NCBI RefSeq assembly: GCF_029227855.1
Contig: NZ_CP074356.1
DNA from: Escherichia coli
GTDB lineage: Bacteria > Pseudomonadota > Gammaproteobacteria > Enterobacterales > Enterobacteriaceae
Reading direction: 5' to 3' (one strand)
Length of the DNA: 64,000 nucleotides
Shown: positions 1 through 64,000 of the stretch, piece by piece
How the letters are laid out: every line of letters starts with the position of its first letter
Numbering within the stretch: the first letter of the stretch is position 1
Notes under the pieces: generated by a model
The model's input: the letters and a program-made list of their open reading frames with translations, nothing else
Databases searched by the model: none
What the model was told of the DNA's origin: nothing
Position numbers and translations under genes: made by a program

Positions 1-254
1 GTAGATTTAACGAGTGTTCTGCGGCTGATGCCCACCATTTGTTCATTTTTGGACATAACTCACTCCCTGTTCTTTATCGTTATATAAAAGTTTATATATT
101 GAATATTTAGCGCGCTAACAATAGAGGGAGTCTACCTATTTTGGGTTAAGAATTATTAATCCATATCAATAGAAGGGTATGAGTAATAAGGTGGGATTAT
201 GTTGTATGTTCAAATCGCCGGATGTGTCGTATCCGGCGTGCAGTCGATAATGTG

Positions 255-563
255 TTACTGCGGTTCGGCAGGCGCGCCATCCTGGGTAGACTGCGCGGGA
301 GCAGAGACGTTACCGCTGGTGGTGCGGGTGTAGAGAATTTTATGCGTATCATTAGCGCAATGCCCGACGACCTGGGAATCAGGCTGATCAACCTGGTCAT
401 TGGGTACAATACTTAACGTGAAGCTGCTTTCGGGAACGCCATTATTGATAATGCGCTGTGATATATCGCTCTGTATGCGCTCACAGGATCCCGGCGCGGC
501 GAGTACCGCGGGTGAGGCGAGGGCGAGCAGAAGCGCGGCACAGCAGGTTGAGAGTTTCATCAT
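255..563 (-). CDS. ynfD: DUF1161 family secreted protein YnfD
   Basis: Minus-strand ORF; product begins MMKLSTCCAALLLALASPAVLA (signal peptide), about 101 aa from the ATG at 561-563 with SD taaggag upstream; matches remembered YnfD. Confidence 0.85.
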   Translation of the reverse strand: MMKLSTCCAALLLALASPAVLAAPGSCERIQSDISQRIINNGVPESSFTLSIVPNDQVDQPDSQVVGHCANDTHKILYTRTTSGNVSAPAQSTQDGAPAEPQ

Positions 564-667
564 AAGCTCCTTACGCGAAGATAACTTCTTTAAGCATAGC
601 ATTTAACGTGTAAAGTACTGTATTTGCTACTATGATTGAGAATCATCTCTACTCTCTGGTGACTGTT

Positions 668-1378
668 GTGAAATACAAATTACTGCCATGCTTACTCGCG
701 ATATTCCTCACAGGATGTGACCGAACAGAGGTAACACTTTCATTTACCCCTGAGATGGCCAGTTTCTCTAATGAATTCGATTTTGATCCGCTGCGTGGTC
801 CGGTAAAAGATTTCACTCAGACATTAATGGATGAGCAAGGTGAAGTGACGAAACGTGTTTCGGGGACTTTGTCGGAAGAAGGCTGTTTTGATTCACTCGA
901 ATTACTGGATCTGGAAAATAATACCGTGGTTGCCCTGGTACTGGACGCCAATTATTACCGTGATGCCCAGACACTGGAGAAAAGAGTTCGTTTGCAGGGA
1001 AAATGCCAGCTAGCAGAATTACCTTCTGCCGGGGTGAGTTGGGAAACCGATGATAATGGCTTTGTGATTAAAGCCAGCAGCAAACAGATGCAGATGGAAT
1101 ATCGCTATGATGATCAGGGGTATCCGCTGGGTAAAACCACGAAAAGTAACGACAAAACATTATCTGTTAGCGCCACGCCATCAACGGACCCGATCAAAAA
1201 ATTAGATTACACAGCGGTTACTTTACTGAATAATCAAAGAGTTGGTAATGTAAAACAGAGCTGTGAATATGACAGTCACGCCAATCCGGTGGACTGTCAG
1301 CTAATCATTGTTGATGAAGGAGTAAAACCCGCCATCGAACGGGTTTACACCATCAAAAATACTATCGATTATTATTAA
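668..1378 (+). CDS. ynfC: lipoprotein YnfC (UPF0257)
   Basis: ORF 632-1378; lipobox LAIFLTGCD; probable GTG start at 668 giving MKYKLLPCLL; start uncertain. Confidence 0.8.
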   Translation: MKYKLLPCLLAIFLTGCDRTEVTLSFTPEMASFSNEFDFDPLRGPVKDFTQTLMDEQGEVTKRVSGTLSEEGCFDSLELLDLENNTVVALVLDANYYRDAQTLEKRVRLQGKCQLAELPSAGVSWETDDNGFVIKASSKQMQMEYRYDDQGYPLGKTTKSNDKTLSVSATPSTDPIKKLDYTAVTLLNNQRVGNVKQSCEYDSHANPVDCQLIIVDEGVKPAIERVYTIKNTIDYY

Positions 1379-1380
1379 TG

Positions 1381-1941
1381 CTATTGTGCGGTCGGCTTCA
1401 GGAGAGTCTGACCCGGTGTTTTGTGCTCTGCCAGATACTGATGCTGGAATATGCACATGCGAATGGCATTCCGATATTGACCATTAATAAAGAACTCATG
1501 CATCAATTCACCTTCAACCGTAAAGCCAAGCTTGCGGTAAATGTGAATCGCTTTTTCATTCTCTTTATCGACGATCAGATACAGCTTATAGAGATTGAGA
1601 ACGGTGAAGCCATAGTCCATTGCTAATTTTGCGGCACGCGTTGCCAGACCTTTCCCCTGATATTCCGGGGAGATAATTATCTGAAATTCTGCGCGGCGAT
1701 GAACATGGTTAATTTCCACCAGCTCCACCAGACCGGCTTTTTCGCCGTCACATTCCACCACAAAGCGCCGTTCGCTCTGATCGTGAATATGCTTATCGTA
1801 CAGATCAGAGAGTTCAACAAAGGCTTCGTAGGGTTCCTCAAACCAGTAACGCATCACACTGGCGTTATTGTCGAGTTGATGTACATAGCGTAAATCTTCA
1901 CGCTCCAGCGGGCGTAGCTTAACACTGTGGGCGCTTGGCAT
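1381..1941 (-). CDS. speG: spermidine N1-acetyltransferase
   Basis: 186-aa [44 protein letters not shown]..., GNAT fold, matches remembered SpeG. Confidence 0.95.
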
Positions 1942-1975
1942 AACGTGTCCTTACATTCCTTAAATCAATAACAGG

Positions 1976-2317
1976 TTAGGGGGTAATAACGCGGCCAGTT
2001 CGACGATCCAGGCAGCGCAAAGTATTTGGCTCCCAGTAGGCATTGATGTTGGCGCTTTGCTCACATTTATCGCGGTTATCAAAAGCGGCGTCGGCTTTAT
2101 CCCACTCTTTTTCAGTGCGTTTATTCACTTTCTGGCGCAGATTGCGCGTGTCATTCCATTGCTCTTTTTCCATCGCGGCGTGCTGGCGGCTTTGTGCACT
2201 GTCGCCAGACTCAATCACCAGTTTGTTAGTTTCGGCATGAATAGTTGTGCTCAATGCCAGTGCGCAAGGCAGCAGAAAAGCGAGCAGGCCAATTCGTTTG
2301 CTGAGAGTAATTTTCAT
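1976..2317 (-). CDS. ynfB: UPF0482 protein YnfB
   Basis: 113-aa ORF with signal peptide [28 protein letters not shown]; conserved position between speG and ynfA. Confidence 0.85.
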
Positions 2318-2451
2318 AATTCATTCCCTGTATGAATGATTAAAGGTGATTCTACACCATCCACTGCGAACGCAAAACGTACCAGGAGGATGTTTATATT
2401 GATGATATTATGTCGCCCTATAACTATACATGATGTCAATAAGTGACAAAG

Positions 2452-2778
2452 ATGATTAAAACAACGTTACTATTTTTTGCTACTGCGCTGTGTGAAATTA
2501 TTGGATGCTTTCTGCCCTGGTTGTGGTTAAAACGAAACGCCAGTATCTGGCTGTTGCTTCCGGCGGGGATTTCTCTGGCACTGTTTGTCTGGTTGTTAAC
2601 GTTGCATCCTGCGGCGAGTGGGCGTGTTTACGCGGCTTATGGTGGCGTTTATGTCTGCACGGCGTTGATTTGGCTGCGCGTTGTGGATGGCGTGAAACTG
2701 AGTCTTTATGACTGGACGGGGGCGTTGATTGCGCTTTGCGGCATGTTGATCATTGTTGCGGGCTGGGGGCGCGCGTAA
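2452..2778 (+). CDS. ynfA: UPF0060 inner membrane protein YnfA
   Basis: 108-aa hydrophobic ORF from ATG 2452 ([26 protein letters not shown]...), four predicted TM segments. Confidence 0.9.
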
Positions 2779-2982
2779 GGACATAAATCCATTTTATCAA
2801 TAAGATACGAGGAAGTGTCAGCTGACAAAAGGTATTCTATTTCATCTTTTGTCAACCATTCACGACGCAAATATACGCCTTTTTTTGTGATCACTCCGGT
2901 TTTTTTGATCTTCATACTTGTATGGTAGTAGCTCAGTTGCGTAGATTTCATGCATCACGACAAGCGATGCAAGGAATCGAAC

Positions 2983-4197
2983 ATGAAGATCGTAAAGGCT
3001 GAAGTTTTTGTTACCTGTCCGGGGCGTAATTTCGTCACATTAAAAATCACTACTGAGGACGGTATTACGGGCCTTGGGGATGCCACCCTCAATGGACGTG
3101 AGCTTTCCGTGGCCTCTTATTTGCAGGATCACCTTTGTCCGCAGCTTATTGGTCGCGATGCGCACCGTATCGAAGATATCTGGCAGTTTTTCTATAAAGG
3201 TGCTTACTGGCGTCGCGGCCCGGTGACGATGTCGGCCATTTCAGCGGTTGATATGGCGCTGTGGGATATTAAAGCCAAAGCTGCCAACATGCCGCTTTAC
3301 CAGTTACTCGGCGGCGCGTCTCGTGAAGGGGTGATGGTTTATTGCCATACCACCGGTCACAGTATTGATGAAGCTCTGGATGATTATGCCCGTCATCAGG
3401 AGCTGGGATTCAAAGCCATCCGCGTGCAGTGCGGAATCCCTGGTATGAAAACCACATACGGCATGTCGAAAGGTAAAGGTCTGGCTTATGAACCCGCAAC
3501 CAAAGGACAGTGGCCGGAAGAGCAGCTGTGGTCGACGGAGAAATACCTCGATTTCATGCCGAAATTGTTTGACGCGGTACGTAACAAGTTTGGTTTTAAT
3601 GAACATTTGCTGCATGACATGCACCATCGCTTAACGCCTATTGAAGCGGCGCGCTTTGGTAAAAGCATTGAAGATTATCGCATGTTCTGGATGGAAGACC
3701 CGACGCCTGCGGAAAACCAGGAATGCTTCCGTCTCATTCGCCAACATACCGTCACACCCATCGCGGTGGGTGAAGTCTTCAACAGCATCTGGGACTGCAA
3801 GCAACTGATTGAAGAGCAACTTATCGATTATATCCGCACTACGCTGACCCACGCGGGTGGCATTACCGGTATGCGCCGGATTGCCGATTTTGCTTCGCTG
3901 TATCAGGTACGTACTGGCTCACACGGTCCTTCCGATTTGTCACCAGTCTGCATGGCTGCGGCGCTGCACTTTGATCTGTGGGTCCCCAATTTCGGTGTCC
4001 AGGAATACATGGGTTATTCCGAACAAATGCTCGAAGTCTTCCCGCACAACTGGACTTTCGATAACGGCTATATGCATCCGGGAGACAAACCGGGTCTTGG
4101 CATCGAATTCGATGAAAAGCTGGCGGCGAAATATCCCTATGAATCTGCTTATCTACCAGTCGCACGTCTGGAAGATGGCACGCTGTGGAACTGGTAA
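2983..4197 (+). CDS. rspA: starvation-sensing protein RspA (enolase superfamily, mannonate dehydratase-like)
   Basis: 404-aa ORF from ATG 2983 ([40 protein letters not shown]...), enolase-superfamily motifs. Confidence 0.95.
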
Positions 4198-4208
4198 GGA
4201 GTAAGATA

Positions 4209-5228
4209 ATGAAAAGCATTTTAATTGAAAAACCGAATCAACTGGCAATTATCGAACGCGAAATACCTACCCCGTCAGCGGGTGAAGTACGAGTAAAAGT
4301 GAAACTTGCCGGAATTTGTGGTTCAGATAGCCATATTTATCGTGGGCATAATCCTTTTGCGAAATATCCGCGCGTCATTGGACATGAATTTTTTGGCGTC
4401 ATTGATGCAGTGGGTGAAGGCGTGGAAAGCGCCAGAGTCGGTGAACGCGTTGCTGTCGATCCGGTGGTCAGCTGTGGGCATTGCTATCCGTGCTCTATAG
4501 GTAAGCCGAACGTTTGTACAACACTGGCTGTATTAGGTGTGCACGCTGACGGTGGTTTCAGTGAATATGCCGTGGTTCCGGCAAAAAATGCGTGGAAAAT
4601 TCCTGAAGCAGTGGCCGATCAATATGCGGTGATGATCGAACCTTTTACCATTGCGGCGAACGTAACCGGTCATGGTCAACCGACTGAAAATGATACCGTT
4701 CTGGTTTACGGTGCCGGTCCAATCGGCCTGACGATCGTTCAGGTATTAAAAGGCGTCTATAACGTTAAAAATGTGATTGTTGCCGATCGCATTGATGAAC
4801 GACTGGAAAAAGCGAAAGAGAGCGGGGCTGACTGGGCGATTAATAACAGCCAGACACCGCTTGGCGAGATTTTCGCTGAAAAAGGCATAAAGCCGACATT
4901 AATTATCGATGCGGCTTGTCATCCTTCTATCCTGAAAGAGGCCGTAATTCTGGCTTCTCCAGCGGCACGTATTGTATTGATGGGCTTCTCCAGTGAACCG
5001 TCTGAAGTGATTCAGCAAGGAATTACCGGAAAAGAACTCTCTATTTTCTCTTCACGCTTAAATGCAAATAAATTCCCGGTCGTTATCGACTGGTTAAGTA
5101 AAGGGTTAATTAAACCAGAAAAATTAATTACCCATACGTTTGATTTCCAGCATGTTGCTGATGCCATTAGTTTATTTGAACAGGATCAAAAACATTGCTG
5201 CAAAGTCTTACTCACTTTTTCTGAATAA
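4209..5228 (+). CDS. rspB: zinc-dependent dehydrogenase RspB
   Basis: 339-aa ORF from ATG 4209 (MKSILIEKPNQLAIIERE...), GHEFFG zinc-ADH motif and GAGPIG Rossmann motif. Confidence 0.95.
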   Translation: MKSILIEKPNQLAIIEREIPTPSAGEVRVKVKLAGICGSDSHIYRGHNPFAKYPRVIGHEFFGVIDAVGEGVESARVGERVAVDPVVSCGHCYPCSIGKPNVCTTLAVLGVHADGGFSEYAVVPAKNAWKIPEAVADQYAVMIEPFTIAANVTGHGQPTENDTVLVYGAGPIGLTIVQVLKGVYNVKNVIVADRIDERLEKAKESGADWAINNSQTPLGEIFAEKGIKPTLIIDAACHPSILKEAVILASPAARIVLMGFSSEPSEVIQQGITGKELSIFSSRLNANKFPVVIDWLSKGLIKPEKLITHTFDFQHVADAISLFEQDQKHCCKVLLTFSE

Positions 5229-5285
5229 TACCAATAACGGCGAATAAGTAGTACGCATCTTACCTCTTTTTTAGAGATAACCATT

Positions 5286-5378
5286 ATGACAATAGAAAAA
5301 CACGAAAGAAGCACTAAGGATTTGGTGAAAGCAGCAGTATCGGGATGGCTGGGCACTGCGCTTGAATTTATGGATTTC
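5286..5378 (+). pseudogene. ydfJ: 5' fragment (31 codons) of MFS transporter gene ydfJ, separated from the rest of the gene by the prophage
   Basis: ATG 5286 encodes MTIEKHERSTKDLVKAAVSGWLGTALEFMDF, then diverges into phage sequence; the reading frame resumes exactly at 52148 (MDFQLYSLGAALVF...). Confidence 0.75.
5364..5378 (+). repeat. prophage attachment-site core, left copy (GAATTTATGGATTTC)
   Basis: Imperfect direct repeat with 52143-52156 (GAATTATGGATTTC) at the two junctions between ydfJ sequence and phage sequence. Confidence 0.6.
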
Positions 5379-5415
5379 AAGAGTCATACGTGTCAACTAT
5401 TTGATAAATATTAAA

Positions 5416-6696
5416 TTAATTTTTCATTGCTTCGTTATGGGGCATGGTTGGGGCAAACTCGCTTAACTGTGTATTTAACAAAGCTACCTGTGCATTATTG
5501 TTTTCAGACATCCATTTTCCGTATACCTGAAATACCATTTGCGCATCTGCATGGCCCATCTGGTTTGCTATAAATGCCGGGTTAGCACCAGCTGTCAGCG
5601 ACCAGCAGGCATAAGTATGTCTCGACTGATATGATTTTCGATGGCGGAGTCCGGCACGTTTTATCGCTGCGTCCCACATCTGCCTTATTGAGTCAACGGT
5701 AAAATGGTCACCATAATTTTTTACTCTCGCTGACACTTCAGGTTGAAAAACAAAGGTGCATTTTTGTTTTTCTGTTCTGCCATACTCTCTGAGGTGAACA
5801 TCAATGATATGCTCTTTGCTCAGTCTCGTTAATGTCATCTGACTCCGGAGAGCGTCGATTGCTGGCTTAATAAGATGAATGACCCGATTGGTTCCCGCCT
5901 GTGTTTTTGGTACCGTGAAACGGTCTTTTGCTAAATTTCTCCTGATCATCATTGTTCCATTTTTCAGATCTATGTCCTCCCATCCAAGTGCACACAGCTC
6001 ACCAGGGCGAACGCCAGTATAAACAGAAACACACCATAAATTTTTTGCTTGCTGATTTCTGCACGCATCGATAAGACGGATAAATTCCTCCCGCGAAAGA
6101 GGATCCGGAATGGTTCTTGATTCCTTTAATGGCGAGATCCCCTTAAACGGATTATCTGGCAGGTAACCGTTATCAACACCAAACTGGAACACGGCGTTAA
6201 GATTTGTCATGTAATTATTTACAGTTACAGCCGATCTCCCTGGTTGTGTAACAATATAGTTACTTTTGGGGATCTGGTATCCAGTCAGTAGCTCTTTACG
6301 AACCTCCAGTAATTTTTCTTTATTAATCGATGAGGCAAGATTTTTTTCACCGATTATGCTCAGGATATTTTTGATGACGGCACGGTATGTGTTGAGTGAT
6401 GTTTTGGCGACTTCAGTTTCTTTCAGTGCCAGAAATTTTTCAGCCAGTTCTTTTATGGTTAAATCTTGTCGGGCCTCACCAAATTTTTCCAGATTGCGTG
6501 AGGAGGGAAACTGTTTTGCATAGTCGAAAACACCAGTTTTTATTGCGTAACAAACAGAGGCGCGTAGTTCACCTGCAACGCGCCTGTTTTTTGCTGTGTC
6601 AGGAACCCCCAGATTTTCCCTGACTCTTACGCCTTTATAAACAAACCAGATACGTAATTTCCCTCCATGGTTTTCCACGCCTGTCGGATATTTCAT
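5416..6696 (-). CDS. int: phage integrase (tyrosine recombinase)
   Basis: ORF 5416-6711; start at ATG 6696 with SD gagagg (MKYPTGVENHGGKLRIWF...); C-terminal catalytic region with RHTYA and terminal Tyr-containing motif. Confidence 0.9.
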   Translation of the reverse strand: MKYPTGVENHGGKLRIWFVYKGVRVRENLGVPDTAKNRRVAGELRASVCYAIKTGVFDYAKQFPSSRNLEKFGEARQDLTIKELAEKFLALKETEVAKTSLNTYRAVIKNILSIIGEKNLASSINKEKLLEVRKELLTGYQIPKSNYIVTQPGRSAVTVNNYMTNLNAVFQFGVDNGYLPDNPFKGISPLKESRTIPDPLSREEFIRLIDACRNQQAKNLWCVSVYTGVRPGELCALGWEDIDLKNGTMMIRRNLAKDRFTVPKTQAGTNRVIHLIKPAIDALRSQMTLTRLSKEHIIDVHLREYGRTEKQKCTFVFQPEVSARVKNYGDHFTVDSIRQMWDAAIKRAGLRHRKSYQSRHTYACWSLTAGANPAFIANQMGHADAQMVFQVYGKWMSENNNAQVALLNTQLSEFAPTMPHNEAMKN

Positions 6697-6730
6697 TTCA
6701 ACCTCTCTCATTAGTTAGTGTGGCTTTTAG

Positions 6731-6982
6731 TCAAGTAAGATGACGTCTTGGTCTCGCTGATGCCTGGCGCTCAATCCAGCGATCAATTTCTTCCAGGTTG
6801 TAAAAGCATGGACTGTTATCCCATGGCATACCGTCATGAGCGACATGCTTATATTCCCTTCCTTCCATAAACGATTTTTCCCGGGCCTTTTTTAACGTAC
6901 CTTTTTTTATTCCTTTCAGCGCAATTAACTGCTCTTCGGATACCCATTTGCCGGGAGAGACAATCATGATTACTTCGCTCAT
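6731..6982 (-). CDS. putative excisionase
   Basis: 83-aa ORF immediately upstream of int on the same strand; family assignment not verified. Confidence 0.55.
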   Translation of the reverse strand: MSEVIMIVSPGKWVSEEQLIALKGIKKGTLKKAREKSFMEGREYKHVAHDGMPWDNSPCFYNLEEIDRWIERQASARPRRHLT

Positions 6983-7054
6983 CGATTTCTTTATCTCTTA
7001 CATCAGACGAGCGCCGGTTGCAGAATACCAGTCACAACCGGCGACAGTTGAACA

Positions 7055-9526
7055 TTAAGAATCAGCCTGACTCGGGATCAGTTTTTGCCAGATAACTGAA
7101 ACGTATTTTGCCTGGTAACGGGCGTCATCAAGTGCATTATGCCGCTCACCTTCGAATGGAATAGCCGTTCTGGCATCGAAGTCTATGGCTTTCCCCAGCT
7201 CAACGATTGTGCGTACATCGCGATCGTTGTAGTAACGCCACGGGCAGGGGATCCCCTGCCGTTCGTATGAACGGCGCAAAATCGTGTTGTCGAAGTTGGC
7301 TCCATTTCCCCAGACCTGAACAAAAAATTCACCGGAGTTTTCGTCGATAAATTCCCGCAATTGTAACAGTGCATCATCTAACGGGATTTCATCGGTCATA
7401 ATGGCAGACTGCGCTTCACGTGATTGCTTCAGCCACCATTTAATGACGTCACGATCAATGACTCCGCCAGCAGTATTCAGATCTATGGTCTTGCTAAATT
7501 CCGGTCCCATATCTCCGGTTTGTGGATCGAAAAATATTGCGCCTATTGAGATAATCGGGGCATCAGGATTTTTTCCCATGGTTTCAAGGTCGATCATTAG
7601 ATGGTCACACGTCCTGCTGGTGGATGTGATAACGTGATGACCGTTCACCGTAATTAAGGGATCTGCCGTCTCGCCAGTTTCACTATCGCTGGCGTGGTCC
7701 TGAGCGCTGCCAGCATTCTCCTTGTGTGGATGTTCAGCGCCTTCCATTTTCTCCGAATCGTCTTCCTGAACTTCAACCTGGTTCTTGTCATCGAATGTTT
7801 CCTGGTATGTTGCGTCGCCCATCACCGCACCACATTCAGGGCAGTTGCCGCCGCCGGTCTGACCGTAGGCGGTGCAGATTTTTTCCGCTTCCTGTTGCGC
7901 TACTGGCTCAGGTTGTTTCGTTTCTGGCTCGTTTTGTAACGCATTTGGGCTGTTTTGTTCCGCTTTCTGGTCGTTCTGTTCCGTTTCTTGCTGGTTCTGG
8001 TTCACTGAATCGCGGGTTTCAATCCCCTTCACCCATTTCGGATCATTCGGATCGCTAATCCCTGCAACAAATTCACCACGTGATACAGCAAGCAACTGAT
8101 TGGCGTCAGGCTGGCTGATATTGGCTGCCTGCATAATTTTGTTTACTTCGTCAGCGGTAATTTTTACCGGCTCTGGTTGTGCGGTCGTGTCAGATGCACC
8201 AGTATTTTGTTGTGAACCTGAGTATGTACCGTTTTTGCGGGCGAAATATTCTTCTTTCGTGATTTCAGTAGCCCCGGCAGCCAGCGCCTTATCCAGACCA
8301 GAAAGTTTGTTTGCGCGACCGTATTTTTCGCCATCCTTGTCGGTAAAGAGGAAGTAGAACGGCCCCTCACGCTCTACAGATGGTTCGACTTCCACTTTGC
8401 ATTCAGTTTTTTCGTTGCCCGGAATTGCCGTTTCCACTGCATCAGTTTCTGGTACTGGCGACGAGAGAGTATCAGTTGCGCTCTGATTTGTTCCTTCATC
8501 TTCAAACACGCCCTTTGTAGTCAGGTATTTAGTAATGTATTTGTTCAGTGCCACAGGGTCTTTGTGAATGTCGATCGGACGTTCACGGACAAGGCCAAAA
8601 ATAGTCTGGCGGTCGTAGCGAAGGGCATCAGGCTGTTTGCGCATTGATGCCGAGATACGCTTCCAGTCTTCGCGGTCGTTGTCGATAACTTCATTTTTTG
8701 CCCAGCGATGGATGCTGCCGTCAATGTTTCCGGCATCCACATCACCAGGCCAGAGAGCGTAGGCCAGTTCGTCATCCAGTGTTTTCCATGTCTGCTTGTA
8801 TTCGCGATGAGTGGCAGCAATGACCGGGTTGATTTTTCCTGTTGAATTTTCAGTGTGCTGTTGATTGGCTCTGGCGCGGGCGAGATCAACAACAGACGTG
8901 TATTTTCCGGTTTCCTTGCGTTCATTTTCGCGACGTTTTTTCCAGATGCGCATCTCTGCCTGAATTTCGGGCCATTTAGCTCCAGGATTACATTTATGTT
9001 TAACCCACCCGATGGCATGCAGCTTAAGCTCCGGATACATGGCGTTAACTTCTGGCATTTTCATCAACGCTTCAACGATATGTCCGTCGAATGTTGCCAT
9101 GTCTTCCTGCAACAATTCCTGCGCGCTAATCACCATATCAACGGTGATGTTTTCACATGTGTCGAACTTAACCATGACAGCGTTCTGTACTTCAGGGGCC
9201 AGCTTGTCAAAAGTGACGTTCATCGGATCTGATTCAGTCTCAACCGGGACAAAGGAAGCAGACTCCTCATCCCAGCGGTTTTCCTGCATATATTCAGCAT
9301 CCCAGGAATCGAGGGCAGGGCGGGGTATACCGGGTTTATCCTCGCAAACAAGAAATTTATAAGCGCAGTCCTGAGCAACCGGATAATGTTCCAGGAATTG
9401 CCAGTGAAATTTTGCGCGGGCGCGACGTTCATCACCGGCTTCAATGGCAGTGGCTACAGCGATTGCACCTTCTTCCTTTATTGCCTGTTCGTCCGGAATG
9501 GCGGCGCAAATAAAGACTTTACTCAT
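7055..9526 (-). CDS. phage exonuclease, 823 aa, C-terminal DnaQ-like 3'-5' exonuclease domain
   Basis: C-terminal motifs DLETMG, NGANFD, HNALDDARYQAKY (DEDDh pattern); acidic low-complexity linker in the middle; position corresponds to the exo/recE slot of the early-left operon. Confidence 0.7.
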   Translation of the reverse strand: MSKVFICAAIPDEQAIKEEGAIAVATAIEAGDERRARAKFHWQFLEHYPVAQDCAYKFLVCEDKPGIPRPALDSWDAEYMQENRWDEESASFVPVETESDPMNVTFDKLAPEVQNAVMVKFDTCENITVDMVISAQELLQEDMATFDGHIVEALMKMPEVNAMYPELKLHAIGWVKHKCNPGAKWPEIQAEMRIWKKRRENERKETGKYTSVVDLARARANQQHTENSTGKINPVIAATHREYKQTWKTLDDELAYALWPGDVDAGNIDGSIHRWAKNEVIDNDREDWKRISASMRKQPDALRYDRQTIFGLVRERPIDIHKDPVALNKYITKYLTTKGVFEDEGTNQSATDTLSSPVPETDAVETAIPGNEKTECKVEVEPSVEREGPFYFLFTDKDGEKYGRANKLSGLDKALAAGATEITKEEYFARKNGTYSGSQQNTGASDTTAQPEPVKITADEVNKIMQAANISQPDANQLLAVSRGEFVAGISDPNDPKWVKGIETRDSVNQNQQETEQNDQKAEQNSPNALQNEPETKQPEPVAQQEAEKICTAYGQTGGGNCPECGAVMGDATYQETFDDKNQVEVQEDDSEKMEGAEHPHKENAGSAQDHASDSETGETADPLITVNGHHVITSTSRTCDHLMIDLETMGKNPDAPIISIGAIFFDPQTGDMGPEFSKTIDLNTAGGVIDRDVIKWWLKQSREAQSAIMTDEIPLDDALLQLREFIDENSGEFFVQVWGNGANFDNTILRRSYERQGIPCPWRYYNDRDVRTIVELGKAIDFDARTAIPFEGERHNALDDARYQAKYVSVIWQKLIPSQADS

Positions 9527-9619
9527 TTTGTTTTAACCTCATGACAGATTTAAGGGTGAACAAATCCCTGCCATTGCTGGCATATAAGAATGAAATCGGA
9601 TGTTTATTACGGAACTGTT

Positions 9620-9820
9620 TTAAAGACCTGCCGGGATTTCGTTATTATCCTGGTGAATAACTTTATCGACAGGGTAACAGTTACCGGGAATTTTCTGTTC
9701 GGTTGCTGCAGTCACACACTCCTGCATTGTCCTGTGAACACTGACTGCAATATCAACTGGTTCTCCGGAAACAAGAAAAACTGTCAGAACAAGTGCAAAT
9801 GCTGTATTCATTGCCAGCAT
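9620..9820 (-). CDS. hypothetical small secreted phage protein
   Basis: ORF with hydrophobic N-terminus MLAMNTAFALVLTVFLVSG; weak RBS; start uncertain. Confidence 0.3.
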   Translation of the reverse strand: MLAMNTAFALVLTVFLVSGEPVDIAVSVHRTMQECVTAATEQKIPGNCYPVDKVIHQDNNEIPAGL

Positions 9821-9996
9821 CCTTTTTGTATCGGACGTAAACGGGCCAGCATTGAAAGAATGCATACTTTATTTAATAGCTCCCGTTCTTGTTTTCTCTT
9901 GTTAATGGCATCTTCAGTAAATACTGGGTTACTGATAGTGACACCAATTTCAAAACAACCTTCAGACGTATTAACGTTTGGTAATAACGTTTTCAT
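9808..9996 (-). CDS. hypothetical early-left phage protein
   Basis: ATG at 9996 (MKTLLPNVNTSEGCFEIG...) preceded by SD gagga with about 7-nt spacer. Confidence 0.4.
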   Translation of the reverse strand: MKTLLPNVNTSEGCFEIGVTISNPVFTEDAINKRKQERELLNKVCILSMLARLRPIQKGCWQ

Positions 9997-10482
9997 TATC
10001 GCGTCCTCAACAATGAATTTTGTGATGCAGTGCCTGGTGCCTCCAGGTGACGTTAACCAGTTAACAATTAACGTCGGATACAGAGAATCCACCCATAACA
10101 CTGTTTTTGGTTTTAACTGTTCCGCGTGCGCTCAGCCGCATTCACCGCATCACAAAATTCACTTTAAAAACGGCGGCAGAGCAGTCACGGAGTAAAACTG
10201 ATACCGCTAAACGTCACCAGAAAATTGATAACAGAGGGCGTTGCAGCGGGGTTGTCACTTAAGCGTATGGTCAACCTGACAACCCGGTGTCCTCAACGGG
10301 GAAGGAATAACCCCGCCATACTTACCGCCGCGCCATTTCGCGGGTTGCCACAACCGGAAGCGCACGGTCGAATTAAATTTAACGACACCGTACAGTGAGA
10401 CGAACTTCGCCGTGCGCTTTCGTGTTGTGTGCCTGCTTTTAACCACGTCAGGCGAGGTGGTATCCTTAAAATCACCACAGTT

Positions 10483-11058
10483 TTAAGGATTCATTAAGCA
10501 ATGTCGCAACCACCAATAAATCCGCTTAAGAACATGAAAATTGATTACTGGTATAAAGCGCTTACAGTTGTTGGCGCTGCGTTGTTTGTCTTTAATGGAA
10601 CGTCTTTTTTTGACAGATATCCCGTTGTTCCATTGGGTTTTTTGTCCTCCGGCATCTTTTTTATTGGTTTGGGGGAGTGGATTAATCACCCTCTCAAAGT
10701 GAGATTTATTGGTCCTGGAGTTTGGACTCGTGGATATAATCGTTCTTCGTGCGCACTCGGTATCATCTTCGACATACTTGGTTGTTTCCTGATTGTTACA
10801 GGAGTCGTCAAGTTCTTCTGATGTAAAACCGCAAATGGGGCACGTAACGGGAATTTTGAAAAGCGTTTCTCCGGGTTCCAGAACAAAATTTTCTGCGGTC
10901 TGATTTTGCTTCTCATATTTGTGCTCCGCGTCATTGTGAGAGCACATTCTTATTCTGAGTGCCTGTTTAAACTCACTGAAGCTGAGAGCTTCTTCGCCTT
11001 CGGCAAGACCTTCGAAGTATTCTTCGTAAGCCTTTTCCATGATTGTGTCGAAATCCAT
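10483..11058 (-). CDS. hypothetical phage protein with zinc-ribbon-like N-terminal half
   Basis: Start ATG 11058 with SD aggtga; N-terminal half MDFDTIMEKAYEEYFEGL... with C-x-H...CPICG motif; C-terminal half fully overlaps a plus-strand ORF in antisense codon register, so one of the two is probably an artefact. Confidence 0.35.
   Translation of the reverse strand: MDFDTIMEKAYEEYFEGLAEGEEALSFSEFKQALRIRMCSHNDAEHKYEKQNQTAENFVLEPGETLFKIPVTCPICGFTSEELDDSCNNQETTKYVEDDTECARRTIISTSPNSRTNKSHFERVINPLPQTNKKDAGGQKTQWNNGISVKKRRSIKDKQRSANNCKRFIPVINFHVLKRIYWWLRHCLMNP
10501..10821 (+). CDS. hypothetical 3-TM membrane protein (possible superinfection-exclusion-like)
   Basis: 106-aa ORF with three clear hydrophobic segments separated by short polar loops; overlaps the minus-strand ORF 10483-11058 in antisense; cannot decide which is real without codon statistics. 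Confidence 0.35.
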   Translation: MSQPPINPLKNMKIDYWYKALTVVGAALFVFNGTSFFDRYPVVPLGFLSSGIFFIGLGEWINHPLKVRFIGPGVWTRGYNRSSCALGIIFDILGCFLIVTGVVKFF

Positions 11059-11059
11059 A

Positions 11060-11215
11060 TCACTCACCTGAGTTTCTTTCCAGCCAGCGACGGGCACCAT
11101 TTTCGGTTTTAAACGTTTTGCTTTTGGTATATGTCATCGCGGTGAACGTACCGTCCTGGTTGGGGAACACGCCACATACCAGAGATTCGCTGTTGCCAAG
11201 ATCGATAGTATCCAT
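11060..11215 (-). CDS. hypothetical small phage protein
   Basis: ORF 11060-11269; likely start MDTIDLGNSE at 11215; stop adjacent to start of downstream gene. Confidence 0.35.
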   Translation of the reverse strand: MDTIDLGNSESLVCGVFPNQDGTFTAMTYTKSKTFKTENGARRWLERNSGE

Positions 11216-11329
11216 GCTGACCTCATTTCCCCTTAACGCCGGGGTCGCGGAACTGTTTGCTGAGAACACCGTGCGGTGTCTTGATGGAAAGTAATTTAGA
11301 ATAACCTAACACGAGAGGCAAGTGTTTTT

Positions 11330-11347
11330 TGTTAGATTGATCTAACA
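11330..11347. promoter_or_regulatory. operator-like palindrome TGTTAGA-N4-TCTAACA (copy 1)
   Basis: Perfect 7-4-7 inverted repeat tgttagattgatctaaca downstream of repressor gene; same half-sites as 11841-11858. Confidence 0.55.
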
Positions 11348-11383
11348 AAAAGAGTGGGCGCAACTAATCACTTGAAAAGAATG

Positions 11384-11791
11384 TTATTTTATTGATTTAT
11401 TTTTACGCGCTTTAAGCATTTCTTCGAAGAGTTTGTTGAAGTTTTCTACTCTTGCGCGCATTTCAGACAGCAAGGCTTCCTGCTCGGAAGATGGAAGAGC
11501 ATCGAATAATTCGATCAATTCTTTGTGGTTGGGAGTTAGCTCTGTTTCCACATGAAGTTCTTGTGCAGGCACTGGTGCCTTGTCTTCGTCACCAAACATT
11601 AGCCATGTAGGTGAGCACTTCAGAGCATCCGCTAAAGCAAACAATCGTTTTCCGACTGGCTGGGTTTCGTCTCTTTCCCATTGTGAAATTGTGACGTGAG
11701 CAACTCCAGCGAGGCGCGCAGCTTCTCGTTGTGTTAAGCGTAATTCTTTTCGTCGCGCCAGAACTCGCTGGCCTAGGGTTCTTGTATCCAT
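11384..11791 (-). CDS. DicA-like HTH (XRE family) prophage repressor
   Basis: 135-aa ORF; HTH LTQREAARLAGVAHVTISQWERDETQP; no peptidase S24 domain; divergent from a Cro/DicC-like gene. Confidence 0.85.
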   Translation of the reverse strand: MDTRTLGQRVLARRKELRLTQREAARLAGVAHVTISQWERDETQPVGKRLFALADALKCSPTWLMFGDEDKAPVPAQELHVETELTPNHKELIELFDALPSSEQEALLSEMRARVENFNKLFEEMLKARKNKSIK

Positions 11792-11840
11792 AGTTAGGTA
11801 ATTCTAATTTTTCTTGACTTAGGTATCCCGCGCACAATAA

Positions 11841-11858
11841 TGTTAGAAAAGTCTAACA
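11841..11858. promoter_or_regulatory. operator-like palindrome TGTTAGA-N4-TCTAACA (copy 2) overlapping divergent promoter region
   Basis: Perfect inverted repeat tgttagaaaagtctaaca between repressor and Cro-like gene; TTGACT hexamer at about 11813. Confidence 0.6.
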
Positions 11859-11871
11859 AGAGGGGGCTTTG

Positions 11872-12099
11872 ATGCTTAAAGTTGACGCAATTACTTTTTT
11901 TGGCAGCAAAACAAAGCTTGCCAATGCCGCAGGAGTGAGACTGGCAAGTGTTGCTGCTTGGGGGATACTGGTTCCTGAAGGTCGCGCGATGCGTCTACAG
12001 GAGGCATCTGGCGGGGAGCTTCAGTATGATCCCAAAGTTTATGACGAATATCGTAAGACGAAGCGGGCGGGGCGGTTGAACAATGAAAATCACTCCTGA
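11872..12099 (+). CDS. DicC/Cro-like small regulator
   Basis: 75-aa ORF MLKVDAITFFGSKTKLANAAGVRLASVAAWG..., SD aggggg, divergent from repressor. Confidence 0.8.
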   Translation: MLKVDAITFFGSKTKLANAAGVRLASVAAWGILVPEGRAMRLQEASGGELQYDPKVYDEYRKTKRAGRLNNENHS

Positions 12100-12604
12100 A
12101 CAGGCTCGTGAGGCTCTGGATGCCTGGATATGTCGACCAGGAATGACACAGGAGCAGGCGACGATATTAATCACTGAAGCATTCTGGGCTTTGAAAGAGC
12201 GCCCGAACATCGATGTTCAGCGTGTCACATATGAAGGTGGCGCGGTTGATCAGCGAGCGCTTAGCGTTAATCGAGTGAAGATATTCGAACGCTGGAAGGC
12301 TATCGACACCAGGGATAAGCGTGAAAAGTTCACAGCGCTAGTGCCTGCAATTATGGAGGCTATCCGGATTAGTGATTTCAGGTTGTATCGTGAGATCAGT
12401 GATGGAAAAAGTATTACGTACATGATCGCCGGGTTAAATAAAGAATATGGCGATGTGGTGGAATCCGGACTGCTTTTTGCAGATCCTGCCGTTGTAGATC
12501 GTGAAACTGACGAACTTATAGAAAAAGCAATTGCTTTCAAGCTTGCGTATCGACAGCAATACCAACAAAAAGCTGGATGGAATTATGAGTCTTCTTTTTG
12601 CTGA
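12083..12604 (+). CDS. hypothetical early regulatory protein (CII/YdaT-like position)
   Basis: 173-aa ORF overlapping the Cro-like gene stop; family not verified. Confidence 0.55.
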   Translation: MKITPEQAREALDAWICRPGMTQEQATILITEAFWALKERPNIDVQRVTYEGGAVDQRALSVNRVKIFERWKAIDTRDKREKFTALVPAIMEAIRISDFRLYREISDGKSITYMIAGLNKEYGDVVESGLLFADPAVVDRETDELIEKAIAFKLAYRQQYQQKAGWNYESSFC

Positions 12605-13550
12605 ACGCCCACTGGTTATAAACACGCAGCTGGCAATGAAAATCGGCTTAAACGAAGCCATTGTTTTGCAACAACTGCACTACTGGTTGAGAGATACCAA
12701 CTCCGGTATGGAATGTGATGGTGTTCGCTGGATTTATAACACAACGGAACAATGGCTGGAACAGTTCCCATTCTGGTCAGAGTCAACGTTAAAGCGCGCG
12801 TTTGCAAGTCTGAAAACGCTGGGGCTTTTGCGTTGTGAAAAGCTCAATAAATCAAAGCGCGATATGACCAATTTCTACACGATCAACTATGGGAGCGAGC
12901 TTTTAGATGGTGGCAAATTGAACGAATCCATCGGTTCAAAATGCGCCGCTCCATCAGGTCAAAATGACACGATGGAAGAGGTCAAAATGAAACGCTCCAT
13001 TGGTTCAAAACGATCCAATGTCATCGGGTCAAAATGGCCTGATGATCTTACAGAGAATACAACAGAGATTACTACAGAGAATAAAAACACTTTTCGTCCG
13101 GAAGCTTCGCAACCGGACCCGCAGACGACTGAACAGGATTTTTTAACCCGGAACTCCGACGCGGTTGTGTTTAGTGCGAAAAAACGCCAGTGGGGTAGCA
13201 GGGAGGATTTGGCGTGTGCGCAGTGGATCTGGGGGCGGATCGTGGGTCTCTACGAACAGGCAGCCAGTGATGATGGCGAGATCATGCGACCAAAAGAGCC
13301 TAACTGGACTGCCTGGGCCAATGACGTGCGCACAATGCGGATGCTGGATGGCAGAAGCCACAGACAAATTTGCGAAATGTTTGGTCGGGTTCAGCGAGAT
13401 CCATTCTGGGTAAAAAACATCATGAGCCCGTCAAAGCTCCGCGAAAAATGGGACGAACTGGTCATCCGCCTGGGACGTTCACCTGTACAGCGTTGTGTTA
13501 ATCATATTTCTGAACCGGATACAGAAATTCCGCCTGGTTTCAGAGGATAA
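12585..13550 (+). CDS. phage replication initiation / replisome organizer protein (O-like, with DnaT-like C-terminal region)
   Basis: N-terminal winged-helix-like region (NEAIVLQQLHYWL); internal iterons; C-terminal region resembles primosomal DnaT-type domain by pattern only. Confidence 0.65.
   Translation: MSLLFAERPLVINTQLAMKIGLNEAIVLQQLHYWLRDTNSGMECDGVRWIYNTTEQWLEQFPFWSESTLKRAFASLKTLGLLRCEKLNKSKRDMTNFYTINYGSELLDGGKLNESIGSKCAAPSGQNDTMEEVKMKRSIGSKRSNVIGSKWPDDLTENTTEITTENKNTFRPEASQPDPQTTEQDFLTRNSDAVVFSAKKRQWGSREDLACAQWIWGRIVGLYEQAASDDGEIMRPKEPNWTAWANDVRTMRMLDGRSHRQICEMFGRVQRDPFWVKNIMSPSKLREKWDELVIRLGRSPVQRCVNHISEPDTEIPPGFRG
12930..13040 (+). repeat. putative phage replication origin: five iterons (consensus GGT(T)CAAAATG) at about 23-bp spacing
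   Basis: Direct repeats at about 12933, 12957, 12979, 13002 and 13026 inside the replication gene, followed by an A+T-rich stretch with ACAGAGA repeats (13040-13100). Confidence 0.7.
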
Positions 13551-13590
13551 GTGTTGATTTCAGGTCATGAGGTAATTTTAAGGGGGACTT

Positions 13591-14022
13591 GTGGCAAAAG
13601 TTTTTACACAAGAAGAGCGGGAAAAAATTAAAGGGCAGGTGGTGGAACTCGTGCGCCAGAGCGGTCGTGAGACGTTACGGCAACTGGAAGCTAAAACAGG
13701 TGCGACTAGATATCTGATGAGCGTTCTTGCCAGAGAGCTGGTAGCCAGTGGCGATGTATACAACTCCGGCTACGGGTTATTCCCGTCTGAACAGGCGCGT
13801 AAGGACTGGCAACACGCCCGCAAAAAACTCTCGAGGGCAAAGGTGAAGAAACCTGCTGTGGTTGATCCGGACCTTATCTGGTCATTACCTGACGGAGAAA
13901 TACGCCGCTACGACAGTCGCCTAAACATAATCTGTCGCGAGTGCCGGAAGACTGAAGTTATGCAGCGTATACTCGCATTCTATCAGGGAAATGTTCGATA
14001 TCTATTGAAGCGACGAGATTAA
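13591..14022 (+). CDS. hypothetical phage protein
   Basis: 143-aa ORF with GTG start at 13591 and SD aaggggg; function unknown. Confidence 0.55.
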   Translation: MAKVFTQEEREKIKGQVVELVRQSGRETLRQLEAKTGATRYLMSVLARELVASGDVYNSGYGLFPSEQARKDWQHARKKLSRAKVKKPAVVDPDLIWSLPDGEIRRYDSRLNIICRECRKTEVMQRILAFYQGNVRYLLKRRD

Positions 14023-14345
14023 AGAGCATTAGTTCAGATGTGAATTGACATTTTCGTGGCACAAGATTAGCGCTAGCGTGGTCGTTTGGTTTGTGCCAAG
14101 AGCGGATAATGCTGACATTCCTATGCACTAATTAACGCAGAGCAAGCCAGTTAGTTGGTTATGGAAGTAAGTTGTAGCCAGCAACTATCACCATCGGAGA
14201 TATTTAGGGGGATGCACTCTAAGTTGTAGTTACTTTATAATGTCACTTTCAAAGCGGAAGCTTGTACAAAAGATGGATAAGCTTTTGTATAGTATGGGAT
14301 TCAAGAATCACTAAAAGATGACAACAGTACTTACAGGATGTGGCT

Positions 14346-14585
14346 ATGATCCGAATTATGATTAGAATATTTTCTTTGACATTCGTTGCTTGCGCTGGCT
14401 TTGCTGCATATCACTTCAATAGTGTGCCATTGATGTTCACTTCTGGTAGCTTTCTTGTAACATTTTTAGGTACATTTATTGTTAATAAAAAAAGTTCAGG
14501 GCATACAATAATTCAAAAAAGCGGTAGCCATTCAAAAAATAATCATACGGTCGTTTTTGGAAATAATGAAAACAAGCGAGGCTGA
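14346..14585 (+). CDS. small two-TM membrane protein, first gene of AT-rich operon
   Basis: ATG 14346 with SD agga; MIRIMIRIFSLTFVACAGFAAYHF... two hydrophobic helices and a basic tail; stop overlaps start region of next gene. Confidence 0.5.
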   Translation: MIRIMIRIFSLTFVACAGFAAYHFNSVPLMFTSGSFLVTFLGTFIVNKKSSGHTIIQKSGSHSKNNHTVVFGNNENKRG

Positions 14586-14587
14586 TC

Positions 14588-15184
14588 ATGGTTGGTGTTA
14601 CTCAAAGGTCAGGGAATTACTCACGTAATGTGCAGGTGGTTGTCGATTCTAACTCTGTTGATATTATAAAGTCTCCATCGATTTTTATGGATCTTGTTGG
14701 TATTTTAGTTGATTCGAATGTTATTGATCCTCGTACAAACAATGACTACGAGCCATATGATATTGAGAATAAAATAGACTTCAATGATGTTATAAAACAT
14801 AGAGAACGTATTGAAGGGTTCTATCTATATTCTTCGATGATAGATAAAGCGTATGAAACATTAAATGAAAGTATGCCTACTGCTAAGGAAACGGCACTGA
14901 AAAGCATCAATTCACGATATCTTGATTGTCAAGGAGATTTATTGCTTAAACATAGAGAAGCGTATAAGAGCTGCAAGGATGCTCAGGAACGGAATAATTT
15001 AAAGATTCAATTGGTAAGAGAGTTTGCAGATTGGATAATAGACAGTGTAATAGAGCACATCATTAAGAAATGCTTAAATTCTCTTATGGCAATGAATTAC
15101 ACAAGCGAAGAAATCGAATGCCATGCTTCTTTTATCGTTTATCATGCATTCGTAGAGTGTAAGATTCTGGAAAAACCAATATGA
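14588..15184 (+). CDS. hypothetical protein, 198 aa (candidate effector/partner of SMC-like ATPase)
   Basis: ATG 14588 with SD gagg; AT-rich codon usage; stop overlaps next start (ATGA). Confidence 0.6.
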   Translation: MVGVTQRSGNYSRNVQVVVDSNSVDIIKSPSIFMDLVGILVDSNVIDPRTNNDYEPYDIENKIDFNDVIKHRERIEGFYLYSSMIDKAYETLNESMPTAKETALKSINSRYLDCQGDLLLKHREAYKSCKDAQERNNLKIQLVREFADWIIDSVIEHIIKKCLNSLMAMNYTSEEIECHASFIVYHAFVECKILEKPI

Positions 15185-15417
15185 TTATCTCTGATGTAAC
15201 AAAACCAAGCCAAACCTTGTATTACCTGGGAGCTCGGTTATTAGAATGCATGAGTTCAAATGCTTATTCGTATGTTGATATTATAGACTTGTATAATGAA
15301 TTCAAATCTAAAAATAACAACTCTTCATTCACGCAATATATTTACACTTTAAATTGGCTATATTTATTAGGCCTGGTTGATGCTAACGAAAATGGAGATT
15401 TGATATTATGTTTTTGA
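15181..15417 (+). CDS. hypothetical small protein, 78 aa (candidate middle component)
   Basis: Translationally coupled to both neighbours: 4-nt overlap upstream, 10-nt overlap downstream. Confidence 0.5.
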   Translation: MIISDVTKPSQTLYYLGARLLECMSSNAYSYVDIIDLYNEFKSKNNNSSFTQYIYTLNWLYLLGLVDANENGDLILCF

Positions 15418-17132
15418 AACGGCTAATAGTCAGTTCTTTCAGGCTTGGAGTGATTCGTGATATCGAATTTCACATTGGCGTTAATTTGATTATTGACCGA
15501 AACACCTCCAGCAAAGAGCAAACTGGAAATGGTGTGGGAAAAACTACTGTATTAAGAGCTTTAGATTTTTGTTTTGGAGCAGAACAACTGAATTTTTATA
15601 CCGATCCTGAATTCAAGAAAGAAAATTCGGTTATAAAAAATTATTTGATAGAGAACGAGATTGAGTTTTGTTTAATTCTCACAAAAGATTTGAATAATAA
15701 AACTGCACCAGTAATAAAAATTAAGCGTAAAATTACATCTGAGACTAATAAAACGAAGGTTATAGCCTCAATAAATGAAGAGTCCTATACGAAGGCTAAA
15801 GATTTCAACGAGGCTTTAAAAAGAACATTATATCTTGATTCCGCGATAAAACCGACCATACGAGAGATTATGGGACGTGTTATTCGAAATACGCATGACA
15901 AGATGTCGAACGCATTAAAAACGATAAAAATGGGTTCTAATACACAATATGAAACGTTAAATCTGTTTATGTTTGGGTTCGGTAACTCACAGATTCTGGA
16001 TGAAAAACAGTCAGTGACTAAAGCCTATAAACTGGCGAAATCCGATTATGAAGTAATTACTCGCCATCGCTCAAAGAATGCTTTGGAACAAGCTATTGCA
16101 ATTATAAATAGAGATATTATAGCACAAGAAGAGTTAATTTCTAATTTTCAAGTGGCAGACTCTTATAATGATATGCTTGCTGAGTTAAATGAGTTAAAAA
16201 TTAAAATTAGTGAAGTTTCTATCACACTATCATCTTTGGAGTTTAAGCAAAAATTAAACGATAAGGCTATACTAGATCTGGAAAAAAGTCATGAAAATAT
16301 AAATACACTAGATCTACAGAAGTTGTACTTAGAAGCAACTGATCGGTTAGGTAACTTAAACAAAGAGTTTACTGAGCTACTTTCGTTTCATAATAAAATG
16401 CTTGTAAAAAAAGCTGAGTTTATTAGAAAACAAATGCAGCCAGTGCTGCAAGAAATTTCCAAATATAAAGATGAACTAAATAATTTATTGACTCAAGAAT
16501 CAGAGCTTTTAAAGAGTTTGTCTTCGCATGGGACATTGGCAGACCTGCAAATAATGCAAAAAAAATTAAATTCATTATTTGAAGAAAAAGGTGGGCTTGA
16601 AGCTGGACTACTTCAAATCCAAGAGATGGAGAACAACTTTAATATACTGAAAGCAAAGTTTAATGATGTGTCAGATAGATTAAAATCTAAACTTGACGAT
16701 TTTAACAAACGTCTTGCGCTATTCAATTCCTATTTTTCTTTATATACTAAAAAATTATATCAGGATGAATATATTCTTTCCTATAAAGATTCCTCCGGTT
16801 CTTTCGTTTTTACCATTGAACCTTTAGGAACTTTGCTCACATCAGGTAATCAGGGAGAAGGAAAAAAGAAAGCCCAGGTTGCCTCTTTAGATTTTGCCTA
16901 TTTATCTGTCCAGGAGTCTTTAGAAGCCAGAACACCACGTTTTATAGCTCATGATGGAATTGAGGCAATTCATGTAAATCAAATAAATAAGTTATTCGAG
17001 ATAGCTTCGGGGATTAATGGTCAATATATATTGGCTATTCTTAAAGACAAGTTGGAGAATATTGATCAAGACTTCATCAATAATAGTGTTGTGCTTGAGC
17101 TTGGGGAGGACGATAAGTTTTTTAGGCTTTAA
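15408..17132 (+). CDS. SMC-like ABC-type ATPase with long coiled-coil insert, 574 aa
   Basis: N-terminal RecF/SMC-like head with Walker A TGNGVGKTT (about 15522-15548); roughly 230-aa K/E/L-rich coiled-coil region; C-terminal signature-like SGNQGEG and Walker-B-like RFIAHDG followed by IEAIH. Confidence 0.7.
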   Translation: MFLKRLIVSSFRLGVIRDIEFHIGVNLIIDRNTSSKEQTGNGVGKTTVLRALDFCFGAEQLNFYTDPEFKKENSVIKNYLIENEIEFCLILTKDLNNKTAPVIKIKRKITSETNKTKVIASINEESYTKAKDFNEALKRTLYLDSAIKPTIREIMGRVIRNTHDKMSNALKTIKMGSNTQYETLNLFMFGFGNSQILDEKQSVTKAYKLAKSDYEVITRHRSKNALEQAIAIINRDIIAQEELISNFQVADSYNDMLAELNELKIKISEVSITLSSLEFKQKLNDKAILDLEKSHENINTLDLQKLYLEATDRLGNLNKEFTELLSFHNKMLVKKAEFIRKQMQPVLQEISKYKDELNNLLTQESELLKSLSSHGTLADLQIMQKKLNSLFEEKGGLEAGLLQIQEMENNFNILKAKFNDVSDRLKSKLDDFNKRLALFNSYFSLYTKKLYQDEYILSYKDSSGSFVFTIEPLGTLLTSGNQGEGKKKAQVASLDFAYLSVQESLEARTPRFIAHDGIEAIHVNQINKLFEIASGINGQYILAILKDKLENIDQDFINNSVVLELGEDDKFFRL

Positions 17133-17577
17133 GATTTGTAATTTGATAGATATGTAGATATCATTTTTCTCGCTCAAAACTGACAGTCAGATTTGAGCGA
17201 ATTGCTTATGTAAGTATTTCGCAGAATCATGCCATTTATATTTATTAGAACATACGTACTTTAAATGTGGGAGGCTGTCATGTTGGTTCTTAAATGTTCG
17301 CTGACTATTGCGGTGGTGCGGGTAATTTATTGTTCTGTTATTCTTATGGATCGCCTTTCTGACTGATTTCATATTGGCGAGATAACGGGAGTTAAGTAGA
17401 ATGCCTGCGGGTGCTTGAGGCTATCTGCCTCGGGCATGAACACCAACGGCAGATAGAGAAAAGCCCCAGTTAACATTACGCGTCCTGCAAGACGCTTAAC
17501 ATTAATCTGAGGCCAATTTCATGCTAGACACATGTAGGTTAGCCTCTTACGTGCCGAAAGGCAAGGAGAAGCAGGCT

Positions 17578-17733
17578 ATGAAGCAGCAAAAGGCGATGTT
17601 AATCGCCCTGATCGTCATCTGTTTAACCGTCATAGTGACGGCACTGGTAACGAGGAAAGACCTCTGCGAGGTACGAATCCGAACCGGCCAGACGGAGGTC
17701 GCTGTCTTCACAGCTTACGAACCTGAGGAGTAA
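17578..17733 (+). CDS. hokD: Hok-family type I toxin HokD
   Basis: 51-aa product MKQQKAMLIALIVICLTVIVTALVTRKDLCEVRIRTGQTEVAVFTAYEPEE matches remembered HokD/RelF. Confidence 0.85.
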   Translation: MKQQKAMLIALIVICLTVIVTALVTRKDLCEVRIRTGQTEVAVFTAYEPEE

Positions 17734-17949
17734 GAGACCCGGCGAGGGAGAAATCCCTCGCCACCTCTGATGTGACAGGCATCCTCAACGCACCCGCACT
17801 TAACCCGCTTCGGCGTGTTTTTGTTTTTATTTTCAACGCGTTTGAAGTTCTGGACGGTGCCGGAATAGAATCAAAAATACTTAAGTAGCGCGCAGGGATA
17901 AGAGGGATGTTCCCTTAAAGGGGAGAGCTAATTATCCGGAAGGATTCTG

Positions 17950-18201
17950 ATGATGAACATCGAAGAACTGCGTAAAATTTTTTGTGAAGATGGCCTCTAT
18001 GCTGTGTGCGTTGAAAATGGAAATCTTGTTAGTCATTACCGCATTATGTGTTTGCGAAAGAATGGGGCTGCGTTAATTAATTTTGTGGATGGTCGAGTGA
18101 CAGACGGATTTATCTTGCGCGAAGGTGAGTTTGTCACTTCATTACAGGCACTGAAAGAGATCGGAATAAAAGCAGGCTTTTCAGCTTTTGCAGAAGAATA
18201 A
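17950..18201 (+). CDS. rem: prophage protein Rem
   Basis: 83-aa product MMNIEELRKIFCEDGLYAVCVENGNL... matches remembered Qin Rem. Confidence 0.85.
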   Translation: MMNIEELRKIFCEDGLYAVCVENGNLVSHYRIMCLRKNGAALINFVDGRVTDGFILREGEFVTSLQALKEIGIKAGFSAFAEE

Positions 18202-18267
18202 ACTCATCTACAATCTTGCGCGGGGCTGAACTCCCGCTGAGTAACACCGTGCCACCGGAGAAAACCG

Positions 18268-18546
18268 ATGGCACGCAACGTAAAATATTACAATTCTGAT
18301 AATTCGCCCGTTCTTGCCTGCACGCACGAGCGGTATTCTCACGCATTCAAGTCTGAATGGTTCCAGCACCCTCCATGCACTGAAGAGCAGGCTGAATGGA
18401 TAATTCAGTGTTACCGCAGGCGCGGATACGAGGTTAAGAAAGCCCTTAGTCTCGACTACCGTCACTGGATAATCTCAGTCAGATTGCCTTACTCCGAACG
18501 CCCACCGCGTCCGTCCCGTACATTCCAGCAACGCATCTGGAGGTAA
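18268..18546 (+). CDS. hypothetical nin-region protein
   Basis: 92-aa ORF with SD ggag; stop immediately before ydfU-like start. Confidence 0.5.
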   Translation: MARNVKYYNSDNSPVLACTHERYSHAFKSEWFQHPPCTEEQAEWIIQCYRRRGYEVKKALSLDYRHWIISVRLPYSERPPRPSRTFQQRIWR

Positions 18547-18547
18547 C

Positions 18548-19597
18548 GTGCGGGTATTACTTCGACCTGTTCTGGTACCGGAACTCGGGCTGGTGGTCGT
18601 TAAGCCGGGCCGTGAATCCATGCCGGTATTCCACAATACCCGGGTACTGGTGGAGCCGGAACCGAAAAGCATGCGTAATCTGCCGTCCGGGGTCGTTCCT
18701 GCCGTTCGCCAGCCGCTGGTGGAAGACAAAACATTGCTGCCGTTTTTCAGTAACGCACGGGTGATTCGTGCTGCTGGTGGTGCTGGTGCATTGTCTGACT
18801 GGCTGTTGCGCCATATTAAATCCTGCCAGTGGCCACACGGCGATTATCATCACAGCGAAACCGTCATTCACCGTTATGGTACCGGCGCAATGGTGTTGTG
18901 CTGGCACTGCGACAACCAGCTGCGTGACCAGACATCCGAATCACTCGAGCAAGTTGCTCATCAAAACCTGTCAGCATGGATGATTGACGTCATCGGTCAC
19001 GCAATAAGCGGTACGCAGGAGCGTGAATTATCTCTGGCTGAATTATCCTGGTGGGCGGTCCGCAATCAGGTGGCGGACGCGCTACCGGAAGCGGTATTAC
19101 GTCGTTCGCTGGGGTTGCGTGCGGAAAAAATCCGCTCAATGTACCGCGAAAGCGACATCGTACCGGGAGAGCAGACCGCCACCAGCATATTGAAACAGCG
19201 CACAAAAAATCTTGCACCGTTGCCTCACGCCCACCAGCAACAAAACCCATCACAGGAAAAGACGGTGGTAAGCATCACCGTTGATCCAGAGTCTCCGGAA
19301 TCTTTCATGAAGCTGCCTAAACGTCACCGTTGGGTTAAGGAGAAATACACACGCTGGGTTAAGACACAGCCGTGTGCTTGCTGCGGGATGCCAGCCGACG
19401 ATCCGCATCATCTGATTGGTCACGGGCAGGGCGGAATGGGAACCAAAGCACATGATCTCTTTGTGTTGCCTTTGTGCAGAAAGCATCACGACGAGTTGCA
19501 TACGGATACCGTGGCATTTGAAGAGAAGTATGGCTCCCAACTGGAGCTGATTTTTCGATTTATCGATCGCGCGCTGGCAATTGGTGTGCTGGCCTAA
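18548..19597 (+). CDS. ydfU: YdfU-like DUF968 protein with C-terminal HNH-like Cys/His motifs
   Basis: 349-aa ORF with GTG start and SD ggagg; C-terminal [18 protein letters not shown]...CRKHHDELH; same length and position as remembered Qin YdfU. Confidence 0.8.
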
Positions 19598-19614
19598 TTT
19601 TGTGGAGTAAGTTG

Positions 19615-19992
19615 ATGCGTGATATTCAGATGGTTCTTGAGCGTTGGGGGGCATGGGCGGCTAATAATCATGAAGATGTGACCTGGTCGTCCATTGCCGC
19701 TGGTTTTAAGGGATTAATTCCTTCAAAAGTAAGATCTCGTCCGCAATGCTGTGACGATGACGCGATGATCATTTGTGAATGTATGGCTCGCCTGAGAAAA
19801 AACAACAGCGATTTACATGGTTTATTGGTGGACTATTATGTCGGCGGCATGACTTTTATGGCGCTTGCACGTAAGCATGGGCGATCTGATTGTTGGGTTG
19901 GCAGGATGCTCCAGAAAGCTGAGGGCGTAGTGGAGGGCATGCTGATGGTATTGGATCTCCGATTGGAGATGGATGCTGATTGTTCGAAATAA
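19615..19992 (+). CDS. late-gene antitermination protein Q
   Basis: 125-aa [27 protein letters not shown]... typical of small Q antiterminators; followed by terminator. Confidence 0.85.
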
Positions 19993-20090
19993 TTAAAGGA
20001 AAAGTTGCTGTCTGATTGTCATTAGTCTAACATTTTAAATGTTGGAATCGCAACGTAGTTATTATCATATAACAGCTTGTTTCCTGATTT

Positions 20091-20119
20091 AGCCAGCCTC
20101 CCCAAAGGCTGGTTTTTTT
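20091..20119 (+). terminator. rho-independent terminator downstream of Q (tR'-like)
   Basis: Stem ccagcc / ggctgg with loop, followed by TTTTTTT. Confidence 0.55.
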
Positions 20120-20147
20120 CTAATAAGTATCATTTCGGGTAGGGATT

Positions 20148-20672
20148 TTATTGTTTAACCCATAATAATTCATTGACATTGAATCCCAACTTTTGAGCGG
20201 TTCGCACATAGTCTGCTTTTACTTTATCTGGAATAGTTGGGGTCCTTGCCAGAATCCATAGGTATTCTCTGTTCGAACCACTAACAAGAGCATACTTATA
20301 CTCATCATCCAGTTTGATTACATTATAGCCACCATAGAAGGGGCCAAAAAACGAAACCTTCAACGCTGCAGTTTTAGTATCTCCAGTAAAGTATGCTTTA
20401 CCTTCGCTCTCGCTCCATTTATTTTTCGTTGGATCGTATCCACGGTTAAGTACACGAATCCCTCCGTCGTTCCGTTTTCCATAAGTAGCGCTGACCTGTT
20501 CCAGACCACGTTCGAACCGGTTCTCGAGGCGAGCTATTTCATACCATTTTCCGAGGTAGCGGTTGGCGTCAAAATTTGTAATCGGCTGCACACCTTTAGG
20601 TGGTGTCGGGGCCTTACATGCTATAAGAGTGAAAGAGAGTGCAATGCCAGTCAACACAGGCCATAACTTCAT
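20148..20672 (-). CDS. bacterial lipocalin Blc-like outer-membrane lipoprotein
   Basis: ATG 20672 with SD agga; lipobox LIACK; lipocalin motifs NFDANRYLGKWYEIAR and FFGPFYGGYNVI. Confidence 0.85.
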   Translation of the reverse strand: MKLWPVLTGIALSFTLIACKAPTPPKGVQPITNFDANRYLGKWYEIARLENRFERGLEQVSATYGKRNDGGIRVLNRGYDPTKNKWSESEGKAYFTGDTKTAALKVSFFGPFYGGYNVIKLDDEYKYALVSGSNREYLWILARTPTIPDKVKADYVRTAQKLGFNVNELLWVKQ

Positions 20673-20864
20673 AATCAATCCTGTACTTTTGATAGTTGAG
20701 AGTAAGTATGAAAGATAGATGATTACGACCGATCACTTAAAGAACTTTCATACTATATTAGGAATAGTCCATAACAGAAAAATTGTCAGTGATGACGTCA
20801 GAAAGGCAATTTATTCCGTGCACTACACAGTTTATGTGTTAATGAATTAGTCAAGGGGGAGGAT

Positions 20865-21824
20865 ATGATAAAAAAACCTGTGATTGGAATCAGCGGTTGT
20901 TTGGCCGGTTCTGCTGTTCGTTTTGATGGTGGTCACAAAAGAGCTGACTTTTTAATGGACAAATTAGTGGAATGGGTAACATTCAGACCAGTATGTCCGG
21001 AAATGGCTATAGGGCTGCCAGTTCCGCGTCCTGCTCTACGTCTTGTGCGCTCGAAGCAAGGAAATATACGGATGTGTTTCAGCCACGACCAGAATGAGGA
21101 TGTGACAGAGAGAATGACAGAGTTTAGTCGTTCTTATATGCACAAATTAAAGGATGTATCGGGGTTTGTGGTTTGTGCTAAATCTCCCAGCTGTGGCATG
21201 GAGCGCGTGCGTGTCTATGATGAAAATGGTAATCGAGGTCGTAAAGATGGAGTGGGACTATTTACGAGCACTTTGATGGAAAAGTTTTCCTGGCTACCGG
21301 TTGAAGAGGATGGGCGATTACATGATCCAGTGCTTCGTGAGAATTTTGTTGAAAGAGTTTTTGCTTTGCATGAGCTCAATCACCTTTACAAGGAGAAATT
21401 ATCAAGAAGAGAGTTATTAGCTTTTCATAGTCGTTATAAGCTTCAGTTGTTGGCGCATAGTCAGGCAGGCTATAAAGATATGGGACCATTTGTGGCTGCA
21501 ATACACGAGTGGGCGGACCTTGAATCATACTTTGAGGTGTATCGTGATAAGCTGATGGCGATTCTCAGAAAACCTGCATCACGTAAAAATCACACGAATG
21601 TGCTGATGCATATACAGGGGTATTTTAGTAATTACTTAAGTACACGCCAGCGTAAAGAGTTGACCGAGGTTATACTTAACTATCGCTTTGGCACATTGCC
21701 TCTTCTTGCGCCGTTGACTCTGCTGAAGCATTATCTGGGTGAGTATCCTAATGATTACTTGCTTACACAGAATTACTTCGATCCCTATCCGGAAGAACTG
21801 GCTCTAAGACTGATGGTGAATTAA
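20865..21824 (+). CDS. DUF523 (TudS-like) plus DUF1722 (YbgA-like) fusion protein
   Basis: 319-aa ORF with SD agggggagg; N-terminal Cys-containing GISGCLAG...CPEM...SPSCG; C-terminal half YbgA-like. Confidence 0.75.
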   Translation: MIKKPVIGISGCLAGSAVRFDGGHKRADFLMDKLVEWVTFRPVCPEMAIGLPVPRPALRLVRSKQGNIRMCFSHDQNEDVTERMTEFSRSYMHKLKDVSGFVVCAKSPSCGMERVRVYDENGNRGRKDGVGLFTSTLMEKFSWLPVEEDGRLHDPVLRENFVERVFALHELNHLYKEKLSRRELLAFHSRYKLQLLAHSQAGYKDMGPFVAAIHEWADLESYFEVYRDKLMAILRKPASRKNHTNVLMHIQGYFSNYLSTRQRKELTEVILNYRFGTLPLLAPLTLLKHYLGEYPNDYLLTQNYFDPYPEELALRLMVN

Positions 21825-22230
21825 CTGTATGCGATATCATCTGAAAGTGATGAGTTCCTGTATGCAGGATATTTACAATCGTAAAAACTACACTATGATA
21901 CCCATAGTGTCAGTTTGTATAAAAATCCTGTTCACGCTGAAGAAAACATTGAGATGCAATTTAATGTTGGTAAACATACCAGCCCCAAAAGATTTTATTC
22001 AATCTGTTTTTATATGAAGATATTTCAAGTGAATATTAAGAGTATATAATATTATTATTGCACGCAGCTATTATAATATAACAGATTAGTTTAATGATTT
22101 GTTTTTTGTGAGTTAAACACATGGTTTTATAGTTGTGATGCAATGAGATTTTCCTTATTGTTGAACTGGCGAATATTGATTTTCCACCTATACTTACCTG
22201 GTGTAACCCCAGTGATATCAGGTGGATAAT

Positions 22231-22944
22231 ATGCCATACATATGTTCTGTCATTTTGGTGTTGAACTCGTTTGGTGTCCGAATTGGTAAAGAAGATATTT
22301 TGTTTAAAAAAGGAAGTGCTGTCCTCATCGAATACAATTTAAAAGATCTTTTTTCGTCAAATACAGATCATCTAATGATCGTAGATGTTGAGGAGAAAAC
22401 AGTTAATGATTTCTTTAAAAACTACACACTCTCACCTTTTTCTGTAAGAAGGTTTTATCCGGCATACTTGATAGTAGAATGTGAAGGTTTTTCTTTGTTA
22501 AAGAACTTGGTTGCATGCTTGAATTGTGATAGCAAAACCGTGGATGTGGTTAGAAATCAAATATCACTTGCATGTCTTGCTGTCTTATCTTCAGAGAAAA
22601 TAGTGCAAAGTTTTTTGTTCGGAAGTCTTAATAGCTTAGGTTGTAAAGTTAAGGCTATTATTCACTCGGATATCTCAGCGTCATGGAGACTTTGTGATAT
22701 ATCTTCAAGATTATATATGAGCGAGAGTTTGTTAAAAAGAAAATTAAAAGACGAAGGGGTATCGTTTAGTAGATTAATTCTTGAAGAACGAATGATGATG
22801 GCGCAAAGATTATTAATTTACAGTAACCATACTGTCGGCAAGGTGGCGGGAATATGCGGGTATGACAATGCATCATATTTTGTAAGTGTTTTTAGAAGAT
22901 ATTTTGGTGTGCCTCCGCACCAATATTTATCAAGATTTTCTTAG
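22231..22944 (+). CDS. AraC-family transcriptional regulator (AppY-like)
   Basis: C-terminal AraC HTH (GKVAGICGYDNASYFVSVFRRYFGVPPHQY); N-terminal half resembles remembered AppY; AT-rich. Confidence 0.8.
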   Translation: MPYICSVILVLNSFGVRIGKEDILFKKGSAVLIEYNLKDLFSSNTDHLMIVDVEEKTVNDFFKNYTLSPFSVRRFYPAYLIVECEGFSLLKNLVACLNCDSKTVDVVRNQISLACLAVLSSEKIVQSFLFGSLNSLGCKVKAIIHSDISASWRLCDISSRLYMSESLLKRKLKDEGVSFSRLILEERMMMAQRLLIYSNHTVGKVAGICGYDNASYFVSVFRRYFGVPPHQYLSRFS

Positions 22945-23135
22945 AAGATATGATGTGATGGCATTTTATAAAGTTGTTTTTTTGAAGTGTAAGATTATAC
23001 GATATTTTTAGCTACGCCAGAATAATTGCTGGCGTTTTTCTTTTTGAATAGATGTTCGGGCCTTACGCTAATGTAATTTTTTTCCTTCTTCGAACCAAAC
23101 CGTGTACACCATCCGTTATCTGCGGAGGTGAGGCT

Positions 23136-23351
23136 ATGAAATCCATGGATAAGTTAACAACGGGCATCGCCTACGGCACCTCTGCAGGCAGTGCTGGCTA
23201 CTGGTTTTTACAGTTGCTCGATAAAGTCACGCCCTCACAGTGGGCGGCAATAGGTGTATTGGGTAGTCTGGTATTTGGCATGCTGACGTATCTGACTAAC
23301 CTTTATTTCAAGATTAAAGAAGACAGGCGTAAGGCTGAGAGAGGAGAGTAA
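23136..23351 (+). CDS. class II holin
   Basis: 71-aa product [73 protein letters not shown] ggaggtgagg. Confidence 0.85.
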
Positions 23352-23355
23352 TCCA

Positions 23356-23700
23356 ATGACTCAAGTATACGAACTGGTTGTGAAAGGAGTCCGTAATTTT
23401 GAGAATAAAGTTGCGGTAACTTTAGCCTTACAGGACAAAGAACGCTTTGACGGTGAGATTTTTGACCTTGATATCACTATGGATCGTGTTGAAGGTGCTG
23501 CACTGGAGTTTTATGAGGCAGCAGCCAGAAGGAGAATCAGACAGGTGTTCTTGGATGTTGCTGCCGGGTTATGTGAAGGGGATGAGCAGTCGCCGGAAAA
23601 GCGCCCCATAATTTTAGAGGCGCAGAATGTGTGGATAACCTACAAAGGAAAGCTACCAGGAAGAATTACTGGTTATCTGAAGACTCCGCCGGAATGTTAA
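23356..23700 (+). CDS. YdfR-like lysis-cassette protein (DUF1327)
   Basis: 114-aa ORF MTQVYELVVKGVRNFENKVAVTLALQDKERFDGEIFDLD... resembles remembered YdfR. Confidence 0.7.
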   Translation: MTQVYELVVKGVRNFENKVAVTLALQDKERFDGEIFDLDITMDRVEGAALEFYEAAARRRIRQVFLDVAAGLCEGDEQSPEKRPIILEAQNVWITYKGKLPGRITGYLKTPPEC

Positions 23701-23938
23701 TTTTAACAGCATATTTCTCTTCCAGTAATGCCACCAGCCACTTGAAGGAATTTTGTTGTTCCTGGGACCATTTGGGGCTGTGTGATTCAAGCTGGAGCGA
23801 TGCCAGTGTTGGTTGCATTTGTTCCCTGGGAATTGACAATGCCAGATATGAAAATGCGACAGTAAGGGCATTAACATCATCCCGAAGCCTGGAAATGCAG
23901 TCGAGCAACTCCTGAAGAGAAATGGTGTTATTGTCCAT
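23666..23938 (-). CDS. hypothetical protein encoded antisense within lysis cassette
   Basis: 90-aa minus-strand ORF with good RBS (gagga, 6-nt spacer); acidic, protein-like composition. Confidence 0.45.
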   Translation of the reverse strand: MDNNTISLQELLDCISRLRDDVNALTVAFSYLALSIPREQMQPTLASLQLESHSPKWSQEQQNSFKWLVALLEEKYAVKINIPAESSDNQ

Positions 23939-24043
23939 AAATAATCCTCTTGATTGTATTTACCTGTTCTCCGCCTGATTCAACAGGTTGGGACAGATAA
24001 ACATATCCTGGGTTCAGAAATCGATAAATCCTGATAAATATCC

Positions 24044-24577
24044 ATGAACGTAAAAGTCAAATACGGCCTGTCGGCTGCCGTTCTGGCGCTGATTGGTGCT
24101 GGTGCATCTGCTCCCCAGATACTTGACCAGTTTCTGGACGAAAAAGAAGGTAACCACACAATGGCATACCGTGATGGTTCCGGCATATGGACCATCTGTC
24201 GGGGTGCCACAGTGGTGGATGGAAAACCCGTTTTTCCCAATATGAAACTGTCGAAGGAAAAATGCGACCAGGTTAACGCTATTGAGCGTGATAAGGCTCT
24301 GGCATGGGTGGAGCGCAATATTAAAGTACCACTGACCGAACCACAAAAAGCGGGTATCGCGTCATTTTGTCCCTATAACATTGGCCCCGGTAAGTGTTTT
24401 CCGTCGACGTTTTATAAACGGCTGAATGCTGGTGATCGTAAAGGTGCATGCGAGGCGATTCGCTGGTGGATTAAGGACAGGGGGCGTGATTGCCGCATTC
24501 GTTCAAATAACTGTTACGGTCAGGTTATTCGTCGTGATCAGGAGAGCGCGTTAGTGTGCTGGGGGATCGACAGATAA
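24044..24577 (+). CDS. phage lysozyme (endolysin) with signal-anchor-like N-terminus
   Basis: 177-aa ORF; hydrophobic N-terminal segment (LSAAVLALIGAGASA) consistent with a signal-anchor-release endolysin; lysozyme family assigned by position after the holin and resemblance to remembered prophage lysozymes. Confidence 0.85.
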   Translation: MNVKVKYGLSAAVLALIGAGASAPQILDQFLDEKEGNHTMAYRDGSGIWTICRGATVVDGKPVFPNMKLSKEKCDQVNAIERDKALAWVERNIKVPLTEPQKAGIASFCPYNIGPGKCFPSTFYKRLNAGDRKGACEAIRWWIKDRGRDCRIRSNNCYGQVIRRDQESALVCWGIDR

Positions 24578-24875
24578 GCAGAATATTTCTCTGAAAAATG
24601 ACGTTGGCCAACGCGAGTGGATAACACGATATTCGTCATAAATGAATTGAAGTAGTGAATAAGAGCAGAACCCCCGATTGCGCGAACAGTCGGGTTTTTT
24701 GTGTTTCCTGACTCCGGAAAAGCCAAAGGAGAAAGTGTGTTTGATTTTAGCAAACTGATTCGGGAGATTCGAACTATGGTTGAAAAATTATCCACCTGGA
24801 AATTCATTCTTTTCTGGCTGGTGTTTGCGATTATGGCCTCCGGTTATTTCATTGCTCAGATACGCTGGTGGTGAA

Positions 24876-25340
24876 ATGAAACCGGTTCTGTATGCGGTGA
24901 TTGTTATTCTACTGGTGGTCAGTGGTGCGCTGTTGCTGGCAATAGCCCATTACCGCGATAATGCCATCATCTACAAAGAGCAGAGAGATGATGCGAAGAC
25001 AAAACTCAGCCAGGCGAACGCAGCCATTACTGACATGCAGCAGCGCCAGCGTGATGTTACTGCACTCGATGCAAAATACCTGAAGGAATTAGCTGATGCG
25101 AAAGCTGAAAATGATGCTCTTCGTGATGATATTGCCGCTGGTCGTCGTCGGTTGCACATCAGAGCAGTCTGTCAGAGCGTGCGTGAAGCCACCGCCGCCT
25201 CCGGCGTGGGTAATGCAGCCGCCCCCCGACTGGCAGACACCGCTGAACGGGATTATTTCACCCTCAGAGAGCGACTGATAATAATGCAAAAACAACTTGA
25301 AGGGGCACAGCTATACATTCGAGAGCAATGCCTCAGATAA
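24876..25340 (+). CDS. i-spanin Rz
   Basis: ATG 24876; N-terminal TM ([22 protein letters not shown]) then coiled-coil region. Confidence 0.8.
25096..25278 (+). CDS. o-spanin Rz1 lipoprotein, nested in Rz in the +1 frame
   Basis: 60-aa product [23 protein letters not shown]... with lipobox and proline-rich stretch [15 protein letters not shown]. Confidence 0.75.
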
Positions 25341-25657
25341 AAACCGGCCAAGGATAATCCGCTGAAGATTCGCCGGGGCTAGAGAGAGCCAAAGCTTTAA
25401 TTGACACCATTACTCATAGCAAGGCAATGCATCGTTTTTATGAGGTCAATAGATGCCTGATTTATTTCTGTGCTCCGTATCGTCGCTGTATTCCTTCGTT
25501 AACCATGAGTGTAGTCCGACGGGGAGCACGAGTGTATGGGAATAATAAAAAAAGATACACACCTGGGTTTACCGCTTTTATGCTTCGCGGGTTTGCTCTT
25601 CATGCAGCTAGTCCGGTACAGAGGTGTATGAAACCGGACTGCTGATTTAATTAATTC

Positions 25658-26062
25658 CTATATTAATGGTCTGTTATTTTCAACATCTTCCATGTACAAA
25701 AGATCGTGATCAAACGAATAGTAAAACCTTATGTTTTTATCTATATCTGTAATCCAGCGATAAACACCTGCTTTTGCTAAAGTGAGACGATATTGATGAA
25801 ATGTAGATTTACCTGATATAAGATTTCTGGCTGCTTCTTTAATTAATTCTGGTTTCTTTGATGTGCTAACTTTCACAAGTCCTCTACTGCCTCGAACTAA
25901 TAAAATATTATCATCATGAGTAATTAGTCTTATATTATCAGTAGCCAGATAATAAATATAATGCGCAATATTATGGCGTTTTAATTCGGAGTAAAACCAT
26001 GGGAAGTATAAATTACTTCTAACGTGTTCGAATATCTCTTGAAAAATATCTGCCTGCTCCAT
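25658..26062 (-). CDS. hypothetical AT-rich moron protein
   Basis: 134-aa minus-strand ORF (MEQADIFQEIFEHVRSNLYFPWFYSELKRHNIAHYIYYL...) between spanins and terminase; start uncertain. Confidence 0.45.
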   Translation of the reverse strand: MEQADIFQEIFEHVRSNLYFPWFYSELKRHNIAHYIYYLATDNIRLITHDDNILLVRGSRGLVKVSTSKKPELIKEAARNLISGKSTFHQYRLTLAKAGVYRWITDIDKNIRFYYSFDHDLLYMEDVENNRPLI

Positions 26063-26402
26063 CAGGAAATATCCTCTTGTCACTGCTACTTCTTACCATG
26101 AGCTTAGATAGTTTGCATGATTTGTTCTCTCACATCAATCTGATCCGACCTCATTGAGGTGGGCGTTGTGAATACCTGATAAGAAATGTGGGTCCTCCCA
26201 ATGGGGGAGGCTGGCACGGGGCGGGAGCGTCGCGGAAAAAGGCTAGTTTTTGCATTTCCATGGCGGCGGCAGCATGTTTGGTAATTTATTGATAATTAAA
26301 AGTTATTTCCCTTTTCACCTGTACAATATTTTTTTCTTCCTGTCATTAGACCAGTTTGCAATTAATTGAAATATATAAATAAACCTGATTTTCACCTGCC
26401 AG

Positions 26403-26942
26403 ATGGAGTTGCTTATGTCAAATGTGAGCGGGATCGGTGATGCTTATTACTGGAGTGTTTTTAAAATCGCCGAGGCCTTTGGGCTTCACCGGGACACAGT
26501 AAAAAAACGGCTCCTCGCGGCCAACACTCCTGTGGCTGCGACTGTCAGGGGGAACCCCGTTTACGCCCTGCAGCATGTCGGGCCCGCCCTGTTTAGTGTG
26601 AAGCATGAGGCAGCAGACTCTGTTCATGATCCATCCCGTATGGAGCCGAAAGAGAGAAAGGACTGGTACCAGTCTGAAAATGAAAGGATCAAGCTGGAAA
26701 AGGAGCAGCGAAAACTCATCCCAGTTGATGAAGTAGTCATCGTCTATTCGTCCATGAGAAAGGCTGTCGTCCAGGTTCTGGAGACAATTCCGGATGTTCT
26801 TGAACGCGATTGCGCTCTGACTCCTCAGGCCGTCGGCGTTGTACAGCAGGCCATTGATGACCTGCGATACACTCTTCAGGAAAAATCCTACGAGGCTTGT
26901 GCTGCTGAATTAATTCCTGATGAGGAAGGAGAGAGTCTCTAG
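26403..26942 (+). CDS. terminase small subunit
   Basis: 179-aa ORF immediately upstream of terminase large subunit; family assigned by position and size. Confidence 0.65.
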   Translation: MELLMSNVSGIGDAYYWSVFKIAEAFGLHRDTVKKRLLAANTPVAATVRGNPVYALQHVGPALFSVKHEAADSVHDPSRMEPKERKDWYQSENERIKLEKEQRKLIPVDEVVIVYSSMRKAVVQVLETIPDVLERDCALTPQAVGVVQQAIDDLRYTLQEKSYEACAAELIPDEEGESL

Positions 26943-26950
26943 GAGGAATA

Positions 26951-29050
26951 ATGGGTTTTTCATCAGCCCGAAATTTGGGAAGGGACATATCGGCAGGATT
27001 TTCCCCACCACGTCGCATGCCGATTTCGGAGGCTGTTAAAAAATTCATGCGTGTTCCCAAGGGGGCTGGTAACTCGGTGCCATGGGATCCTGAACTGACA
27101 CCCTACATCATTGAGCCCATGAACTGCCTGGCATCGCGTGAATACGATGCGGTGATTTTTGTTGGTCCTGCGCGAACAGGGAAGACCATTGGTCTGATCG
27201 ATGGATGGATTGTCTATACCATCGTTTGCGATCCTTCGGACATGCTCGTTGTGCAGATGACCGAAGATAAGGCCCGCGAGCATTCTAAAAAGCGCCTCGA
27301 CAGAACGTTCAGAAGCAGTGCGGCGGTAAAGAAAAGAATGAGTCCACGTCGTAACGACAATAATGTCCATGATAAGAAGTTCAGGGATGGCTCGTTCCTT
27401 AAAATTGGTTGGCCCTCGGTCAACATTATGTCGTCGTCGGATTACCGGTTTGTCGCCTTAACCGATTACGACCGTTTTCCGGAGAATATCGACAGCGAGG
27501 GTGATGGTTTCTCCCTGGCCTCAAAACGTACCACCACATTTATGTCCGCCGGGATGACTCTGGTGGAGAGCTCGCCGGGACGTGACATCTGCGACAGCAA
27601 ATGGCGACGTAAGTCGCCTCATGAAGCGCCACCGACGACTGGTATTCTTTCCCTTTACAATCGTGGTGACCGCCGCCGCTGGTACTGGCCATGTCCGCAC
27701 TGCGGTGAATATTTTCAGCCAGCTATGGATGCCATGACCGGCTACCGTAATGAACCGGATCCCTTTAAAGCCAGTGAGGCGGCGTATCTACTTTGCCCGC
27801 ACTGCAGCGGCATTATCACTGCGGAGAAAAAGCGTGAGCTCAATAGTGCAGGAGTCTGGTTGCGTGAAGGTCAGGTCATTGATCGTAACGGCAACGTTTC
27901 CGGTGAACCGCGCCGCTCCCGTATCGCCAGTTTCTGGATGGAAGGGCCAGCTGCTGCGTATCAGACCTGGGCGCAACTGGTTTACAAATTACTGACTGCA
28001 GAACAGGAGTATGAAGCGACAGGAAGCGAAGAAACACTCAGGGCGGTTATCAACACCGACTGGGGATTGCCTTATCTTCCTCGTGCCAGCATGGAGCAAC
28101 GAAAAAGTGAACTGCTTGAGCAGCGGGCAGAGCCAGTTCCTTCCTGCAGTGTGCCGGATGGCGTTAATTTCCTTGTGGCGACAGTGGATGTGCAGGCGGG
28201 ACGTCATCGCCGTTTTGTGGTTCAGGTAACTGGCTATGGCAGTCGTGGCGAACGCTGGATTATTGATCGTTACAATATCACGCAGTCATTGCGCAGTGAC
28301 TGCGACGGGGAGAGCCAGCGAATTGATCCGGCCAGCTATCCGGAAGACTGGGATGTCCTGCTGACGGATGTTTTTCATAAAAGCTGGCCGCTGGCCTCCG
28401 ATCCTTCTCAACAAATGCGACTGATGGCAATGGCGGTGGACTCCGGCGGTGAAGACGGGGTCACTGATAATGCCTATAAATTCTGGCGTCGTTGCCGTCG
28501 TGATGGCCTTGGTAAACGTATTTACCTGTTTAAGGGCGACAGCATCCGGCGCGCAAAACTGATCACCCGTACATTCCCTGATAACACCGGACGAACGGGC
28601 CGACGGGCGCAGGCCGCAGGTGATGTGCCGCTCTGGCTTCTTCAGACGGATGCACTGAAAGACCGGGTGAATAACGCGTTATGGCGTGACTCGCCAGGTC
28701 CCGGCTATGTGCATTTCCCTGACTGGCTGGGGAGCTGGTTTTACGACGAACTGACGTATGAAGAGCGGAGCAGTGACGGGAAATGGAGTAAGCCGGGTCG
28801 CGGTGCCAACGAAGCTTTTGACCTGATGGTGTATGCCGAGGCTCTGGTCATTCTGCATGGATACGAAAAGATCCGCTGGCCGGATGCACCGGAGTGGGCG
28901 AGCCGGGAAACCTGGCTGGAGTGTGTCCCGGACAGTACCGAACCGTCACCCTCACCGGAACCGGTATCCACGCCTGTTAAAAAACAAAAACGGAAGAAAA
29001 CAGTAACTGACGATGTTAACCCCTGGCTGACTTCCGGAGGATGGTTATGA
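26951..29050 (+). CDS. terminase large subunit (GpA family)
   Basis: 699-aa ORF with SD aggagg; Walker A-like GPARTGKT; characteristic size. Confidence 0.9.
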   Translation: MGFSSARNLGRDISAGFSPPRRMPISEAVKKFMRVPKGAGNSVPWDPELTPYIIEPMNCLASREYDAVIFVGPARTGKTIGLIDGWIVYTIVCDPSDMLVVQMTEDKAREHSKKRLDRTFRSSAAVKKRMSPRRNDNNVHDKKFRDGSFLKIGWPSVNIMSSSDYRFVALTDYDRFPENIDSEGDGFSLASKRTTTFMSAGMTLVESSPGRDICDSKWRRKSPHEAPPTTGILSLYNRGDRRRWYWPCPHCGEYFQPAMDAMTGYRNEPDPFKASEAAYLLCPHCSGIITAEKKRELNSAGVWLREGQVIDRNGNVSGEPRRSRIASFWMEGPAAAYQTWAQLVYKLLTAEQEYEATGSEETLRAVINTDWGLPYLPRASMEQRKSELLEQRAEPVPSCSVPDGVNFLVATVDVQAGRHRRFVVQVTGYGSRGERWIIDRYNITQSLRSDCDGESQRIDPASYPEDWDVLLTDVFHKSWPLASDPSQQMRLMAMAVDSGGEDGVTDNAYKFWRRCRRDGLGKRIYLFKGDSIRRAKLITRTFPDNTGRTGRRAQAAGDVPLWLLQTDALKDRVNNALWRDSPGPGYVHFPDWLGSWFYDELTYEERSSDGKWSKPGRGANEAFDLMVYAEALVILHGYEKIRWPDAPEWASRETWLECVPDSTEPSPSPEPVSTPVKKQKRKKTVTDDVNPWLTSGGWL

Positions 29051-29259
29051 ACCAGAATGATATCGAAGCCATGATTCAGCGTTATACGGAAGCTGAAATG
29101 GCGGTGCTGGACGGAAAATCCGTCACCTTTAATGGTCAGCAGATGACCATGGAAAACTTATCTGAGATCCGGCAGGGACGGCAGGAGTGGGAGCGCCGCC
29201 TTGCGGCTCTGATTACACGACGACGGGGGCATCCCGGGTACCGGCTGGCGAGGTTCTGA
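29047..29259 (+). CDS. head-tail joining protein (gpW-like)
   Basis: About 70-aa ORF overlapping terminase stop and portal start, ends RRRGHPGYRLARF. Confidence 0.7.
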   Translation: MNQNDIEAMIQRYTEAEMAVLDGKSVTFNGQQMTMENLSEIRQGRQEWERRLAALITRRRGHPGYRLARF

Positions 29260-30767
29260 TGGCAATTCTTGATGATGTGATTGGCGTTTTTTCACCAGGA
29301 TGGAAAGCGGCAAGGCTGCGTTCCCGGGCGGTGATCCAGGCTTATGAGGCCGTAAAAACGACGCGGACACACAAAGCCCGGCGGGAAAACCGAACTGCCG
29401 ACCAGTTAAGCCTCTACGGGGCCGTGTCGTTACGTGAGCAGGCCCGTTACCTTGATAACAACCACGATCTGGTCATTGGTGTATTTGACAAGCTGGAAGA
29501 ACGGGTGGTGGGGAAAAACGGGATTATTGTCGAGCCACATCCGGTATTACGCAATGGGGCCATTGCCCGTGATCTGGCAGCGGAGATACGCACCCGATGG
29601 AGTGAATGGTCTGTCAGTCCGGAAGTTACCGGGCAGTTTACCCGTCCGATGCTGGAACGTCTGATGCTGCGTACCTGGCTGCGCGATGGTGAGGTGTTTG
29701 CCCAGATGGTTTCCGGGCGCATAAACAGCCTGACGCCTTCTGCCGGTGTTCATTTCTGGCTGGAGGCACTCGAGCCAGACTTTATTCCCATGACCAGTGA
29801 TGAGAGCAACAGGCTGAATCAGGGCGTGTTTGTTGATGACTGGGGGCGTCCCGAAAAATATCTGGTGTATAAAAGTCGTCCTGTATCCGGACGGCAGATG
29901 GAAACCAAAGAAGTGGATGCAGAGCGAATGCTGCATCTTAAATTTGTTCGCCGTCTGCACCAGATGCGCGGGACGTCTTTATTGTCCGGTGTGCTGATCC
30001 GCCTCAGTGCCCTGAAAGAATATGAAGATTCTGAGCTGACTGCAGCAAGGATCGCTGCTGCTCTGGGGATGTACATCCGCAAAGGCGACGGACAGAGCTA
30101 TGAAACGGATGGTAATGACAGCAAGGAGAATGAACGCGAGCTTACCATTCAGCCAGGCATTATTTACGACGATCTGAAACCCGGCGAAGAAATCGGAATG
30201 GTGAAGTCGGATCGCCCCAATCCTAACCTTGAAACTTTTCGTAATGGTCAGTTGCGTGCCGTGGCGGCGGGCAGTCGTCTGAGTTTTTCCAGTACAGCGC
30301 GCAACTATAACGGCACTTACAGCGCCCAGCGTCAGGAGCTGGTTGAATCCACTGATGGCTACCTGATCCTGCAGGACTGGTTTATTGGTGCCGTCACCCG
30401 CCCGATGTATCGTGCCTGGCTGAAACAGGCTGTGGCATCCGGTGTTATCAGGCTACCCCGCGATCTTGACCGTTCTTCACTGTATACCGCGGTGTATTCC
30501 GGACCGGTGATGCCGTGGATTGACCCTGTTAAGGAGGCTGAGGCCTGGAAAATTCAGATTCGTGGTGGAGCGGCGACAGAATCAGACTGGGTACGTGCAG
30601 GTGGTCGTAATCCGGATGATGTCAAACGTCGGCGCAAGGCAGAAATTGATGAAAACCGCAAGCTGGATCTGGTATTTGATACCGATCCGGCCAGTGATAA
30701 AGGAGGCAGCAGTGCCGCAACGAAACGACAGGAGCCGCAGCACACCGACGACCAGTCCGAAGAATAA
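29259..30767 (+). CDS. portal protein
   Basis: 502-aa ORF from ATG 29259 in the position and size of a lambda-type portal. Confidence 0.85.
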   Translation: MAILDDVIGVFSPGWKAARLRSRAVIQAYEAVKTTRTHKARRENRTADQLSLYGAVSLREQARYLDNNHDLVIGVFDKLEERVVGKNGIIVEPHPVLRNGAIARDLAAEIRTRWSEWSVSPEVTGQFTRPMLERLMLRTWLRDGEVFAQMVSGRINSLTPSAGVHFWLEALEPDFIPMTSDESNRLNQGVFVDDWGRPEKYLVYKSRPVSGRQMETKEVDAERMLHLKFVRRLHQMRGTSLLSGVLIRLSALKEYEDSELTAARIAAALGMYIRKGDGQSYETDGNDSKENERELTIQPGIIYDDLKPGEEIGMVKSDRPNPNLETFRNGQLRAVAAGSRLSFSSTARNYNGTYSAQRQELVESTDGYLILQDWFIGAVTRPMYRAWLKQAVASGVIRLPRDLDRSSLYTAVYSGPVMPWIDPVKEAEAWKIQIRGGAATESDWVRAGGRNPDDVKRRRKAEIDENRKLDLVFDTDPASDKGGSSAATKRQEPQHTDDQSEE

Positions 30768-30780
30768 TTCCTGGTTCAGG

Positions 30781-32739
30781 ATGCAGGCTGGTCACCAGAG
30801 TGACGCGGATATTTATATTTATGACGAGATTGGTTTCTGGGGTGTTACAGCGAAGCAGTTTATCAGTGATCTGAATGCACTGGGCGATATCACCCACATT
30901 AATCTCCATATCAATTCACCGGGTGGCGATGTCTTTGAAGGCATCGCCATTTTTAATGCGCTGAAAACACATGGTGCGTCCATTACCGTTTATGTCGACG
31001 GTGTGGCGGCGTCAATGGCGTCGGTCATTGCGATGGTGGGAAACCCGGTCATTATGCCGGAAAACACCTTCATGATGATTCATAAACCATTTGGCTTTAC
31101 GGGCGGTGATGCGGAGGACATGCGCACCTATGCCGACCTGCTCGATAAGGTTGAGGCGGTTCTGTTACCCGCTTATGCACAGAAAACCGGGAAAACCACC
31201 GATGAAATTGCTGCCATGCTGGCGGATGAGACCTGGATGTCCGGTGCCGAATGTCTGGCACATGGATTTGCTGATCAGGTGACGCCAGCCGTTAAGGCAA
31301 TGGCATGTATTCAGTCAAAACGTACAGAGGAATTTAAAAAGATGCCGGAATCCATTCGAAACATGATTACTCCGCCACGCAACAGTGCTCCACGCGTACA
31401 GGATGATGAACCTGCAGCCTCCCGGACGCCAGTGCAGGCAGCAGCACCCGTGGTGGATGAAAACAGTATCCGTGCGCAGGTACTGGCAGAGCAAAAAGCG
31501 CGTGTAAACGGTATTAATGATCTGTTTGCCATGTTTGGCGGGCGTTATCAGACGCTGCAGGCTCAGTGTCTTGCCGATCCTGAGTGTTCGCTGGAGCAGG
31601 CCCGCGAAAAGCTGTTGAACGAGATGGGGCGCGAGTCCACGCCATCCAATAAAAATACACCGGCTCATATTTATGCTGGTAACGGTAATTTTGTGGGGGA
31701 CGGGATCCGCCAGGCGCTGATGGCGCGTGCCGGATTTGAAAAAACCGAACGTGATAATGTCTACAACGGGATGACCCTGCGTGAATATGCCCGTATGTCA
31801 CTGACTGAACGGGGTATTGGGGTTTCCGGTTATAACCCGATGCAGATGGTCGGTGCGGCGTTCACCCACAGTACGTCTGACTTCGGTAATATTCTGCTGG
31901 ATGTTGCGAACAAAGCCATTCTGCAGGGCTGGGAAGATGCTCCTGAAACCTATGAACAATGGACGCGGAAAGGTCAGTTGTCTGATTTTAAAATTGCCCA
32001 TCGTGTGGGTATGGGGGGCTTCAGTGCTCTGCGTCAGGTGCGTGAAGGGGCGGAATATAAATACGTCACCACCGGAGATAAACAGGCCACTATTGCACTG
32101 GCGACCTATGGCGAGCTGTTCAGTATCACCCGTCAGGCCATTATCAATGATGATCTGAATATGCTGACCGATGTCCCGATGAAACTGGGCCGTGCGGCGA
32201 AATCCACTATTGCCGATCTGGTTTATGCCATTCTGACGTCTAACCCGAAAATCTCCACAGATAATGTAAGTCTGTTCGATAAAGCGAAACATGCAAACGT
32301 ACTGGAGAGCGCTGCAATGGACGTGGCATCGCTGGATAAAGCCCGCCAGTTGATGCGCGTTCAGAAAGAGGGGGAGCGTCATCTGAATATTCGTCCTGCG
32401 TTCGTACTGGTACCGACGGCGATGGAGTCTGTTGCTAACCAGGTCATTCGCTCCTCAAGTGTCAAGGGGGCTGACATTAACGCCGGTATTATTAACCCGG
32501 TGAAAGATTTTGCGACCGTTATTGCAGAGCCTCGTCTTGATGATAACAGCCAGACCACCTTCTACCTGGCTGCGTCAAAAGGCTCCGATACGATTGAAGT
32601 GGCTTATCTCAACGGTGTGGATACGCCATATATTGATCAGATGGAGGGCTTCAGTGTGGATGGCGTGACAACGAAAGTGCGTATTGACGCCGGTGTCGCG
32701 CCAGTTGATCACCGCGGTCTGGTGAAATGTACGGCGTAA
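30781..32739 (+). CDS. ClpP-like prohead protease fused to major capsid protein
   Basis: N-terminal ClpP-like region (INSPGGDVFEGIAIFNALK, MASVIAMVGN), C-terminal capsid-like region; single ORF of about 652 aa. Confidence 0.8.
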   Translation: MQAGHQSDADIYIYDEIGFWGVTAKQFISDLNALGDITHINLHINSPGGDVFEGIAIFNALKTHGASITVYVDGVAASMASVIAMVGNPVIMPENTFMMIHKPFGFTGGDAEDMRTYADLLDKVEAVLLPAYAQKTGKTTDEIAAMLADETWMSGAECLAHGFADQVTPAVKAMACIQSKRTEEFKKMPESIRNMITPPRNSAPRVQDDEPAASRTPVQAAAPVVDENSIRAQVLAEQKARVNGINDLFAMFGGRYQTLQAQCLADPECSLEQAREKLLNEMGRESTPSNKNTPAHIYAGNGNFVGDGIRQALMARAGFEKTERDNVYNGMTLREYARMSLTERGIGVSGYNPMQMVGAAFTHSTSDFGNILLDVANKAILQGWEDAPETYEQWTRKGQLSDFKIAHRVGMGGFSALRQVREGAEYKYVTTGDKQATIALATYGELFSITRQAIINDDLNMLTDVPMKLGRAAKSTIADLVYAILTSNPKISTDNVSLFDKAKHANVLESAAMDVASLDKARQLMRVQKEGERHLNIRPAFVLVPTAMESVANQVIRSSSVKGADINAGIINPVKDFATVIAEPRLDDNSQTTFYLAASKGSDTIEVAYLNGVDTPYIDQMEGFSVDGVTTKVRIDAGVAPVDHRGLVKCTA

Positions 32740-32825
32740 ACGTCGCAGACAACAACTCTGATGGCCCGTAAGGGCTTTTTTTGTACCTGAAATCAGCCCC
32801 TGAACGGGGCTGTGCGGAGACAGTT

Positions 32826-33149
32826 ATGGCAAAGAATTTTGTAGAAGAAGGAAAAACGGTGGCGATTGTTGCCAGTGCAGCCATCAGCAGCGGAGAGCTG
32901 GTGCAGGTGGGTGATGTTTTTGCGGTGGCGCTGACCGATATTCCACAGGGTGAAACAGGCGACGGCATGACCGAAGGTGTGTTTATGCTGCCTAAGCTGA
33001 AAACGGATGACATGAAAACGGGTAAGAAGGTTTATCTGAAGTCCGGAAAAGTTCAGCTGACTAACAGCGGCTCTGATCCGCTGGTCGGGGTTGTCTGGGC
33101 AGATGCCGGAACCAGTGCAGAAGAAGTGCCGGTAAAACTCAATGTCTGA
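32826..33149 (+). CDS. head-associated protein (decoration/DUF2190-like)
   Basis: 107-aa ORF from ATG 32826 after capsid gene; family not verified. Confidence 0.55.
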   Translation: MAKNFVEEGKTVAIVASAAISSGELVQVGDVFAVALTDIPQGETGDGMTEGVFMLPKLKTDDMKTGKKVYLKSGKVQLTNSGSDPLVGVVWADAGTSAEEVPVKLNV

Positions 33150-33417
33150 TCCCTTTTCCCGGCTGGCAGCGCGTATGGATGCGATCACGGTCAGAAAGAT
33201 GGGAAAGACAGCCTCGATTAATGATGTCGATATGACTGTGATCCCGGGAGAAACACTGGCAGAGCTGAATGCTCTGTCCGGACCTGCGGTCTCTCTGGTG
33301 GTGTTTTCTTCGGGATACCGCCCACGGCGCGGGGATCGCGTTGTTTATGACGGACAACAATGGACGGTCACACGGCATGAACGCTTTAACGGTAAGCCAA
33401 TGATCTTTATTGAGTAA
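33142..33417 (+). CDS. head-tail connector protein (FII-like position)
   Basis: 91-aa ORF overlapping upstream stop, directly preceding gpZ-like gene. Confidence 0.55.
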   Translation: MSDPFSRLAARMDAITVRKMGKTASINDVDMTVIPGETLAELNALSGPAVSLVVFSSGYRPRRGDRVVYDGQQWTVTRHERFNGKPMIFIE

Positions 33418-33428
33418 AGAGGTGTGGG

Positions 33429-34019
33429 ATGAAGGGGCTTGAGAATGCCATCCGCAATCTGAACAGCCTTGATACCCGTATGGTGCCACAGGCCAGCGCA
33501 TGGGCGATAAACCGTGTGGCACAGAAAGCGGTCTCGGTTGCCACCCGGCAGGTTGCCGGGAATACCGTTGCGGGAGATAACCAGGTGAAAGGGATCCCCC
33601 TGAAACTGGTACGTCAGCGTGTCCGGGTGTTTAAAGCCAGTCCGTCAGGAAAAATGACGGCCAGGATCCGCGTTAACCGGGGCAATCTGCCCGCCATCAA
33701 ACTGAACACAACACGGCGGCGTGCTGGTGAAGGACTGAGAGTGGGAAAATACTTTTTCCGGGGGGCATTTGTTCAGCAACTGGCGAATGGCCGCTGGCAT
33801 GTTCTGAGGCGTCTTCCTGAAGCGCGTTTTGCAACAGGGCATGACCATCAGGGCAGGCCAAGAAAAAATCGTCTTCCTGTGGAGGTAGTGAAAATCCCGC
33901 TGTCCGGACCGCTGACACAGGCATTTGAAGATGCCCGCGACCACATCATTGCTGCGGAAATGCCGAAACAGCTGGGGTATGCACTGAAACAACAACTGAG
34001 GTTATGGCTGACCCGATGA
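33429..34019 (+). CDS. tail completion protein (lambda gpZ-like)
   Basis: 196-aa ORF; GAFVQQLANGRWHVLRRL and C-terminal KQLGYALKQQLRLWLTR resemble remembered lambda Z. Confidence 0.8.
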   Translation: MKGLENAIRNLNSLDTRMVPQASAWAINRVAQKAVSVATRQVAGNTVAGDNQVKGIPLKLVRQRVRVFKASPSGKMTARIRVNRGNLPAIKLNTTRRRAGEGLRVGKYFFRGAFVQQLANGRWHVLRRLPEARFATGHDHQGRPRKNRLPVEVVKIPLSGPLTQAFEDARDHIIAAEMPKQLGYALKQQLRLWLTR

Positions 34020-34417
34020 ACCGACATACACAAATCCGCCAGGTCGTACTGGCACGCCTTCGGGAACAGTGTGGAGACAGCGCCACGTTTTTTGACGGGC
34101 TTCCGGCATTTATTGATGCGCAGGAACTGCCTGCCGTGGCGGTGTGGCTGAGTGATGCTCAGTACACCGGAAAAATGACGGATGAAGATGACTGGCAGGC
34201 TGTTCTGCATATTGCCGTCTTCATCCGGGCACAGGCACCGGATTCAGAGCTGGATATGTGGATGGAGAGCACCATTTTCCCGGCCCTGAATGATGTACCG
34301 GCACTTTCCGGACTCATCGACACCCTGAACCCACTCGGTTTTAACTATCAACGTGATAATGAGATGGCCACCTGGGCGATGGCGGAAATCACGTACCAGA
34401 TCACGTACACGAATTAA
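34004..34417 (+). CDS. tail terminator protein (lambda gpU-like)
   Basis: FFDGLPAFIDAQELPAVAVWLSDAQYTG...PDSELDMWMES...ITYQITY closely parallels remembered lambda U. Confidence 0.85.
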   Translation: MADPMNRHTQIRQVVLARLREQCGDSATFFDGLPAFIDAQELPAVAVWLSDAQYTGKMTDEDDWQAVLHIAVFIRAQAPDSELDMWMESTIFPALNDVPALSGLIDTLNPLGFNYQRDNEMATWAMAEITYQITYTN

Positions 34418-34427
34418 GGAGGTGGTA

Positions 34428-35171
34428 ATGACCACACCAAATCCACTGGCAAAGACGAAAGGTGCGGGGACGACGTTCTGGATGTATACCGGCAACGGCG
34501 ATGCGTTTGCGAACCCTTTGTCGGACACTGACTGGCTGCGTCTTGCGATGGTGAAGGATCTGCAACCTGGCGAAATGACCGCTGATGCAGAAGATGACAC
34601 TTATCTCGATGATGAAGATGCAGACTGGAAAACGACAACCCAGGGGCAGAAATCCGTTGGTGATACTTCGGCGACGCTGGCCTGGCGTCCGGGTGACAGC
34701 GGGCAGAAAAAACTGGTTCAGTTGTTCGACTCCGGTGAAGTCTGCGCGTTTCGTATCAAATATCCCAACGGCACTGTTGATGTTTTCCGTGGCTGGCTGA
34801 GCTCACTGGGTAAAACCATTGCCTCAAAAGACGTGATGACCCGCACTGTGAAAATCAGCGGTGTGGGGCGTCCGTATCTGGCAGAGGAAGGCACTGAAAC
34901 CGTGAGCGTTACCGGGCTGACAGTATCACCGGCGTCTGCCAGTGTAAAAGTGGGAGCAACCACCACGCTGACCTTTACAGTAAAACCTGACGGAGCCAGT
35001 GACAAAGCGATCAGTGTGCATTCGTCAGATCCACAGACTGCCACGGTTACCCTGAACGGACTTGTGGCCACGGTAAAAGGCGTGAAGCAGGGCAGTGTCA
35101 GCATTGTGGGCATGACCGCTGACGGGAATTTTGTGGCTGTGGCTGCGGTGACTGTCAGCGCCGCAGGTTAA
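34428..35171 (+). CDS. major tail protein (lambda gpV-like) with C-terminal Ig-like domain
   Basis: ATG 34428 with SD aaggaggtgg; C-terminal Big_2-like region (VTGLTVSPASASVKVGATTTLTFTVKPDGA). Confidence 0.9.
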   Translation: MTTPNPLAKTKGAGTTFWMYTGNGDAFANPLSDTDWLRLAMVKDLQPGEMTADAEDDTYLDDEDADWKTTTQGQKSVGDTSATLAWRPGDSGQKKLVQLFDSGEVCAFRIKYPNGTVDVFRGWLSSLGKTIASKDVMTRTVKISGVGRPYLAEEGTETVSVTGLTVSPASASVKVGATTTLTFTVKPDGASDKAISVHSSDPQTATVTLNGLVATVKGVKQGSVSIVGMTADGNFVAVAAVTVSAAG

Positions 35172-35228
35172 CAGGACGATACTCATCATTTGCCCCGGTT
35201 ATCCGGGGCTTTTTTGCAGGTGGAGAAC

Positions 35229-35618
35229 ATGATGTTTCTGAAACAGGGCACGTTTAATTATGAAAAACAGTCCGTGGTGCTCAGTGAGCTGTCCGGGCTG
35301 CAGAGAATTGAATATCTGGCGTTTGTTCAGCAGCGAACGGCAAAGTTTGATGCCGGTGAGGGAGAACTGCCGGAGGCTGAACGACAGATTGCTTTTCTGC
35401 GGATGGGGATGGATATCAATGCCTGGCTGGTTTCCCGCTCACTGTGGAATGCGGATCAGTCTAAGGATGTAGAGACGCTTTGCGCATCCGTTATTACAAC
35501 ATGGTCGTATGATGCCCTGGGTGCGGGGGCGGAGATGGTTCTGTCGCTGAGCGGTATGGGGGCCATTGATAATGCCGGGGATGATGAGCATGAGGCGCTG
35601 ACGCCGGAAAAGTCCTGA
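35229..35618 (+). CDS. tail assembly chaperone G
   Basis: ORF between major tail and tape measure genes; followed by overlapping -1 frame ORF. Confidence 0.8.
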   Translation: MMFLKQGTFNYEKQSVVLSELSGLQRIEYLAFVQQRTAKFDAGEGELPEAERQIAFLRMGMDINAWLVSRSLWNADQSKDVETLCASVITTWSYDALGAGAEMVLSLSGMGAIDNAGDDEHEALTPEKS

Positions 35619-35626
35619 CGCGGGAA

Positions 35627-35956
35627 ATGCAGTTTGTCATGCGGCTTGCCCGGGAGTTCCGACGGGCAGACTGGCGGCGGATGCTGTCGGAAATGTCGGC
35701 CACTGAGCTTGGTGAGTGGGGCGATTATTTCCGGATGCAGAGCTTCAGTGATGTGTGGATGGATGCGCAGTTTGCCTCGCTGAAGGCATTGATCGTGAGA
35801 ATGGTGTCCGGCAGCAGTGATGCTGCGGTGGCTGATTTCAGCCTTTTACCGGAAGAGAACGGGATACCGGAGCGAACGGACGAAGAACTGATGCATCTTG
35901 GGGAAGGTATTTCCGGAGGTGTGCGTTATGGACCAGATAGCCAACCTGGTCATTGA
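35627..35956 (+). CDS. tail assembly protein T segment (probably expressed as a G-T fusion by -1 frameshift)
   Basis: Open frame in -1 relative to G, overlapping the G stop; A-rich slippery-like ggaaaag at 35606-35612. Confidence 0.6.
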   Translation: MQFVMRLAREFRRADWRRMLSEMSATELGEWGDYFRMQSFSDVWMDAQFASLKALIVRMVSGSSDAAVADFSLLPEENGIPERTDEELMHLGEGISGGVRYGPDSQPGH

Positions 35957-38900
35957 TTTGGGGATTGATGCGGCAGAGTTTAAAAATGAAATCCCCCGTA
36001 TCAAAAACCTTCTGAATGGTGCAGCCAGCGATGCAGAACGGTCTTCTGCCCGTATGCAGCGTTTTATGGAGCGTCAGACTCAGGCCGCCCGGCAGACAAC
36101 GCAGGCGGCGTCTTCGGCTGCAACAGCCGCATCCGTCCATGCGCAGACAGTGGAGAAGAACGCACAGGCTCATGAACGCATGGCCCGCGAGGTGGAGAAA
36201 ACCCGCCAGCGCATGGAGGCGCTGAGCCAGAAAATGCGCGAGGAACAGGCGCAGGCCATGGCTCTGGCGGAGGCTCAGGATAAAGCGGCTGCTGCGTTTT
36301 ATCGTCAGATTGACAGTGTGAAACAGGCCAGTGCGGGGCTGCAGGAATTACAGCGTATTCAGCAGCAGATCCGACAGGCCAGAAACAGTGGCGGGATTGG
36401 TCAGCAGGATTATCTGGCGCTGATTTCTGAGGTTACGGCGAAAACCCGTGTTCTTACACAGGCTGAGGAAGAGGCTACCCGACAGAAAGTGGCGTTTATC
36501 CGTCAGCTTAAAGAGCAGGCAACCCGCCAGAATCTTTCTTCTTCTGAGTTGCTTCGTGCTAAGGCTGCCCAGCTGGGGGTAAGCAGTGCTGCAGAAGTGT
36601 ATATCCGCAAAATGGAGCAGGCAGGAAAAGCCACGCATTCGCTGGGTCTGAAAAGTGCAGCGGCCCGTCAGGAGATAGGCGTTCTGATAGGTGAACTGGC
36701 CCGCGGAAATTTAGGTGCGCTGAGGGGATCCGGAATAACGCTGGCTAACCGTGCCGGGTGGATAGACACATTGATGTCACCGAAAGGCATGATGCTTGGC
36801 GGGGTTATTGGCGGTATTGCCGCGGCTGTCTATGGTCTGGGTAAAGCCTGGTATGACGGTCAGAAGGAGGGGGAAGAATTTAACCGCCAGCTGTCGCTGA
36901 CGGGGCATTATGCCGGAGTCACTGCCGGGCAGCTGTGGACGCTCAGTCGTGCTATTTCCGGGAATGGTATCACGCAACATGCTGCAGCCGGTGCGCTGGC
37001 TCAGGTGGTGGGTAGTGGTGCATTTCGTGGAAACGATATCGGTATGGTGGCGAGAGCTGCCGCACAGATGGAGCGATCGGTTGGCCAGTCGATCAGCGAT
37101 ACCATAAATCAGTTTAAGCGGCTGAAGGATGATCCTGTAAATGCCGCGAAGGCTCTGGACAATGAGCTGCATTTTCTTACTGCCACTCAGCTTGAGCAGA
37201 TACGTGTCCTTGGGGATCAGGGACGGTCCAGTGATGCTGCACGGATAGCCATGTCTGCACTGGCAGAGGAAACCGGTCGGCGTACTGCGGATATTGATAA
37301 TAACCTCAATGCGCTTGGTAGTACGCTGAAGTATCTGTCTGATTTGTGGAGTCGTTTCTGGGATGCGGCCATGAATATTGGTCGTGAAGACTCGCTGGAT
37401 GAACAAATTGCCGCTTTACAGGAGAAAGTGTCGCGGGCGAAAAGACTCCCCTGGACGGCATCATCTTCTCAGGTTGAATACGATCAGCAGCGTCTTAACG
37501 ATCTTCAGGAGAAAAAACGCCAGAAGGATTTGCAGGATGCAAAAGAGCAGGCAGAGCGGAATTATCAGGAGCAACAGAAACGCCGTAATGCTGAAAATGC
37601 TGCACTGAACCGGATGAATGAAACTGAAGCAGCACGGCATCAGCGTGAAATTGCGCGTATTAATGCCATGCAGTACGCCGATCAGGCTGTCAGGGATGCG
37701 GCGATACAACGTGAAAATGAACGTTACGAGAAAGCCCTGGCATCCGGTAAGAAAAAAACACGCGAAACCCGTAATGATGAGGCCACCCGGTTATTGCTGC
37801 AGTACAGTCAGCAACAGGCACAGGTGGAAGGGCAGATTGCTGCTGCAAGACAGTCAGCAGGCATTGCCACTGACAGGATGACAGAAGCGCATAAACAGCT
37901 TCTGGCTCTGCAGCAGCGCATCAGCGACCTGGACGGGAAAAAACTGACGGCAGATGAAAAGAGTGTGCTTGCCCGTAAAGATGAACTGATTCAGGCATTG
38001 ACGCTGCTGGATGTAAAACAGCAGGAGCTTCAGAAACAGACGGCACTCAACGAGCTGAAGAAAAAAACAATTCAGCTGACCAGTCAACTGGCTGAAGAAG
38101 AGCGCGCTCAGCGTCAGCAACATGACCTGGATATCGCCACGGTGGGTATGGGTGATCAGCAGCGGCAGCGATATCAGGTACAACTGAGTCTTCGCCAGAA
38201 ATACCAGCAACAGCTGGAGCAGTTGAGGCGGGATAGTGAGCGGAAAGGGACATATAACACGGATGACTACAGAAAGGCCGAGCAGGCGCTGACGGAGAGC
38301 CTGAACCGACAACTGAGTGAGAATCGCCGTTACTGGCAACAGCTTGAAATTGCTCAGGGTGACTGGAAAAACGGAGTCCTGCGTGCACTCCAGAATGTCA
38401 CTGAGAATGCGGATAACACAGCCGGGACAGTGGAACAGTTGTTCACGTCTGCGTTCAGTAGCATGAGTGACTGGCTGGCGACATTCTGTACTACAGGCAA
38501 ACTCAATTTCAAATCCTTCACCTCTTCTGTGCTGTCAGATATGTCCAGAATCATGGCTCAGATAGCTTTAATGAAAGCGGTAAAAGGCATTGCTTCCGCG
38601 CTGCCTTTTGATTTTGTAGCTAATGCTGATGGCGGTGTTTATCAGTCGGCTGATTTGAGTCGCTACAGTGGCACGGTGGTTAACCGTCCGACGTTTTTTG
38701 CTTTTGCAAAAGGCGCGGGTGTGATGGGGGAAGCTGGGCCTGAAGCCATTCTGCCACTGCGTCGTGGTGCTGACGGTAAGCTGGGGGTTGTGGCGGATAT
38801 TGGTGGTTCAGGTATGGCGATGTTTGCCCCGCAGTACAACATCGAGATCAATAACGATGGCACGAACGGGCAGATAGGTCCGGCTGCCCTGAAGGTGGTT

Positions 38901-38984
38901 TATGACCTTGGGAAAAAAGCGGCAGCGGACTTTATGCAACAGCAGGCCCGTGATGGTGGTCGGTTAAGTGGAGCATATCGGTAA
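35928..38984 (+). CDS. tail tape measure protein (gpH-like)
   Basis: 1018-aa ORF, long helical/coiled region rich in Q/A/R/E, SD ggaggtg. Confidence 0.9.
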   Translation: MDQIANLVIDLGIDAAEFKNEIPRIKNLLNGAASDAERSSARMQRFMERQTQAARQTTQAASSAATAASVHAQTVEKNAQAHERMAREVEKTRQRMEALSQKMREEQAQAMALAEAQDKAAAAFYRQIDSVKQASAGLQELQRIQQQIRQARNSGGIGQQDYLALISEVTAKTRVLTQAEEEATRQKVAFIRQLKEQATRQNLSSSELLRAKAAQLGVSSAAEVYIRKMEQAGKATHSLGLKSAAARQEIGVLIGELARGNLGALRGSGITLANRAGWIDTLMSPKGMMLGGVIGGIAAAVYGLGKAWYDGQKEGEEFNRQLSLTGHYAGVTAGQLWTLSRAISGNGITQHAAAGALAQVVGSGAFRGNDIGMVARAAAQMERSVGQSISDTINQFKRLKDDPVNAAKALDNELHFLTATQLEQIRVLGDQGRSSDAARIAMSALAEETGRRTADIDNNLNALGSTLKYLSDLWSRFWDAAMNIGREDSLDEQIAALQEKVSRAKRLPWTASSSQVEYDQQRLNDLQEKKRQKDLQDAKEQAERNYQEQQKRRNAENAALNRMNETEAARHQREIARINAMQYADQAVRDAAIQRENERYEKALASGKKKTRETRNDEATRLLLQYSQQQAQVEGQIAAARQSAGIATDRMTEAHKQLLALQQRISDLDGKKLTADEKSVLARKDELIQALTLLDVKQQELQKQTALNELKKKTIQLTSQLAEEERAQRQQHDLDIATVGMGDQQRQRYQVQLSLRQKYQQQLEQLRRDSERKGTYNTDDYRKAEQALTESLNRQLSENRRYWQQLEIAQGDWKNGVLRALQNVTENADNTAGTVEQLFTSAFSSMSDWLATFCTTGKLNFKSFTSSVLSDMSRIMAQIALMKAVKGIASALPFDFVANADGGVYQSADLSRYSGTVVNRPTFFAFAKGAGVMGEAGPEAILPLRRGADGKLGVVADIGGSGMAMFAPQYNIEINNDGTNGQIGPAALKVVYDLGKKAAADFMQQQARDGGRLSGAYR

Positions 38985-39313
38985 TGGAGACGTTTCACTG
39001 GAAAGTGCGCCCGGATATGAATGTGGTATCAGAGCCGAAAGTGGTGACAGTGAAGCTGGGCGATGGTTATGAACAGCGTCGTGCGGCGGGACTGAATAAC
39101 CAGTTGTCGACTTACAGCGTGACGATACGTGTTCGTAAATGTGAACACCCATCTTTAAAAGCCTTTCTGGAACGGCACGGTGGCGTCCGCGCATTTCAGT
39201 GGACGCCACCTTATGACTGGAAGCCGATCAGGGTGGTTTGTCGTAAATGGTCGGCAAGCGTGGGGGCGCTGTGGGTAACCATAACGGCAGATTTTGAACA
39301 GGTCGTGGCATAG
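38984..39313 (+). CDS. minor tail protein M
   Basis: 109-aa ORF overlapping tape-measure stop; lambda M position. Confidence 0.85.
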   Translation: METFHWKVRPDMNVVSEPKVVTVKLGDGYEQRRAAGLNNQLSTYSVTIRVRKCEHPSLKAFLERHGGVRAFQWTPPYDWKPIRVVCRKWSASVGALWVTITADFEQVVA

Positions 39314-39322
39314 GAGGCCCTG

Positions 39323-40021
39323 ATGCAGGATATTCCACAGGAAACACATCATGAGACGACACGCCTTACTCAGTCAGCCCAGGTGGTGCTCTGGGAAATC
39401 GATCTGACAGAGGTCGGTGGTGAACGTTATTTTTTCTGTAATGAGCAGAACGAAAAAGGTGAGCCGGTCACCTGGCAGGGGCGGCAGTATCAGGTATACC
39501 CTATTCAGGGGACGGGATTTGAACTGAACGGTAAGGGTAGTGCTGCCCGTCCGACACTGACGGTCTCTAACCTGCACGGCATGGTCACCGGGATGGTGGA
39601 AGACCTGCAGAGTCTGGTCGGCGGAACGGTGGTCAGGCGTAAGGTTTACGCCCGTTTTCTGGATGCGGTGAACTTCGTCAACGGAAACAGCGACGCCGAT
39701 CCGGAGCAGGAGGTGATCAGCCGCTGGCGCATCGAGCAGTGCAGCGAACTGAGTGCGGTCAGTGCCTCCTTTGTGCTCTCCACACCGACGGAAACGGATG
39801 GTGCTGTTTTTCCGGGGCGCATCATGCTGGCCAACACCTGCACCTGGACCTATCGCGGTGATGAGTGCGGTTATCATGGTCCGGCTGTCGCGGATGAATA
39901 TGACCAGCCGACGTCCGATATCACGAAGGATAAATGCAGCAAATGCCTGAGCGGCTGTAAGTTTCGCAATAACGTCGGCAACTTTGGCGGCTTCCTTTCC
40001 ATTAACAAACTTTCGCAGTAA
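39323..40021 (+). CDS. minor tail protein L
   Basis: 232-aa ORF with C-terminal Cys cluster (CTWTYRGDECGY...CSKCLSGC); lambda L position. Confidence 0.85.
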   Translation: MQDIPQETHHETTRLTQSAQVVLWEIDLTEVGGERYFFCNEQNEKGEPVTWQGRQYQVYPIQGTGFELNGKGSAARPTLTVSNLHGMVTGMVEDLQSLVGGTVVRRKVYARFLDAVNFVNGNSDADPEQEVISRWRIEQCSELSAVSASFVLSTPTETDGAVFPGRIMLANTCTWTYRGDECGYHGPAVADEYDQPTSDITKDKCSKCLSGCKFRNNVGNFGGFLSINKLSQ

Positions 40022-40025
40022 TCCC

Positions 40026-40769
40026 ATGACACAGACAGAATCAGCGATTCTGGCGCACGCCCGGCGATGTGCGCCAGCGGAGTCGTGCGGCTTCGTGGTG
40101 AGAACGCCGGAGGGGGAAAGATATTTTCCCTGCGTGAATATCTCCGGTGAGCCGGAGGATTATTTCCGGATGTCGCCGGAGGACTGGCTGCAGGCAGAGA
40201 TGCAGGGTGAGATTGTGGCGCTGGTCCACAGTCATCCCGGTGGTCTGCCCTGGCTGAGTGAGGCTGACCGGTGGCTGCAGGTGCAGAGTGATTTGCCGTG
40301 GTGGCTGGTCTGCCGGGGGGCGATTCACAAGTTCCGCTGTGTGCCGCATCTCACCGGGCGGCGCTTTGAGCACGGGGTGACGGACTGTTACACGCTGTTC
40401 CGGGACGCTTACCATCTGGCGGGGATTGAGATGCCGGATTTTACGCGGGAGGATGACTGGTGGCGTCACGGTCAGAATCTCTATCTGGATAATCTGGAGG
40501 CCACAGGGCTGTATCAGGTGCCGTTGTCAGCGGCGCAGCCGGGCGATGTGCTGCTGTGCTGTTTTGGTTCATCGGTGCCGAATCACGCCGCAATTTACTG
40601 CGGCGACGGCGAGCTGCTGCACCATATTCCTGAACAACTGAGCAAACGAGAGAGGTATACCGACAAATGGCAGCGACGCACACACTCCCTCTGGCGTCAC
40701 CGGGCATGGCGCGCATCTGCCTTTACGGGGATTTACAACGATTTGGTCGCCGCATCGACCTTCGTGTGA
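40026..40769 (+). CDS. tail assembly protein K (JAB/MPN plus NlpC/P60-like)
   Basis: HSHPGG motif (JAB/MPN-like) and downstream Cys/His region; lambda K position. Confidence 0.85.
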   Translation: MTQTESAILAHARRCAPAESCGFVVRTPEGERYFPCVNISGEPEDYFRMSPEDWLQAEMQGEIVALVHSHPGGLPWLSEADRWLQVQSDLPWWLVCRGAIHKFRCVPHLTGRRFEHGVTDCYTLFRDAYHLAGIEMPDFTREDDWWRHGQNLYLDNLEATGLYQVPLSAAQPGDVLLCCFGSSVPNHAAIYCGDGELLHHIPEQLSKRERYTDKWQRRTHSLWRHRAWRASAFTGIYNDLVAASTFV

Positions 40770-41308
40770 AAACGGGGGCTGAAGCCATCCGGGCGCTGGC
40801 CACACAGCTCCCGGCGTTTCGTCAGAAACTGAGCGACGGCTGGTATCAGGTACGGATTGCCGGGCGTGATACAGGTGAAACGGAATTATCAGCCCGTCTT
40901 AATGAACCGCTGGCAAATGGTGCTGTGATCCATATCGTGCCGCGTCTGGCAGGAGCCAAAAGTGGCGGTGTGTTTCAGGCTGTGCTGGGGGCGGCTGTTA
41001 TGGCGGTTGCTATATGGATGCCGGGGGTAGGAATTATGGCGAGTAATCTGCTGTTTTCTCTCGGTGCCAGTATGACGCTTGGCGGTGTTGCACAGATGCT
41101 GGCCCCTAAACCCAAAACCCCCCGCACACAGACAACGGATAACGGCAAACAGAACACCTATTTTTCTTCACTGGATAATATGGTTGCCCAGGGCAATGTT
41201 CTGCCCGTTCTGTACGGTGAAATGCGCGTGGGATCACGTGTGGTATCTCAGGAGATCAGCACAGCAGATGAAGGTGATGGTGGTCAGGTTGTGGTGATTG
41301 GTCGCTGA
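40667..41308 (+). CDS. tail assembly protein I
   Basis: 213-aa ORF overlapping K 3' end; ubiquitin-like N-terminus and hydrophobic C-terminal segment. Confidence 0.8.
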   Translation: MAATHTLPLASPGMARICLYGDLQRFGRRIDLRVKTGAEAIRALATQLPAFRQKLSDGWYQVRIAGRDTGETELSARLNEPLANGAVIHIVPRLAGAKSGGVFQAVLGAAVMAVAIWMPGVGIMASNLLFSLGASMTLGGVAQMLAPKPKTPRTQTTDNGKQNTYFSSLDNMVAQGNVLPVLYGEMRVGSRVVSQEISTADEGDGGQVVVIGR

Positions 41309-41368
41309 TGAAAAACGTTTTATGTGAAACCGCCTCCGGGCGGTTTTATCGTTTATGGAGCATGACGA

Positions 41369-44300
41369 ATGGGTAAAGGCAGCAGTAAGGGGCATACCCC
41401 GCGCGAAGCGAAGGACAACCTGAAGTCCACGCAGCTGCTGAGTGTGATCGATGCCATCAGCGAAGGGCCGGTTGAAGGTCCGGTGGATGGATTAAAAAGC
41501 GTGCTGCTGAACAGTACGCCGGTGCTGGACAGTGAGGGGAATACCAATATATCCGGCGTCACGGTGGTGTTCCGGGCCGGTGAGCAGGAGCAGACTCCGC
41601 CGGAGGGATTTGAATCCTCCGGTTCCGAGACGGTGCTGGGTACGGAAGTGAAATATGACACGCCGATCACCCGCACCATCACGTCGGCAAACATCGACCG
41701 TCTGCGCTTTACCTTCGGTGTGCAGGCACTGGTGGAAACCACCTCAAAGGGGGACAGGAATCCATCGGAAGTCCGCCTGCTGGTTCAGATACAACGTAAC
41801 GGTGGCTGGGTGACGGAAAAAGACATCACCATTAAGGGTAAAACCACCTCGCAGTATCTGGCCTCAGTGGTGGTGGATAACCTGCCGCCGCGCCCGTTTA
41901 ATATCCGGATGCGCAGGATGACGCCGGACAGCACCACAGACCAGCTGCAGAACAAAACGCTCTGGTCGTCATACACCGAAATCATCGATGTGAAACAGTG
42001 CTACCCGAACACGGCACTGGTCGGCGTGCAGGTGGACTCGGAGCAGTTCGGCAGCCAGCAGGTGAGCCGTAATTATCATCTGCGAGGGCGTATTCTGCAG
42101 GTGCCGTCGAACTATAACCCGCAGACGCGGCAATACAGCGGTATCTGGGACGGGACGTTTAAACCGGCATACAGCAACAACATGGCCTGGTGTCTGTGGG
42201 ATATGCTGACCCATCCGCGCTACGGCATGGGGAAGCGTCTCGGTGCGGCGGATGTGGACAAATGGGCGCTGTATGTCATCGGCCAGAATTGCGACCAGTC
42301 GGTGCCGGATGGCTTTGGTGGCACGGAGCCGCGCATCACCTGTAATGCCTGGCTGACCACGCAGCGCAAGGCGTGGGATGTGCTCAGTGATTTCTGCTCG
42401 GCGATGCGCTGTATGCCGGTATGGAACGGGCAGACGCTGACGTTCGTGCAGGACCGGCCATCGGATAAGGTGTGGACCTATAACCGCAGTAATGTGGTGA
42501 TGCCGGATGATGGCGCGCCGTTCCGCTACAGCTTCAGCGCCCTGAAGGACCGTCATAATGCCGTTGAGGTGAACTGGATTGACCCGAATAACGGCTGGGA
42601 GACGGCGACAGAGCTTGTGGAGGACACGCAGGCCATTGCCCGTTACGGTCGTAACGTCACGAAGATGGATGCCTTTGGCTGTACCAGCCGGGGGCAGGCA
42701 CACCGCGCCGGGCTGTGGCTGATTAAAACAGAACTGCTGGAAACGCAGACCGTGGATTTCAGCGTCGGCGCAGAAGGGCTTCGCCATGTACCGGGCGATG
42801 TTATTGAAATCTGTGATGATGACTATGCCGGTATCAGCACCGGTGGTCGTGTGCTGGCGGTGAACAGCCAGACCCGGACGCTGACGCTCGACCGTGAAAT
42901 CACGCTGCCATCCTCCGGTACCACGCTGATAAGCCTGGTTGACGGAAGTGGCAATCCGGTCAGCGTGGAGGTTCAGTCCGTCACCGACGGCGTGAAGGTA
43001 AAAGTGAGCCGTGTTCCTGACGGTGTTGCTGAATACAGCGTATGGGGGCTGAAGCTGCCGACGCTGCGCCAGCGACTGTTCCGCTGCGTGAGTATCCGTG
43101 AGAACGACGACGGCACGTATGCCATCACCGCCGTGCAGCATGTGCCGGAAAAAGAGGCCATCGTGGATAACGGGGCGCACTTTGACGGCGAACAGAGTGG
43201 CACGGTGAATGGTGTCACGCCGCCAGCGGTGCAGCACCTGACCGCAGAAGTCACTGCAGACAGCGGGGAATATCAGGTGCTGGCGCGCTGGGATACGCCG
43301 AAGGTGGTGAAGGGTGTGAGCTTTATGCTTCGCCTGACCGTGGCAGCGGATGACGGCAGTGAGCGGCTGGTCAGCACGGCCCGGACGACGGAAACCACAT
43401 ACCGCTTCAGGCAGCTGGCGCTGGGAAGCTACAGGCTGACAGTCCGGGCGGCAAATGCCTGGGGGCAGCAGGGCGATCCTGCATCGGTATCGTTCCGGAT
43501 TGCCGCACCGGCAGCGCCGTCGCGGATTGAGCTGACGCCGGGCTATTTTCAGATAACCGCCACGCCCCATCTTGCCGTTTATGATCCGACGGTACAGTTT
43601 GAGTTCTGGTTCTCGGAAAAGCGGATTGCGGATATCAGGCAGGTTGAAACTACAGCCCGCTATCTTGGCACGGCGCTGTACTGGATAGCTGCCAGTATCA
43701 ATATCAAACCGGGCCATGATTATTATTTTTACATCCGCAGTGTGAACACCGTTGGCAAATCGGCATTTGTGGAGGCTGTTGGCCAGCCGAGTGATGATGC
43801 ATCCGGCTATCTGGATTTTTTCAAAGGCGAGATAGGGAAAAGCCATCTGGCTCAGGAGCTGTGGACGCAGATTGATAACGGTCAGCTTGCGCCTGACCTG
43901 GCTGAAATCAGGACGTCCATTACGGATGTCAGCAATGAAATCACGCAGACCGTCAATAAGAAACTGGAAGACCAGAGTGCGGCAATCCAGCAGATACAGA
44001 AGGTTCAGGTTGATACAAATAATAACCTGAACAGCATGTGGGCTGTGAAGCTGCAGCAGATGCAGGACGGACGCCTTTATATCGCGGGTATTGGTGCCGG
44101 TATTGAGAATACCCCTGACGGTATGCAGAGTCAGGTGCTGCTGGCGGCGGACAGGATTGCGATGATTAATCCTGCGAATGGCAACACAAAACCGATGTTT
44201 GTTGGTCAGGGCGATCAGATATTCATGAACGAAGTGTTCCTGAAATATCTGACGGCTCCCACCATTACCAGCGGCGGTAATCCTCCGGCATTTTCCCTGA

Positions 44301-44848
44301 CACCGGACGGGCGGCTGACGGCGAAAAATGCCGATATTAGCGGTAACGTGAATGCGAACTCCGGGACGCTCAACAACGTCACGATTAACGAGAACTGCCG
44401 GGTTCTGGGAAAACTGTCCGCGAACCAGATTGAAGGCGATCTCGTTAAAACAGTGGGCAAAGCTTTCCCCCGGGACTCCCGTGCACCGGAACGGTGGCCA
44501 TCAGGGACCATTACCGTCAGGGTTTATGACGATCAGCCGTTTGACCGGCAGATTGTTATTCCGGCGGTGGCATTCAGCGGCGCTAAACATGAGAGAGAGC
44601 ATACTGATATTTACTCCTCATGCCGTCTGATAGTGCGGAAAAACGGTGCTGAAATTTATAACCGTACCGCGCTGGATAATACGCTGATTTACAGTGGCGT
44701 TATTGATATGCCTGCCGGTCACGGTCACATGACGCTGGAGTTTTCGGTGTCAGCATGGCTGGTAAATGACTGGTATCCCACAGCAAGTATCAGCGATCTG
44801 CTGGTTGTGGTGATGAAGAAAGCCACCGCAGGCATCAGTATCAGCTGA
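41369..44848 (+). CDS. host specificity protein J (central tail fibre)
   Basis: 1159-aa ORF in lambda J position. Confidence 0.9.
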
Positions 44849-44867
44849 ATTTTATAACCCATATACG

Positions 44868-44891
44868 GGCGCCAGAAATGGCGCCTTTTTT
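44868..44891 (+). terminator. rho-independent terminator after J
   Basis: Hairpin ggcgccagaaatggcgcc followed by TTTTTT. Confidence 0.6.
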
Positions 44892-44915
44892 ATTGCAGAA
44901 AAGCGAGAGGTAATT

Positions 44916-45515
44916 ATGCGTAAAGTTTGTGCCGCCATTTTTTCCGCAGCCATTTGTCTGGCCGTATCCGGTGCGCCTGCATGGGCATCTGAACATCAGT
45001 CCACGCTGAGCGCGGGGTATCTTCATGCCTCGACGAACGTTCCCGGCAGCGATGATCTGAACGGGATTAACGTGAAATACCGTTATGAGTTTACGGACAC
45101 ACTGGGGATGGTGACGTCATTCAGCTATGCAGGAGACAAGAATCGCCAGCTTACCCGTTACAGCGATACCCGCTGGCATGAAGATTCCGTGCGTAACCGC
45201 TGGTTCAGCGTGATGGTGGGGCCGTCTGTGCGCGTGAATGAATGGTTCAGCGCGTATGCGATGGCGGGTATGGCTTACAGCCGTGTTTCGACTTTCTCCG
45301 GAGATTATATCCGCGTAACTGACAACAAGGGGAAAACGCACGATGTGCTGACCGGAAGTGATGACGGTCGCCACAGCGACACGTCTCTGGCATGGGGGGC
45401 TGGCGTGCAGTTTAACCCGACCGAATCCGTGGCCATTGATATTGCTTATGAAGGTTCCGGCAGTGGCGACTGGCGCACTGACGGTTTCATCGTTGGTGTC
45501 GGTTATAAATTCTGA
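44916..45515 (+). CDS. lom: Lom/Ail family outer-membrane beta-barrel protein
   Basis: 199-aa ORF with signal peptide, ends GVGYKF (aromatic C-terminal residue typical of OM barrels), SD gagagg. Confidence 0.9.
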
Positions 45516-45541
45516 TTAGCCAGGTAACACAGTGTTATGAC

Positions 45542-45568
45542 AGCCCGCCGGTTCAGGCGGGCTTTTTT
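45542..45568 (+). terminator. rho-independent terminator after lom
   Basis: Hairpin agcccgcc...ggcgggct followed by TTTTTT. Confidence 0.6.
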
Positions 45569-46250
45569 GTGCACAGAAAACCCCCAGCTAGGCTGGGGGT
45601 TCCGGAAAGCTTTCAGCTTTGAGCCAGTTATTAAAACCCCTTTTGATTTGTTAAAACACTTTGCGGTCTGGCAACTGCAAGTGTCAAACAAGAAATCAAA
45701 AGGGGGTCCCAATGGGGAACGAAAAGAGCTTAGCGCACACCCGATGGAACTGTAAATATCACATAGTTTTTGCGCCAAAATACCGAAGACAGGTGTTCTA
45801 CAGAGAGAAGCGTAGAGCAATAGGCAGTATTTTGAGAAAGCTGTGTGAGTGGAAAAGCGTACGGATTCTGGAAGCTGAATGCTGTGCAGATCATATCCAT
45901 ATGCTTGTGGAGATCCCGCCCAAAATGAGCGTATCCGGGTTTATGGGATATCTGAAAGGGAAAAGCAGTCTGATGCTTTACGAGCAGTTTGGTGATTTGA
46001 AATTCAAATACAGGAACAGGGAGTTCTGGTGCAGAGGGTACTACGTCGATACAGTGGGTAAGAACACGGCGAAGATACAGGATTACATAAAGCACCAGCT
46101 TGAAGAGGATAAAATGGGAGAGCAGTTATCGATTCCCTATCCGGGCAGCCCGTTTACGGGCCGTAAGTAACGAAGTTGGATGCAAATGTCAGATCGTGTG
46201 CGCCTGTTAGGGCGCGGCTGGTAAGAGAGCCTTATAGGCGCATTTGAAAA
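45569..46250 (+). mobile_element. IS200-type insertion sequence (IS200/IS605 family)
   Basis: Y1 (HUH) transposase gene flanked by short noncoding ends; perfect palindrome cccccagctaggctggggg at 45581-45599 near the left end; boundaries approximate. Confidence 0.7.
45712..46170 (+). CDS. tnpA: IS200-type transposase TnpA
   Basis: 152-aa product MGNEKSLAHTRWNCKYHIVFAPKYRRQVFY... with HUH-like HMLVEIPP and catalytic Tyr region. Confidence 0.85.
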   Translation: MGNEKSLAHTRWNCKYHIVFAPKYRRQVFYREKRRAIGSILRKLCEWKSVRILEAECCADHIHMLVEIPPKMSVSGFMGYLKGKSSLMLYEQFGDLKFKYRNREFWCRGYYVDTVGKNTAKIQDYIKHQLEEDKMGEQLSIPYPGSPFTGRK

Positions 46251-46290
46251 ACCTCCGGCTATGCCGGAGGATATTTATTGTGGAGTGGAT

Positions 46291-48696
46291 ATGGCAGCAG
46301 TAAAAATCTCAGGTGTGCTGAAAGATGGTGCGGGAAAACCAATACAGAACTGCACTATTCAACTGAAGGCAAAGCGTAACAGCACCACGGTACTGGTGAA
46401 CACGGTGGCTTCTGAAAATCCGGATGAAGCCGGACGTTACAGCATGGATGTTGAGTATGGCCAGTACAGCGTCACCCTGCTGGTTGAAGGTTTTCCGCCT
46501 TCACATGCCGGGACCATTACCGTCTATGAAGGCTCCAGACCAGGTACGCTGAATGATTTTCTCGGTGCCATGACGGAAGATGATGTCATGCCGGAGGCAT
46601 TGCGTCGTTTTGAGGCAATGGTGGAAGAAGTGGCACGCAACGCCGAAGCCGCCTCTCAGAGCGCAGCGGCGGCAAAGAAATCCGAAACTGCAGCGGCATC
46701 ATCAAAGAACGCGGCGAAAACCTCAGAAACGAATGCAGCTAATAGTGCACAGGCGGCAGCGACCTCAAAGACTGCATCGGCAAACTCCGCGACAGCAGCC
46801 AAAAAATCAGAAACCAACGCGAAAAATAGCGAGACAGCCGCAAAGACGAGCGAAACCAACGCAAAGTCCAGCCAGACGGCAGCGAAAACCAGCGAAACGA
46901 ATGCCAAAGCCAGTGAAACTGCGGCAAAAAACAGCCAGGTTGCAGCAGCCCAAAGCGAGAGCGCGGCAGCCGGTTCTGCGACTTCAGCAGCTGGATCAGC
47001 AACTGCTGCGGCTAACAGCCAGAAAGCTGCGAAGACGAGTGAAACTAACGCAAAGTCCAGCCAGACGGCAGCGAAGACCAGCGAAACGAATGCCAAAGCC
47101 AGTGAAACTGCGGCGAAAAGCAGTCAGGATGCAGCGGCCCAAAGCGAGAGTGCCGCAGCCAGTTCTGCAAGCGCGGCGGCTGCTTCTGCCACTGCATCAG
47201 CCAACAGTCAAAAAGCAGCAAAAACCAGTGAAACCAACGCAAAGGCGAGCGAGACTGCGGCGGCGAACTCGGCGCAAGCATCGGCAGCAAGCCAGACAGC
47301 AGCTAAAGCAAGTGAAGACGCAGCCAGAGAGTATGCAAGCCAGGCAGCGGAGCCGTATAAATATGTCTTACAGCCACTGCCTGATGTGTGGATACCGTTT
47401 AACGATTCACTGGATATGATTACGGGCTTTTCGCCATCATATAAAAAAATTGTTATTGGCGACGATGAAATAACAATGCCTGGCGACAAGATTGTAAAGT
47501 TTAAACGCGCATCGAAAGCAACTTACATTAATAAATCTGGTGTGCTGACAGAGGCTGCCATTGACGAGCCACGATTTGAACGTGATGGCCTGCTTATTGA
47601 GGGGCAAAGAACTAACCTGCTAATCAATTCAACAAATCCGACTAAATGGAACAAGTCGTCAAATATGATCTTAAGTGCATCAGGTGTAGATGATTTCGGA
47701 TTCCAGTACGCAAAATTTACATTAAAACCAGAAATGGTAGGGCAAATTTCAGCGATTAACATAGTAACCGTTTCCGGCAGTAAAGGTTTTGATGTAACAG
47801 GCGGAGAAAAGTATGTAACCATATCATGCAGGGTGCAAAGTGGCACTCCAAATTTAAGATGCCGATTACGATTTGAAAACTATGATGGTTCTACCTACAC
47901 ATTCTTAGGTGACGCTTACTTAAATACGACAGATTTATCTATTGATAAGACGGGTGGTGCCGCTAATCGCATTACTGCAAGGGCTGTTAAAGATGAAGCA
48001 AGCAAATGGATCTTTTTTGAGGCGACAATTAAGGCACTTGATACAGAAAATATGATAGGTGGAATGGTTCAGTATGCCCCGGCAAAAGGAGTGGGCACTG
48101 GCGCGGATGATTATATTTATATTGCGACCCCTCAAGTTGAAGGTGGGGCGTGCGCTTCATCGTTTATTATAACAGGCGCATCCCCTGTAACACGCGCCAG
48201 CGATATTGTAACGGTCCCCATTTCTCTAAATTGGTGCAATCCCGCTATTAGTTCATTAGCAGAAGTTAATACCAATTGGGATGAATCGCCAAACAAAGAA
48301 GGTAGCGCACGTATTCTTAATATTTCCACTACGGGAGATACAACTGAAATTGCAGATGAAAGTTATATGTATTTGGGGTATACATCTTTGGGAGCACGCG
48401 CAATCATTACAAATGGTAAAGGCACTAAAATAGAATATAAAAGCGTTATAGAACGACCAGAGAGAAAAAGCATTATCGGCTTTAGATTCACAGAAAGTCG
48501 AGAATTGTGTGTTGTGGTTAACGGTAATATTGGTGCTAAGGTGGTTTCTCCTTATAAAAAACACAAATATACAGGAGGCTTCATTAATATTGGTGGTCAA
48601 TCATCATCCGGCAACCGTCACCTATTTGGACACGTTCGAAATCTGCGTATTTGGCACAAGGCATTGACTGATGCTCAGATGGGGGAGTCAATCTAA
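46291..48696 (+). CDS. stf: side tail fibre protein (Stf-like) with repeat-rich shaft and distinct C-terminal receptor-binding region
   Basis: N-terminus MAAVKISGVLKDGAGKPIQNCTIQLKAKRNSTT... matches conserved Stf N-terminal domain; Ala/Lys/Thr/Ser/Glu-rich repeats; AT-richer C-terminal third. Confidence 0.85.
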   Translation: MAAVKISGVLKDGAGKPIQNCTIQLKAKRNSTTVLVNTVASENPDEAGRYSMDVEYGQYSVTLLVEGFPPSHAGTITVYEGSRPGTLNDFLGAMTEDDVMPEALRRFEAMVEEVARNAEAASQSAAAAKKSETAAASSKNAAKTSETNAANSAQAAATSKTASANSATAAKKSETNAKNSETAAKTSETNAKSSQTAAKTSETNAKASETAAKNSQVAAAQSESAAAGSATSAAGSATAAANSQKAAKTSETNAKSSQTAAKTSETNAKASETAAKSSQDAAAQSESAAASSASAAAASATASANSQKAAKTSETNAKASETAAANSAQASAASQTAAKASEDAAREYASQAAEPYKYVLQPLPDVWIPFNDSLDMITGFSPSYKKIVIGDDEITMPGDKIVKFKRASKATYINKSGVLTEAAIDEPRFERDGLLIEGQRTNLLINSTNPTKWNKSSNMILSASGVDDFGFQYAKFTLKPEMVGQISAINIVTVSGSKGFDVTGGEKYVTISCRVQSGTPNLRCRLRFENYDGSTYTFLGDAYLNTTDLSIDKTGGAANRITARAVKDEASKWIFFEATIKALDTENMIGGMVQYAPAKGVGTGADDYIYIATPQVEGGACASSFIITGASPVTRASDIVTVPISLNWCNPAISSLAEVNTNWDESPNKEGSARILNISTTGDTTEIADESYMYLGYTSLGARAIITNGKGTKIEYKSVIERPERKSIIGFRFTESRELCVVVNGNIGAKVVSPYKKHKYTGGFINIGGQSSSGNRHLFGHVRNLRIWHKALTDAQMGESI
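46650..47300 (+). repeat. tandem and near-identical direct repeats inside stf (about 110-bp copies at 46861-46975 and 47050-47164, 189-bp period)
   Basis: Repeated blocks gcaaagtccagccagacggcagcgaa(a/g)accagcgaaacgaatgccaaagccagtgaaactgcggc...; many spurious ORFs on both strands. Confidence 0.75.
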
Positions 48697-48977
48697 TGAA
48701 AGATTTAACACTCAAATTTGCCGACAGGGCCGATTTTTCGGCCTTTATGGGAAGTATTGGCTATTATAATGACGAGTCGATGCAGGATGATATTCTGATT
48801 GATGTGATAGGTAACGTGTACAAAGAAACCGGAGAGCTGACTGAAGATGGCGAACCGGTATGTGTTAAGGAAGATGGATATTTTGTAAACGTGCGCATCA
48901 TTAAGGATACGCAAATATCGTCATTATTCGATGAATACGCGGTTGCTGTTGAGCATCAACTTCGTGGCTGGATGTGA
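48696..48977 (+). CDS. hypothetical protein downstream of stf
   Basis: 93-aa acidic ORF, ATG overlaps stf stop. Confidence 0.5.
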   Translation: MKDLTLKFADRADFSAFMGSIGYYNDESMQDDILIDVIGNVYKETGELTEDGEPVCVKEDGYFVNVRIIKDTQISSLFDEYAVAVEHQLRGWM

Positions 48978-48986
48978 GGTAGAGAA

Positions 48987-49691
48987 ATGGCTACATCAAC
49001 AGTAATTCCGGGAGACATCACCACGCTGAAGGGAGATGTTAGTAAAGCAAAGGAAGATATTTCCTCTATTAACGGAAAAGTATCAACGCTTCAGACTGAT
49101 ATGGCCAGTGCAAAGCAGGATATCAGCACCAGATACACAAAAACTGAAGTTGATAATAAGCTGAAAAACAAAGTGGAAGTGAACGATCTGGAAAGTGGTC
49201 GTTATGGCGGAGATTTTTACCCGCTGACTGGCCGTGAAGCGTTTTATTTATGGGGATTGGGCACAACTACAGCGGCGGCAAATCTTTATCTTAATCCTGA
49301 CCCTGCAATTTCGTCTGTGCTGCGGTCAACATCGTCTATCCGCTATAAACATTCAGTAGAGACGATAGATTCAGAGCACGCCGATCTCATTTTCAGGATG
49401 CGCCCTGTGTGGTACAGGTCGCAATGCGAAAATGACAGGCGTGACTGGGGATTCTATGGATTGATTGCCGAGGAAGTTGGAGAAATTGCCCCTCAGTTTG
49501 TTCACTGGCGACCAGCCAACGAAGATGATGCACCGGAAACCATTTCCAGCAATGGCCTTGTTGCCGAAGGTGTAATGTACGAACGTCTGGTTGTTCCACT
49601 GATTCACCATATCCAGAAGCTGACTGAAAGAGTTGATGAACTTGAGTCAGAATTAAAGTTGTTATCCGTTTCCCGAAGCGATATCGGATAA
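48987..49691 (+). CDS. tail-fibre-associated protein with N-terminal coiled coil and C-terminal intramolecular-chaperone (peptidase S74-like) region
   Basis: C-terminal segment IRYKHSVETIDSEHADLIFRMRPVWYRSQCENDRRDWGFYGLIAEEVGEIAPQFV resembles the autoproteolytic chaperone domain of tailspike/fibre proteins (pattern recall only). Confidence 0.55.
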   Translation: MATSTVIPGDITTLKGDVSKAKEDISSINGKVSTLQTDMASAKQDISTRYTKTEVDNKLKNKVEVNDLESGRYGGDFYPLTGREAFYLWGLGTTTAAANLYLNPDPAISSVLRSTSSIRYKHSVETIDSEHADLIFRMRPVWYRSQCENDRRDWGFYGLIAEEVGEIAPQFVHWRPANEDDAPETISSNGLVAEGVMYERLVVPLIHHIQKLTERVDELESELKLLSVSRSDIG

Positions 49692-49701
49692 AGGAGGCGT
49701 A

Positions 49702-49995
49702 ATGGATATAACACCTTTCCTTCATGCACTTTGTGCTGTGGCTGCGCAGGTACTGGTTGGTCTTTTTACCGGAAACTGGGCTTACGGGGCGATAGCTGGT
49801 TGTACGTTCTTCATTGCGCGTGAACATACCCAGGCAGAATATCGCTGGATTGAAATGTTCGGGCATGGCAAGCGTATGAATATGCCGTGGTGGGGCGGTT
49901 TTGATCCGCGTGCGTGGGATGTGGCAAGCCTGATGGATTTTGCTGTGCCGGTGGTGGCGTGTCTGCTGGTCTGGCTGTTGGTTAATCGTGGGTGA
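49702..49995 (+). CDS. hypothetical membrane protein
   Basis: 97-aa ORF with strong SD aaggagg; hydrophobic segments at both ends. Confidence 0.5.
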   Translation: MDITPFLHALCAVAAQVLVGLFTGNWAYGAIAGCTFFIAREHTQAEYRWIEMFGHGKRMNMPWWGGFDPRAWDVASLMDFAVPVVACLLVWLLVNRG

Positions 49996-50005
49996 AAAAA
50001 GGTGA

Positions 50006-50125
50006 GCTGTATATGCAACGGAGGAAGAAACCTCGTTGCGGGAAGCCTTGAAGAAGTATCGGGTGTTGCTGAACCGTGTTGATACGTCAACTGCACAGGA
50101 TATTGAATGGCCAGCACTGCCGTAG
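50006..50125 (+). pseudogene. 3' remnant of a tail fibre assembly gene (tfa)
   Basis: Frame without start codon encoding ...[36 protein letters not shown], resembling the remembered conserved Tfa C-terminus. Confidence 0.55.
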
Positions 50126-50222
50126 GGTAAAACATATAAATTCTATAATTAGATGTATCTTTCCATTTACGGCAAGGAAGGGGGCTTGGAAGACGTAAGG
50201 CATCTCACACCGAGATTATTTT

Positions 50223-61439: not shown

Positions 61440-62627
61440 TCAACAAAGCGCGGGCTGCCCCCACGGTCTTGCACGAATTCCTTTTAACATCAGCACCCAC
61501 GCAGCAATAATCACCAACGTTAAGATGATAAACAGCGAGGAAGGCGGCAGGTTGGTTAGCACTACGCCACTCACTAATGGGTTAATCGCGGCACCAAGCC
61601 AGCCTAAAGACTGGGCGGAAAAATAGCTGGCTTTCATTCCTGGCGGCGCAATATGGTCAATCAACATATACTCGCCCGGCGCATAAATGATTTCACCGAC
61701 AGTAAATACCGCAGCTGACATACCCCACAATAGCAGGCTGTTGCCGGAAAAAATAAAACCAACCAGACCGATGACGAAACAGAGGGTGCCTGCTGTCATC
61801 AGCGCGCGGATGTTAGCCGGGTTAAGGCGGCGGCCCACGGAATATTGCAACGTAACTACCATGGCAGCATTCACCGGAAGAACAACCGCAACCACCTTTT
61901 CGGCAAAATCCCCATCAGCAATCACCATCACATATTGTGAAATGCATGAAGCAAATGCGCCGCTAACAAAGGAAGCCAGAAAACCAGAGCAGGTAAACCA
62001 CAACAGTGCTTTATCTTGTAATAAAACTTTCGGCGACCAGGCACTGCCTGTTTCCGTGGCGATGATTTTCTCGCTGCGCTTTACCCAAATTTGAATGAAA
62101 AGCATGGGAAACGCGGAACAGATAGCAGCCAGCCAAAAGGGCAGATTGATGCTCTGCATCACCAACAGCGTGCCGAGCGGCGGACCGATGGTCCAGCCAA
62201 TGTTGAGCATGGTGTAGTTGATTGAGAAGATTTTCGTTTTGCTGGTGGAGGAAAGATTGTCGGCAAACCAGGCTTTCAACACGGTAGCAAAAACGGAATA
62301 GGCGCAGTTAATAAGGGCAAAAAAGAGCACCACCAGCGTCACGTTATTCACTAAAGGAATGGCAATAAAACCGCTGGCGAAGGCGGTAATTGCCAGTAAC
62401 ATATAGCGTTTCTTGTCGAACTTATCCGCCAGGATACCAAAACCGAGACTAAAAACGACGCCAATAGTGAGCGCAATTGTCATCGCATAACCGATTAGAT
62501 CGACACTCAGGTTGTACTGGCGACTCAAGTAAATGGTCATAAACGGCAGCGTAGCGCCGCGTCCGATGGTTAATAACAACGACGAGGCAAGAAGGGCGCT
62601 GGTAGAGCGTCGGAGGGATAAGTTCAT
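61440..62627 (-). CDS. ydeE: MFS transporter YdeE
   Basis: 395-aa ORF, 12-TM MFS-like hydrophobicity pattern. Confidence 0.9.
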   Translation of the reverse strand: MNLSLRRSTSALLASSLLLTIGRGATLPFMTIYLSRQYNLSVDLIGYAMTIALTIGVVFSLGFGILADKFDKKRYMLLAITAFASGFIAIPLVNNVTLVVLFFALINCAYSVFATVLKAWFADNLSSTSKTKIFSINYTMLNIGWTIGPPLGTLLVMQSINLPFWLAAICSAFPMLFIQIWVKRSEKIIATETGSAWSPKVLLQDKALLWFTCSGFLASFVSGAFASCISQYVMVIADGDFAEKVVAVVLPVNAAMVVTLQYSVGRRLNPANIRALMTAGTLCFVIGLVGFIFSGNSLLLWGMSAAVFTVGEIIYAPGEYMLIDHIAPPGMKASYFSAQSLGWLGAAINPLVSGVVLTNLPPSSLFIILTLVIIAAWVLMLKGIRARPWGQPALC

Positions 62628-62821
62628 TTGTCTGTCCGGCAGTGCGTTTCGTTATGTTTTGTTTTAGAGATGTAAAGAAATAGCATGGCAAAAATCCGAA
62701 GTATAGCGACTTATTTGCGCATTAATGCCGTCGTAATCGGCGACTAACGAATCAACTGTTAAAGAAAAGTAAATTCAGCTAAGTTGATTGCTTACAAAAG
62801 ATGAAATTCAGAGGCGGTAGA

Positions 62822-63721
62822 ATGTCGCGAAAAGATGGGGTGTTGGCGCTACTGGTAGTGGTCGTATGGGGGCTGAATTTTGTGGTCATCAAAGTGGGGC
62901 TTCATAACATGCCACCGCTGATGCTGGCCGGTTTGCGCTTTATGCTGGTCGCTTTTCCGGCTATCTTTTTTGTCGCACGACCGAAAGTACCGCTGAATTT
63001 GCTGCTGGGGTATGGATTAACCATCAGTTTTGCGCAGTTTGCTTTTCTTTTTTGTGCCATTAACTTCGGTATGCCTGCTGGACTGGCTTCGCTGGTGTTA
63101 CAGGCACAGGCGTTTTTTACTATCGTACTTGGCGCATTTACTTTCGGTGAGCGGCTGCATGGCAAACAATTGGCGGGGATTGCCTTAGCGATTTTTGGCG
63201 TACTGGTGTTAATCGAAGATAGTCTGAACGGTCAGCATGTGGCGATGCTCGGCTTTATGTTGACCCTGGCGGCAGCATTTAGTTGGGCGTGTGGCAACAT
63301 CTTCAATAAAAAGATCATGTCGCACTCAACGCGCCCGGCGGTGATGTCGCTGGTAATCTGGAGCGCATTAATCCCAATCATTCCCTTCTTTGTTGCCTCG
63401 CTGATTCTCGATGGTTCCGCAACCATGATTCACAGTCTGGTCACTATCGATATGACCACCATCTTGTCTCTGATGTATCTGGCGTTTGTGGCGACAATTG
63501 TTGGTTATGGGATCTGGGGGACGTTACTGGGACGCTATGAAACCTGGCGGGTTGCACCGTTATCGTTACTGGTGCCCGTAGTAGGACTGGCAAGTGCGGC
63601 ACTATTGTTGGATGAACGCTTAACGGGTCTACAATTTTTCGGTGCGGTGCTCATTATGACCGGGCTGTATATCAATGTATTTGGCTTGCGGTGGCGTAAA
63701 GCGGTAAAGGTTAGAGGCTAA
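62822..63721 (+). CDS. eamA: O-acetylserine/cysteine exporter EamA (DMT superfamily)
   Basis: 299-aa ORF from ATG 62822 (MSRKDGVLALLVVVVWGLNFVVIKVG...), two EamA-type repeats. Confidence 0.9.
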   Translation: MSRKDGVLALLVVVVWGLNFVVIKVGLHNMPPLMLAGLRFMLVAFPAIFFVARPKVPLNLLLGYGLTISFAQFAFLFCAINFGMPAGLASLVLQAQAFFTIVLGAFTFGERLHGKQLAGIALAIFGVLVLIEDSLNGQHVAMLGFMLTLAAAFSWACGNIFNKKIMSHSTRPAVMSLVIWSALIPIIPFFVASLILDGSATMIHSLVTIDMTTILSLMYLAFVATIVGYGIWGTLLGRYETWRVAPLSLLVPVVGLASAALLLDERLTGLQFFGAVLIMTGLYINVFGLRWRKAVKVRG

Positions 63722-63724
63722 ACC

Positions 63725-63770
63725 ATACGCACAGAATGTGATGCCAGCACTCTGTGCGTATGCTTTTATC
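63725..63770. terminator. hairpin between convergent genes (probable bidirectional terminator)
   Basis: Perfect 12-bp inverted repeat catacgcacaga / tctgtgcgtatg with 14-nt loop, followed by cttttat. Confidence 0.5.
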
Positions 63771-64000
63771 GCGGGAAAAAGTACTTTACCTGGAACTCGA
63801 AAATATTGCTGTAAAGTAACGAATAATCCAGCGGAATAGAGTTACTGTCCACAGCCTGGGTCTGAATTTTAAGTATGGGATCCCGTGGGCTGATCCGTAA
63901 AATACTGGCGATTTCTGGGGTAGGAAAAGTAGGGGAGAAAGTTTCAAAGGTGCCAATGATTTTGATCCCGCATTCGTTCTCAATATACGAAAATTTGGAT
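63769..64000 (-). CDS. 3' end of an unidentified ORF running off the window edge
   Basis: Open minus-strand frame ending ...LLYSNIFEFQVKYFFPR with stop at 63769-63771; does not match the marB I expected here. Confidence 0.25.

Follow-up and report, generated by a model that had tools for sequence, protein, structure and literature searches.

The locus studied here raises the question of what a 3′-5′ exonuclease does in the recombination module of a lambdoid prophage that appears to have no annealing protein to work with. DnaQ-like nucleases have been noted in lambdoid Rec modules; such 3′-5′ nucleases usually inhibit recombination, and their role in a phage module has been called 'curious' (PMC12315714). 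Since a 3′-5′ exonuclease removes the 3′ tails used by RecA and by annealing proteins, a pro-recombination role is not obvious. A preliminary description of the window (the whole 64-kb stretch of Escherichia coli DNA that was analysed) had placed an 823-aa exonuclease at positions 7055-9526, with DEDDh-type motifs in its C-terminal domain and no recognisable annealing partner. The ORF is indeed present, and it is the same ORF as WP_001615240.1, named 'exonuclease' in the PGAP annotation of a 100%-identical genome. The protein and PHROG 2082 match end to end. The gene and its nuclease domain lie as follows.

7055..9526, minus strand: exonuclease gene, 823 aa, ATG start, from the ORF list.
7088..7603, minus strand: DEDDh 3′-5′ exonuclease domain, aa 642-813, PF16473 (DexA/Rv2179c family).

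The sole strong domain match of the 823-aa protein was to PF16473 (Rv2179c-like 3′-5′ exonuclease), with an E value of 6e-66 and 221.9 bits against a Pfam gathering cut-off of 27, residues 642-813 covering model positions 2-177 of 177; PF00929 (RNase_T) matched the C-terminal domain weakly. The DEDDh catalytic set is complete, consisting of five residues: D646 and E648 (in DLET), D746 (in NFD), and H796 and D801 (in HNALDD). In a pairwise alignment, D646, E648 and D746 pair with D7, E9 and D119 of DexA; the last motif was misplaced in the automatic alignment, and HNALDD was paired with HDSIHD of DexA by eye. The PD-(D/E)XK nuclease of RecE (residues 600-866) used as a phmmer query had no match in the window and left P0121, a close representative of the 823-aa protein, unmatched, while 12 other family members were matched. 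Domain annotation of the whole protein thus found no RecE-type nuclease, in agreement with the earlier view that this is neither the lambda-Exo nor the RecE fold, and the name 'exodeoxyribonuclease VIII', which databases often give to the gene, is incorrect as regards the nuclease domain. Whether the substrate is DNA or RNA does not follow from the DEDDh fold, and it was an exoribonuclease that gave the Pfam family its name.

The remainder of the protein is made up of the following parts.

8837..9526, minus strand: N-terminal module, aa 1-230, Pfam YdfE_N type, with alpha/beta and helical subdomains.
8492..8824, minus strand: helical module, aa 235-345, Pfam YdfE_C type, common to RecE proteins.
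8027..8350, minus strand: two small conserved mid modules, aa 393-450 and aa 451-500.
7607..8026, minus strand: acidic low-complexity linker, aa 501-640, common to RecE, with acidic charge and composition.
7913-7996: degenerate 21-bp tandem repeat, four copies, inside the linker.
7832-7876, minus strand: Cys knuckle, aa 551-565, inside the linker.

Outside its nuclease domain, the protein is related to RecE. The RecE model NF007259 of NCBIfam covers no more than residues 238-626, with profile positions 261-603 of 877, and scores 268.3 bits, below the curated equivalog cut-off of 1269, and BLASTP aligns residues 262-626 with residues 278-592 of K-12 RecE (E 1e-56). Within this stretch, residues 262-336 of the YdfE_C module, for which the AF2 pLDDT is above 90, pair with RecE residues 278-351 in K-12 and 295-368 in Rac-SA53. 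From about residue 480 on, identity to RecE is roughly 70%; for Rac-SA53 RecE it amounts to 69% over residues 474-626 and, in the DNA, to 84.7% over positions 7702-8074. The homology ends just before the nuclease domain of RecE, which we take from the published RecE structure to start near residue 606, and this implies that the protein is a RecE chimera with a swapped nuclease cassette. The alignments show that the YdfE_C module and the linker and knuckle region share homology with the two thirds of Rac RecE that lie outside its nuclease, and that the whole protein is a mosaic, in which a YdfE_N plus YdfE_C scaffold and Cys-knuckle acidic linkers are followed by a DEDDh domain replacing the RecE nuclease. 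The preliminary description was therefore right that the nuclease is not that of RecE, but it missed that the N-terminal three quarters are RecE-related.

The 'acidic disordered linker' of that description stands as far as charge and composition are concerned: residues 346-392, 501-548 and 571-640 carry net charges of -7, -8 and -13, and disorder-promoting residues make up 67-81% of them. The region is not featureless, however, as it holds conserved modules, the Cys knuckle and the RecE homology. By phmmer, both mid modules, of which the one at aa 451-500 includes ISDPNDPKWVKGI, are present in family members with differing C-terminal cassettes. The knuckle reads CTAY...CPEC in the present allele against a family consensus of CTAC...CPDC, so that one of four cysteines is lost.

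We then compared the cassettes carried by this family. In a set of 150 family representatives, DEDDh, RecE-nuclease and Rad52-like C-termini were each found with both N-terminal types, and phmmer found the YdfE_C module with either N-terminal type and every C-terminal cassette. Three cassettes are thus borne by a common scaffold: the nuclease of RecE, with recT as the next gene; a DEDDh domain without a partner gene; and a Rad52-fold annealing domain. Where the nuclease is that of RecE, recT comes next; where it is of the DEDDh type, xis and int are directly next, in four separate contexts. The identity of the Rad52-like cassette comes from fold comparison and sub-threshold Pfam hits, its profile having no match when compared with the PDB by sequence. 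This exchange of nuclease and annealase cassettes is a clear case of domain-level mosaicism inside a single phage gene.

The prophage, which lies at rspB, is intact and Qin-like, with the order repressor-ydfA-DicF-dicB-ydfD-exonuclease-xis-int. The neighbours of the exonuclease gene are listed in the order of their coordinates.

5416-6696, minus strand: integrase (Pfam, PGAP).
6731-6982, minus strand: excisionase (Pfam, PGAP).
9620..9811, minus strand: ydfD (DUF1482), immediately upstream in the same operon (PF07358, E 8e-25; PGAP).
9808..9996, minus strand: dicB, cell-division inhibitor (PF05358, E 3e-37; PGAP).
10171..10222, minus strand: DicF sRNA (Rfam RF00039, 64.8 bits against a gathering score of 48).
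10957-11058: ydfB fragment (PGAP).
11060..11215, minus strand: ydfA (DUF1391; PF07151, PGAP).
11384..11791, minus strand: DicA/CI-type repressor, marking the immunity region (HTH_3 and Phage_CI_repr, PGAP).

The exonuclease operon begins just downstream of the repressor gene, and no gene separates the exonuclease from xis and int downstream of it. In dicB, DicF and ydfD we recognise the cell-division and lysis cassette of Qin, which the preliminary description had missed. Its statement that no RecT-, Bet- or Erf-like gene is found up to the immunity region held in every search made: Pfam, NCBIfam, PHROG, PGAP and phmmer found none there. HMM and PGAP annotation of the small ORFs yielded ydfD, dicB, the ydfB fragment and ydfA, with no single-strand annealing protein (SSAP) among them, and no domain of the RecT, Redbeta, Erf, Rad52 or Sak type was found in the 823-aa protein or in the neighbouring ORFs. 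Throughout the prophage, PGAP names neither an annealing protein nor Gam. In six-frame phmmer and hmmsearch searches of the 64-kb window with lambda Exo, Bet, Gam, two RecT proteins, the RecE nuclease domain and the Rad52-like profile, nothing was found at E<=1; Erf, Sak4, Abc2, GamL, MuGam and phage SSB types were covered by the PGAP and Pfam annotation. The recombination module of this intact Qin/Tritos-type lambdoid prophage next to rspB consists of the exonuclease gene alone.

Two ORFs of this region were considered separately. A 205-aa ORF (10483-11100, minus strand) was rejected as a hidden annealing protein, having no Pfam or NCBIfam match and being called by PGAP just as the ydfB fragment; its first 48 aa are YdfB, and the remainder lies in a segment of about 520 bp that replaces the K-12 ydfB 3′ end and ydfC. 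A 106-aa ORF (10501-10821, plus strand) showed no similarity to Rac SieB or to the opposite-strand ORF of locus L007.

An arrangement of this kind has been described as the 'Tritos' type (class B in Table 1 of the cited study), which has a nuclease without an annealing protein, SSB or anti-RecBCD function and is Chi-rich, with Chi sites clustering toward the right end and a top-strand range of 7-21; the nuclease-only arrangement was connected there with dependence on RecBCD and Chi of the host (Zheng et al. Genome Res 2025, PMC12315714). The preliminary description had missed this published class too. We therefore looked at the distribution of Chi sites, most of which form one cluster in the prophage.

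18589..24871: cluster of eight Chi octamers (five on the plus strand, three on the minus strand), just left of cos, at the right end of the virion map.

In the window as a whole there are 15 Chi sites, where shuffled sequences predict 1.9. The prophage holds nine, six top-strand and three bottom-strand, against 2.2 and 0.76 expected under a Markov-2 model. The final 17% of the virion map contains eight of the nine (KS p 3e-5) and five of the six top-strand sites (KS p 0.004). At one per 5.1 kb, the prophage overall is not richer in Chi sites than the chromosome flanking it (six in 17.8 kb), and five of the nine prophage sites sit in one gene, ydfU. A resident prophage might gain Chi sites as the chromosome does.

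In the absence of both an annealing protein and a RecBCD inhibitor, the recombination that forms concatemers would be left to the host, and the lack of an annealing partner thus appears to follow from the reliance of this phage type on host RecBCD and Chi. The reading that we consider probable is that the gene encodes the accessory 3′-5′ end-trimming exonuclease of a Qin/Tritos-type RecE-like mosaic, recombination itself being left to RecBCD, Chi and RecA of the host. Upon induction, the gene would be transcribed from the repressor-controlled leftward early operon ydfA-DicF-dicB-ydfD-exo-xis-int, and its product is most likely a Mg-dependent enzyme acting 3′ to 5′ on DNA 3′ ends. The scaffold may supply targeting or assembly, as it may do for the RecE nuclease and the Rad52-type annealase in sister proteins; a structure search with the N-terminal scaffold gave no informative match, so that we infer this targeting role. 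Concatemer-forming recombination would then be handed to RecBCD-Chi-RecA, stimulated by the right-end Chi cluster, and the exonuclease would serve as an accessory end-trimming enzyme and not as one half of a Red- or RecET-like pair.

The exchange of cassettes also allows for a bolder form of this idea, to which we give a low probability. The RecE-like scaffold, with either a YdfE_N or an Exonuc_VIII module, YdfE_C and the Cys knuckle, could be a general delivery platform that brings whichever effector is fused to it, be it a 5′-3′ nuclease, a 3′-5′ nuclease or a Rad52-type annealase, to one common DNA structure or host partner. The DEDDh form could then be an active and required part of the Tritos-type lifestyle dependent on Chi and RecBCD; it might, for instance, trim flaps or 3′ ends and in this way allow RecBCD-RecA intermediates to mature to concatemers. 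If this were true, the gene would be neither a leftover nor a defence gene but part of a third kind of phage recombination module, one assisted by the host.

Apart from a role in recombination, the relatives of the nuclease domain suggest exclusion or defence, a reading that we regard as unlikely. The domain would degrade the 5hmC DNA of superinfecting T-even phages and so protect the lysogen or the induced cell, like EcD ('HREX'), an E. coli DexA homologue that cuts 5hmC DNA and protects against T4 (PMC12153337). The only relative found in the PDB by phmmer is 8kel/8ken, a 227-aa 'Exodeoxyribonuclease' (E 9e-6), and this entry, the nearest in sequence among solved structures, is taken as T4 DexA, as the HREX paper indicates (PMC12153337). 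Escherichia accounts for 38% of bacterial DexA homologues and K-12 has none (PMC12153337), which fits the truncated K-12 ydfE. In a pairwise alignment at about 27% identity, the residue paired with DexA W152 is aromatic (Y766), but the Trp itself is not kept, and D169, which DexA needs for 5hmC recognition, lies in a 14-residue insertion of DexA that is missing here. Moreover, the gene belongs to a repressor-controlled early-left operon and has no promoter-like site of its own strand upstream, so it should be silent in the lysogen. PADLOC gave just a generic CRISPR-associated DEDDh hit (E 2.5e-5), and defence leaves unexplained both the RecE-like scaffold and its exchange with the RecE nuclease and the annealase. 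We also asked whether EcD is the present gene, and this was ruled out, as neither EcD primer given in the paper's supplement matches the window within three mismatches; a scan of viral contigs with the EcD reverse primer returned one unrelated contig.

The DexA family has also been associated with nucleotide supply, one role of T4 DexA, the scavenging of host DNA, being summarised in PMC12153337. By analogy, the present enzyme, which belongs to this family and is expressed with the host-directed dicB, DicF and ydfD, could degrade host or other linear DNA from 3′ ends during lytic growth to release nucleotides, with no role in recombination. We find this quite unlikely, since the common scaffold ties the protein to recombination proteins, and an exonuclease alone needs ends, while the operon has no endonuclease partner. 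Furthermore, lambdoid phages are not known to degrade the host chromosome.

An RNA substrate is very unlikely in our view. The enzyme would in that case trim or degrade RNA 3′ ends, for instance those of phage or host transcripts or of the DicF precursor, and several observations point this way: the Pfam family title is '3′-5′ exoribonuclease Rv2179c-like', some database copies carry the name '3′-5′ exoribonuclease', an sRNA gene lies in the same operon, and prophage-borne DEDDh RNases blocking RNA phages have been reported (PMC13344964). However, those family members from phages and E. coli that have been characterised use DNA as their substrate, and the scaffold is common to a dsDNA exonuclease and an ssDNA annealase. 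To our knowledge, DicF maturation in K-12 does not need the present gene, which is a pseudogene there. As for the reported RNases, the TONDO proteins were obtained in a search that started from ISG20 and was restricted to proteins shorter than 500 aa (PMC13344964).

The arrangement is widespread, as 1463 of 5426 complete E. coli genomes, about a quarter, have 80% or more of the 7.2-kb region. More than a thousand E. coli genomes retain the full-length ORF, and deposited phage genomes such as Tritos, mEp460, HannyBb and PhiR42_1 also carry an intact gene. Relative to the mEp460 allele, dN/dS is 0.30 overall, 0.15-0.18 in the folded domains (0.15 for the DEDDh domain) and 0.39 in the linker. That the gene is a functionless remnant, a RecE gene stripped of its nuclease and partner by mosaic recombination whose chimera merely hitch-hikes, is thus highly improbable, in spite of the IS2-truncated K-12 pseudogene, the Cys-to-Tyr change in the knuckle of the present allele and the faster evolution of the linker, given this retention in bacteria and phages, the low dN/dS of the folded domains, the intact catalytic residues and the same architecture having arisen with both N-terminal types.

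Among the known systems, recE of Rac, which encodes exonuclease VIII, occupies the same leftward early-operon slot between kil/dicB-type genes and xis-int as the present gene. Along the shared stretch (residues 262-626 against 278-592 of RecE), identity reaches about 70% over the last 150 residues, Cys knuckle included. In contrast, RecE has a PD-(D/E)XK 5′-3′ nuclease and a PF06630 N-terminus where the present protein has a DEDDh 3′-5′ domain and YdfE_N, and no recT lies next to the present gene, which is followed by xis and int. Knowing that the RecE scaffold here carries a 3′-5′ DEDDh cassette and lacks an annealing partner should guard against reading such prophages as sources of RecET-type recombineering functions.

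In K-12 Qin, ydfE equals residues 1-256 at 96% identity and follows dicB-ydfD at the same site next to rspB, but it is an annotated pseudogene cut by IS2, without the linker and the exonuclease domain. The present gene is the intact form of this pseudogene; our literature search on YdfE of Qin found nothing functional. With T4 DexA and EcD, the protein shares the PF16473-type DEDDh family and identical catalytic residues, at about 27% identity to T4-like DexA, yet DexA and EcD are small proteins consisting of little else, while the present domain forms the C-terminal end of a RecE-like protein of 823 aa. Rv2179c of M. tuberculosis, the founder of PF16473, is a stand-alone cellular exoribonuclease. 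The domain fits the family model almost end to end; Rv2179c was not recovered by the phmmer search of the PDB with the 823-aa protein, and a literature search on Rv2179c together with prophage found nothing.

In phage Tritos itself the genes stand in the same order, with 92.4% DNA identity between the two exonuclease genes. The features of its type are found again here, namely a nuclease gene in the early-left operon, no annealing protein, SSB or anti-RecBCD gene found, and clustering of Chi sites toward the right end with a top-strand minimum of four; six top-strand sites are present here, just under the published 7-21. Unlike Tritos, the present copy is a resident prophage and not an isolated phage. 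In summary, the prophage fits the Tritos type, a kind of arrangement already known, and this ties these prophages to the lambdoid phages that depend on host RecBCD and Chi. As both Tritos and mEp460 exist as phage isolates, they offer a simple system for studying the role of a 3′-5′ exonuclease in a phage recombination module.

The preliminary description had placed an 823-aa exonuclease at the following position, with a DEDDh domain instead of a RecE or lambda-Exo nuclease, and both points were borne out.

7055-9526, minus strand: 'exonuclease' ORF, 823 aa, ATG start

PGAP, the NCBI pipeline, calls the identical ORF (labelled 'exonuclease', WP_001615240.1) in E. coli WP2-W18-ESBL-08, which shows 100% identity to the window over the 7.2 kb tested. 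The single strong Pfam match of the protein was PF16473 ('3'-5' exoribonuclease Rv2179c-like', residues 642-813, E 6e-66); RNase_T, the general DEDDh family, also matched, below the Pfam threshold. All five DEDDh catalytic residues are kept: D646 and E648 (DLET), D746 (NFD), and H796 and D801 (HNALDD). The sole solved relative by sequence is a 227-aa 'Exodeoxyribonuclease' (8kel/8ken, E 9e-6), which, as the HREX paper indicates, is T4 DexA (PMC12153337). The folded domains are under purifying selection, with a dN/dS against the allele of phage mEp460 of 0.15-0.18, compared to 0.39 in the linker.

Judging from its sequence, the 823-aa protein is a RecE scaffold in which the nuclease cassette has been exchanged, a point that the preliminary description missed. 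The NCBI RecE model NF007259 covers residues 238-626 (profile positions 261-603 of 877) with a score of 268 bits, far under the 1269-bit cut-off, and BLASTP aligned residues 262-626 with K-12 RecE 278-592, the identity reaching about 70% over the last 150 aligned residues, Cys knuckle included. This similarity ends just ahead of the nuclease domain of RecE, which in the crystallised RecE fragment begins at about residue 606. At the DNA level, recE of the prophage Rac-SA53 is 84.7% identical to 7702-8074 (the linker) only. The linker, previously described as acidic and disordered, is indeed acidic and of low complexity by charge and composition, with net charges of -7 (residues 346-392), -8 (501-548) and -13 (571-640). 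The Cys knuckle (aa 551-565, window 7832-7876) reads CTAY...CPEC in this allele, and CTAC...CPDC, with four Cys, in 30 other family members; RecE is also four-Cys. The Tyr at aa 554 (C554Y) therefore removes one putative zinc ligand from an otherwise intact copy. The Q/E/N-rich part of the linker is encoded by four degenerate copies of a 21-bp tandem repeat (71% matches, window 7913-7996), which suggests that linker length changes, up and down, through repeat slippage.

An exhaustive search with residues 1-344 returned 173 representatives among 1.8 billion proteins, a small family, which we dissected by per-module phmmer, assigning Pfam module names. Two N-terminal types occur, YdfE_N, found in the 823-aa protein, and PF06630 'Exonuc_VIII', found in RecE; after either comes a helical YdfE_C module common to both. 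The DEDDh domain and the RecE nuclease each form the C-terminal cassette of 12 representatives, and another 16 have a third cassette with the motif KKSLTDAxKKALSxLGFSADV. Both N-terminal types combine with each of these three cassettes; modules are shuffled combinatorially within the scaffold family. A fourth C-terminal cassette (P0126 and P0206, both outside the window, PHROG 26058; motif DLLSGRTD, end resembling ...LTIAALHGLCANPA...), matched no family and has no recognisable nuclease or annealase features.

The proteins with the third cassette include PHROG 2489 sisters, labelled 'exonuclease', which have no nuclease domain and end in a Rad52/Mgm101/Sak-like fold carrying this motif.

Rad52-like sisters, outside the window: P0130, P0131, P0139, P0145, P0153, P0158, P0165, P0179, P0180, P0193, P0205, P0215, P0219, P0227, P0235, P0252
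6001-8370 of L010/L011, outside the window: Rad52-like sister locus

These sisters are perhaps annealing proteins with a wrong annotation, and they may coincide in part with the 'RecE-2' proteins, which are without a nuclease domain (PMC12315714).

We also looked at the genes that follow each form. The RecE-nuclease forms of K-12 Rac and Rac-SA53 are followed by recT, and in a YdfE_N-type member with the RecE nuclease, the overlapping downstream ORF belongs to the RecT family (E 2e-36). A Sipho_Gp157 gene comes after the Rad52-like form. The DEDDh forms of the window and of phages Tritos and mEp460 are directly followed by xis/int, without an annealing protein, as are three more diverged DEDDh lineages with the other N-terminal type. 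Among the small ORFs of the window, no annealing-protein family match was found in Pfam, PHROGs or NCBIfam, and over the whole prophage, PGAP names neither an annealing protein nor a Gam-type inhibitor. The 64-kb window was also translated in six frames and scanned by phmmer/hmmsearch; the queries (lambda Exo, Bet and Gam, two RecT, the RecE nuclease domain, Sipho_Gp157 and a Rad52-like profile) matched no segment at E<=1. Since all these searches were empty, the earlier observation of a missing annealing partner stands: the 823-aa protein has no RecE-type nuclease, and no small ORF matched an SSAP. What was described is accurate, and the reading given to it is supported.

The lambdoid prophage in the window is intact and lies at the rspB site, in K-12 the home of the defective Qin prophage. 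The IS2-truncated ydfE pseudogene of K-12 corresponds to residues 1-256 of the 823-aa protein (96% identity).

11384-11791, minus strand: DicA/CI-type repressor, start point for the leftward gene order
10171-10222, minus strand: DicF sRNA (Rfam, 64.8 bits)

Leftward from the repressor, the minus strand carries ydfA (DUF1391), a ydfB fragment, DicF, dicB, ydfD (DUF1482), the 823-aa gene, xis and int. As no promoter-like site was seen upstream of the 823-aa gene on its own strand, we infer, as the simplest reading, that it belongs to the leftward early operon under repressor control. A 205-aa ORF (10483-11100) was rejected as an annealing protein: it is YdfB fused to an unrelated replacement segment of ~520 bp and matches no family. 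This segment (10441-10960) stands in for the ydfB 3' end and ydfC of K-12 Qin. It contains a plus-strand 106-aa ORF (10501-10821), without PGAP annotation, that by eye, having about three hydrophobic stretches, resembles a small membrane protein; it occupies the position of Rac sieB, and no similarity was found on comparison with SieB. After the replication genes lies an 'ABC-three component system' gene set (14588-17132), a candidate anti-phage defence that includes a DUF2326 protein and is low in G+C (0.35-0.38).

Upon induction, the 823-aa gene would be expressed from the early-left operon, and its product is predicted to act as a 3'-5' exonuclease on DNA ends, because its characterised relatives DexA and EcD, the E. 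coli DexA homologue, act on DNA and the other cargoes of the scaffold are DNA-recombination domains. Labour would be divided, with host RecBCD-Chi-RecA responsible for strand exchange and the 823-aa enzyme for end trimming. The work on EcD, the 'HREX' of PMC12153337, suggests instead an anti-T-even exclusion nuclease; however, the operon context is repressed, the DexA residues for 5hmC recognition appear not to be conserved in the 823-aa protein, and EcD is encoded by another gene. Three further readings were rated lower: a nuclease that scavenges nucleotides, an RNase, and a remnant without function.

The gene is already catalogued (RefSeq 'exonuclease', PHROG 2082, Pfam YdfE_N, YdfE_C and Rv2179c-like), and the arrangement is very common: of 5426 complete E. 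coli genomes, 1463 contain 80% or more of the 7.2-kb region. Many phage and PHROGs records name homologues 'exodeoxyribonuclease VIII' or 'exonuclease VIII, ds DNA exonuclease', although their nuclease domain differs from exonuclease VIII in fold and polarity. The label was apparently carried over from the common non-nuclease region; Pfam PF06630 'Exonuc_VIII' spans just the N-terminal 200 residues of RecE, not its nuclease. The nuclease-only, Chi-rich module type was also previously described. Added here are the domain-level reading of a RecE scaffold with an exchanged nuclease cassette, evidence that sister proteins join a Rad52-fold annealase to this scaffold, and the right-end Chi cluster, confirmed for the window's prophage.

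The window contains 15 Chi octamers, compared to 1.9 expected from shuffles. The prophage (about 5250-51440) has six on the top strand and three on the bottom strand (second-order Markov expectation, 2.2 and 0.76). Eight of these nine fall within the final 17% of the virion map, immediately left of cos (KS p 3e-5 for all sites, 0.004 for top-strand sites), and roughly 24 kb of structural genes have none, confirming a right-end cluster. Overall, the Chi density of the prophage is not above that of the flanking chromosome, and Chi may be gained passively in a resident prophage. Moreover, five of the nine sites (three plus, two minus) fall within 650 bp (18589-19238) of one gene, ydfU (DUF968), by far the densest group in the window.

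From a survey of 325 lambdoid genomes, Zheng, Casjens, Davidson, Amundsen and Smith (Genome Res 2025, PMC12315714) propose that lambdoid phages lacking a recombination system of their own gather Chi and exploit host RecBCD. DnaQ-like 3'-5' nucleases are present in lambdoid Rec modules and 'curiously, usually inhibit homologous recombination' (PMC12315714). Their 'Tritos' functional type (Table 1, four phages) has a nuclease and no annealing protein, SSB or anti-RecBCD, with 7-21 top-strand Chi and right-end clustering in three of the four phages. Like the window, Tritos has the layout int-xis-exo-ydfD-dicB-DicF-...-cI, and its exonuclease gene shares 92.4% DNA identity with the 7055-9526 gene.

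Follow-up and report, generated by a model that had tools for sequence, protein, structure and literature searches.

A gene for a small membrane protein of an undescribed family lies backwards inside the early-left operon of a Qin-like lambdoid prophage of Escherichia coli, fully embedded in a longer ORF of the opposite strand. Comparisons among deeply diverged phages indicate that the frame opposing this gene is kept open by selection, with no constraint on the amino acids that it encodes within the overlap. We consider it probable that the membrane-protein gene is an independently expressed moron and that the opposing ORF is a translated part of the early operon, kept open most likely as a protection of the operon against polarity. 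Strands and positions refer to the window, which is the whole 64,000-nucleotide stretch of E. coli DNA that was analysed (contig NZ_CP074356.1), and the coordinates of the features are collected in Table 1.

Table 1. Features of the antisense ORF pair and its surroundings in the window
Feature	Coordinates	Strand	Basis
Plus gene: 106-aa three-helix membrane protein of an undescribed family, motifs DYWYKA and GLGEWINHP	10501..10821	+	homologues, AlphaFold2, codon positions
Minus ORF, 191 aa	10483..11058	-	chimera of YdfB codons 1-33, module-encoded segment, and antisense of plus gene
YdfB-derived N-terminal 33 codons, common to K-12 Qin	10961..11058	-	BLASTN, phrog_2061, PGAP
In-frame ATG, 42 codons before overlap, weak Shine-Dalgarno	10945..10947	-	position compared with starts of other lineages
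Conserved minus-frame peptide motif GETLFKIPVTCPICGFT, 17 codons abutting overlap	10822..10872	-	five-lineage comparison
Overlapping part of minus ORF: stop-free, amino acids unconstrained, predicted disordered except for C-terminal helix	10486..10821	-	
Mobile module, 520 bp	10441..10960		BLASTN against K-12 Qin (L080)
Candidate promoter for plus gene: -35 TTAACC (10439-10444), 16-nt spacer, extended -10 TGgTATCCT (10458-10466)	10439..10466	+	conservation
Inverted repeat GCCTG-N13-CAGGC, overlapping candidate -35	10431..10453		conserved in W, E2, P13, and Yersinia
Shine-Dalgarno-like AAGGA, 11 nt before plus ATG (long spacing)	10485..10489	+	similar A/G-rich element in E2, P13, and Yersinia
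DicA-like repressor gene	11384-11791	-	
ydfA (DUF1391), operon gene upstream of 191-aa ORF	11060-11215	-	PGAP; Pfam PF07151, E=2e-27
DicF sRNA, same early-left (dicBF) operon, downstream	10171-10222	-	Rfam RF00039, 64.8 bits (gathering score 48), E=2e-13

The ORF pair is located in the ydfA-ydfB-dicF-dicB operon of the prophage. From high to low coordinates, the minus strand carries the gene of a DicA-like repressor, ydfA, the 191-aa ORF, DicF, dicB, ydfD, and the gene of a RecE-like exonuclease. The dicBF operon of Qin in K-12 has the order ydfA-ydfB-ydfC-dicF-dicB-ydfD (PMC5069750), and the minus strand of the window resembles it in having ydfA, the first 33 codons of ydfB, DicF, dicB, and ydfD, but differs in having the 520-bp module instead of the ydfB C-terminus and ydfC. 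In the BLASTN comparison, homology to K-12 Qin stops at 10961 and restarts at 10440, and the module stands in for the ydfB codons beyond 33, ydfC, and ~120 nt. Besides the plus gene and its upstream signals, it includes the 5′ portion of the minus-strand coding segment, and it is joined in frame to ydfB codon 33. The minus ORF has just codons 1-33 in common with the 42-aa YdfB of K-12 Qin; the YdfB-like family phrog_2061 matches its residues 1-34 (E=3e-21) and phrog_35040 matches its full length, and these two were the only matches of the minus protein in Pfam, PHROGs, NCBIfam, and PADLOC.

The ATG of the minus ORF at 11058 has the Shine-Dalgarno sequence AGGTGAG 5 nt upstream, and the stop codon of ydfA lies 1 nt before it (TGA-T-ATG); we predict that the minus ORF is translationally coupled to ydfA. 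Starting at an alternative ATG further upstream, at 11100, the ORF would encode 205 aa. The plus and minus frames are in exact codon-on-codon register, so minus stops are possible only opposite plus TTA, CTA, or TCA codons. The plus gene in the window contains none of these codons, and the remaining two antisense frames of the plus gene contain 2 and 10 stops. We re-checked the coordinates and register of both ORFs as given in an initial annotation of this DNA, including the minus start at 11058 with its good Shine-Dalgarno sequence and the codon-on-codon overlap, and found them correct; the K/N/Q/R-rich composition of the overlapping half and the C-x-H and CPICG motifs that it listed are likewise seen in the translation.

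Identical sequence was found in many E. coli chromosomes, and the isolated phage HannyBb carries the same locus at 99.1% identity. Of 5426 complete E. coli genomes, 795 (~15%) carry the version of the module found in the window (W). Among 47 E. coli prophage copies in IMG/VR, both ORFs are intact in 40, whereas the open minus frame is lost in 4 and the plus gene is broken in 3, so neither ORF is indispensable in these often cryptic prophages. Annotation pipelines contradict each other at the locus. PGAP usually labels it as a ydfB pseudogene, 'missing C-terminus', and sometimes as the 191-aa minus ORF (WP_000344958.1), phage annotators call a 205-aa minus ORF, and the plus gene is called occasionally. 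PHROGs holds the minus ORF as phrog_35040 and is missing the membrane-protein family, and the plus protein appears in databases only as sporadic entries named 'hypothetical protein'. This contradiction affects ~15% of the complete E. coli genomes as well as isolated phages such as HannyBb and mEp390. Our literature search for the locus or for 'bridging' ORFs found no description of either.

The comparisons identify the plus gene as a real and conserved gene of an undescribed family. Homologues that span its full length (100-115 aa) and are 34-58% identical occur in Yersinia, Herminiimonas, Reinekea, and many metagenomes, and a profile search of 1.84 billion protein cluster representatives gave 535 family members at E<=1e-3. 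The segments D15-Y-W-Y-K-A and G56-L-G-E-W-x-N-H-P are invariant or nearly so among the homologues, which have in common a length of ~100-115 aa, three helices, and the invariant residues W17, G58, E59, W60, N62, H63, P64, and G87. The AlphaFold2 model of the plus protein (pLDDT 88.8, pTM 0.74) contains helices at residues 17-32, 42-62, and 85-105 and a hairpin at 66-78. Differences between lineages fall predominantly at plus codon position 3, followed by position 1 and then position 2, with an omega of ~0.1-0.35. The initial annotation had proposed a real plus-strand gene with three transmembrane segments, and both parts of this proposal are borne out, the first by the homologues and by variation that is highest at plus third positions, and the second by the three modelled helices. 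We note that the plus protein had no match in Pfam, PHROGs, NCBIfam, or PADLOC, that fold searches with its model returned generic helical bundles only, and that no conserved neighbours were found around the non-phage homologues. As an uncharacterised prophage membrane protein encoded beside the immunity region, it is a candidate effector.

The region upstream of the plus gene contains a candidate promoter. Its extended -10 element TGGTATCCT (10458-10466) lies 41-44 nt upstream of the start and, together with the TTAACC located 16 nt before it, is invariant in the lineages W, E2 (a variant of E. coli described below), P13, and Yersinia. The corresponding element in the Edwardsiella ictaluri prophage (L068) is TGCTATCAT, and the other clade has TAGAAT in common. 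A strict consensus promoter scan did not call the candidate, and the promoter therefore stays a prediction; a search for a terminator at the plus gene found none. The conserved promoter-like element suggests that the plus gene can be expressed independently of the early operon.

Judged from the variety of its surroundings, the module is mobile among temperate phages. The E2 variant of E. coli (L062, L064) carries the same module with a different junction, replacing ydfA and ydfB, and its plus protein is 88-89% identical. The E2 module begins exactly at the ydfA ATG and continues in frame into ydfC, and its minus ORF has 245 aa from the ydfA ATG, in an open stretch of ~280 codons. The homologues P0013 and P0014 are located 300-400 bp from cI-like genes and convergent to them, in several prophage types and antisense to the early-left operon, and the clade of L070, L073, and L074 carries the module antisense within the cro-side operon. 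In the isolated phage mEp390, the minus ORF is annotated as gp39; 36 and 16 nt separate it from its neighbours on either side, the cro-like gp38 and the cII-like gp40, and no annotation is given for the plus gene. In another locus (L077), the minus ORF has 4-nt overlaps on both sides. Owing to its strict search patterns, a scan of the genome collection returned just 12 loci.

Next to the overlap, the minus strand is protein-coding, and the pattern of variation points to purifying selection on the N-terminal peptide encoded by the module. The module-encoded minus segment GETLFKIPVTCPICGF is conserved and varies chiefly at minus third codon positions; of the differences in the minus flank, 103 are third-position, 56 first-position, and 49 second-position changes, with pN/pS of 0.23-0.83. 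The motif GETLFKIPVTCPICGFT is kept in five lineages by means of synonymous codons (ATT/ATC/ATA, CCC/CCG/CCT, TGC/TGT, GGT/GGA, and TTT/TTC). In seven other lineages, the overlap is preceded at a distance of 34-36 codons by a start codon that has a good Shine-Dalgarno sequence, and the minus ORFs of other lineages have a constant length of 149-165 aa. In the window, the ATG at 10945-10947 may correspond to the start codon that the module itself supplies. The N-terminal motif is always accompanied by the plus gene, in operons that differ and behind upstream sequences that may be the N-terminus of ydfB, the ATG of ydfA, or, in L068, an unrelated domain of 70 aa; beside the non-phage plus homologues it is absent. 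These observations agree with the initial annotation, in which the minus ORF looked protein-like only in its non-overlapping part, as protein-level selection is seen there alone.

Other readings of the flank were considered and rejected. The plus +1 frame shares its wobble positions with the minus frame in the flank, and reading the flank in that frame or by frameshifting would turn the wobble changes into K/N, Q/H, and M/I/T replacements; the frame is also less conserved and has stops just upstream. A terminator or other RNA element does not fit either, as there is no hairpin with a T-run and the variation has a three-base periodicity. The initial annotation had further described the minus protein as zinc-ribbon-like, and the comparisons do not support this description. 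CPxCG is the sole conserved knuckle in the minus ORF, the C-x-H being specific to the window variant, and the clade of L070, L073, L074, L083, and mEp390 has no cysteines at the motif, with PGSV...GSVTLIGW in place of CPxCG. Since the cysteines are not universal, a two-knuckle zinc ribbon is unsupported, and zinc-ribbon searches with the minus protein gave insignificant matches (Pfam RUBY_RBDX, E=0.13; a Lar-like PHROG family, E=0.29).

The association of the motif with the plus gene bears on the first alternative to our reading. The phage protein SieB has an antagonist, Esc, and by analogy the plus protein could be an exclusion or abortive-infection effector of the lysogen that is neutralised by the minus early protein, with the antidote being either the N-terminal peptide or a hitch-hiking C-terminal helix and with the opposite strands making expression of the two mutually exclusive. 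Such a killer with its antidote is consistent with a motif that is under purifying selection, accompanies the plus gene across operons and upstream fusions, and is missing beside non-phage homologues. The position of the gene, which mirrors that of sieB in Rac, lambda, and P22, also fits, and the AbiH-like gene beside the L068 plus gene suggests a defence hotspot. However, neither SieB nor Esc nor any PADLOC model shows homology to the pair, and the motif cysteines are lost in a related clade. In addition, the long, open, and unconstrained tail of the minus ORF is left unexplained unless the antidote is combined with a ribosome 'bridge' across the opposing gene. We regard a killer and antidote by themselves as rather unlikely. 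The combination, a co-inherited pair in which the early ORF is a purely translatable 'bridge' over a lysogeny gene and the N-terminal peptide may be an antidote, is possible, if short of probable. We speculate that the conserved N-terminal peptide may have an independent role and could counteract the membrane protein while the phage grows lytically, as Esc counteracts SieB.

Our preferred reading, in which the minus frame is translated and kept open through the overlap, draws on the distribution of stop codons. There are zero minus stops in nine lineages (W, P13, Yersinia, L071, L070, L073, L074, L083, and mEp390), although the fraction of codons shared between them at identical amino acids is 0.24-0.55, which is near saturation. 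Given the amino acids and local codon usage, the probability of an open antisense frame is 0.059 for the window alone, so the open frame there is only mildly unlikely. The chance per lineage is 0.002-0.11, and the product over the lineages is ~1e-15, where the independence of the lineages is taken from synonymous saturation and not from a phylogenetic model. In the genes of seven of these lineages, A-ending codons account for 0 of 112 Leu and Ser (TCN) codons versus 67 of 352 Val, Thr, Ala, Pro, Gly, and Ile codons (p=2e-9). The rare codons AGA, ATA, and GGA are freely used in the plus genes, and the avoidance of TTA, CTA, and TCA is therefore not codon optimisation. Where no opposing operon crosses the gene, homologues of comparable GC have 2-17 antisense stops; 10 embedded loci are open and 2 (the exceptions L068 and L072) closed, versus 1 open and 10 closed among the non-embedded loci (p=6e-4). 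Across relatives, both ORFs are intact and conserved as ORFs.

These numbers bear on a second alternative, in which the plus gene alone is functional and opposite it lies a shadow ORF that chance and codon bias have left open. Gene callers would then choose the minus ORF because it is longer, and the true product would be a truncated YdfB or an inconsequential short peptide. The probability for the window alone is indeed not compelling, of the antisense frames the codon-on-codon one is open most often, and some high-GC or non-embedded homologues are open as well (L081, L084, and L091). The unconstrained amino acids and disordered model of the minus protein in the overlap and the usual PGAP label of a ydfB pseudogene also suit a shadow ORF. 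It does not account for the complete lack of stops in nine synonymously saturated lineages, for the specific avoidance of three codons relative to the genes' own use of A-ending codons, or for the stops in non-embedded homologues of similar GC. The conserved start codon and Shine-Dalgarno sequence 34-36 codons upstream, the purifying selection on the N-terminal motif, and the in-frame junctions in two independent insertions further argue against it, and we consider it distinctly unlikely. The overlap is of more interest than a shadow ORF would be, because deeply diverged phages keep the frame open while its sequence is free to change. The overlapping minus half had initially been read as an antisense by-product of a hydrophobic gene, which is right for its unconstrained amino acids but not in the sense of a passive shadow, as the stop-free state itself is selected.

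Within the overlap, amino-acid purifying selection is evident for the plus protein, and any signal in the minus protein is accounted for by the plus frame. Sites that are synonymous in plus and nonsynonymous in minus are saturated (0.65-0.79 differences per site), and between W and E2 the minus identity (62%) falls about three times faster than the plus identity (89%). The ratio of changes that are nonsynonymous in both frames (NN) to changes that are nonsynonymous in plus and synonymous in minus (NS) is 0.5-0.7 between lineages and 0.4 among E. coli variants, and a ratio below 1 could be taken, in an OLGenie-like analysis, as selection on the minus protein. We rejected this interpretation since the closed-frame control L068 gives the same ratio, which thus reflects the difference between plus-gene codon positions 1 and 2. 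AlphaFold2 predicts the minus protein to be disordered (pLDDT 49, pTM 0.16) except for a C-terminal helix with pLDDT ~76, which is the antisense of the invariant DYWYKA region. True dual coding, with the whole minus protein (191 aa here, ~150 aa elsewhere) functional and both proteins under amino-acid selection throughout the overlap, is therefore very unlikely: the frame open in nine lineages, the NN changes rarer than NS changes, the predicted helix, and the conserved minus segments antisense to DYWYKA and GLGEWINHP would all be expected from it, but the ratio is matched by L068, the informative sites are saturated, the minus protein diverges fast with a poor model, and the conserved islands are hitch-hiking on the plus motifs.

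Returning to the reading of a translated frame kept open, we propose the following explanation. The plus gene is an old, strongly conserved membrane-protein gene that temperate phages would have captured as a backward-facing accessory gene, and its product would be a three-helix inner-membrane protein expressed in the lysogen like a moron; its role may be phage exclusion or another envelope effect, which is a guess. On the minus strand, ribosomes would start at the ydfB ATG, or in other phages at the module start 34-36 codons before the overlap, make the short peptide PG-x3-F-...-V-x-CPxCGF, and then read on through the antisense of the plus gene. In the overlap, selection purges stops (TTA, CTA, and TCA in the plus gene), and uninterrupted translation would be what matters. 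Rho terminates untranslated transcripts, antisense ones included (PMC5909445, PMC11551753), and a ribosome 'bridge' would thus prevent polarity on the downstream early genes, shielding the early transcript from Rho-dependent polarity or cleavage across the opposing gene. The genes kept expressed in this way would be dicF, dicB, and the exonuclease gene in the window, and cII and replication genes elsewhere.

Several observations fit the bridge. Both E. coli junctions are in frame, and the mEp390 ORF is tightly packed between cro and cII. In the Edwardsiella ictaluri prophage (L068), the minus ORF ends in ...CPICGFTSE, one codon into the overlap, and no minus-strand genes follow downstream, where an AbiH-like gene lies beside the plus gene; the open tail is lost where no genes of the operon lie downstream. 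A search for homologues of the L068 minus protein returned Edwardsiella ictaluri only. The bridge is weakened by L072, whose antisense frame contains 9 stops even though the locus is embedded in an early operon with minus-strand genes downstream. Across the overlap, the minus RNA has a C/G ratio of 0.7-1.2 and is not notably C-rich, so a strong Rho site is not evident, and we set this skew aside as an uninformative indicator of Rho sites. In the enterobacterial lineages, ~230-330 nt are untranslated after the minus stop, and the bridge therefore cannot remove all polarity risk. We also note that the bridge alone leaves the conservation of a specific N-terminal peptide unexplained.

If this explanation is true, it would represent a general and previously unrecognised way for phages to fit backward accessory genes into essential operons, and the locus would tie overlapping ORFs to Rho-dependent polarity and to the tolerance of such genes in early operons. 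Morons, the independently transcribed accessory genes inserted between phage genes, are similar to the module in being self-contained inserts with their own promoter-like element, variable presence, and differing junctions. The module has the conserved extended -10 element, which the strict scan did not call, but differs from morons in that no terminator was found at it and in that the reading frame of the operon passes through the insert, as if co-adapted. A second comparison is with sieB, which is located on the opposite strand in the early-left operon of Rac, lambda, and P22. The initial annotation had drawn this parallel with Rac, and the placement is as it described, with the plus gene antisense within the early-left operon and beside the repressor gene. 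Like sieB, the plus gene is a small antisense membrane-protein gene beside the immunity region and is predicted to be independently expressible. Its label as an exclusion-type gene does not hold beyond this analogy of position, as it has no homology to SieB or any defence family: the SieB models in Pfam and PHROGs gave no match at E<=1, and PADLOC and NCBIfam gave none either. Unlike sieB, it encodes a protein of 106 aa with different motifs and without sequence or profile similarity, and the strand opposing it carries a conserved stop-free ORF for which translation is predicted. To our knowledge, no conserved, translated, and stop-free ORF has been described opposite sieB.

Whether bacteria have long antisense overlapping genes is disputed, as evolutionary support for such claims is usually lacking, and the comparative signal found here, an open frame without sequence constraint, is strong and unusual. 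Long antisense pairs have been reported in E. coli O157:H7, for example ano and nog1 (PMC5960689, PMC9927249, bioRxiv 10.1101/2020.11.18.388249), and, as in these, the two ORFs studied here lie on opposite strands with one fully embedded in the other. For those pairs, the evidence is chiefly expression data from one species, and the embedded ORF is young. By contrast, the evidence here is comparative and spans nine deeply diverged lineages, the embedded gene is old and strongly conserved, and the embedding ORF appears to be selected for openness and not for sequence. If our reading is true, the pair would be among the best examples, on comparative evidence, of a long antisense overlap in viruses of prokaryotes.

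The minus-strand open reading frame (ORF) of the early-left operon has a family in the PHROGs library, phrog_35040, and the amino-acid sequence of this ORF is unconstrained within the overlap. The deeply conserved membrane protein encoded on the plus strand opposite it has no family in that library. At this overlap, gene calling by length systematically picked the less informative strand. In phage mEp390, the minus ORF is annotated as gp39, flanked by cro-like and cII-like genes, and the conserved plus gene opposite gp39 carries no annotation. The mEp390 plus gene appears to start with TTG, preceded by an AAGGA Shine-Dalgarno sequence. In E2, the second Escherichia coli variant (loci L062 and L064), a single 245-aa ORF begins at the ydfA ATG, crosses the plus gene in antisense, and finishes where ydfC ends, and the link of ~35 codons between the mobile module and ydfC is free of stops.

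Upstream of the plus gene, an inverted repeat overlaps its candidate -35 element and is kept in the W (window-type), E2, P13, and Yersinia lineages. This repeat may act as an operator or form an RNA hairpin in the early transcript. Between DicF and dicB, immediately adjoining DicF, lies a stretch that matches STnc100, an Rfam sRNA family, over its full length; the score of 34.5 bits (E=3e-5) is under the gathering score of 47.

Coordinates of features at the compared loci
Feature	Locus	Coordinates	Strand
STnc100-like match	window	9964-10173	-
Inverted repeat GCCTG-N13-CAGGC	window	10431-10453	
Plus gene	window	10501-10821	+
ABC-three component genes	window	~14588-15300	+
E2 fused ORF	L062	2692-3426	-
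mEp390 gp39	L094 (NC_019721)	2456-2911	
Edwardsiella plus-gene region	L068	1306-3666	
Second copy of minus-gene end	L068	1306-1536	
AbiH-like gene	L068	1560-2537	+
Reinekea ORF series	L013	100-3100	

The plus-gene region of a prophage of Edwardsiella ictaluri (L068) also contains an AbiH-like gene, a GC-rich non-coding stretch, and a second copy of the ~60 codons that end the minus gene (...DIVESQPWVNASRSE...CPICGFTSE). This arrangement suggests that cassettes are inserted or exchanged at this sequence, which would make it a hotspot for defence genes. For the early-right region of the window prophage, the PGAP annotation of locus L001 names a protein of an 'ABC-three component system' together with its 'middle component 6', and therefore a second accessory or defence-type insert in the same prophage.

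A non-phage homologue of the plus gene is found in Reinekea marinisedimentorum, within a series of small co-directional ORFs of unassigned function, which are spaced by ~60-185 bp and end with a ParD-like gene. In its gene layout, this series would resemble an integron cassette array.

Follow-up and report, generated by a model that had tools for sequence, protein, structure and literature searches.

The DicA/DicC immunity locus of the cryptic prophage Qin of Escherichia coli K-12 was reportedly described by Bejar et al. in 1986 and 1988. The Qin locus has also been treated by Yun et al. 2012 (PMC3441716) and by Ragunathan et al. 2023 (PMC10448788). In K-12, cloned Oc titrates DicA, DicA binds Oc in an in vivo repression assay, and a single A-to-C change in Oc abolishes this binding (PMC3441716). 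DicA at Oc both represses dicC and is required for dicA expression, and no DicA binding to Oa was found in vivo (PMC3441716). A DicA site at the dicC promoter was recovered by Reg-Seq, whose authors noted that the site at dicB was listed in the databases they used (2020) as low-evidence and of unknown location (PMC7567609). In K-12, lambda-like operators are reported in the intergenic regions, and the dicBp promoter, upstream of ydfA, is repressed 22-fold by DicA and derepressed 165-fold by the antirepressor Rem, through which RecA-independent induction of DicA is the published view (PMC10448788). DicA and RacR are explicitly listed among the Gifsy-type short repressors that are not cleaved (PMC3121763).

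The locus studied here lies in a stretch of 64 kb, referred to as a whole as the window. It is very probably the DicA/DicC immunity switch of a Qin-family lambdoid prophage, with operators at both early promoters. A DicA/DicC-type switch had been proposed in an initial annotation, and the proposal is borne out by a repressor 57% identical to K-12 DicA, a Cro-type regulator 86% identical to DicC, and dicF, dicB and ydfA in synteny (Table 1). Our reading draws on homology and on the positions and conservation of the sites as seen in the window. Binding of DicA to the half-site, repression of dicCp and dicBp, and the action of Rem are presumed by analogy with the K-12 literature, while the exact promoters used here, and any cooperation between the left sites, are predictions.

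The window holds a near-complete Qin-family prophage at the K-12 Qin site (rspB/ydfJ). A Megablast search with a 2.3-kb stretch matched 4328 of 5426 complete E. coli genomes, 241 of them at a coverage of at least 80%. In the annotation of a 100%-identical genome, a lambdoid prophage lies between rspB and a truncated ydfJ. Its genes run in the order int, xis, exonuclease, ydfD, dicB, ydfB (partial), ydfA, an HTH protein and a Cro/CI regulator, then a YdaT-family protein, replication genes, an ABC-three-component defence cassette, hokD, rem, ydfU and the antiterminator Q, which is present in the window, and finally lysis genes, terminase, head and tail genes, pinQ and ydfK. Both the attachment site and the gene order match those of cryptic K-12 Qin. 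The dicC-like gene is divergent from the repressor gene, and its product matches Pfam P22_Cro (E 5e-12) and appears in RefSeq as a Cro/CI family regulator. The YdaT-like protein matches PHROG 163, "CII-like transcriptional activator" (E 9e-41). Rfam also detected sok.

Table 1. Features of the predicted immunity switch and its surroundings; positions are those of the window.
Feature	Position	Strand	Basis or remark
dicB cell-division inhibitor, leftward operon	9808..9996	-	Pfam DicB, E 8e-38
DicF small RNA, leftward operon	10171..10222	-	Rfam RF00039, 64.8 bits vs gathering score 48
ydfA (DUF1391), first gene of leftward operon	11060..11215	-	Pfam, E 9e-28; RefSeq
Conserved leader of dicBp transcript, about 70 nt	11219..11287	-	Homologue comparison, covariance model; unannotated
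Predicted leftward early promoter dicBp (PL-equivalent)	11293..11321	-	Sequence reading and K-12 alignment
Putative left operator, proximal	11294..11311		Minus strand TGTTAGGTTATTCTAAAT, 2 mismatches; over dicBp spacer and -10
Putative left operator, distal	11329..11348		TTGTTAGATTGATCTAACAA; pattern search and K-12 alignment; directly upstream of dicBp -35
dicA-like prophage repressor, 135 aa	11384..11791	-	K-12 DicA homology, Pfam, PDB, AlphaFold2
Weak operator-like site ("Oa" position)	11792..11809		3 mismatches; overlaps -10-like TAGAAT
Predicted rightward early promoter dicCp (PR-equivalent)	11814..11841	+	TTGACT-16-AATAAT; consensus scan, 10/12 matches
Putative right operator, K-12 Oc equivalent	11841..11858		TGTTAGAAAAGTCTAACA; pattern search, promoter scan, Oc alignment
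dicC-like Cro-type regulator, 75 aa	11872..12099	+	86% identical to K-12 DicC
YdaT-family / CII-like protein downstream of dicC	12083..12604	+	Pfam YdaT_toxin, E 4e-6
rem, published DicA antirepressor	17950..18201	+	96% identical to K-12 Rem

The initial annotation had reported two copies of the palindrome TGTTAGA-N4-TCTAACA (TGTTAGANNNNTCTAACA), and both were recovered as perfect copies, TGTTAGATTGATCTAACA at 11330-11347 and TGTTAGAAAAGTCTAACA at 11841-11858. When up to two mismatches to TGTTAGANNNNTCTAACA were allowed, these were the sole matches in the 64 kb, as compared to 0.19 expected; two matches were reached in none of 100 shuffles, and a chance origin of the perfect palindromes was rejected on this basis. 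The two lie 511 bp apart, on either side of the repressor gene. At three mismatches, 22 matches were observed across the window against 21.97 expected, which is the chance frequency, and the weaker related sites at 11294-11311 (two mismatches) and 11792-11809 (three mismatches) were therefore retained solely for their position and their conservation in homologues. The three-mismatch search of the window yielded no operator-like site near rem.

Nine distinct alleles of the TGTTAG operator class, comprising the window, K-12 and IMG/VR contigs, were compared. Three operator sites are found at fixed positions in all nine, with conserved half-sites and variable centres. The half-sites are identical, as had been annotated, but the seventh base assigned to them differs among alleles, and the conserved part is (T)TGTTAG with a 6-bp variable centre. 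In other phages, the two corresponding places at the locus of the DicA homologue are occupied by different palindromes. CCTTAG-N6-CTAAGG is present at both places in PPompW and in a Klebsiella phage, while the palindromes are TTGAG-N4-CTCAA in mEp460 and CTAAC-N4-GTTAG in phiES15. The recognition helices of mEp460 and phiES15 differ from that of the window's repressor, and those of PPompW and the Klebsiella phage are the same or nearly the same. Such variation is usual where immunity diversifies.

At the right-hand site, the intergenic palindrome aligned with K-12 Oc (TTGTTAGTCATAACTAACAA), the half-sites TTGTTAG/CTAACAA being identical and the centre different, and a perfect site was present at this position in all nine alleles. 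An overlap with a promoter-like region had been noted from the start. The consensus scan sharpened this observation, as TTGACT-16-AATAAT was the sole sigma-70-like match within 11000-12200, and from its position it follows that the palindrome begins on the last base of the -10 element. The palindrome also covers the predicted start site, near 11848 on the plus strand, and repressor binding here would thus be expected to shut the rightward promoter.

On the downstream side of dicA, alignment shows the same order in the window and in K-12: distal site, -35, proximal site with -10, leader, ydfA. The predicted dicBp consists of a -35 element TTGCCT (11321-11316), a 17-nt spacer and a -10 element TAAATT (11298-11293), with a start near 11285; its K-12 counterpart in the alignment is TTGACC-17-TAATCT. 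The hexamers in the window are weak and fall below the threshold of the consensus scan. Counting back in K-12 from the RNase III site published at +813/814, with the coordinates of DicF, would put the start within a few nucleotides of the prediction. The distal site keeps its position in all nine alleles and is perfect in the allele type of the window, as compared to one or two mismatches in the K-12 type (two in K-12 itself). The proximal site is likewise fixed in position and always has two mismatches, in the window, in K-12 and in the remaining alleles of the TGTTAG class. The centres of the two left sites are separated by 36 bp (∼3.4 turns), a phasing that is not obviously cooperative.

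The initial annotation had suggested that the palindrome downstream of the repressor gene serves looping or autoregulation. Since the two left sites bracket the dicBp -35 and cover its -10, looping is not needed to account for them, and this palindrome is best read as the OL-equivalent operator of dicBp, abutting the -35 and with its partner over the -10. Lambda CI is known to loop OL to OR, and by that precedent the two palindromes, 511 bp apart, could be bridged by repressor oligomers, mainly for repressor autoregulation. Two perfect sites with identical half-sites on either side of the repressor gene, a spacing of 510-511 bp that is constant across alleles, and a C-terminal helical domain that could mediate higher-order contacts all fit a loop of this kind, which we nonetheless consider unlikely. 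The constant spacing is a trivial consequence of the conserved 135-codon gene, tetramerisation is unsupported, and the distal site by the -35 together with its partner over the -10 already suffices. Moreover, the K-12-type distal site is degenerate, with one or two mismatches, in a system that still works (PMC10448788).

The lack of a strong terminator after the repressor gene in the window raises another explanation for the downstream palindrome, namely that bound protein acts as a roadblock against repressor transcripts entering the toxic ydfA-dicF-dicB operon. Clear terminators, each a GC-rich hairpin with a T-run, follow the repressor genes of four loci with other operator/leader classes (L017, L024, L038 and L056), whereas the window has only a 4-bp stem before the run CTCTTTTT, and a terminator scan gave no candidate between 11330 and 11384. 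We regard a roadblock as very unlikely all the same, as the argument is purely inferential, the K-12 sites at the same position are degenerate, and a roadblock would be compatible with promoter repression rather than exclusive of it. The idea that the palindromes arose by chance or are merely structural, such as mRNA hairpins, and bind no protein deserves next to no credence. They can form hairpins, but nothing else favours it; two matches occurred in 0 of 100 shuffles, the half-sites are identical to those of an experimentally validated operator, and conservation extends to position and half-sites but not to the centres.

The promoter of the repressor gene itself is less well marked. A -10-like TAGAAT (11802-11807, minus strand) lies 9 nt before the dicA ATG, with neither a -35 element nor a Shine-Dalgarno sequence, and the repressor mRNA, with a predicted start at 11791-11795, is probably near-leaderless and in need of help, as lambda PRM is. 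Homologues of different operator specificity (L005 and L006) likewise conserve the sequence of the 3-mismatch site (11792-11809), which is therefore more likely to be promoter sequence than an operator; a promoter with a near-leaderless start would explain it at least as well as an operator role. The repressor promoter overlaps the strong dicC promoter back-to-back, and DicA bound at Oc would sit at about -55 relative to its own promoter, a position that is atypical for activation. Because of this overlap and this position, the reported DicA "activation" at Oc may in fact reflect a lifting of the occlusion that the dicC promoter imposes.

The repressor shares 57% identity and 77% positives with K-12 DicA over 132 aa (E 4e-55), and the two proteins are of the same length. 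Pfam places HTH_3 at residues 12-64 and gave no match in the rest of the protein, while the N-terminal 70 residues match the DNA-binding domain of P22 C2 (PDB 1ADR, E 1e-18). An AlphaFold2 model built with 20 homologues as input (pLDDT 84) has five helices in its HTH domain (1-66), then a linker of low confidence (67-86), and ends in a helical hairpin (87-98 and 101-134). The modelled HTH domain superposes on 3JXB at 0.7 Å with 49% identity. The annotated length of 135 aa and the divergence from a Cro-like gene hold, but the description of the protein as HTH-only is inaccurate, as residues 87-134 form a conserved hairpin whose motif, LLxLFxxLPxxE..., recurs in many short prophage repressors whose N-terminal domains are unrelated. 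L99, P100 and E103 are nearly invariant in an alignment of 20 short repressors. The C-terminal domain is likely the dimerisation surface and the target of the antirepressor.

No Peptidase_S24 match was found by Pfam in the repressor, whose C-terminal part is modelled as a helical hairpin, and without this domain self-cleavage on RecA filaments is not expected. The linker (67-86) contains no Ala-Gly or Cys-Gly cleavage site; the protein's sole Ala-Gly, residues 28-29, falls where the second HTH helix ends and the HTH turn starts. A search of the whole window by tblastn with HK022 CI and LexA gave no CI- or LexA-like match below E 0.1, so that no cleavable CI was found elsewhere in the window either. 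The only other sizeable HTH protein, of 237 aa (22231-22944), was considered as a cleavable CI and rejected as AraC-type. These results agree with the earlier expectation of a prophage with neither a peptidase-containing CI nor a recognisable N, none being found in the window by Pfam, PHROGs or tblastn. Induction outside the RecA-cleavage route had also been anticipated, together with a search for an antirepressor; such induction is the published view for DicA (PMC10448788), and the window carries the gene for its antirepressor, Rem. No LexA-box-like match was present in the region before rem (17700-17950) with up to three mismatches allowed. We infer that Rem acts on the repressor of the window, despite its being only 57% identical to K-12 DicA.

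Taken together with the K-12 literature, these features suggest how the switch might operate. A dimeric DicA-type repressor would bind inverted repeats of the form (T)TGTTAG-N6-CTAACA(A). At 11841-11858 it would block RNA polymerase at dicCp, keeping dicC, ydaT (CII-like) and the replication genes off, and, by analogy with K-12, would also permit transcription from its own weak, nearly leaderless promoter. At the left sites, the perfect one at 11329-11348 and the weaker one at 11294-11311, placed around the dicBp -35 and over its -10, it would silence ydfA, DicF, dicB, ydfD, the exonuclease gene, xis and int. Derepression would come about through Rem, the small antirepressor whose gene lies 6 kb rightward, and also through DicC-dependent bistable switching.

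A further feature of the locus is the conserved PL leader. The stretch of ∼70 nt from dicBp to ydfA is far better conserved than the sequence on either side. Within it, hairpin 1 varies, and both GUUCCGC and a hairpin, CCC(C)-GGCGUUAA-GGG(G), are invariant. The core, GTTCCGC-N2-3-CCCGGCG(T/A)TAAG, was present in at least 120 IMG/VR contigs, and in the examples inspected it lies just 3' of the promoter that follows a short repressor gene, with many operator types, and just 5' of varying first genes. The covariance model detected exactly one copy per locus, and neither nhmmer nor the covariance model found a second copy on the PR side. Helix 1 shows compensatory changes at four of its five pairs, with a score reached in 0 of 500 shuffles, in an alignment that was fitted to the model and is thus biased toward structure. 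Helix 2 and its loop are invariant. RNAalifold, run on a MAFFT alignment, pointed to a possible 4-pair CGC(N)/GGCG (or GCG) stem, which would make a pseudoknot with the CCCC/GGGG hairpin, in a region that is nearly invariant and shows too little covariation to weigh it. The fold energy is unexceptional (z-score 0.32). The leader was rejected as coding sequence, because 1-nt indels (CCCC vs CCC) shift the frame between alleles, and hairpin 1 was rejected as a repressor operator, as the same hairpin accompanies three different operator specificities.

Rfam gave no match to the leader, and at a permissive E-value only two noise matches were obtained over 11000-12200. Searches by nhmmer in both directions revealed no similarity to HK022 putL or putR, and a literature search with sequence strings of the leader returned no match. 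In a comparison with HK022 put, two hairpins occur in the leader at the expected place just after PL, but their stems are short and the fold energy, as noted above, is unexceptional. The first gene of the PL operon is ydfA (DUF1391), which is not of the N family; no N homologue was found among the early-left ORFs with PHROGs and Pfam, nor by tblastn with lambda N, searches with low sensitivity for a short divergent N. No boxA-like motif was seen in the leader, which is present once only, on the PL side. That the leader is a new cis-acting regulatory RNA, found in many enterobacterial prophages with repressors of the short, antirepressor type and without an N gene, is a distinctly doubtful proposal at present. 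One possible role is as an N-independent, put-like antitermination or anti-Rho element; if put-like, it would allow readthrough of the DicF terminator and of the long untranslated stretches to dicB, exo, xis and int. A translational control hairpin or switch acting on the first PL gene is also possible, its 3' strand being Shine-Dalgarno-like, as is a processing or stability element.

The DicA/DicC system was already known from publications on its operators, its autoregulation and its antirepressor (PMC3441716, PMC10448788, PMC3121763), and the locus appears to be a divergent allele of the known K-12 Qin system in a more complete prophage. Re-identification of the published switch matters little by itself. 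The perfect left palindrome and the comparison of nine alleles do, however, pin the predicted DicA sites at dicBp to two positions flanking the -35, and a near-intact relative of Qin would make Rem induction, DicA/DicC bistability and the PL leader testable on a phage that may still be lytic-competent.

Among known systems, SinR/SinI and SPbeta-like pairs offer a structural analogy only. They too combine an XRE-type HTH with a helical C-terminal domain that can be targeted by a small protein antagonist, and a fold search with the repressor model returned PDB 1B0N, 9SF2 and 9IAQ. The SinR-type matches are driven by the HTH, however, with a whole-chain rmsd of about 11 Å and no demonstrated homology in the C-terminal part. 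P22 C2/Cro and lambda CI/Cro share with the window the divergent repressor and cro genes and the operators at the PR and PL equivalents; in addition, the N-terminal domain of the repressor is 45-50% identical to that of P22 C2 and superposes on it at 0.7 Å, and the Cro-like protein falls in Pfam P22_Cro. Unlike those of P22 and lambda, the repressor of the window has no S24 peptidase/oligomerisation domain and no Ala-Gly cleavage site in its linker, and a single strong right operator stands where P22 and lambda have three graded ones. P22 and the window also differ in operator sequence, and no N homologue was found in the window.

Further parallels are the Gifsy repressors GfoR and GtgR with their antirepressors GfoA and GftA (Lemire et al. 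2011, PMC3121763), which at ∼135 aa likewise lack a cleavage domain and, as in the DicA class, are inactivated by a small antirepressor (PMC3121763). The C-terminal helical motif LLxLFxxLPxxE... of the window's repressor is shared with these short repressors. While the Gifsy antirepressor genes sit behind a LexA box, rem in the window has no LexA-box-like sequence nearby. The closest system remains K-12 Qin, which agrees with the window in chromosomal site, in the order dicC, dicA, ydfA, ydfB, dicF, dicB, ydfD, in a 135-aa repressor without an S24 domain, in the half-site TTGTTAG/CTAACAA and in the presence of rem. Against this background, the repressor of the window is just 57% identical to its K-12 counterpart, as compared to 86% for DicC and 96% for Rem, and the left distal operator is perfect in the window and has two mismatches in K-12. 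Between the replication-side genes and hokD, K-12 Qin has relBE where the window has the ABC-three-component defence cassette. Finally, K-12 Qin has lost int, xis and the exonuclease, replication, lysis and morphogenesis genes, all of which the prophage in the window keeps.

The PL-equivalent promoter is followed by a short leader of about 70 nt that is far more strongly conserved than the sequence flanking it. Its layout consists of a covarying hairpin (hairpin 1), followed by an invariant GUUCCGC and then by an equally invariant CCC(C)-GGCGUUAA-GGG(G) element. At least 120 viral contigs carry the leader, with one copy per phage, and it is located 3' of many differing short repressors. A comparison of the leader with Rfam yielded no family match, and no similarity was found to the HK022 put antiterminator RNA.

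Features of the prophage and adjacent host sequence, with window coordinates
Feature	Coordinates	Strand	Remarks
Leader, ~70 nt	11219-11287	minus	Between PL-equivalent promoter and ydfA
191-aa ORF	10483-11058	minus	Begins with YdfB sequence (MDFDTIMEKAYEEYFEG...)
ABC-three-component defence cassette	14588-17132	plus	ABC-3C protein, middle component 6, DUF2326
rem, DicA antirepressor	region 17700-18201		3' of a terminator-like hairpin, itself after hokD
Cargo genes	19615-23000		Between Q and lysis genes
STnc490, Hfq-binding sRNA	45579-45702		Rfam match; within prophage tail region
STnc560, Hfq-binding sRNA	61011-61224		Rfam match; host side, past ydfJ

At the ydfB locus, where the sole RefSeq annotation is a truncated ydfB pseudogene, the 191-aa open reading frame is covered in its entirety by PHROG 35040 (profile positions 15-205 of 205, E = 5e-141). 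The frame may be a genuine gene, longer than K-12 ydfB, which would then be its remnant.

The recognition helix of the DicA-type repressor, (A/S)HVTISQWERDETQP, is the same or nearly so in PPompW and a Klebsiella phage, yet the palindromes of these two phages differ from those of the window in the two outer bases (CCTTAG versus TGTTAG). That the outer bases differ while the helix is largely shared implies that residues not in helix 3 set the specificity for these two positions.

No LexA-box-like sequence was found upstream of rem (window 17700-18201). We speculate that, in an intact phage, transcripts of the rightward early operon could read through into rem and so express it; if so, derepression would gain positive feedback.

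Among the cargo genes are members of the lipocalin and YbgA families, together with the gene for an AraC-type regulator of 237 aa (22231-22944). The defence cassette is placed between the replication-side genes and hokD, an interval that in K-12 Qin is instead occupied by relBE, ydfV and flxA.

When the immunity region (11384-12099) was compared with its K-12 counterpart (3621-4342 of the K-12 comparison locus), a mosaic boundary was located within it. While the leader/ydfA side is nearly identical in K-12 Qin and DicC is 86% identical, DicA is only 57% identical. Despite this divergence of DicA, the operator half-sites are the same, and because they are unchanged the window and K-12 prophages are predicted to be homo-immune.

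Follow-up and report, generated by a model that had tools for sequence, protein, structure and literature searches.

The initiator gene and its product

The window analysed here, a 64-kb stretch of Escherichia coli DNA, carries a lambdoid prophage of Rac/Qin-like type with DicA/DicC immunity, in which a gene for a 321-aa protein (12585–13550, + strand) is followed by lygF (13591–14022, + strand). The protein, a "hypothetical protein" in RefSeq, matches phrog_391 ("replication initiation O-like", 1e-91) and, over residues 2–168, phrog_6493 ("DnaD-like helicase loader", 8.5e-37). A Pfam scan of the whole initiator gave no domain (including no Phage_rep_O, RepA_N or DnaD), and there was likewise no match when the alignment of its C-terminal domain was scanned against Pfam, when that domain was used in a sequence-profile search of the PDB, or when the initiator and LygF were submitted to PADLOC. 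The gene is very common in enterobacterial prophages: of 5426 complete E. coli genomes, 4203 gave a match to a query made up of the 3' end of ydaT, the initiator gene and lygF, and in 1583 at least 80% of this query was covered at one place.

In an AF2 model two confident domains are separated by a linker (residues 111–173, pLDDT about 40) that is predicted to be disordered. The C-terminal domain (residues 175–300; 13107–13484, + strand) is homologous to that of lambda O: BLASTP aligned a stretch of 153 residues (142–294) with residues 130–270 of lambda O at 34% identity (E 1e-26), similarity to O being restricted to this region, and tblastn matches were to the O genes of lambda and of Stx phages. 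The N-terminal domain (residues 1–110; 12585–12914, + strand) belongs to another family, its predicted structure being of the type of the iteron-binding RepA_N/DnaD-NTD winged helices, and it is the predicted iteron-binding part of the protein. The RepA_N initiators of the staphylococcal multiresistance plasmids pSK41 and pTZ2162 (PDB 4PTA, 4PQL, 5KBJ) are among the closest known systems, but they belong to plasmids of Gram-positive hosts rather than to phages, and the protein considered here differs from them in its lack of a Pfam RepA_N match and in its lambda-O-like C-terminal domain. A short tail ending ..SEPDTEIPPGFRG, to which we return below, completes the protein.

Repeats within the initiator gene

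A repeat search located five 23-nt units (iterons 1–5, CATCrGkTCAAAAyG..., 12929–13044) starting at 12929, 12952, 12975, 12998 and 13022, and so spaced by 23, 23, 23 and 24 bp; TRF also gave a period of 23. These are the five direct repeats of the preliminary description, whose positions agree with ours to within 1 bp, but the count has to be raised to six, as a degenerate copy, GGCAAATTGA (iteron 0, 12906–12928), lies in register with the array at a position occupied by a good iteron in phage mEp460_4F5. The six phased iterons thus extend from 12906 to 13044 around the core GGTCAAAATG, and several have palindromic outer arms such as CATTGG-N11-CCAATG. When one mismatch is allowed, the core occurs eight times in the window (6.6 expected by chance), and four of the eight are packed into 94 bp at constant phase; the Poisson estimate of the probability of such a cluster anywhere in the 64 kb is about 2.5e-7. 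A spacing of 23 bp, not being divisible by 3, shifts the reading frame, so that the motif is translated in all three frames (as IGSKC, SGQND, EVKMK, IGSKR and IGSKW). The suggestion that the repeats encode IGSK units is therefore true of three copies but not of the others (SGQND, EVKMK), and the DNA repeat gives rise to the IGSK peptides incidentally.

Next to the array is an A-rich block (13045–13090; GC 0.30, 24 A against 8 T), described earlier as an A+T-rich run with ACAGAGA repeats, and resolved by TRF into a 12-mer, ACAGAGAATACA, repeated 2.8 times at 13050–13083. These three 12-mers are the proposed DNA-unwinding element. Of all 40-mers in the gene, and indeed in the whole stretch from 11800 to 14100, the lowest stability (dG -44.3; gene mean -55.0, sd 3.6) belongs to one within this block. 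At GC 0.30 the block is only moderately A+T-rich, which we count against reading it as part of an origin. The 12-mer is retained by relatives whose iterons differ, but as it codes for the peptides TENT, TEIT and TENK (a TExT repeat), selection on the protein could account for part of its conservation. To the right is a GC-rich inverted repeat, GTCCGG-N11-CCGGAC (13096–13118), also found in the compared loci L001, L004 and (with arms of 10 nt and one mismatch) L002, which we take as the right edge of the proposed origin.

Constraint on the DNA of the linker-coding segment

Among 63 distinct relatives, synonymous diversity was 0.038 in the segment 12897–13136 and 0.272 elsewhere in the gene (Mann–Whitney p = 3e-18), with no corresponding drop in amino-acid diversity (0.16 inside the segment, 0.13 outside). 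Variable sites in the segment were spread evenly over the three codon positions (26/31/29), as was the case in neither of the flanking domains (26/16/84 and 53/41/112). The protein sequence therefore fails to explain the strong constraint on this segment, and the reading of one DNA motif in all three frames likewise implies that selection targets the DNA. The constrained element, which we propose to be the whole origin, is wider than the 12930–13100 initially assigned to it, and it encodes what is predicted to be the disordered linker of the initiator.

Comparison with more distant relatives shows that diverged iterons go with diverged N-terminal domains. Where the N-terminal domains are only 38–53% identical, the iterons are in the same place and keep the 23-bp phase, with changed cores (GGGCAAAATGCCCC; TAGTCAAAATGA; TCGGCAAGATTTACCA), and a relative with a different N-terminal domain has 15-bp repeats of GTCAAAATCTGAC instead. 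These parallel changes lend indirect support to binding of the iterons by the encoded initiator.

It might be supposed that the repeats are not an origin at all, and that what lies behind them is repetition of peptides in a flexible linker (IGSK, TExT), a small ORF overlapping the gene, or sites of the operator kind, whether for autoregulation, which is frequent among iteron-binding initiators, or for another regulator. Three iterons do give IGSK and the 12-mers do give TENT, TEIT and TENK, but a protein-level explanation sits badly with an iteron that is read in all three frames and with synonymous sites that are the most constrained. As to an overlapping gene, an antisense ORF of 43 aa (12959–13090) is uninterrupted in every one of the 63 close relatives; the openness of two short ORFs in close relatives is, however, trivial, because the DNA there hardly varies, and in distant relatives every alternative frame is interrupted within the segment, which rules out an overlapping ORF as the source of the synonymous constraint. 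With the position and layout of the lambda origin also to be accounted for (see the next section), we give this whole class of explanation very little credence.

Resemblance to the lambda origin, and a possible mechanism

The likeness to lambda is one of both position and anatomy. In lambda as in the window, the origin, here a proposed one, is placed within the initiator gene where this codes for the linker, and when the genes are aligned through their homologous C-terminal domains the origins fall at aligned positions, the 12-mers matching the A+T-rich region of lambda and the iterons lying just upstream of them, where the iterons of lambda are annotated. The comparison with the ori-within-O arrangement made in the preliminary description is thus borne out by positional homology. 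The elements also follow one another as in the lambda origin: iterons in phase that are partly palindromic and have TCAAAA at the centre, then an unwinding block rich in A and skewed towards purines, then a GC-rich inverted repeat (GTCAGAG-N14-CTCTGAC in lambda). There are differences: lambda has four iterons of 19 bp and the window six of 23 bp; the unwinding block of the window is a threefold 12-mer; the window lacks a P gene; and lambda O, which ends ..TDWIYGVDL, lacks the tail found on the initiator of the window.

From these features, we consider that 12897–13136 is probably a replication origin, lying where the prophage's own initiator gene codes for the linker and working along the following lines. 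Dimers of the N-terminal winged-helix domain would bind the six partly palindromic, 23-bp-phased iterons to form a nucleoprotein complex resembling the O-some, the strain from which would melt the adjacent A-rich 12-mers, where the DNA of the gene is least stable, with the GC-rich inverted repeat serving as the right-hand boundary of the melted block. As the phage has no loader gene, we propose that the host DnaB–DnaC complex would be delivered to the bubble directly by the C-terminal part of the initiator, the likeliest point of contact being the 19-residue tail that it has in common with DnaT. The different parts of this scheme do not deserve equal confidence: to judge from sequence comparisons, it is very probable that the iterons are bound, that the 12-mers melt and that the segment acts as an origin, whereas to recruitment of the helicase through the tail we would give slightly less than even weight.

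The missing loader gene

How might the helicase be loaded, if no DnaC- or P-type loader gene follows that of the initiator? The absence of such a gene had been noted at the outset, the next gene then being a 143-aa unknown; it is now recognisable as lygF (DUF977), placed by PHROGs with Ren-like exclusion proteins. A search of ten early-region ORFs against PHROGs, answering to the check for loader domains in neighbouring ORFs that had been proposed, gave no match to a helicase or loader. LygF itself was considered as a substitute loader and rejected, both on its grouping with Ren-like proteins and because lygF also sits downstream of a dnaC-like gene in those related modules that have one.

The absence of a loader is in fact a presence/absence polymorphism of a clean dnaC-like cassette. 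Among 63 loci with initiators 86–100% identical to that of the window, the cassette is present between O and lygF in 30 and absent from 33; its dnaC-like gene belongs to phrog_50 (4e-79), and the product is 48% identical to E. coli DnaC. Both states were seen in four different initiator types. The loader-less arrangement of the window recurs, in DNA 96–99% identical to it, in three phages that were deposited as isolates (HannyBb, PhiR42_1 and mEp460_ev081), and neither the complete HannyBb genome nor the 8.5 kb around the module in mEp460_ev081 has an annotated helicase or loader. At loci of the mEp460_4F5 type, with initiators 69% identical to that of the window, the cassette was absent from all 15.

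Since 30 of the 63 close relatives have a dnaC-like gene at exactly the position where the window has none, and defective states are common among E. coli prophages, it could be argued that the origin is real but that this copy of the module was crippled by deletion of the cassette, leaving the prophage unable to start replication alone. That would be hard to reconcile with the three loader-less isolates, the uniformly loader-less mEp460_4F5-type loci and the recurrence of both states across initiator types; moreover, DnaC, which resembles the phage paralogue to the extent just given, is available from the host. An initiator with neither helicase nor loader is also an arrangement with a published record: Casjens and colleagues (Genome Res 2025, PMC12315714) counted O only in 34 of 314 lambdoid phages, and phage LLS is such a case, with its single O homologue. 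LLS has its closest CI/Cro relatives in mEp460_4F5, and the initiator of that phage is also solo. All in all, we think a crippled module improbable. In the passages considered here, the paper describes the replication of O-only phages as "not yet understood" and records the arrangement, with nothing there on an origin, DNA-level constraint, a dnaC polymorphism or a DnaT tail (its text does not contain the term DnaT) (PMC12315714).

A different possibility is that helicase loading at a real origin is aided by host DnaA, on the pattern of the iteron plasmids pSC101, RK2, F and P1, which have a Rep protein and no loader. Loader-less iteron replicons commonly need DnaA together with DnaB–DnaC, a point in favour of this idea, but a scan for DnaA boxes gave it no support: there are none in 12897–13136, even with one mismatch, there is no cluster beside the segment, where box density is that expected by chance, and the nearest perfect TTWTNCACA is at 13602, in lygF. 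Assistance by DnaA is accordingly very unlikely.

A tail shared with DnaT

The last 19 residues of the initiator, RCVNHISEPDTEIPPGFRG (13491–13547, + strand), match the C-terminal tail of E. coli DnaT, and 14 of the final 17 are identical in a direct comparison with K-12 DnaT; the pattern ..[VI]N.[VI]SEPD..IPPGFRG of the DnaT tail is present. A phmmer search matched residues 301–321 to PDB chains 2ru8, 6aep and 9zbt_D. No likeness beyond the tail was detected: the NCBIfam model of DnaT (NF002770) scored 16.4 bits, against a cut-off of 201, with the match confined to residues 302–321 and no similarity to the DnaT N-terminal domain or PriB-binding linker, and the DnaT three-helix bundle was absent from the fold-search matches of the C-terminal domain. 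Because this equivalog model fails, the label "Primosomal protein I" in some phage records is a mis-annotation. The AF2 model gives the tail a low pLDDT, which is uninformative either way.

The same tail is found on many phage initiators that are otherwise unrelated. The initiators of the YdaU–YdaV module of Rac, of the O plus DnaC-like module of Gifsy-2 and of the Shigella Stx phage 75/02 all carry it, though their N-terminal domains and C-terminal regions are not homologous to those of the window's protein. As in the window, these modules follow cro/cII-like genes in the operon, and their pairing of initiator with a DnaC-type protein is that of half of the near-identical relatives of our initiator, whereas the window, like the three isolates, lacks the cassette. 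At 100 informative IMG/VR loci with IPPGFRG-tailed initiators, the next gene was DnaC-like in 62, no loader was present in 38, and P- or DnaB-type genes were found in none (raw counts, uncorrected for phylogeny). Tail-less relatives were paired with lambda P in 77 of 77 cases, in a control made up of close relatives of lambda only, and, outside that control, with a primase-helicase. In the samples examined, then, the tail is confined to initiators with a DnaC-type loader or none, and in E. coli dnaT and dnaC are themselves adjacent. Against this association might be set DopC, the published precedent for an O-like protein with the C-terminal motif of DnaT ("DnaT_C"), which has no iterons and whose partner, DopE, is P-like (PMC5509034). 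Among the matches listed with organism titles, genuine tails occur only in genera of Enterobacterales and in two doubtfully assigned MAGs; a genome-wide scan for the motif, in which short ORFs contributed many spurious matches by chance, supports this statement only qualitatively.

What the tail does in DnaT itself is a matter on which the literature gives some guidance. Papers on DnaT structure assign no partner to the tail, and the mode by which DnaT recruits DnaB/DnaC is described in print as unknown (PMC13377028, PMC4132743); a literature search for "PPGFRG" found no paper. The 2026 preprimosome paper prefers the N-terminal domain of DnaT, and not the tail, as recruiter of DnaB/DnaC. Removal of residues 154–179 of DnaT only modestly weakened its binding of ssDNA in vitro (PMC4132743), and this modest loss would also allow that the tail contacts ssDNA rather than protein. 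We put forward, as a tentative idea, that the tail of about 19 residues common to DnaT and many unrelated enterobacterial phage initiators is a peptide that recruits or activates DnaB–DnaC, whether the DnaC is that of the host or a phage paralogue.

There is another way in which a tail of this kind could serve a genuine origin. The host restart primosome might supply the helicase, with PriA–PriB recognising either the bubble opened by the initiator or an R-loop made by rightward transcription; the DnaT-like tail would then dock the initiator or take the place of DnaT, after which host DnaT/DnaC would load DnaB. This route is used by plasmids such as ColE1/pBR322 and by phage phiX174 (PMC5778457), and DnaT, the one other protein known to have the tail, is part of the preprimosome (PMC13377028). 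The concentration of tails, among the matches listed, in Enterobacterales (the two doubtful MAGs aside) coincides with the clade that has PriB, DnaT and DnaC, and the want of a DnaA-box cluster at the origin would also fit. On the other hand, about 60% of tail-bearing initiators have their own DnaC paralogue immediately downstream, which is better fitted by a direct hand-off from initiator to loader, and the parts of DnaT that are missing from the initiator include the linker that binds PriB. We therefore see the restart primosome as a rather unlikely source of the helicase.

Implications for lambdoid phages and their hosts

An origin within an initiator gene is textbook lambda biology, so the one described here is a well-supported new example and not a new principle. 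We regard as real, on the evidence of the sequence, a lambda-type origin in an unannotated initiator family; the route by which it would recruit helicase we infer. That family, for all its abundance in enterobacterial prophages, has no Pfam entry and passes as "hypothetical protein" in RefSeq or sometimes as "Primosomal protein I". The 240-bp segment and the initiator gene together make a candidate compact replicon, and the existence of near-identical initiators with and without a dnaC-like cassette amounts to a natural experiment on loader-less lambdoid modules.

The tail joins two questions, that of how DnaT hands off DnaB–DnaC at restart sites and that of how O-only phages load their helicase. 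DnaT does not bind an origin, and shares with the initiator the tail and, where relatives have the cassette, a gene order (tail-bearing protein, then dnaC-type gene) that is also the order of the dnaT–dnaC operon. If the tail does act on DnaB–DnaC, loader-less O-only lambdoid phages would replicate by means of an origin-bound initiator that mimics DnaT, and the dnaT–dnaC operon of the host would be the domesticated counterpart of a phage initiator–dnaC module.

The initiator gene and its prophage setting

The repeat element is enclosed by an ORF (12585-13550) for a 321-aa initiator protein that matches phrog_391 ('replication initiation O-like', 1e-91) and contains no Pfam domain. Labels for its family in public records (LR597641, LR595868, MT261384 and KF766125) disagree: RefSeq PGAP gives 'hypothetical protein', the RefSeq name of the present protein, PHROG-based records give 'replication initiation O-like', and RAST-type annotation gives 'Primosomal protein I', a label that some phage records owe to a 20-residue tail alone. 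The gene belongs to an E. coli lambdoid prophage that stretches between the integrase (5416) and about 50800. Several E. coli chromosomes contain this DNA with 100% identity, and phages HannyBb, PhiR42_1 and mEp460_ev081 match it at 96-99%. Upstream lie genes for a DicA-like repressor (11384-11791, minus strand), a DicC/YdaS-like regulator and a YdaT/CII-like protein; downstream is the DUF977/LygF gene (13591-14022). PADLOC gave no match for the initiator or LygF.

Some neighbouring features may be mentioned here. Between lygF and a hok/sok-type toxin-antitoxin locus (17409-17733, with sok RNA at 17409-17583, Rfam RF01794, 115 bits, and a Mok/Hok-like ORF at 17521-17733) is a low-GC island (14340-17132) of four ORFs (81, 198, 78 and 574 aa). 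For the 574-aa product, PADLOC gives a hit to the candidate defence family PDC-M68B (1.3e-41), together with faint similarity to LmuB and AriA; as the cargo at this spot differs among relatives, the site resembles a hot-spot for morons or defence genes. The early-left operon includes the DicF small RNA (10171-10222, minus strand; Rfam RF00039, 64.8 bits), consistent with a Qin/Rac-like DicA/DicC immunity region, and an 823-aa exonuclease (phrog_2082; 7055-9526, minus strand). PHROG scans found no recombinase partner for the latter among ten early-region ORFs, a situation recalling the 'no Rec module' lambdoid phages of PMC12315714.

A phased array under constraint at the DNA level

A repeat search of 12900-13100 confirmed the repeats of about 23-bp spacing given in the preliminary description. 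Five 23-nt iterons, the number claimed there, start at 12929, 12952, 12975, 12998 and 13022 (spacings 23, 23, 23 and 24 bp; TRF period 23), and to these can be added a sixth, degenerate copy (12906-12928), at the position of which phage mEp460_4F5 has a good iteron. The core GGTCAAAATG, allowing at most one mismatch, occurs eight times in the 64 kb, against 6.6 expected, and four of the eight matches fall in constant phase inside 94 bp (estimated Poisson probability of such a cluster, about 2.5e-7). The outer arms of several iterons are palindromic (e.g. CATTGG-N11-CCAATG), a symmetry that would suit a dimeric binding protein. The array is followed on its right by about three copies of a 12-mer, ACAGAGAATACA (TRF), forming the previously described A+T-rich run with ACAGAGA repeats (13045-13090; GC 0.30, 24 A to 8 T), within which lies the least stable 40-mer both of the initiator gene and of 11800-14100, and then a GC-rich inverted repeat, GTCCGG-N11-CCGGAC (13096-13118). 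A DnaA-box scan found no box inside the proposed origin (12897-13136).

A period of 23 is not divisible by 3, so the iterons are translated in all three frames, as IGSKC, SGQND, EVKMK, IGSKR and IGSKW; the IGSK units previously attributed to the repeats as a whole are thus encoded by three copies, the other two reading SGQND and EVKMK. In a codon alignment of 63 distinct homologous genes (69-100% identical; from the window, mEp460_4F5 and IMG/VR loci), synonymous diversity was 0.038 in codons 105-184 (nt 12897-13136) vs 0.272 elsewhere (Mann-Whitney p = 3e-18), while amino-acid diversity was, if anything, higher inside (0.16 vs 0.13). Variable sites there are spread evenly over the three codon positions (26/31/29), and third positions dominate in the flanking domains (26/16/84 and 53/41/112). 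An overlapping ORF is ruled out as the cause of this synonymous constraint, since no alternative frame is open across 12897-13136 in distant relatives. In the AF2 model residues 1-110 and residues 175-300 each form a confident domain, and the intervening residues 111-173 (pLDDT ~40) correspond exactly to the iterons and 12-mers. To judge from these sequence comparisons, the repeat is a DNA element and not a protein repeat.

Relationship to the lambda origin

Initiator residues 142-294 align with residues 130-270 of lambda O (34% identity, E 1e-26), and the tblastn hits of the protein in lambda and many Stx phages lie in the C-terminal half of O. Within the gene, the iterons sit where lambda has its annotated ones, and both types have a central TCAAAA; the 12-mer block aligns onto lambda's A+T-rich region, and lambda has GTCAGAG-N14-CTCTGAC in place of GTCCGG-N11-CCGGAC. 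The C-domain homology, the aligned positions and the DNA-level constraint all support the ori-within-O arrangement suggested earlier. The element is very probably a lambda-type origin within this O-like initiator gene, and the comparative evidence for its function at the DNA level is strong.

Relatives with N-domains 38-72% identical have a changed iteron core, with position and 23-bp phase retained: GGTCAAArTG in Klebsiella MC05 (L002; 72%), GGGCAAAATGCCCC in SopranoGao (L003; 53%), and GGTCAAATTGrCC, TCGGCAAGATTTACCA and TAGTCAAAATGA in the loci L296 (48%), L299 (44%) and L298 (38%). The relative 689R6, with another N-domain and the same C-domain, has 15-bp GTCAAAATCTGAC repeats. Two or three copies of the 12-mer ACAGAGAnTAC adjoin the iterons in every member of the initiator's N-domain family (window 13045-13090; L003 2947-2970; L296 2172-2213; L298 550-573; L299 3424-3447), despite the changed core and whatever C-domain or loader comes next, and it is absent from one relative with a different N-domain. 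The 12-mer travels with the N-domain, not the C-domain. Rather than being merely easily melted DNA, it might serve as a specific contact site, perhaps in single-stranded form.

A module with and without a dnaC-like gene

As stated in the preliminary description, no DnaC- or P-type loader gene follows the initiator gene; the next gene, listed there as an unknown, is that for DUF977/LygF. The suggested profile check of neighbouring ORFs agrees: PHROG scans of ten early-region ORFs revealed no helicase, loader or primase, and no such gene is annotated anywhere in the HannyBb genome (45 kb) or in the 8.5-kb module neighbourhood of mEp460_ev081. IMG/VR supplies 63 loci whose initiators share 86-100% identity with that of the window: in 30 the gene directly downstream is dnaC-like (phrog_50, 4e-79; 48% identical to full-length E. 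coli DnaC), and in 33 lygF follows directly. This cassette of about 745 bp (locus L028, 4966-5712, corresponding to 13550-13568 in the window, which lacks it) fits cleanly between the stop codon of O and the ribosome-binding site of lygF, and it is missing from all 15 loci of the mEp460_4F5 type. LygF is ruled out as a substitute loader because it is also found downstream of the dnaC-like gene. A 2025 survey (PMC12315714) counts 34 of 314 lambdoid phages with an O homologue only, and states that their replication 'is not yet understood'.

The DnaT-like tail

How might helicase be recruited? The initiator ends in 21 residues, VQRCVNHISEPDTEIPPGFRG, that match the C-terminal end of E. coli DnaT, the gene for which adjoins dnaC in K-12; the whole-protein DnaT model scores only 16.4 bits (cut-off 201). 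Among phage initiators the tail is joined to seven or more types of N-domain and to seven or more C-regions that lack homology with one another, and so behaves like a short linear motif that is portable. In IMG/VR, 100 loci with initiators ending ..IPPGFRG were informative: 62 have a DnaC-like gene next, 38 have no loader, and none has a lambda-P-type or DnaB-type gene. Annotated phages fit this pattern, tail-bearing initiators being accompanied by a DnaC-like gene in some (75/02 Stx, Gifsy-2, Rac YdaU) and solo in others (Tritos, SPN1S, PAT1 and one Klebsiella phage). The tail is missing from all 77 initiators encoded ahead of lambda-P-like genes, these initiators being close lambda relatives and not independent; P0150, which is related to the window's initiator but has no tail, precedes a Toprim-DnaB_C primase-helicase.

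Among the matches listed with organism titles for species-representative contigs, genuine tails were confined to Enterobacterales genera (in DnaT orthologues and prophage initiators) and two doubtfully assigned MAGs. The latter are short contigs (JAIJJM010000125.1 and JAIJJM010000412.1, 'MAG: Collinsella sp.', Actinomycetota) encoding E. coli-type tailed phage initiators that end ..CVNHISEPDTEIPPGFRG, and probably represent bin contamination by enterobacterial prophage DNA.

Of the routes considered, contact between the tail and the DnaB-DnaC complex seems the likeliest, although we suggest it at somewhat less than even odds. Its main rival, the PriA-PriB-DnaT route to helicase, seems less likely. 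The DnaT partner for DnaB-DnaC recruitment is called unknown in PMC4132743 and PMC13377028; cutting DnaT at residue 153 weakened ssDNA binding only modestly (PMC4132743), and a 2026 cryo-EM paper proposed the DnaT N-domain as recruiter. DopC (2017, PMC5509034), an O-like protein with a 'DnaT_C' motif beside a P-like gene, drawn alongside DnaT-DnaC, is a precedent for combining an O-like protein with a DnaT motif, and also a possible counter-example.

The variant features of this lambda-type system are a chimeric initiator (RepA_N-like N-domain, lambda-O-like C-domain and DnaT tail), a putative 12-mer unwinding block, and a replication module that apparently functions whether or not it has a dnaC of its own.

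Follow-up and report, generated by a model that had tools for sequence, protein, structure and literature searches.

Results

Organization of an AT-rich operon in a Qin-like prophage

The locus lies in a stretch of Escherichia coli DNA of 64,000 nucleotides (hereafter, the window) and consists of four plus-strand genes carried as cargo by a Qin-like lambdoid prophage (Table 1). All four open reading frames proposed in an earlier sequence-only reading are present at their positions, and the flanks agree with it, as a DUF977 gene precedes the block and hokD, rem, and Q follow it. The block had been described as AT-rich, and a check of base composition agrees with this, the GC content being 0.337 in the block compared to 0.464 upstream and 0.492 downstream within the 64-kb window. 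Homology to other E. coli prophages returns at about 17270 (matches cover positions 3231-3361 of the query), and the same prophage site carries SMODS+SLATT in strain 2013C-4991. The coupling of the four genes read from the sequence is borne out by their junctions: a gap of 2 nt between genes 1 and 2, a 4-nt overlap of genes 2 and 3, and a 10-nt overlap of genes 3 and 4. The TATAAT hexamer noted at about 14237 is there, but its -35 region is poor, and because of this weakness the site is missing from the list given by a consensus promoter scan. No intrinsic terminator was found after position 17132.

Table 1. Features of the cargo operon and its surroundings (positions are those of the window)
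Feature	Position	Strand	Basis or remark
AT-rich cargo block	14040..17270	+	Inserted between the DUF977 gene (prophage replication module) and hokD
TATAAT hexamer, possible -10 of the operon promoter (putative)	14236-14241	+	Direct sequence reading
Gene 1, two-TM protein, proposed effector in trans	14346..14585	+	ORF and hydropathy
Effector-side motif IIQKSGSHSKNNHTVVFGNN	14508..14567	+	Gene 1 residues 55-74, aligned to the N-terminus of the CTD10 protein
Gene 2, 198-aa LmuA-like adaptor	14588..15184	+	CTD10 domain at residues 36-195
Sensor-side motif VTQRSGNYSRNVQVVVDSNS	14597..14656	+	Gene 2 residues 4-23, outside the CTD10 domain, matches the gene 1 tail
Gene 3, 78-aa MC6, LmuC-class subunit	15181..15417	+	Pfam MC6 1.9e-13
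Gene 4, 574-aa SMC/Rad50-like ABC ATPase (DUF2326, YydD family), last in operon	15408..17132	+	Pfam DUF2326 4e-14

Genes 2 to 4 belong to ABC-3C/Lamassu families

Genes 2 to 4 are members of known ABC-3C/Lamassu families. This class had been put forward from the sequence, and it is corroborated by the Pfam families CTD10, MC6, and DUF2326, by the PADLOC model PDC-M68B, by the PGAP names, and by Foldseek matches of the ATPase model to LmuB structures. The assignment is correct but not new, because RefSeq already annotates genes 2-4 in this way; CTD10/MC6/DUF2326 genes are so annotated in 16 of 5,426 E. coli genomes. One E. coli copy of the operon is broken by IS3. The operon has the SMC-like ATPase as its last gene, the MC subunit, and the CTD-bearing first component of ABC-3C systems, whereas the fused N-terminal effector domain is missing. 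The partners of the ATPase had been regarded as devoid of any recognizable motif, which is true of gene 1, whose product matches no family, but not of genes 2 and 3, which fall in CTD10 and MC6.

The gene 4 protein matched PDC-M68B over its full length in PADLOC (1.3e-41) and LmuB weakly (6e-4), and its size fits that of short LmuB proteins of about 600 aa. Its AF2 model (pLDDT 83.7) retrieved YydD as the best match in Foldseek (5e-22, TM 0.57) together with LmuB chains (2.7e-14 to 1.4e-11). The Walker A motif and the coiled coil that had been read from the sequence were both recovered: GNGVGKTT is present, with G40, N41, G44, K45, T46, and T47 invariant in 45 homologues, and AF2 places helices across residues 194-451, flanked by the N- and C-terminal halves of the head. 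The Walker B motif is FIAHDG in the window, with Gly after the Asp, as opposed to FIxHDQ in the family consensus, which fits the short-Lamassu pattern hhhhD[Q/S/T/E]. The protein lacks a CxxC zinc hook. Its PHROGs search returned an unnamed family only, and NCBIfam gave no above-threshold match for any of the four proteins. Gene 3, named "ABC-three component system middle component 6" by PGAP, also has a second Pfam match to MC7 (4.7e-4).

The gene 2 protein matched Pfam CTD10 with an E-value of 5.5e-9, and its predicted fold appears to resemble that of LmuA. An enzymatic N-terminal domain is absent; about 35 residues precede CTD10, and these have no domain match in PADLOC, NCBIfam, PHROGs, or Pfam. 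Residues 1-21 have a pLDDT <50 and are devoid of secondary structure in the AF2 monomer model. None of the window proteins matched the HNH-CTD10 model PDC-M68A in PADLOC at E<=1. A weak PADLOC match of the CTD10 protein to Csm6 (E 0.011) was supported by neither Pfam nor fold searches, and this identity was discarded.

The gene 1 product is 79 aa long from the ATG, or 81 aa from the GTG at 14340. Kyte-Doolittle analysis placed hydrophobic segments at residues about 1-23 and 27-47, in keeping with the two-TM topology read previously, and the C-terminal tail is predicted to be cytoplasmic. No significant match was found in PADLOC, NCBIfam, PHROGs, or Pfam. Marginal matches were to PHROGs phrog_30248 (E 0.035) and to Pfam Hol_Tox (E 0.028), the latter being too weak to be used for an identification. 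A tblastn search of the protein against GenBank phages found nothing.

A motif shared between the membrane protein and the CTD10 adaptor

The tail of the gene 1 protein aligns with the N-terminus of the CTD10 protein over 20 aa, with a local alignment score of 43 and a z of 6.3 against composition-preserving shuffles. The same arrangement recurs in all short-CTD10 loci examined: in 14/14, a membrane protein of 47-84 aa is encoded directly upstream, overlapping or <=10 nt away, and in 14/14 its tail aligns with the CTD10 N-terminus. These small proteins do not contain Bell or HeLo-like domains, and no family was matched; the shortest partner, from locus L036, has 47 aa and consists of a single TM helix plus the motif. 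When 11 loci were scored, the mean alignment score was 54.3 for cognate pairs versus 24.9 for non-cognate pairs (permutation p<=1e-5), with z values of 2.8-9.8 against shuffles for the cognate ones. Two of these 11 pairs are weak, namely L033, with the z of 2.8, and L004, whose rank among the related enterobacterial class is second by row and fourth by column.

The motifs of the different lineages are unrelated to each other (TQ+GGxxSxNxQ; TGYQAxxMTVxN; NSGDNxGTxxGxIxG; IKGxxNQQAGGxI), and each is matched within its own locus. In the E. coli lineage, a G-to-S change is present on both sides of the pair. The first 27 residues of 141 short-form cluster representatives show an excess of G (3.2x), N (2.5x), and Q (2.5x), whereas L (0.47x), K (0.6x), and P (0.75x) are underrepresented; the same compositional bias, N/Q/G-rich and L/K-poor, has been reported for BASS motifs. 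At the level of sequence, within-locus motif matching is the signature of amyloid-signalling gene pairs such as Bab/Agp and Bell/NLR, and the shared N/Q/G-rich motif suggests that a death signal may be passed by amyloid-like templating.

Two other origins of the resemblance were rejected. A recent tandem duplication is ruled out by the motif-coding DNA of genes 1 and 2, which is 47% identical at the nucleotide level with 7/20 third codon positions identical. Nor are genes 1 and 2 a split or frameshifted single gene, as they are separate coupled open reading frames, in varying frames, in 14/14 loci.

Relatives, distribution, and neighborhoods

A CTD10 pattern scan of GTDB species genomes retrieved 4 loci, all in Enterobacterales, with patterns that are too specific for the wider family; the latter was sampled with an ATPase profile on IMG/VR. 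Of the cluster representatives at 50% identity, 501 match CTD10 at E<=1e-3, and the short form accounts for 141 of the 150 best matches. In sister systems, which have MC6 and DUF2326 genes in common with the short forms, the CTD10 protein is either HNH-CTD10 (L014, L016, L030, and L031) or a REase-like-CTD10 protein of 322-326 aa (L021-L025 and L028), in both cases without the small membrane gene; the HNH-CTD10 protein of L030 matched the PDC-M68A model at 8.5e-32. The short-form open reading frames are intact and coupled across Enterobacterales and on unrelated metagenome and prophage contigs, and ATPase and MC6 are 29-53% identical across lineages. In other settings the system lies between the int and psu genes of a P4-like satellite, or has AbiEii, a NotI-type restriction-modification pair, or SIR2 as its neighbor.

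Discussion

Proposed mechanism and alternatives

Lamassu is among the most widespread families of defence systems, and its activation through effector release and oligomerisation has been solved only recently. What appears to be new at this locus is the effector arrangement, that is, a CTD10 protein with no enzymatic domain accompanied by an upstream membrane protein with which it shares a motif. We consider it rather probable that the operon is a four-gene abortive-infection system in which motif templating passes from the sensor adaptor to a membrane executioner. The sensor would be composed of the SMC-like ATPase (LmuB-like) and MC6 (LmuC-like) and, by analogy with solved Lamassu complexes, would sequester the LmuA-like CTD10 protein; we infer that the latter is released once the sensor encounters DNA structures of the phage, for example DNA ends or replication intermediates. 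The liberated LmuA of canonical Lamassu tetramerises and its N-terminal nuclease is switched on. Here, the place of the nuclease domain would be taken by a disordered stretch of about 20 residues, the N/Q/G-rich motif, and LmuA-type liberation and tetramerisation would bring about the oligomerisation needed to nucleate templating by this motif. As the released adaptor oligomerises, its clustered motifs may form a cross-beta (amyloid-like) nucleus that recruits and templates the membrane-protein tails, driving the TM helices together, and the resulting membrane permeabilisation would kill the cell before phage maturation. In the AF2 monomer model, the motif is rendered as a low-confidence coil.

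It is possible, though unlikely, that the motifs pair constitutively as a non-amyloid beta-sheet which anchors the sensor at the inner membrane, for instance close to where phage DNA enters, in which case DNA binding by the ATPase or a host factor would be responsible for defence. Motif matching proves an interaction logic and not templating, the AF2 monomer is uninformative on the structure of the motif, and the small proteins lack a recognizable toxin domain, all of which suits a role as an anchor. However, heterotypic docking needs no resemblance between the partners, while self-similar N/Q/G-rich sequences typify in-register stacking. In the sister systems, an HNH or REase domain is found at exactly the position of the motif, which speaks for the motif as a substitute for the effector, and the single-TM L036 partner resembles oligomerising membrane toxins in its architecture.

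We find it improbable that both motifs compete for one groove, whether of the ATPase/MC6 complex or of a phage protein, so that their similarity would reflect a common receptor instead of self-association. Competition of this kind would likewise give within-locus similarity, and Lamassu is known to sequester parts of LmuA, but the motifs are wholly different between lineages in which ATPase and MC6 are still recognizably conserved, and a conserved pocket would not be expected to co-vary so fast; low-complexity N/Q/G composition is also atypical for groove-binding peptides. The least probable explanation is a degenerate or non-defensive remnant, be it an inert Lamassu without effector or a function in superinfection exclusion, lysis timing, or DNA maintenance, with the small open reading frame being incidental: a clade that has apparently lost the effector domain has been described (Haudiquet et al., 2025 preprint) and the operon is rare in E. 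coli, with one copy interrupted by IS3, but the short form prevails in the CTD10 family, its genes are intact and coupled across Enterobacterales and on unrelated metagenome and prophage contigs, the small gene and motif are kept in 14/14 loci and co-vary with the partner, the neighborhoods are of the defence type, and the divergence at third codon positions points to selection at the protein level.

Returning to templating from adaptor to membrane protein, we tentatively suggest that short-CTD10 systems may constitute a large and so far overlooked branch of Lamassu, one whose SMC-type DNA sensor uses prion-like templating to reach a minimal membrane executioner. If so, the hypervariable motif, matched locus by locus, would serve as a private address code by which systems residing together are kept apart, and amyloid signalling would no longer be confined to NLR/TGP sensors but would include SMC ATPases of ordinary unicellular bacteria, phages, and satellites, joining SMC-based DNA sensing and amyloid-type death signalling, which have hitherto been separate fields. 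It would also explain the effector-less Lamassu clade, which was reported earlier without explanation and for which the paired motif offers a concrete, testable effector. The locus-specific motifs would then represent a natural set of orthogonal protein-protein "wires" linking sensors to membrane effectors. As the system occupies a mere 3.2 kb and is native to E. coli, and the motifs are short enough for mutation, exchange, or synthesis, the hypothesis is directly testable. In the literature searched, which comprised reports other than the original description of ABC-3C (Krishnan et al., 2020, NAR), there was no report of a membrane partner or paired motif for Lamassu, and no published experiment on any short-CTD10 system was found.

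Comparison with known systems

Bacillus subtilis YydD shares the DUF2326 family with gene 4, and it has been modelled with YydB, which we take to be a phosphoesterase-type effector. In the integrative model of YydD-YydB (PDB 9a6c), the partner of the ATPase is YydB, and not a motif-bearing adaptor with a membrane protein. The candidate system PDC-M68 of PADLOC (HNH-CTD10, MC6, and DUF2326) has the same ATPase family, MC6, CTD10, and gene order as the window operon, but it carries an HNH domain (PDC-M68A) where the window operon has a motif of about 20 residues and a separate membrane-protein gene. Because of this replacement, two of the four window genes are without a model in PADLOC v2, which covers the HNH version only, as a candidate.

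With Lamassu LmuACB of Salmonella enterica and DdmABC of Vibrio cholerae, the window system has in common the SMC/Rad50-like LmuB fold, a short coiled coil that lacks a zinc hook, a small middle component, and a C-terminal domain apparently of the LmuA type; a search of the window proteins against PDB chains gave no match at the sequence level. By analogy, the logic of sequestration, release, and oligomerisation is likely to be common to them. In contrast to LmuACB/DdmABC, the window operon has no Cap4 or other enzymatic domain, has a fourth gene, and contains CTD10 rather than CTD7/CTD12 and MC6 rather than MC3. A further relative may be "Clade O", a short Lamassu in which the LmuA effector domain is lost and full LmuB and LmuC are kept (Haudiquet et al., 2025 preprint); the window system fits this clade as far as its description goes, and that preprint mentions neither a membrane partner nor a shared motif.

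The paired motif has its counterparts in amyloid signalling. In the Bell/NLR pairs of BASS and in fungal HET-S/NWD2, a motif of about 20-25 aa is common to the C-terminus of the effector and the N-terminus of the receptor, much as in the window operon, and, as in short-CTD10 loci, the genes are collinear and either overlap or almost do, the motifs are N/Q/G-rich and L/K-poor, and many motif families are each matched per pair. The receptor differs, being CTD10 plus an SMC-like ATPase in the window operon and a NACHT/NB-ARC NLR in Bell/NLR, and the window operon has no Bell/HeLo-type effector domain. Bell/NLR pairs are found in multicellular bacteria, whereas the hosts of short-CTD10 systems are unicellular Enterobacterales, phages, and satellites. 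Bab/Agp of E. coli ECOR25 (BASS11), which kills via the membrane in abortive infection, resembles the window system in pairing a sensor with a small protein encoded beside it, which starts with a hydrophobic helix and ends in the motif that the sensor has at its N-terminus, and in being cargo of a prophage hotspot. The window system differs from Bab/Agp in its motif sequences and in that its proposed effector is a bare 1-2 TM protein instead of a Bell-like helical domain.

RESULTS

The AT-rich operon of the Escherichia coli prophage is very probably a system of the ABC-3C/Lamassu type, as the sequence-only reading had proposed. Pfam places gene 2 in CTD10 ("C-terminal domain 10 of ABC-3C systems"; residues 36-195, 5.5e-9), gene 3 in MC6 ("ABC-3C middle component 6"; 1.9e-13) and the C-terminus of gene 4 in DUF2326 (4e-14), and along its entire length gene 4 matches the PADLOC candidate model PDC-M68B (1.3e-41), with only weak matches to the PADLOC LmuB models (6e-4). 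ABC-3C and type II Lamassu are regarded as one superfamily in the literature, and RefSeq/PGAP already labels genes 2-4 as ABC-three-component proteins. Directly after the Walker B aspartate, residue 517 of gene 4 is a glycine (FIAHDG), where the family consensus has glutamine (FIxHDQ).

All four open reading frames were found exactly where the sequence-only reading had put them. A gap of 2 nt separates genes 1 and 2, genes 2 and 3 overlap by 4 nt, and genes 3 and 4 by 10 nt. The AT-rich character of the block was borne out (GC 0.337 vs 0.464 and 0.492 in the remaining window), as was the two-TM nature of gene 1, whose hydropathy profile shows a pair of hydrophobic segments ahead of a hydrophilic tail. 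The TATAAT hexamer is present, but its -35 element is weak and a consensus promoter/terminator scan did not list it; the same scan gave no terminator 3' of the operon.

Coordinates of the features and loci discussed
Feature	Position	Strand	Remark
TATAAT hexamer	14236-14241		weak -35
Gene 1	14346-14585	+	ORF, 79 aa
Gene 2	14588-15184	+	ORF, 198 aa
Gene 3	15181-15417	+	ORF, 78 aa
Gene 4	15408-17132	+	ORF, 574 aa
AT-rich block	14040-17270
Second AT-rich stretch	about 20150-22950		L001 18109-20905
Satellite copy of four-gene system	L003 5756-8533
SMODS/SLATT cargo, strain 2013C-4991	L035 3311-4751		corresponds to window about 14040-17270
322-326 aa effector, phage and prophage contigs	L021-L025 and L028, about 2319-3296
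HNH-CTD10 version, Pleionea sp. CnH1-48	L016 1-6698
Distant system	L034 2522-3278
IS3-interrupted operon, E. coli KK05-19 (H9/H10)	NZ_CM144239.1 4724286-4728908

Three architectures were seen among systems that share these MC6 and DUF2326 genes. In the first, an HNH-CTD10 protein of 268-276 aa corresponds to PADLOC PDC-M68A (8.5e-32 for L030, one such locus), a model matched by none of the four window proteins. In the second, the CTD10 protein has 322-326 aa and an N-terminal domain matching a REase-type model (in L025, the first 175 residues match Aga_REase-PNTD1-PNTD2, 9.4e-23); this protein may represent the short-Lamassu effector class called "SMEK". The third, found in the window, has a short CTD10 protein with a small membrane-protein gene upstream: only about 35 residues precede CTD10 in gene 2, and every close homologue of this protein falls within 195-199 aa. 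HNH and SMEK are named among short-Lamassu effectors (Haudiquet et al., 2025 preprint), and we tentatively infer that the window system belongs to the effector-less clade described there. The HNH-CTD10 version of Pleionea adjoins TnsA-like, Mu-transposase-C (TnsB-like) and TniB genes and is apparently carried as cargo by a Tn7-like transposon.

The tail of gene 1 aligns with residues 4-23 of gene 2, a stretch outside Pfam CTD10 and modelled as low-confidence coil. Such likeness, together with an upstream small membrane gene, was seen in 14/14 short-CTD10 loci examined, and the motif sequence varies from lineage to lineage. In the 11 loci that were scored, local alignment scores averaged 54.3 for cognate vs 24.9 for non-cognate pairs, the observed cognate sum was reached by 0/100,000 permutations, and z was 2.8-9.8 against composition-preserving shuffles. 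Within the enterobacterial motif class both sides change together (SG/SG and VV/VV in E. coli, GG/GG and NNY/NNY in Pectobacterium). The DNA encoding the two motifs of the window is 47% identical, with 7/20 third positions shared; the likeness is thus kept up in the proteins and does not stem from a recent duplication.

Paired motifs at short-CTD10 loci
Locus	Membrane-protein tail	CTD10 N-terminus
Window	IIQKSGSHSKNNHTVVFGNN	VTQRSGNYSRNVQVVVDSNS
L015	TGYQAENMTVNN	TGYQADRMTVHN
L029	IENSGDNKGTMSGIITGGV	LDNSGDNTGTIAGAIEGNV
L027	SVNNKGVIGGSISGGVSNN	SVNNKGIIAGKIEGDVTNN
L036	KQSIKGDDNQQAGGDIKN	KQNIKGNNNQQAGGNITN
L032	NTTVRNQKVGKGSRVINGNNG	NTTITNQTIGNKSAVINGDDG

At L034, a distant system, the partner encoded upstream begins with a short amphipathic stretch (MLKSIWSFLKGIFGG) in place of a clear TM helix, yet the motif is common to this partner and the CTD10 protein of the locus. 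The effector module may differ between systems.

Searched with a CTD10-protein profile, 1.84 billion cluster representatives (50% identity) yielded 501 proteins at E<=1e-3, and the best 150 included 141 short forms (170-230 aa) and 6 of at least 260 aa. The first 27 residues of these short proteins vary widely and read as alternating N/Q/G-rich strings; compared with the remainder of the same proteins, G (3.2x), N (2.5x) and Q (2.5x) are over-represented there, and L (0.47x) and K (0.6x) under-represented. Bacterial amyloid signalling sequences have the same composition bias (Dyrka et al.).

The window is a Qin-like lambdoid prophage with its integration site beside ynfA/rspAB, and the operon has the replication-module DUF977 gene on one side and hokD-rem-Q on the other. 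The DUF977-hokD slot is an exchangeable defence-cargo hotspot, as previously suggested, because in the prophage of E. coli 2013C-4991 it is filled by a CBASS-like pair (SMODS nucleotidyltransferase plus SLATT membrane protein); relBE sits in the equivalent position of the K-12 Qin prophage. Of 5,426 complete E. coli genomes, 16 contain the block (91.8-100% identity; at least 98.5% in 15 of these 16 copies), and an IS3-family element interrupts the operon in strain KK05-19. Orthologous four-gene sets also occur in a Pectobacterium island and, flanked by the integrase gene and psu/ogr-delta, in a P4-like satellite (L003, L008 and L013; Phaseolibacter flectens and an IMG/VR contig), and such sets adjoin AbiEii, a NotI-type restriction-modification pair or a SIR2 gene. 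The second AT-rich stretch, which lies downstream of the gene for the Q antiterminator (GC 0.31-0.34 around 21750-23000), carries lipocalin-family, YbgA-family and helix-turn-helix genes, perhaps as additional prophage cargo.

DISCUSSION

The class of system is known and already annotated. The four-gene variant with a trans-acting membrane partner and a paired motif has no description in the literature searched, which did not include the founding ABC-3C paper, and it is directly testable in E. coli. Gene 1 is probably the effector of the system, coupled via the motif; that the coupling is true amyloid templating is a more tentative reading, to which we give slightly under an even chance. The motif pair could otherwise serve as a constitutive membrane tether, a common pocket could accommodate both motifs, or the system could be an inert remnant. 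Taken together, the self-similar low-complexity composition of the motifs, their occupation of the effector's position, their extreme divergence between lineages while ATPase and MC6 are conserved, and the existence of a large family of intact systems make these three alternatives less likely.

For gene 1 as a motif-coupled effector, we propose a release-templating-membrane model. The sensor would be triggered, the putatively sequestered CTD10 adaptor would be released and oligomerise, the gene 1 tail would be templated, perhaps into an amyloid state, and its TM helices would cluster until the membrane fails and infection is aborted. The model is proposed because one operon combines a Lamassu-type sensor with an amyloid-type gene-pair signature. 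Its groundwork is shown by the analysis, namely the families and folds assigned, the lack of an effector domain in gene 2, the constant presence of gene 1 and a motif match specific to each locus, and on this basis the trigger, the sequestration, the amyloid state, killing through the membrane and activity against phages are inferred. In Lamassu, which the operon resembles in its sensor, the LmuA oligomerisation domain is sequestered by LmuB2-LmuC, and sensing of DNA ends liberates LmuA, which forms a tetramer with active nuclease. In HET-S/NWD2, Bell/NLR and E. coli Bab/Agp, which it resembles in its gene-pair signature, N-terminal motifs are brought together as a cross-beta nucleus when the sensor oligomerises, and this nucleus templates the identical C-terminal motif of a membrane-targeting protein from the neighbouring gene.
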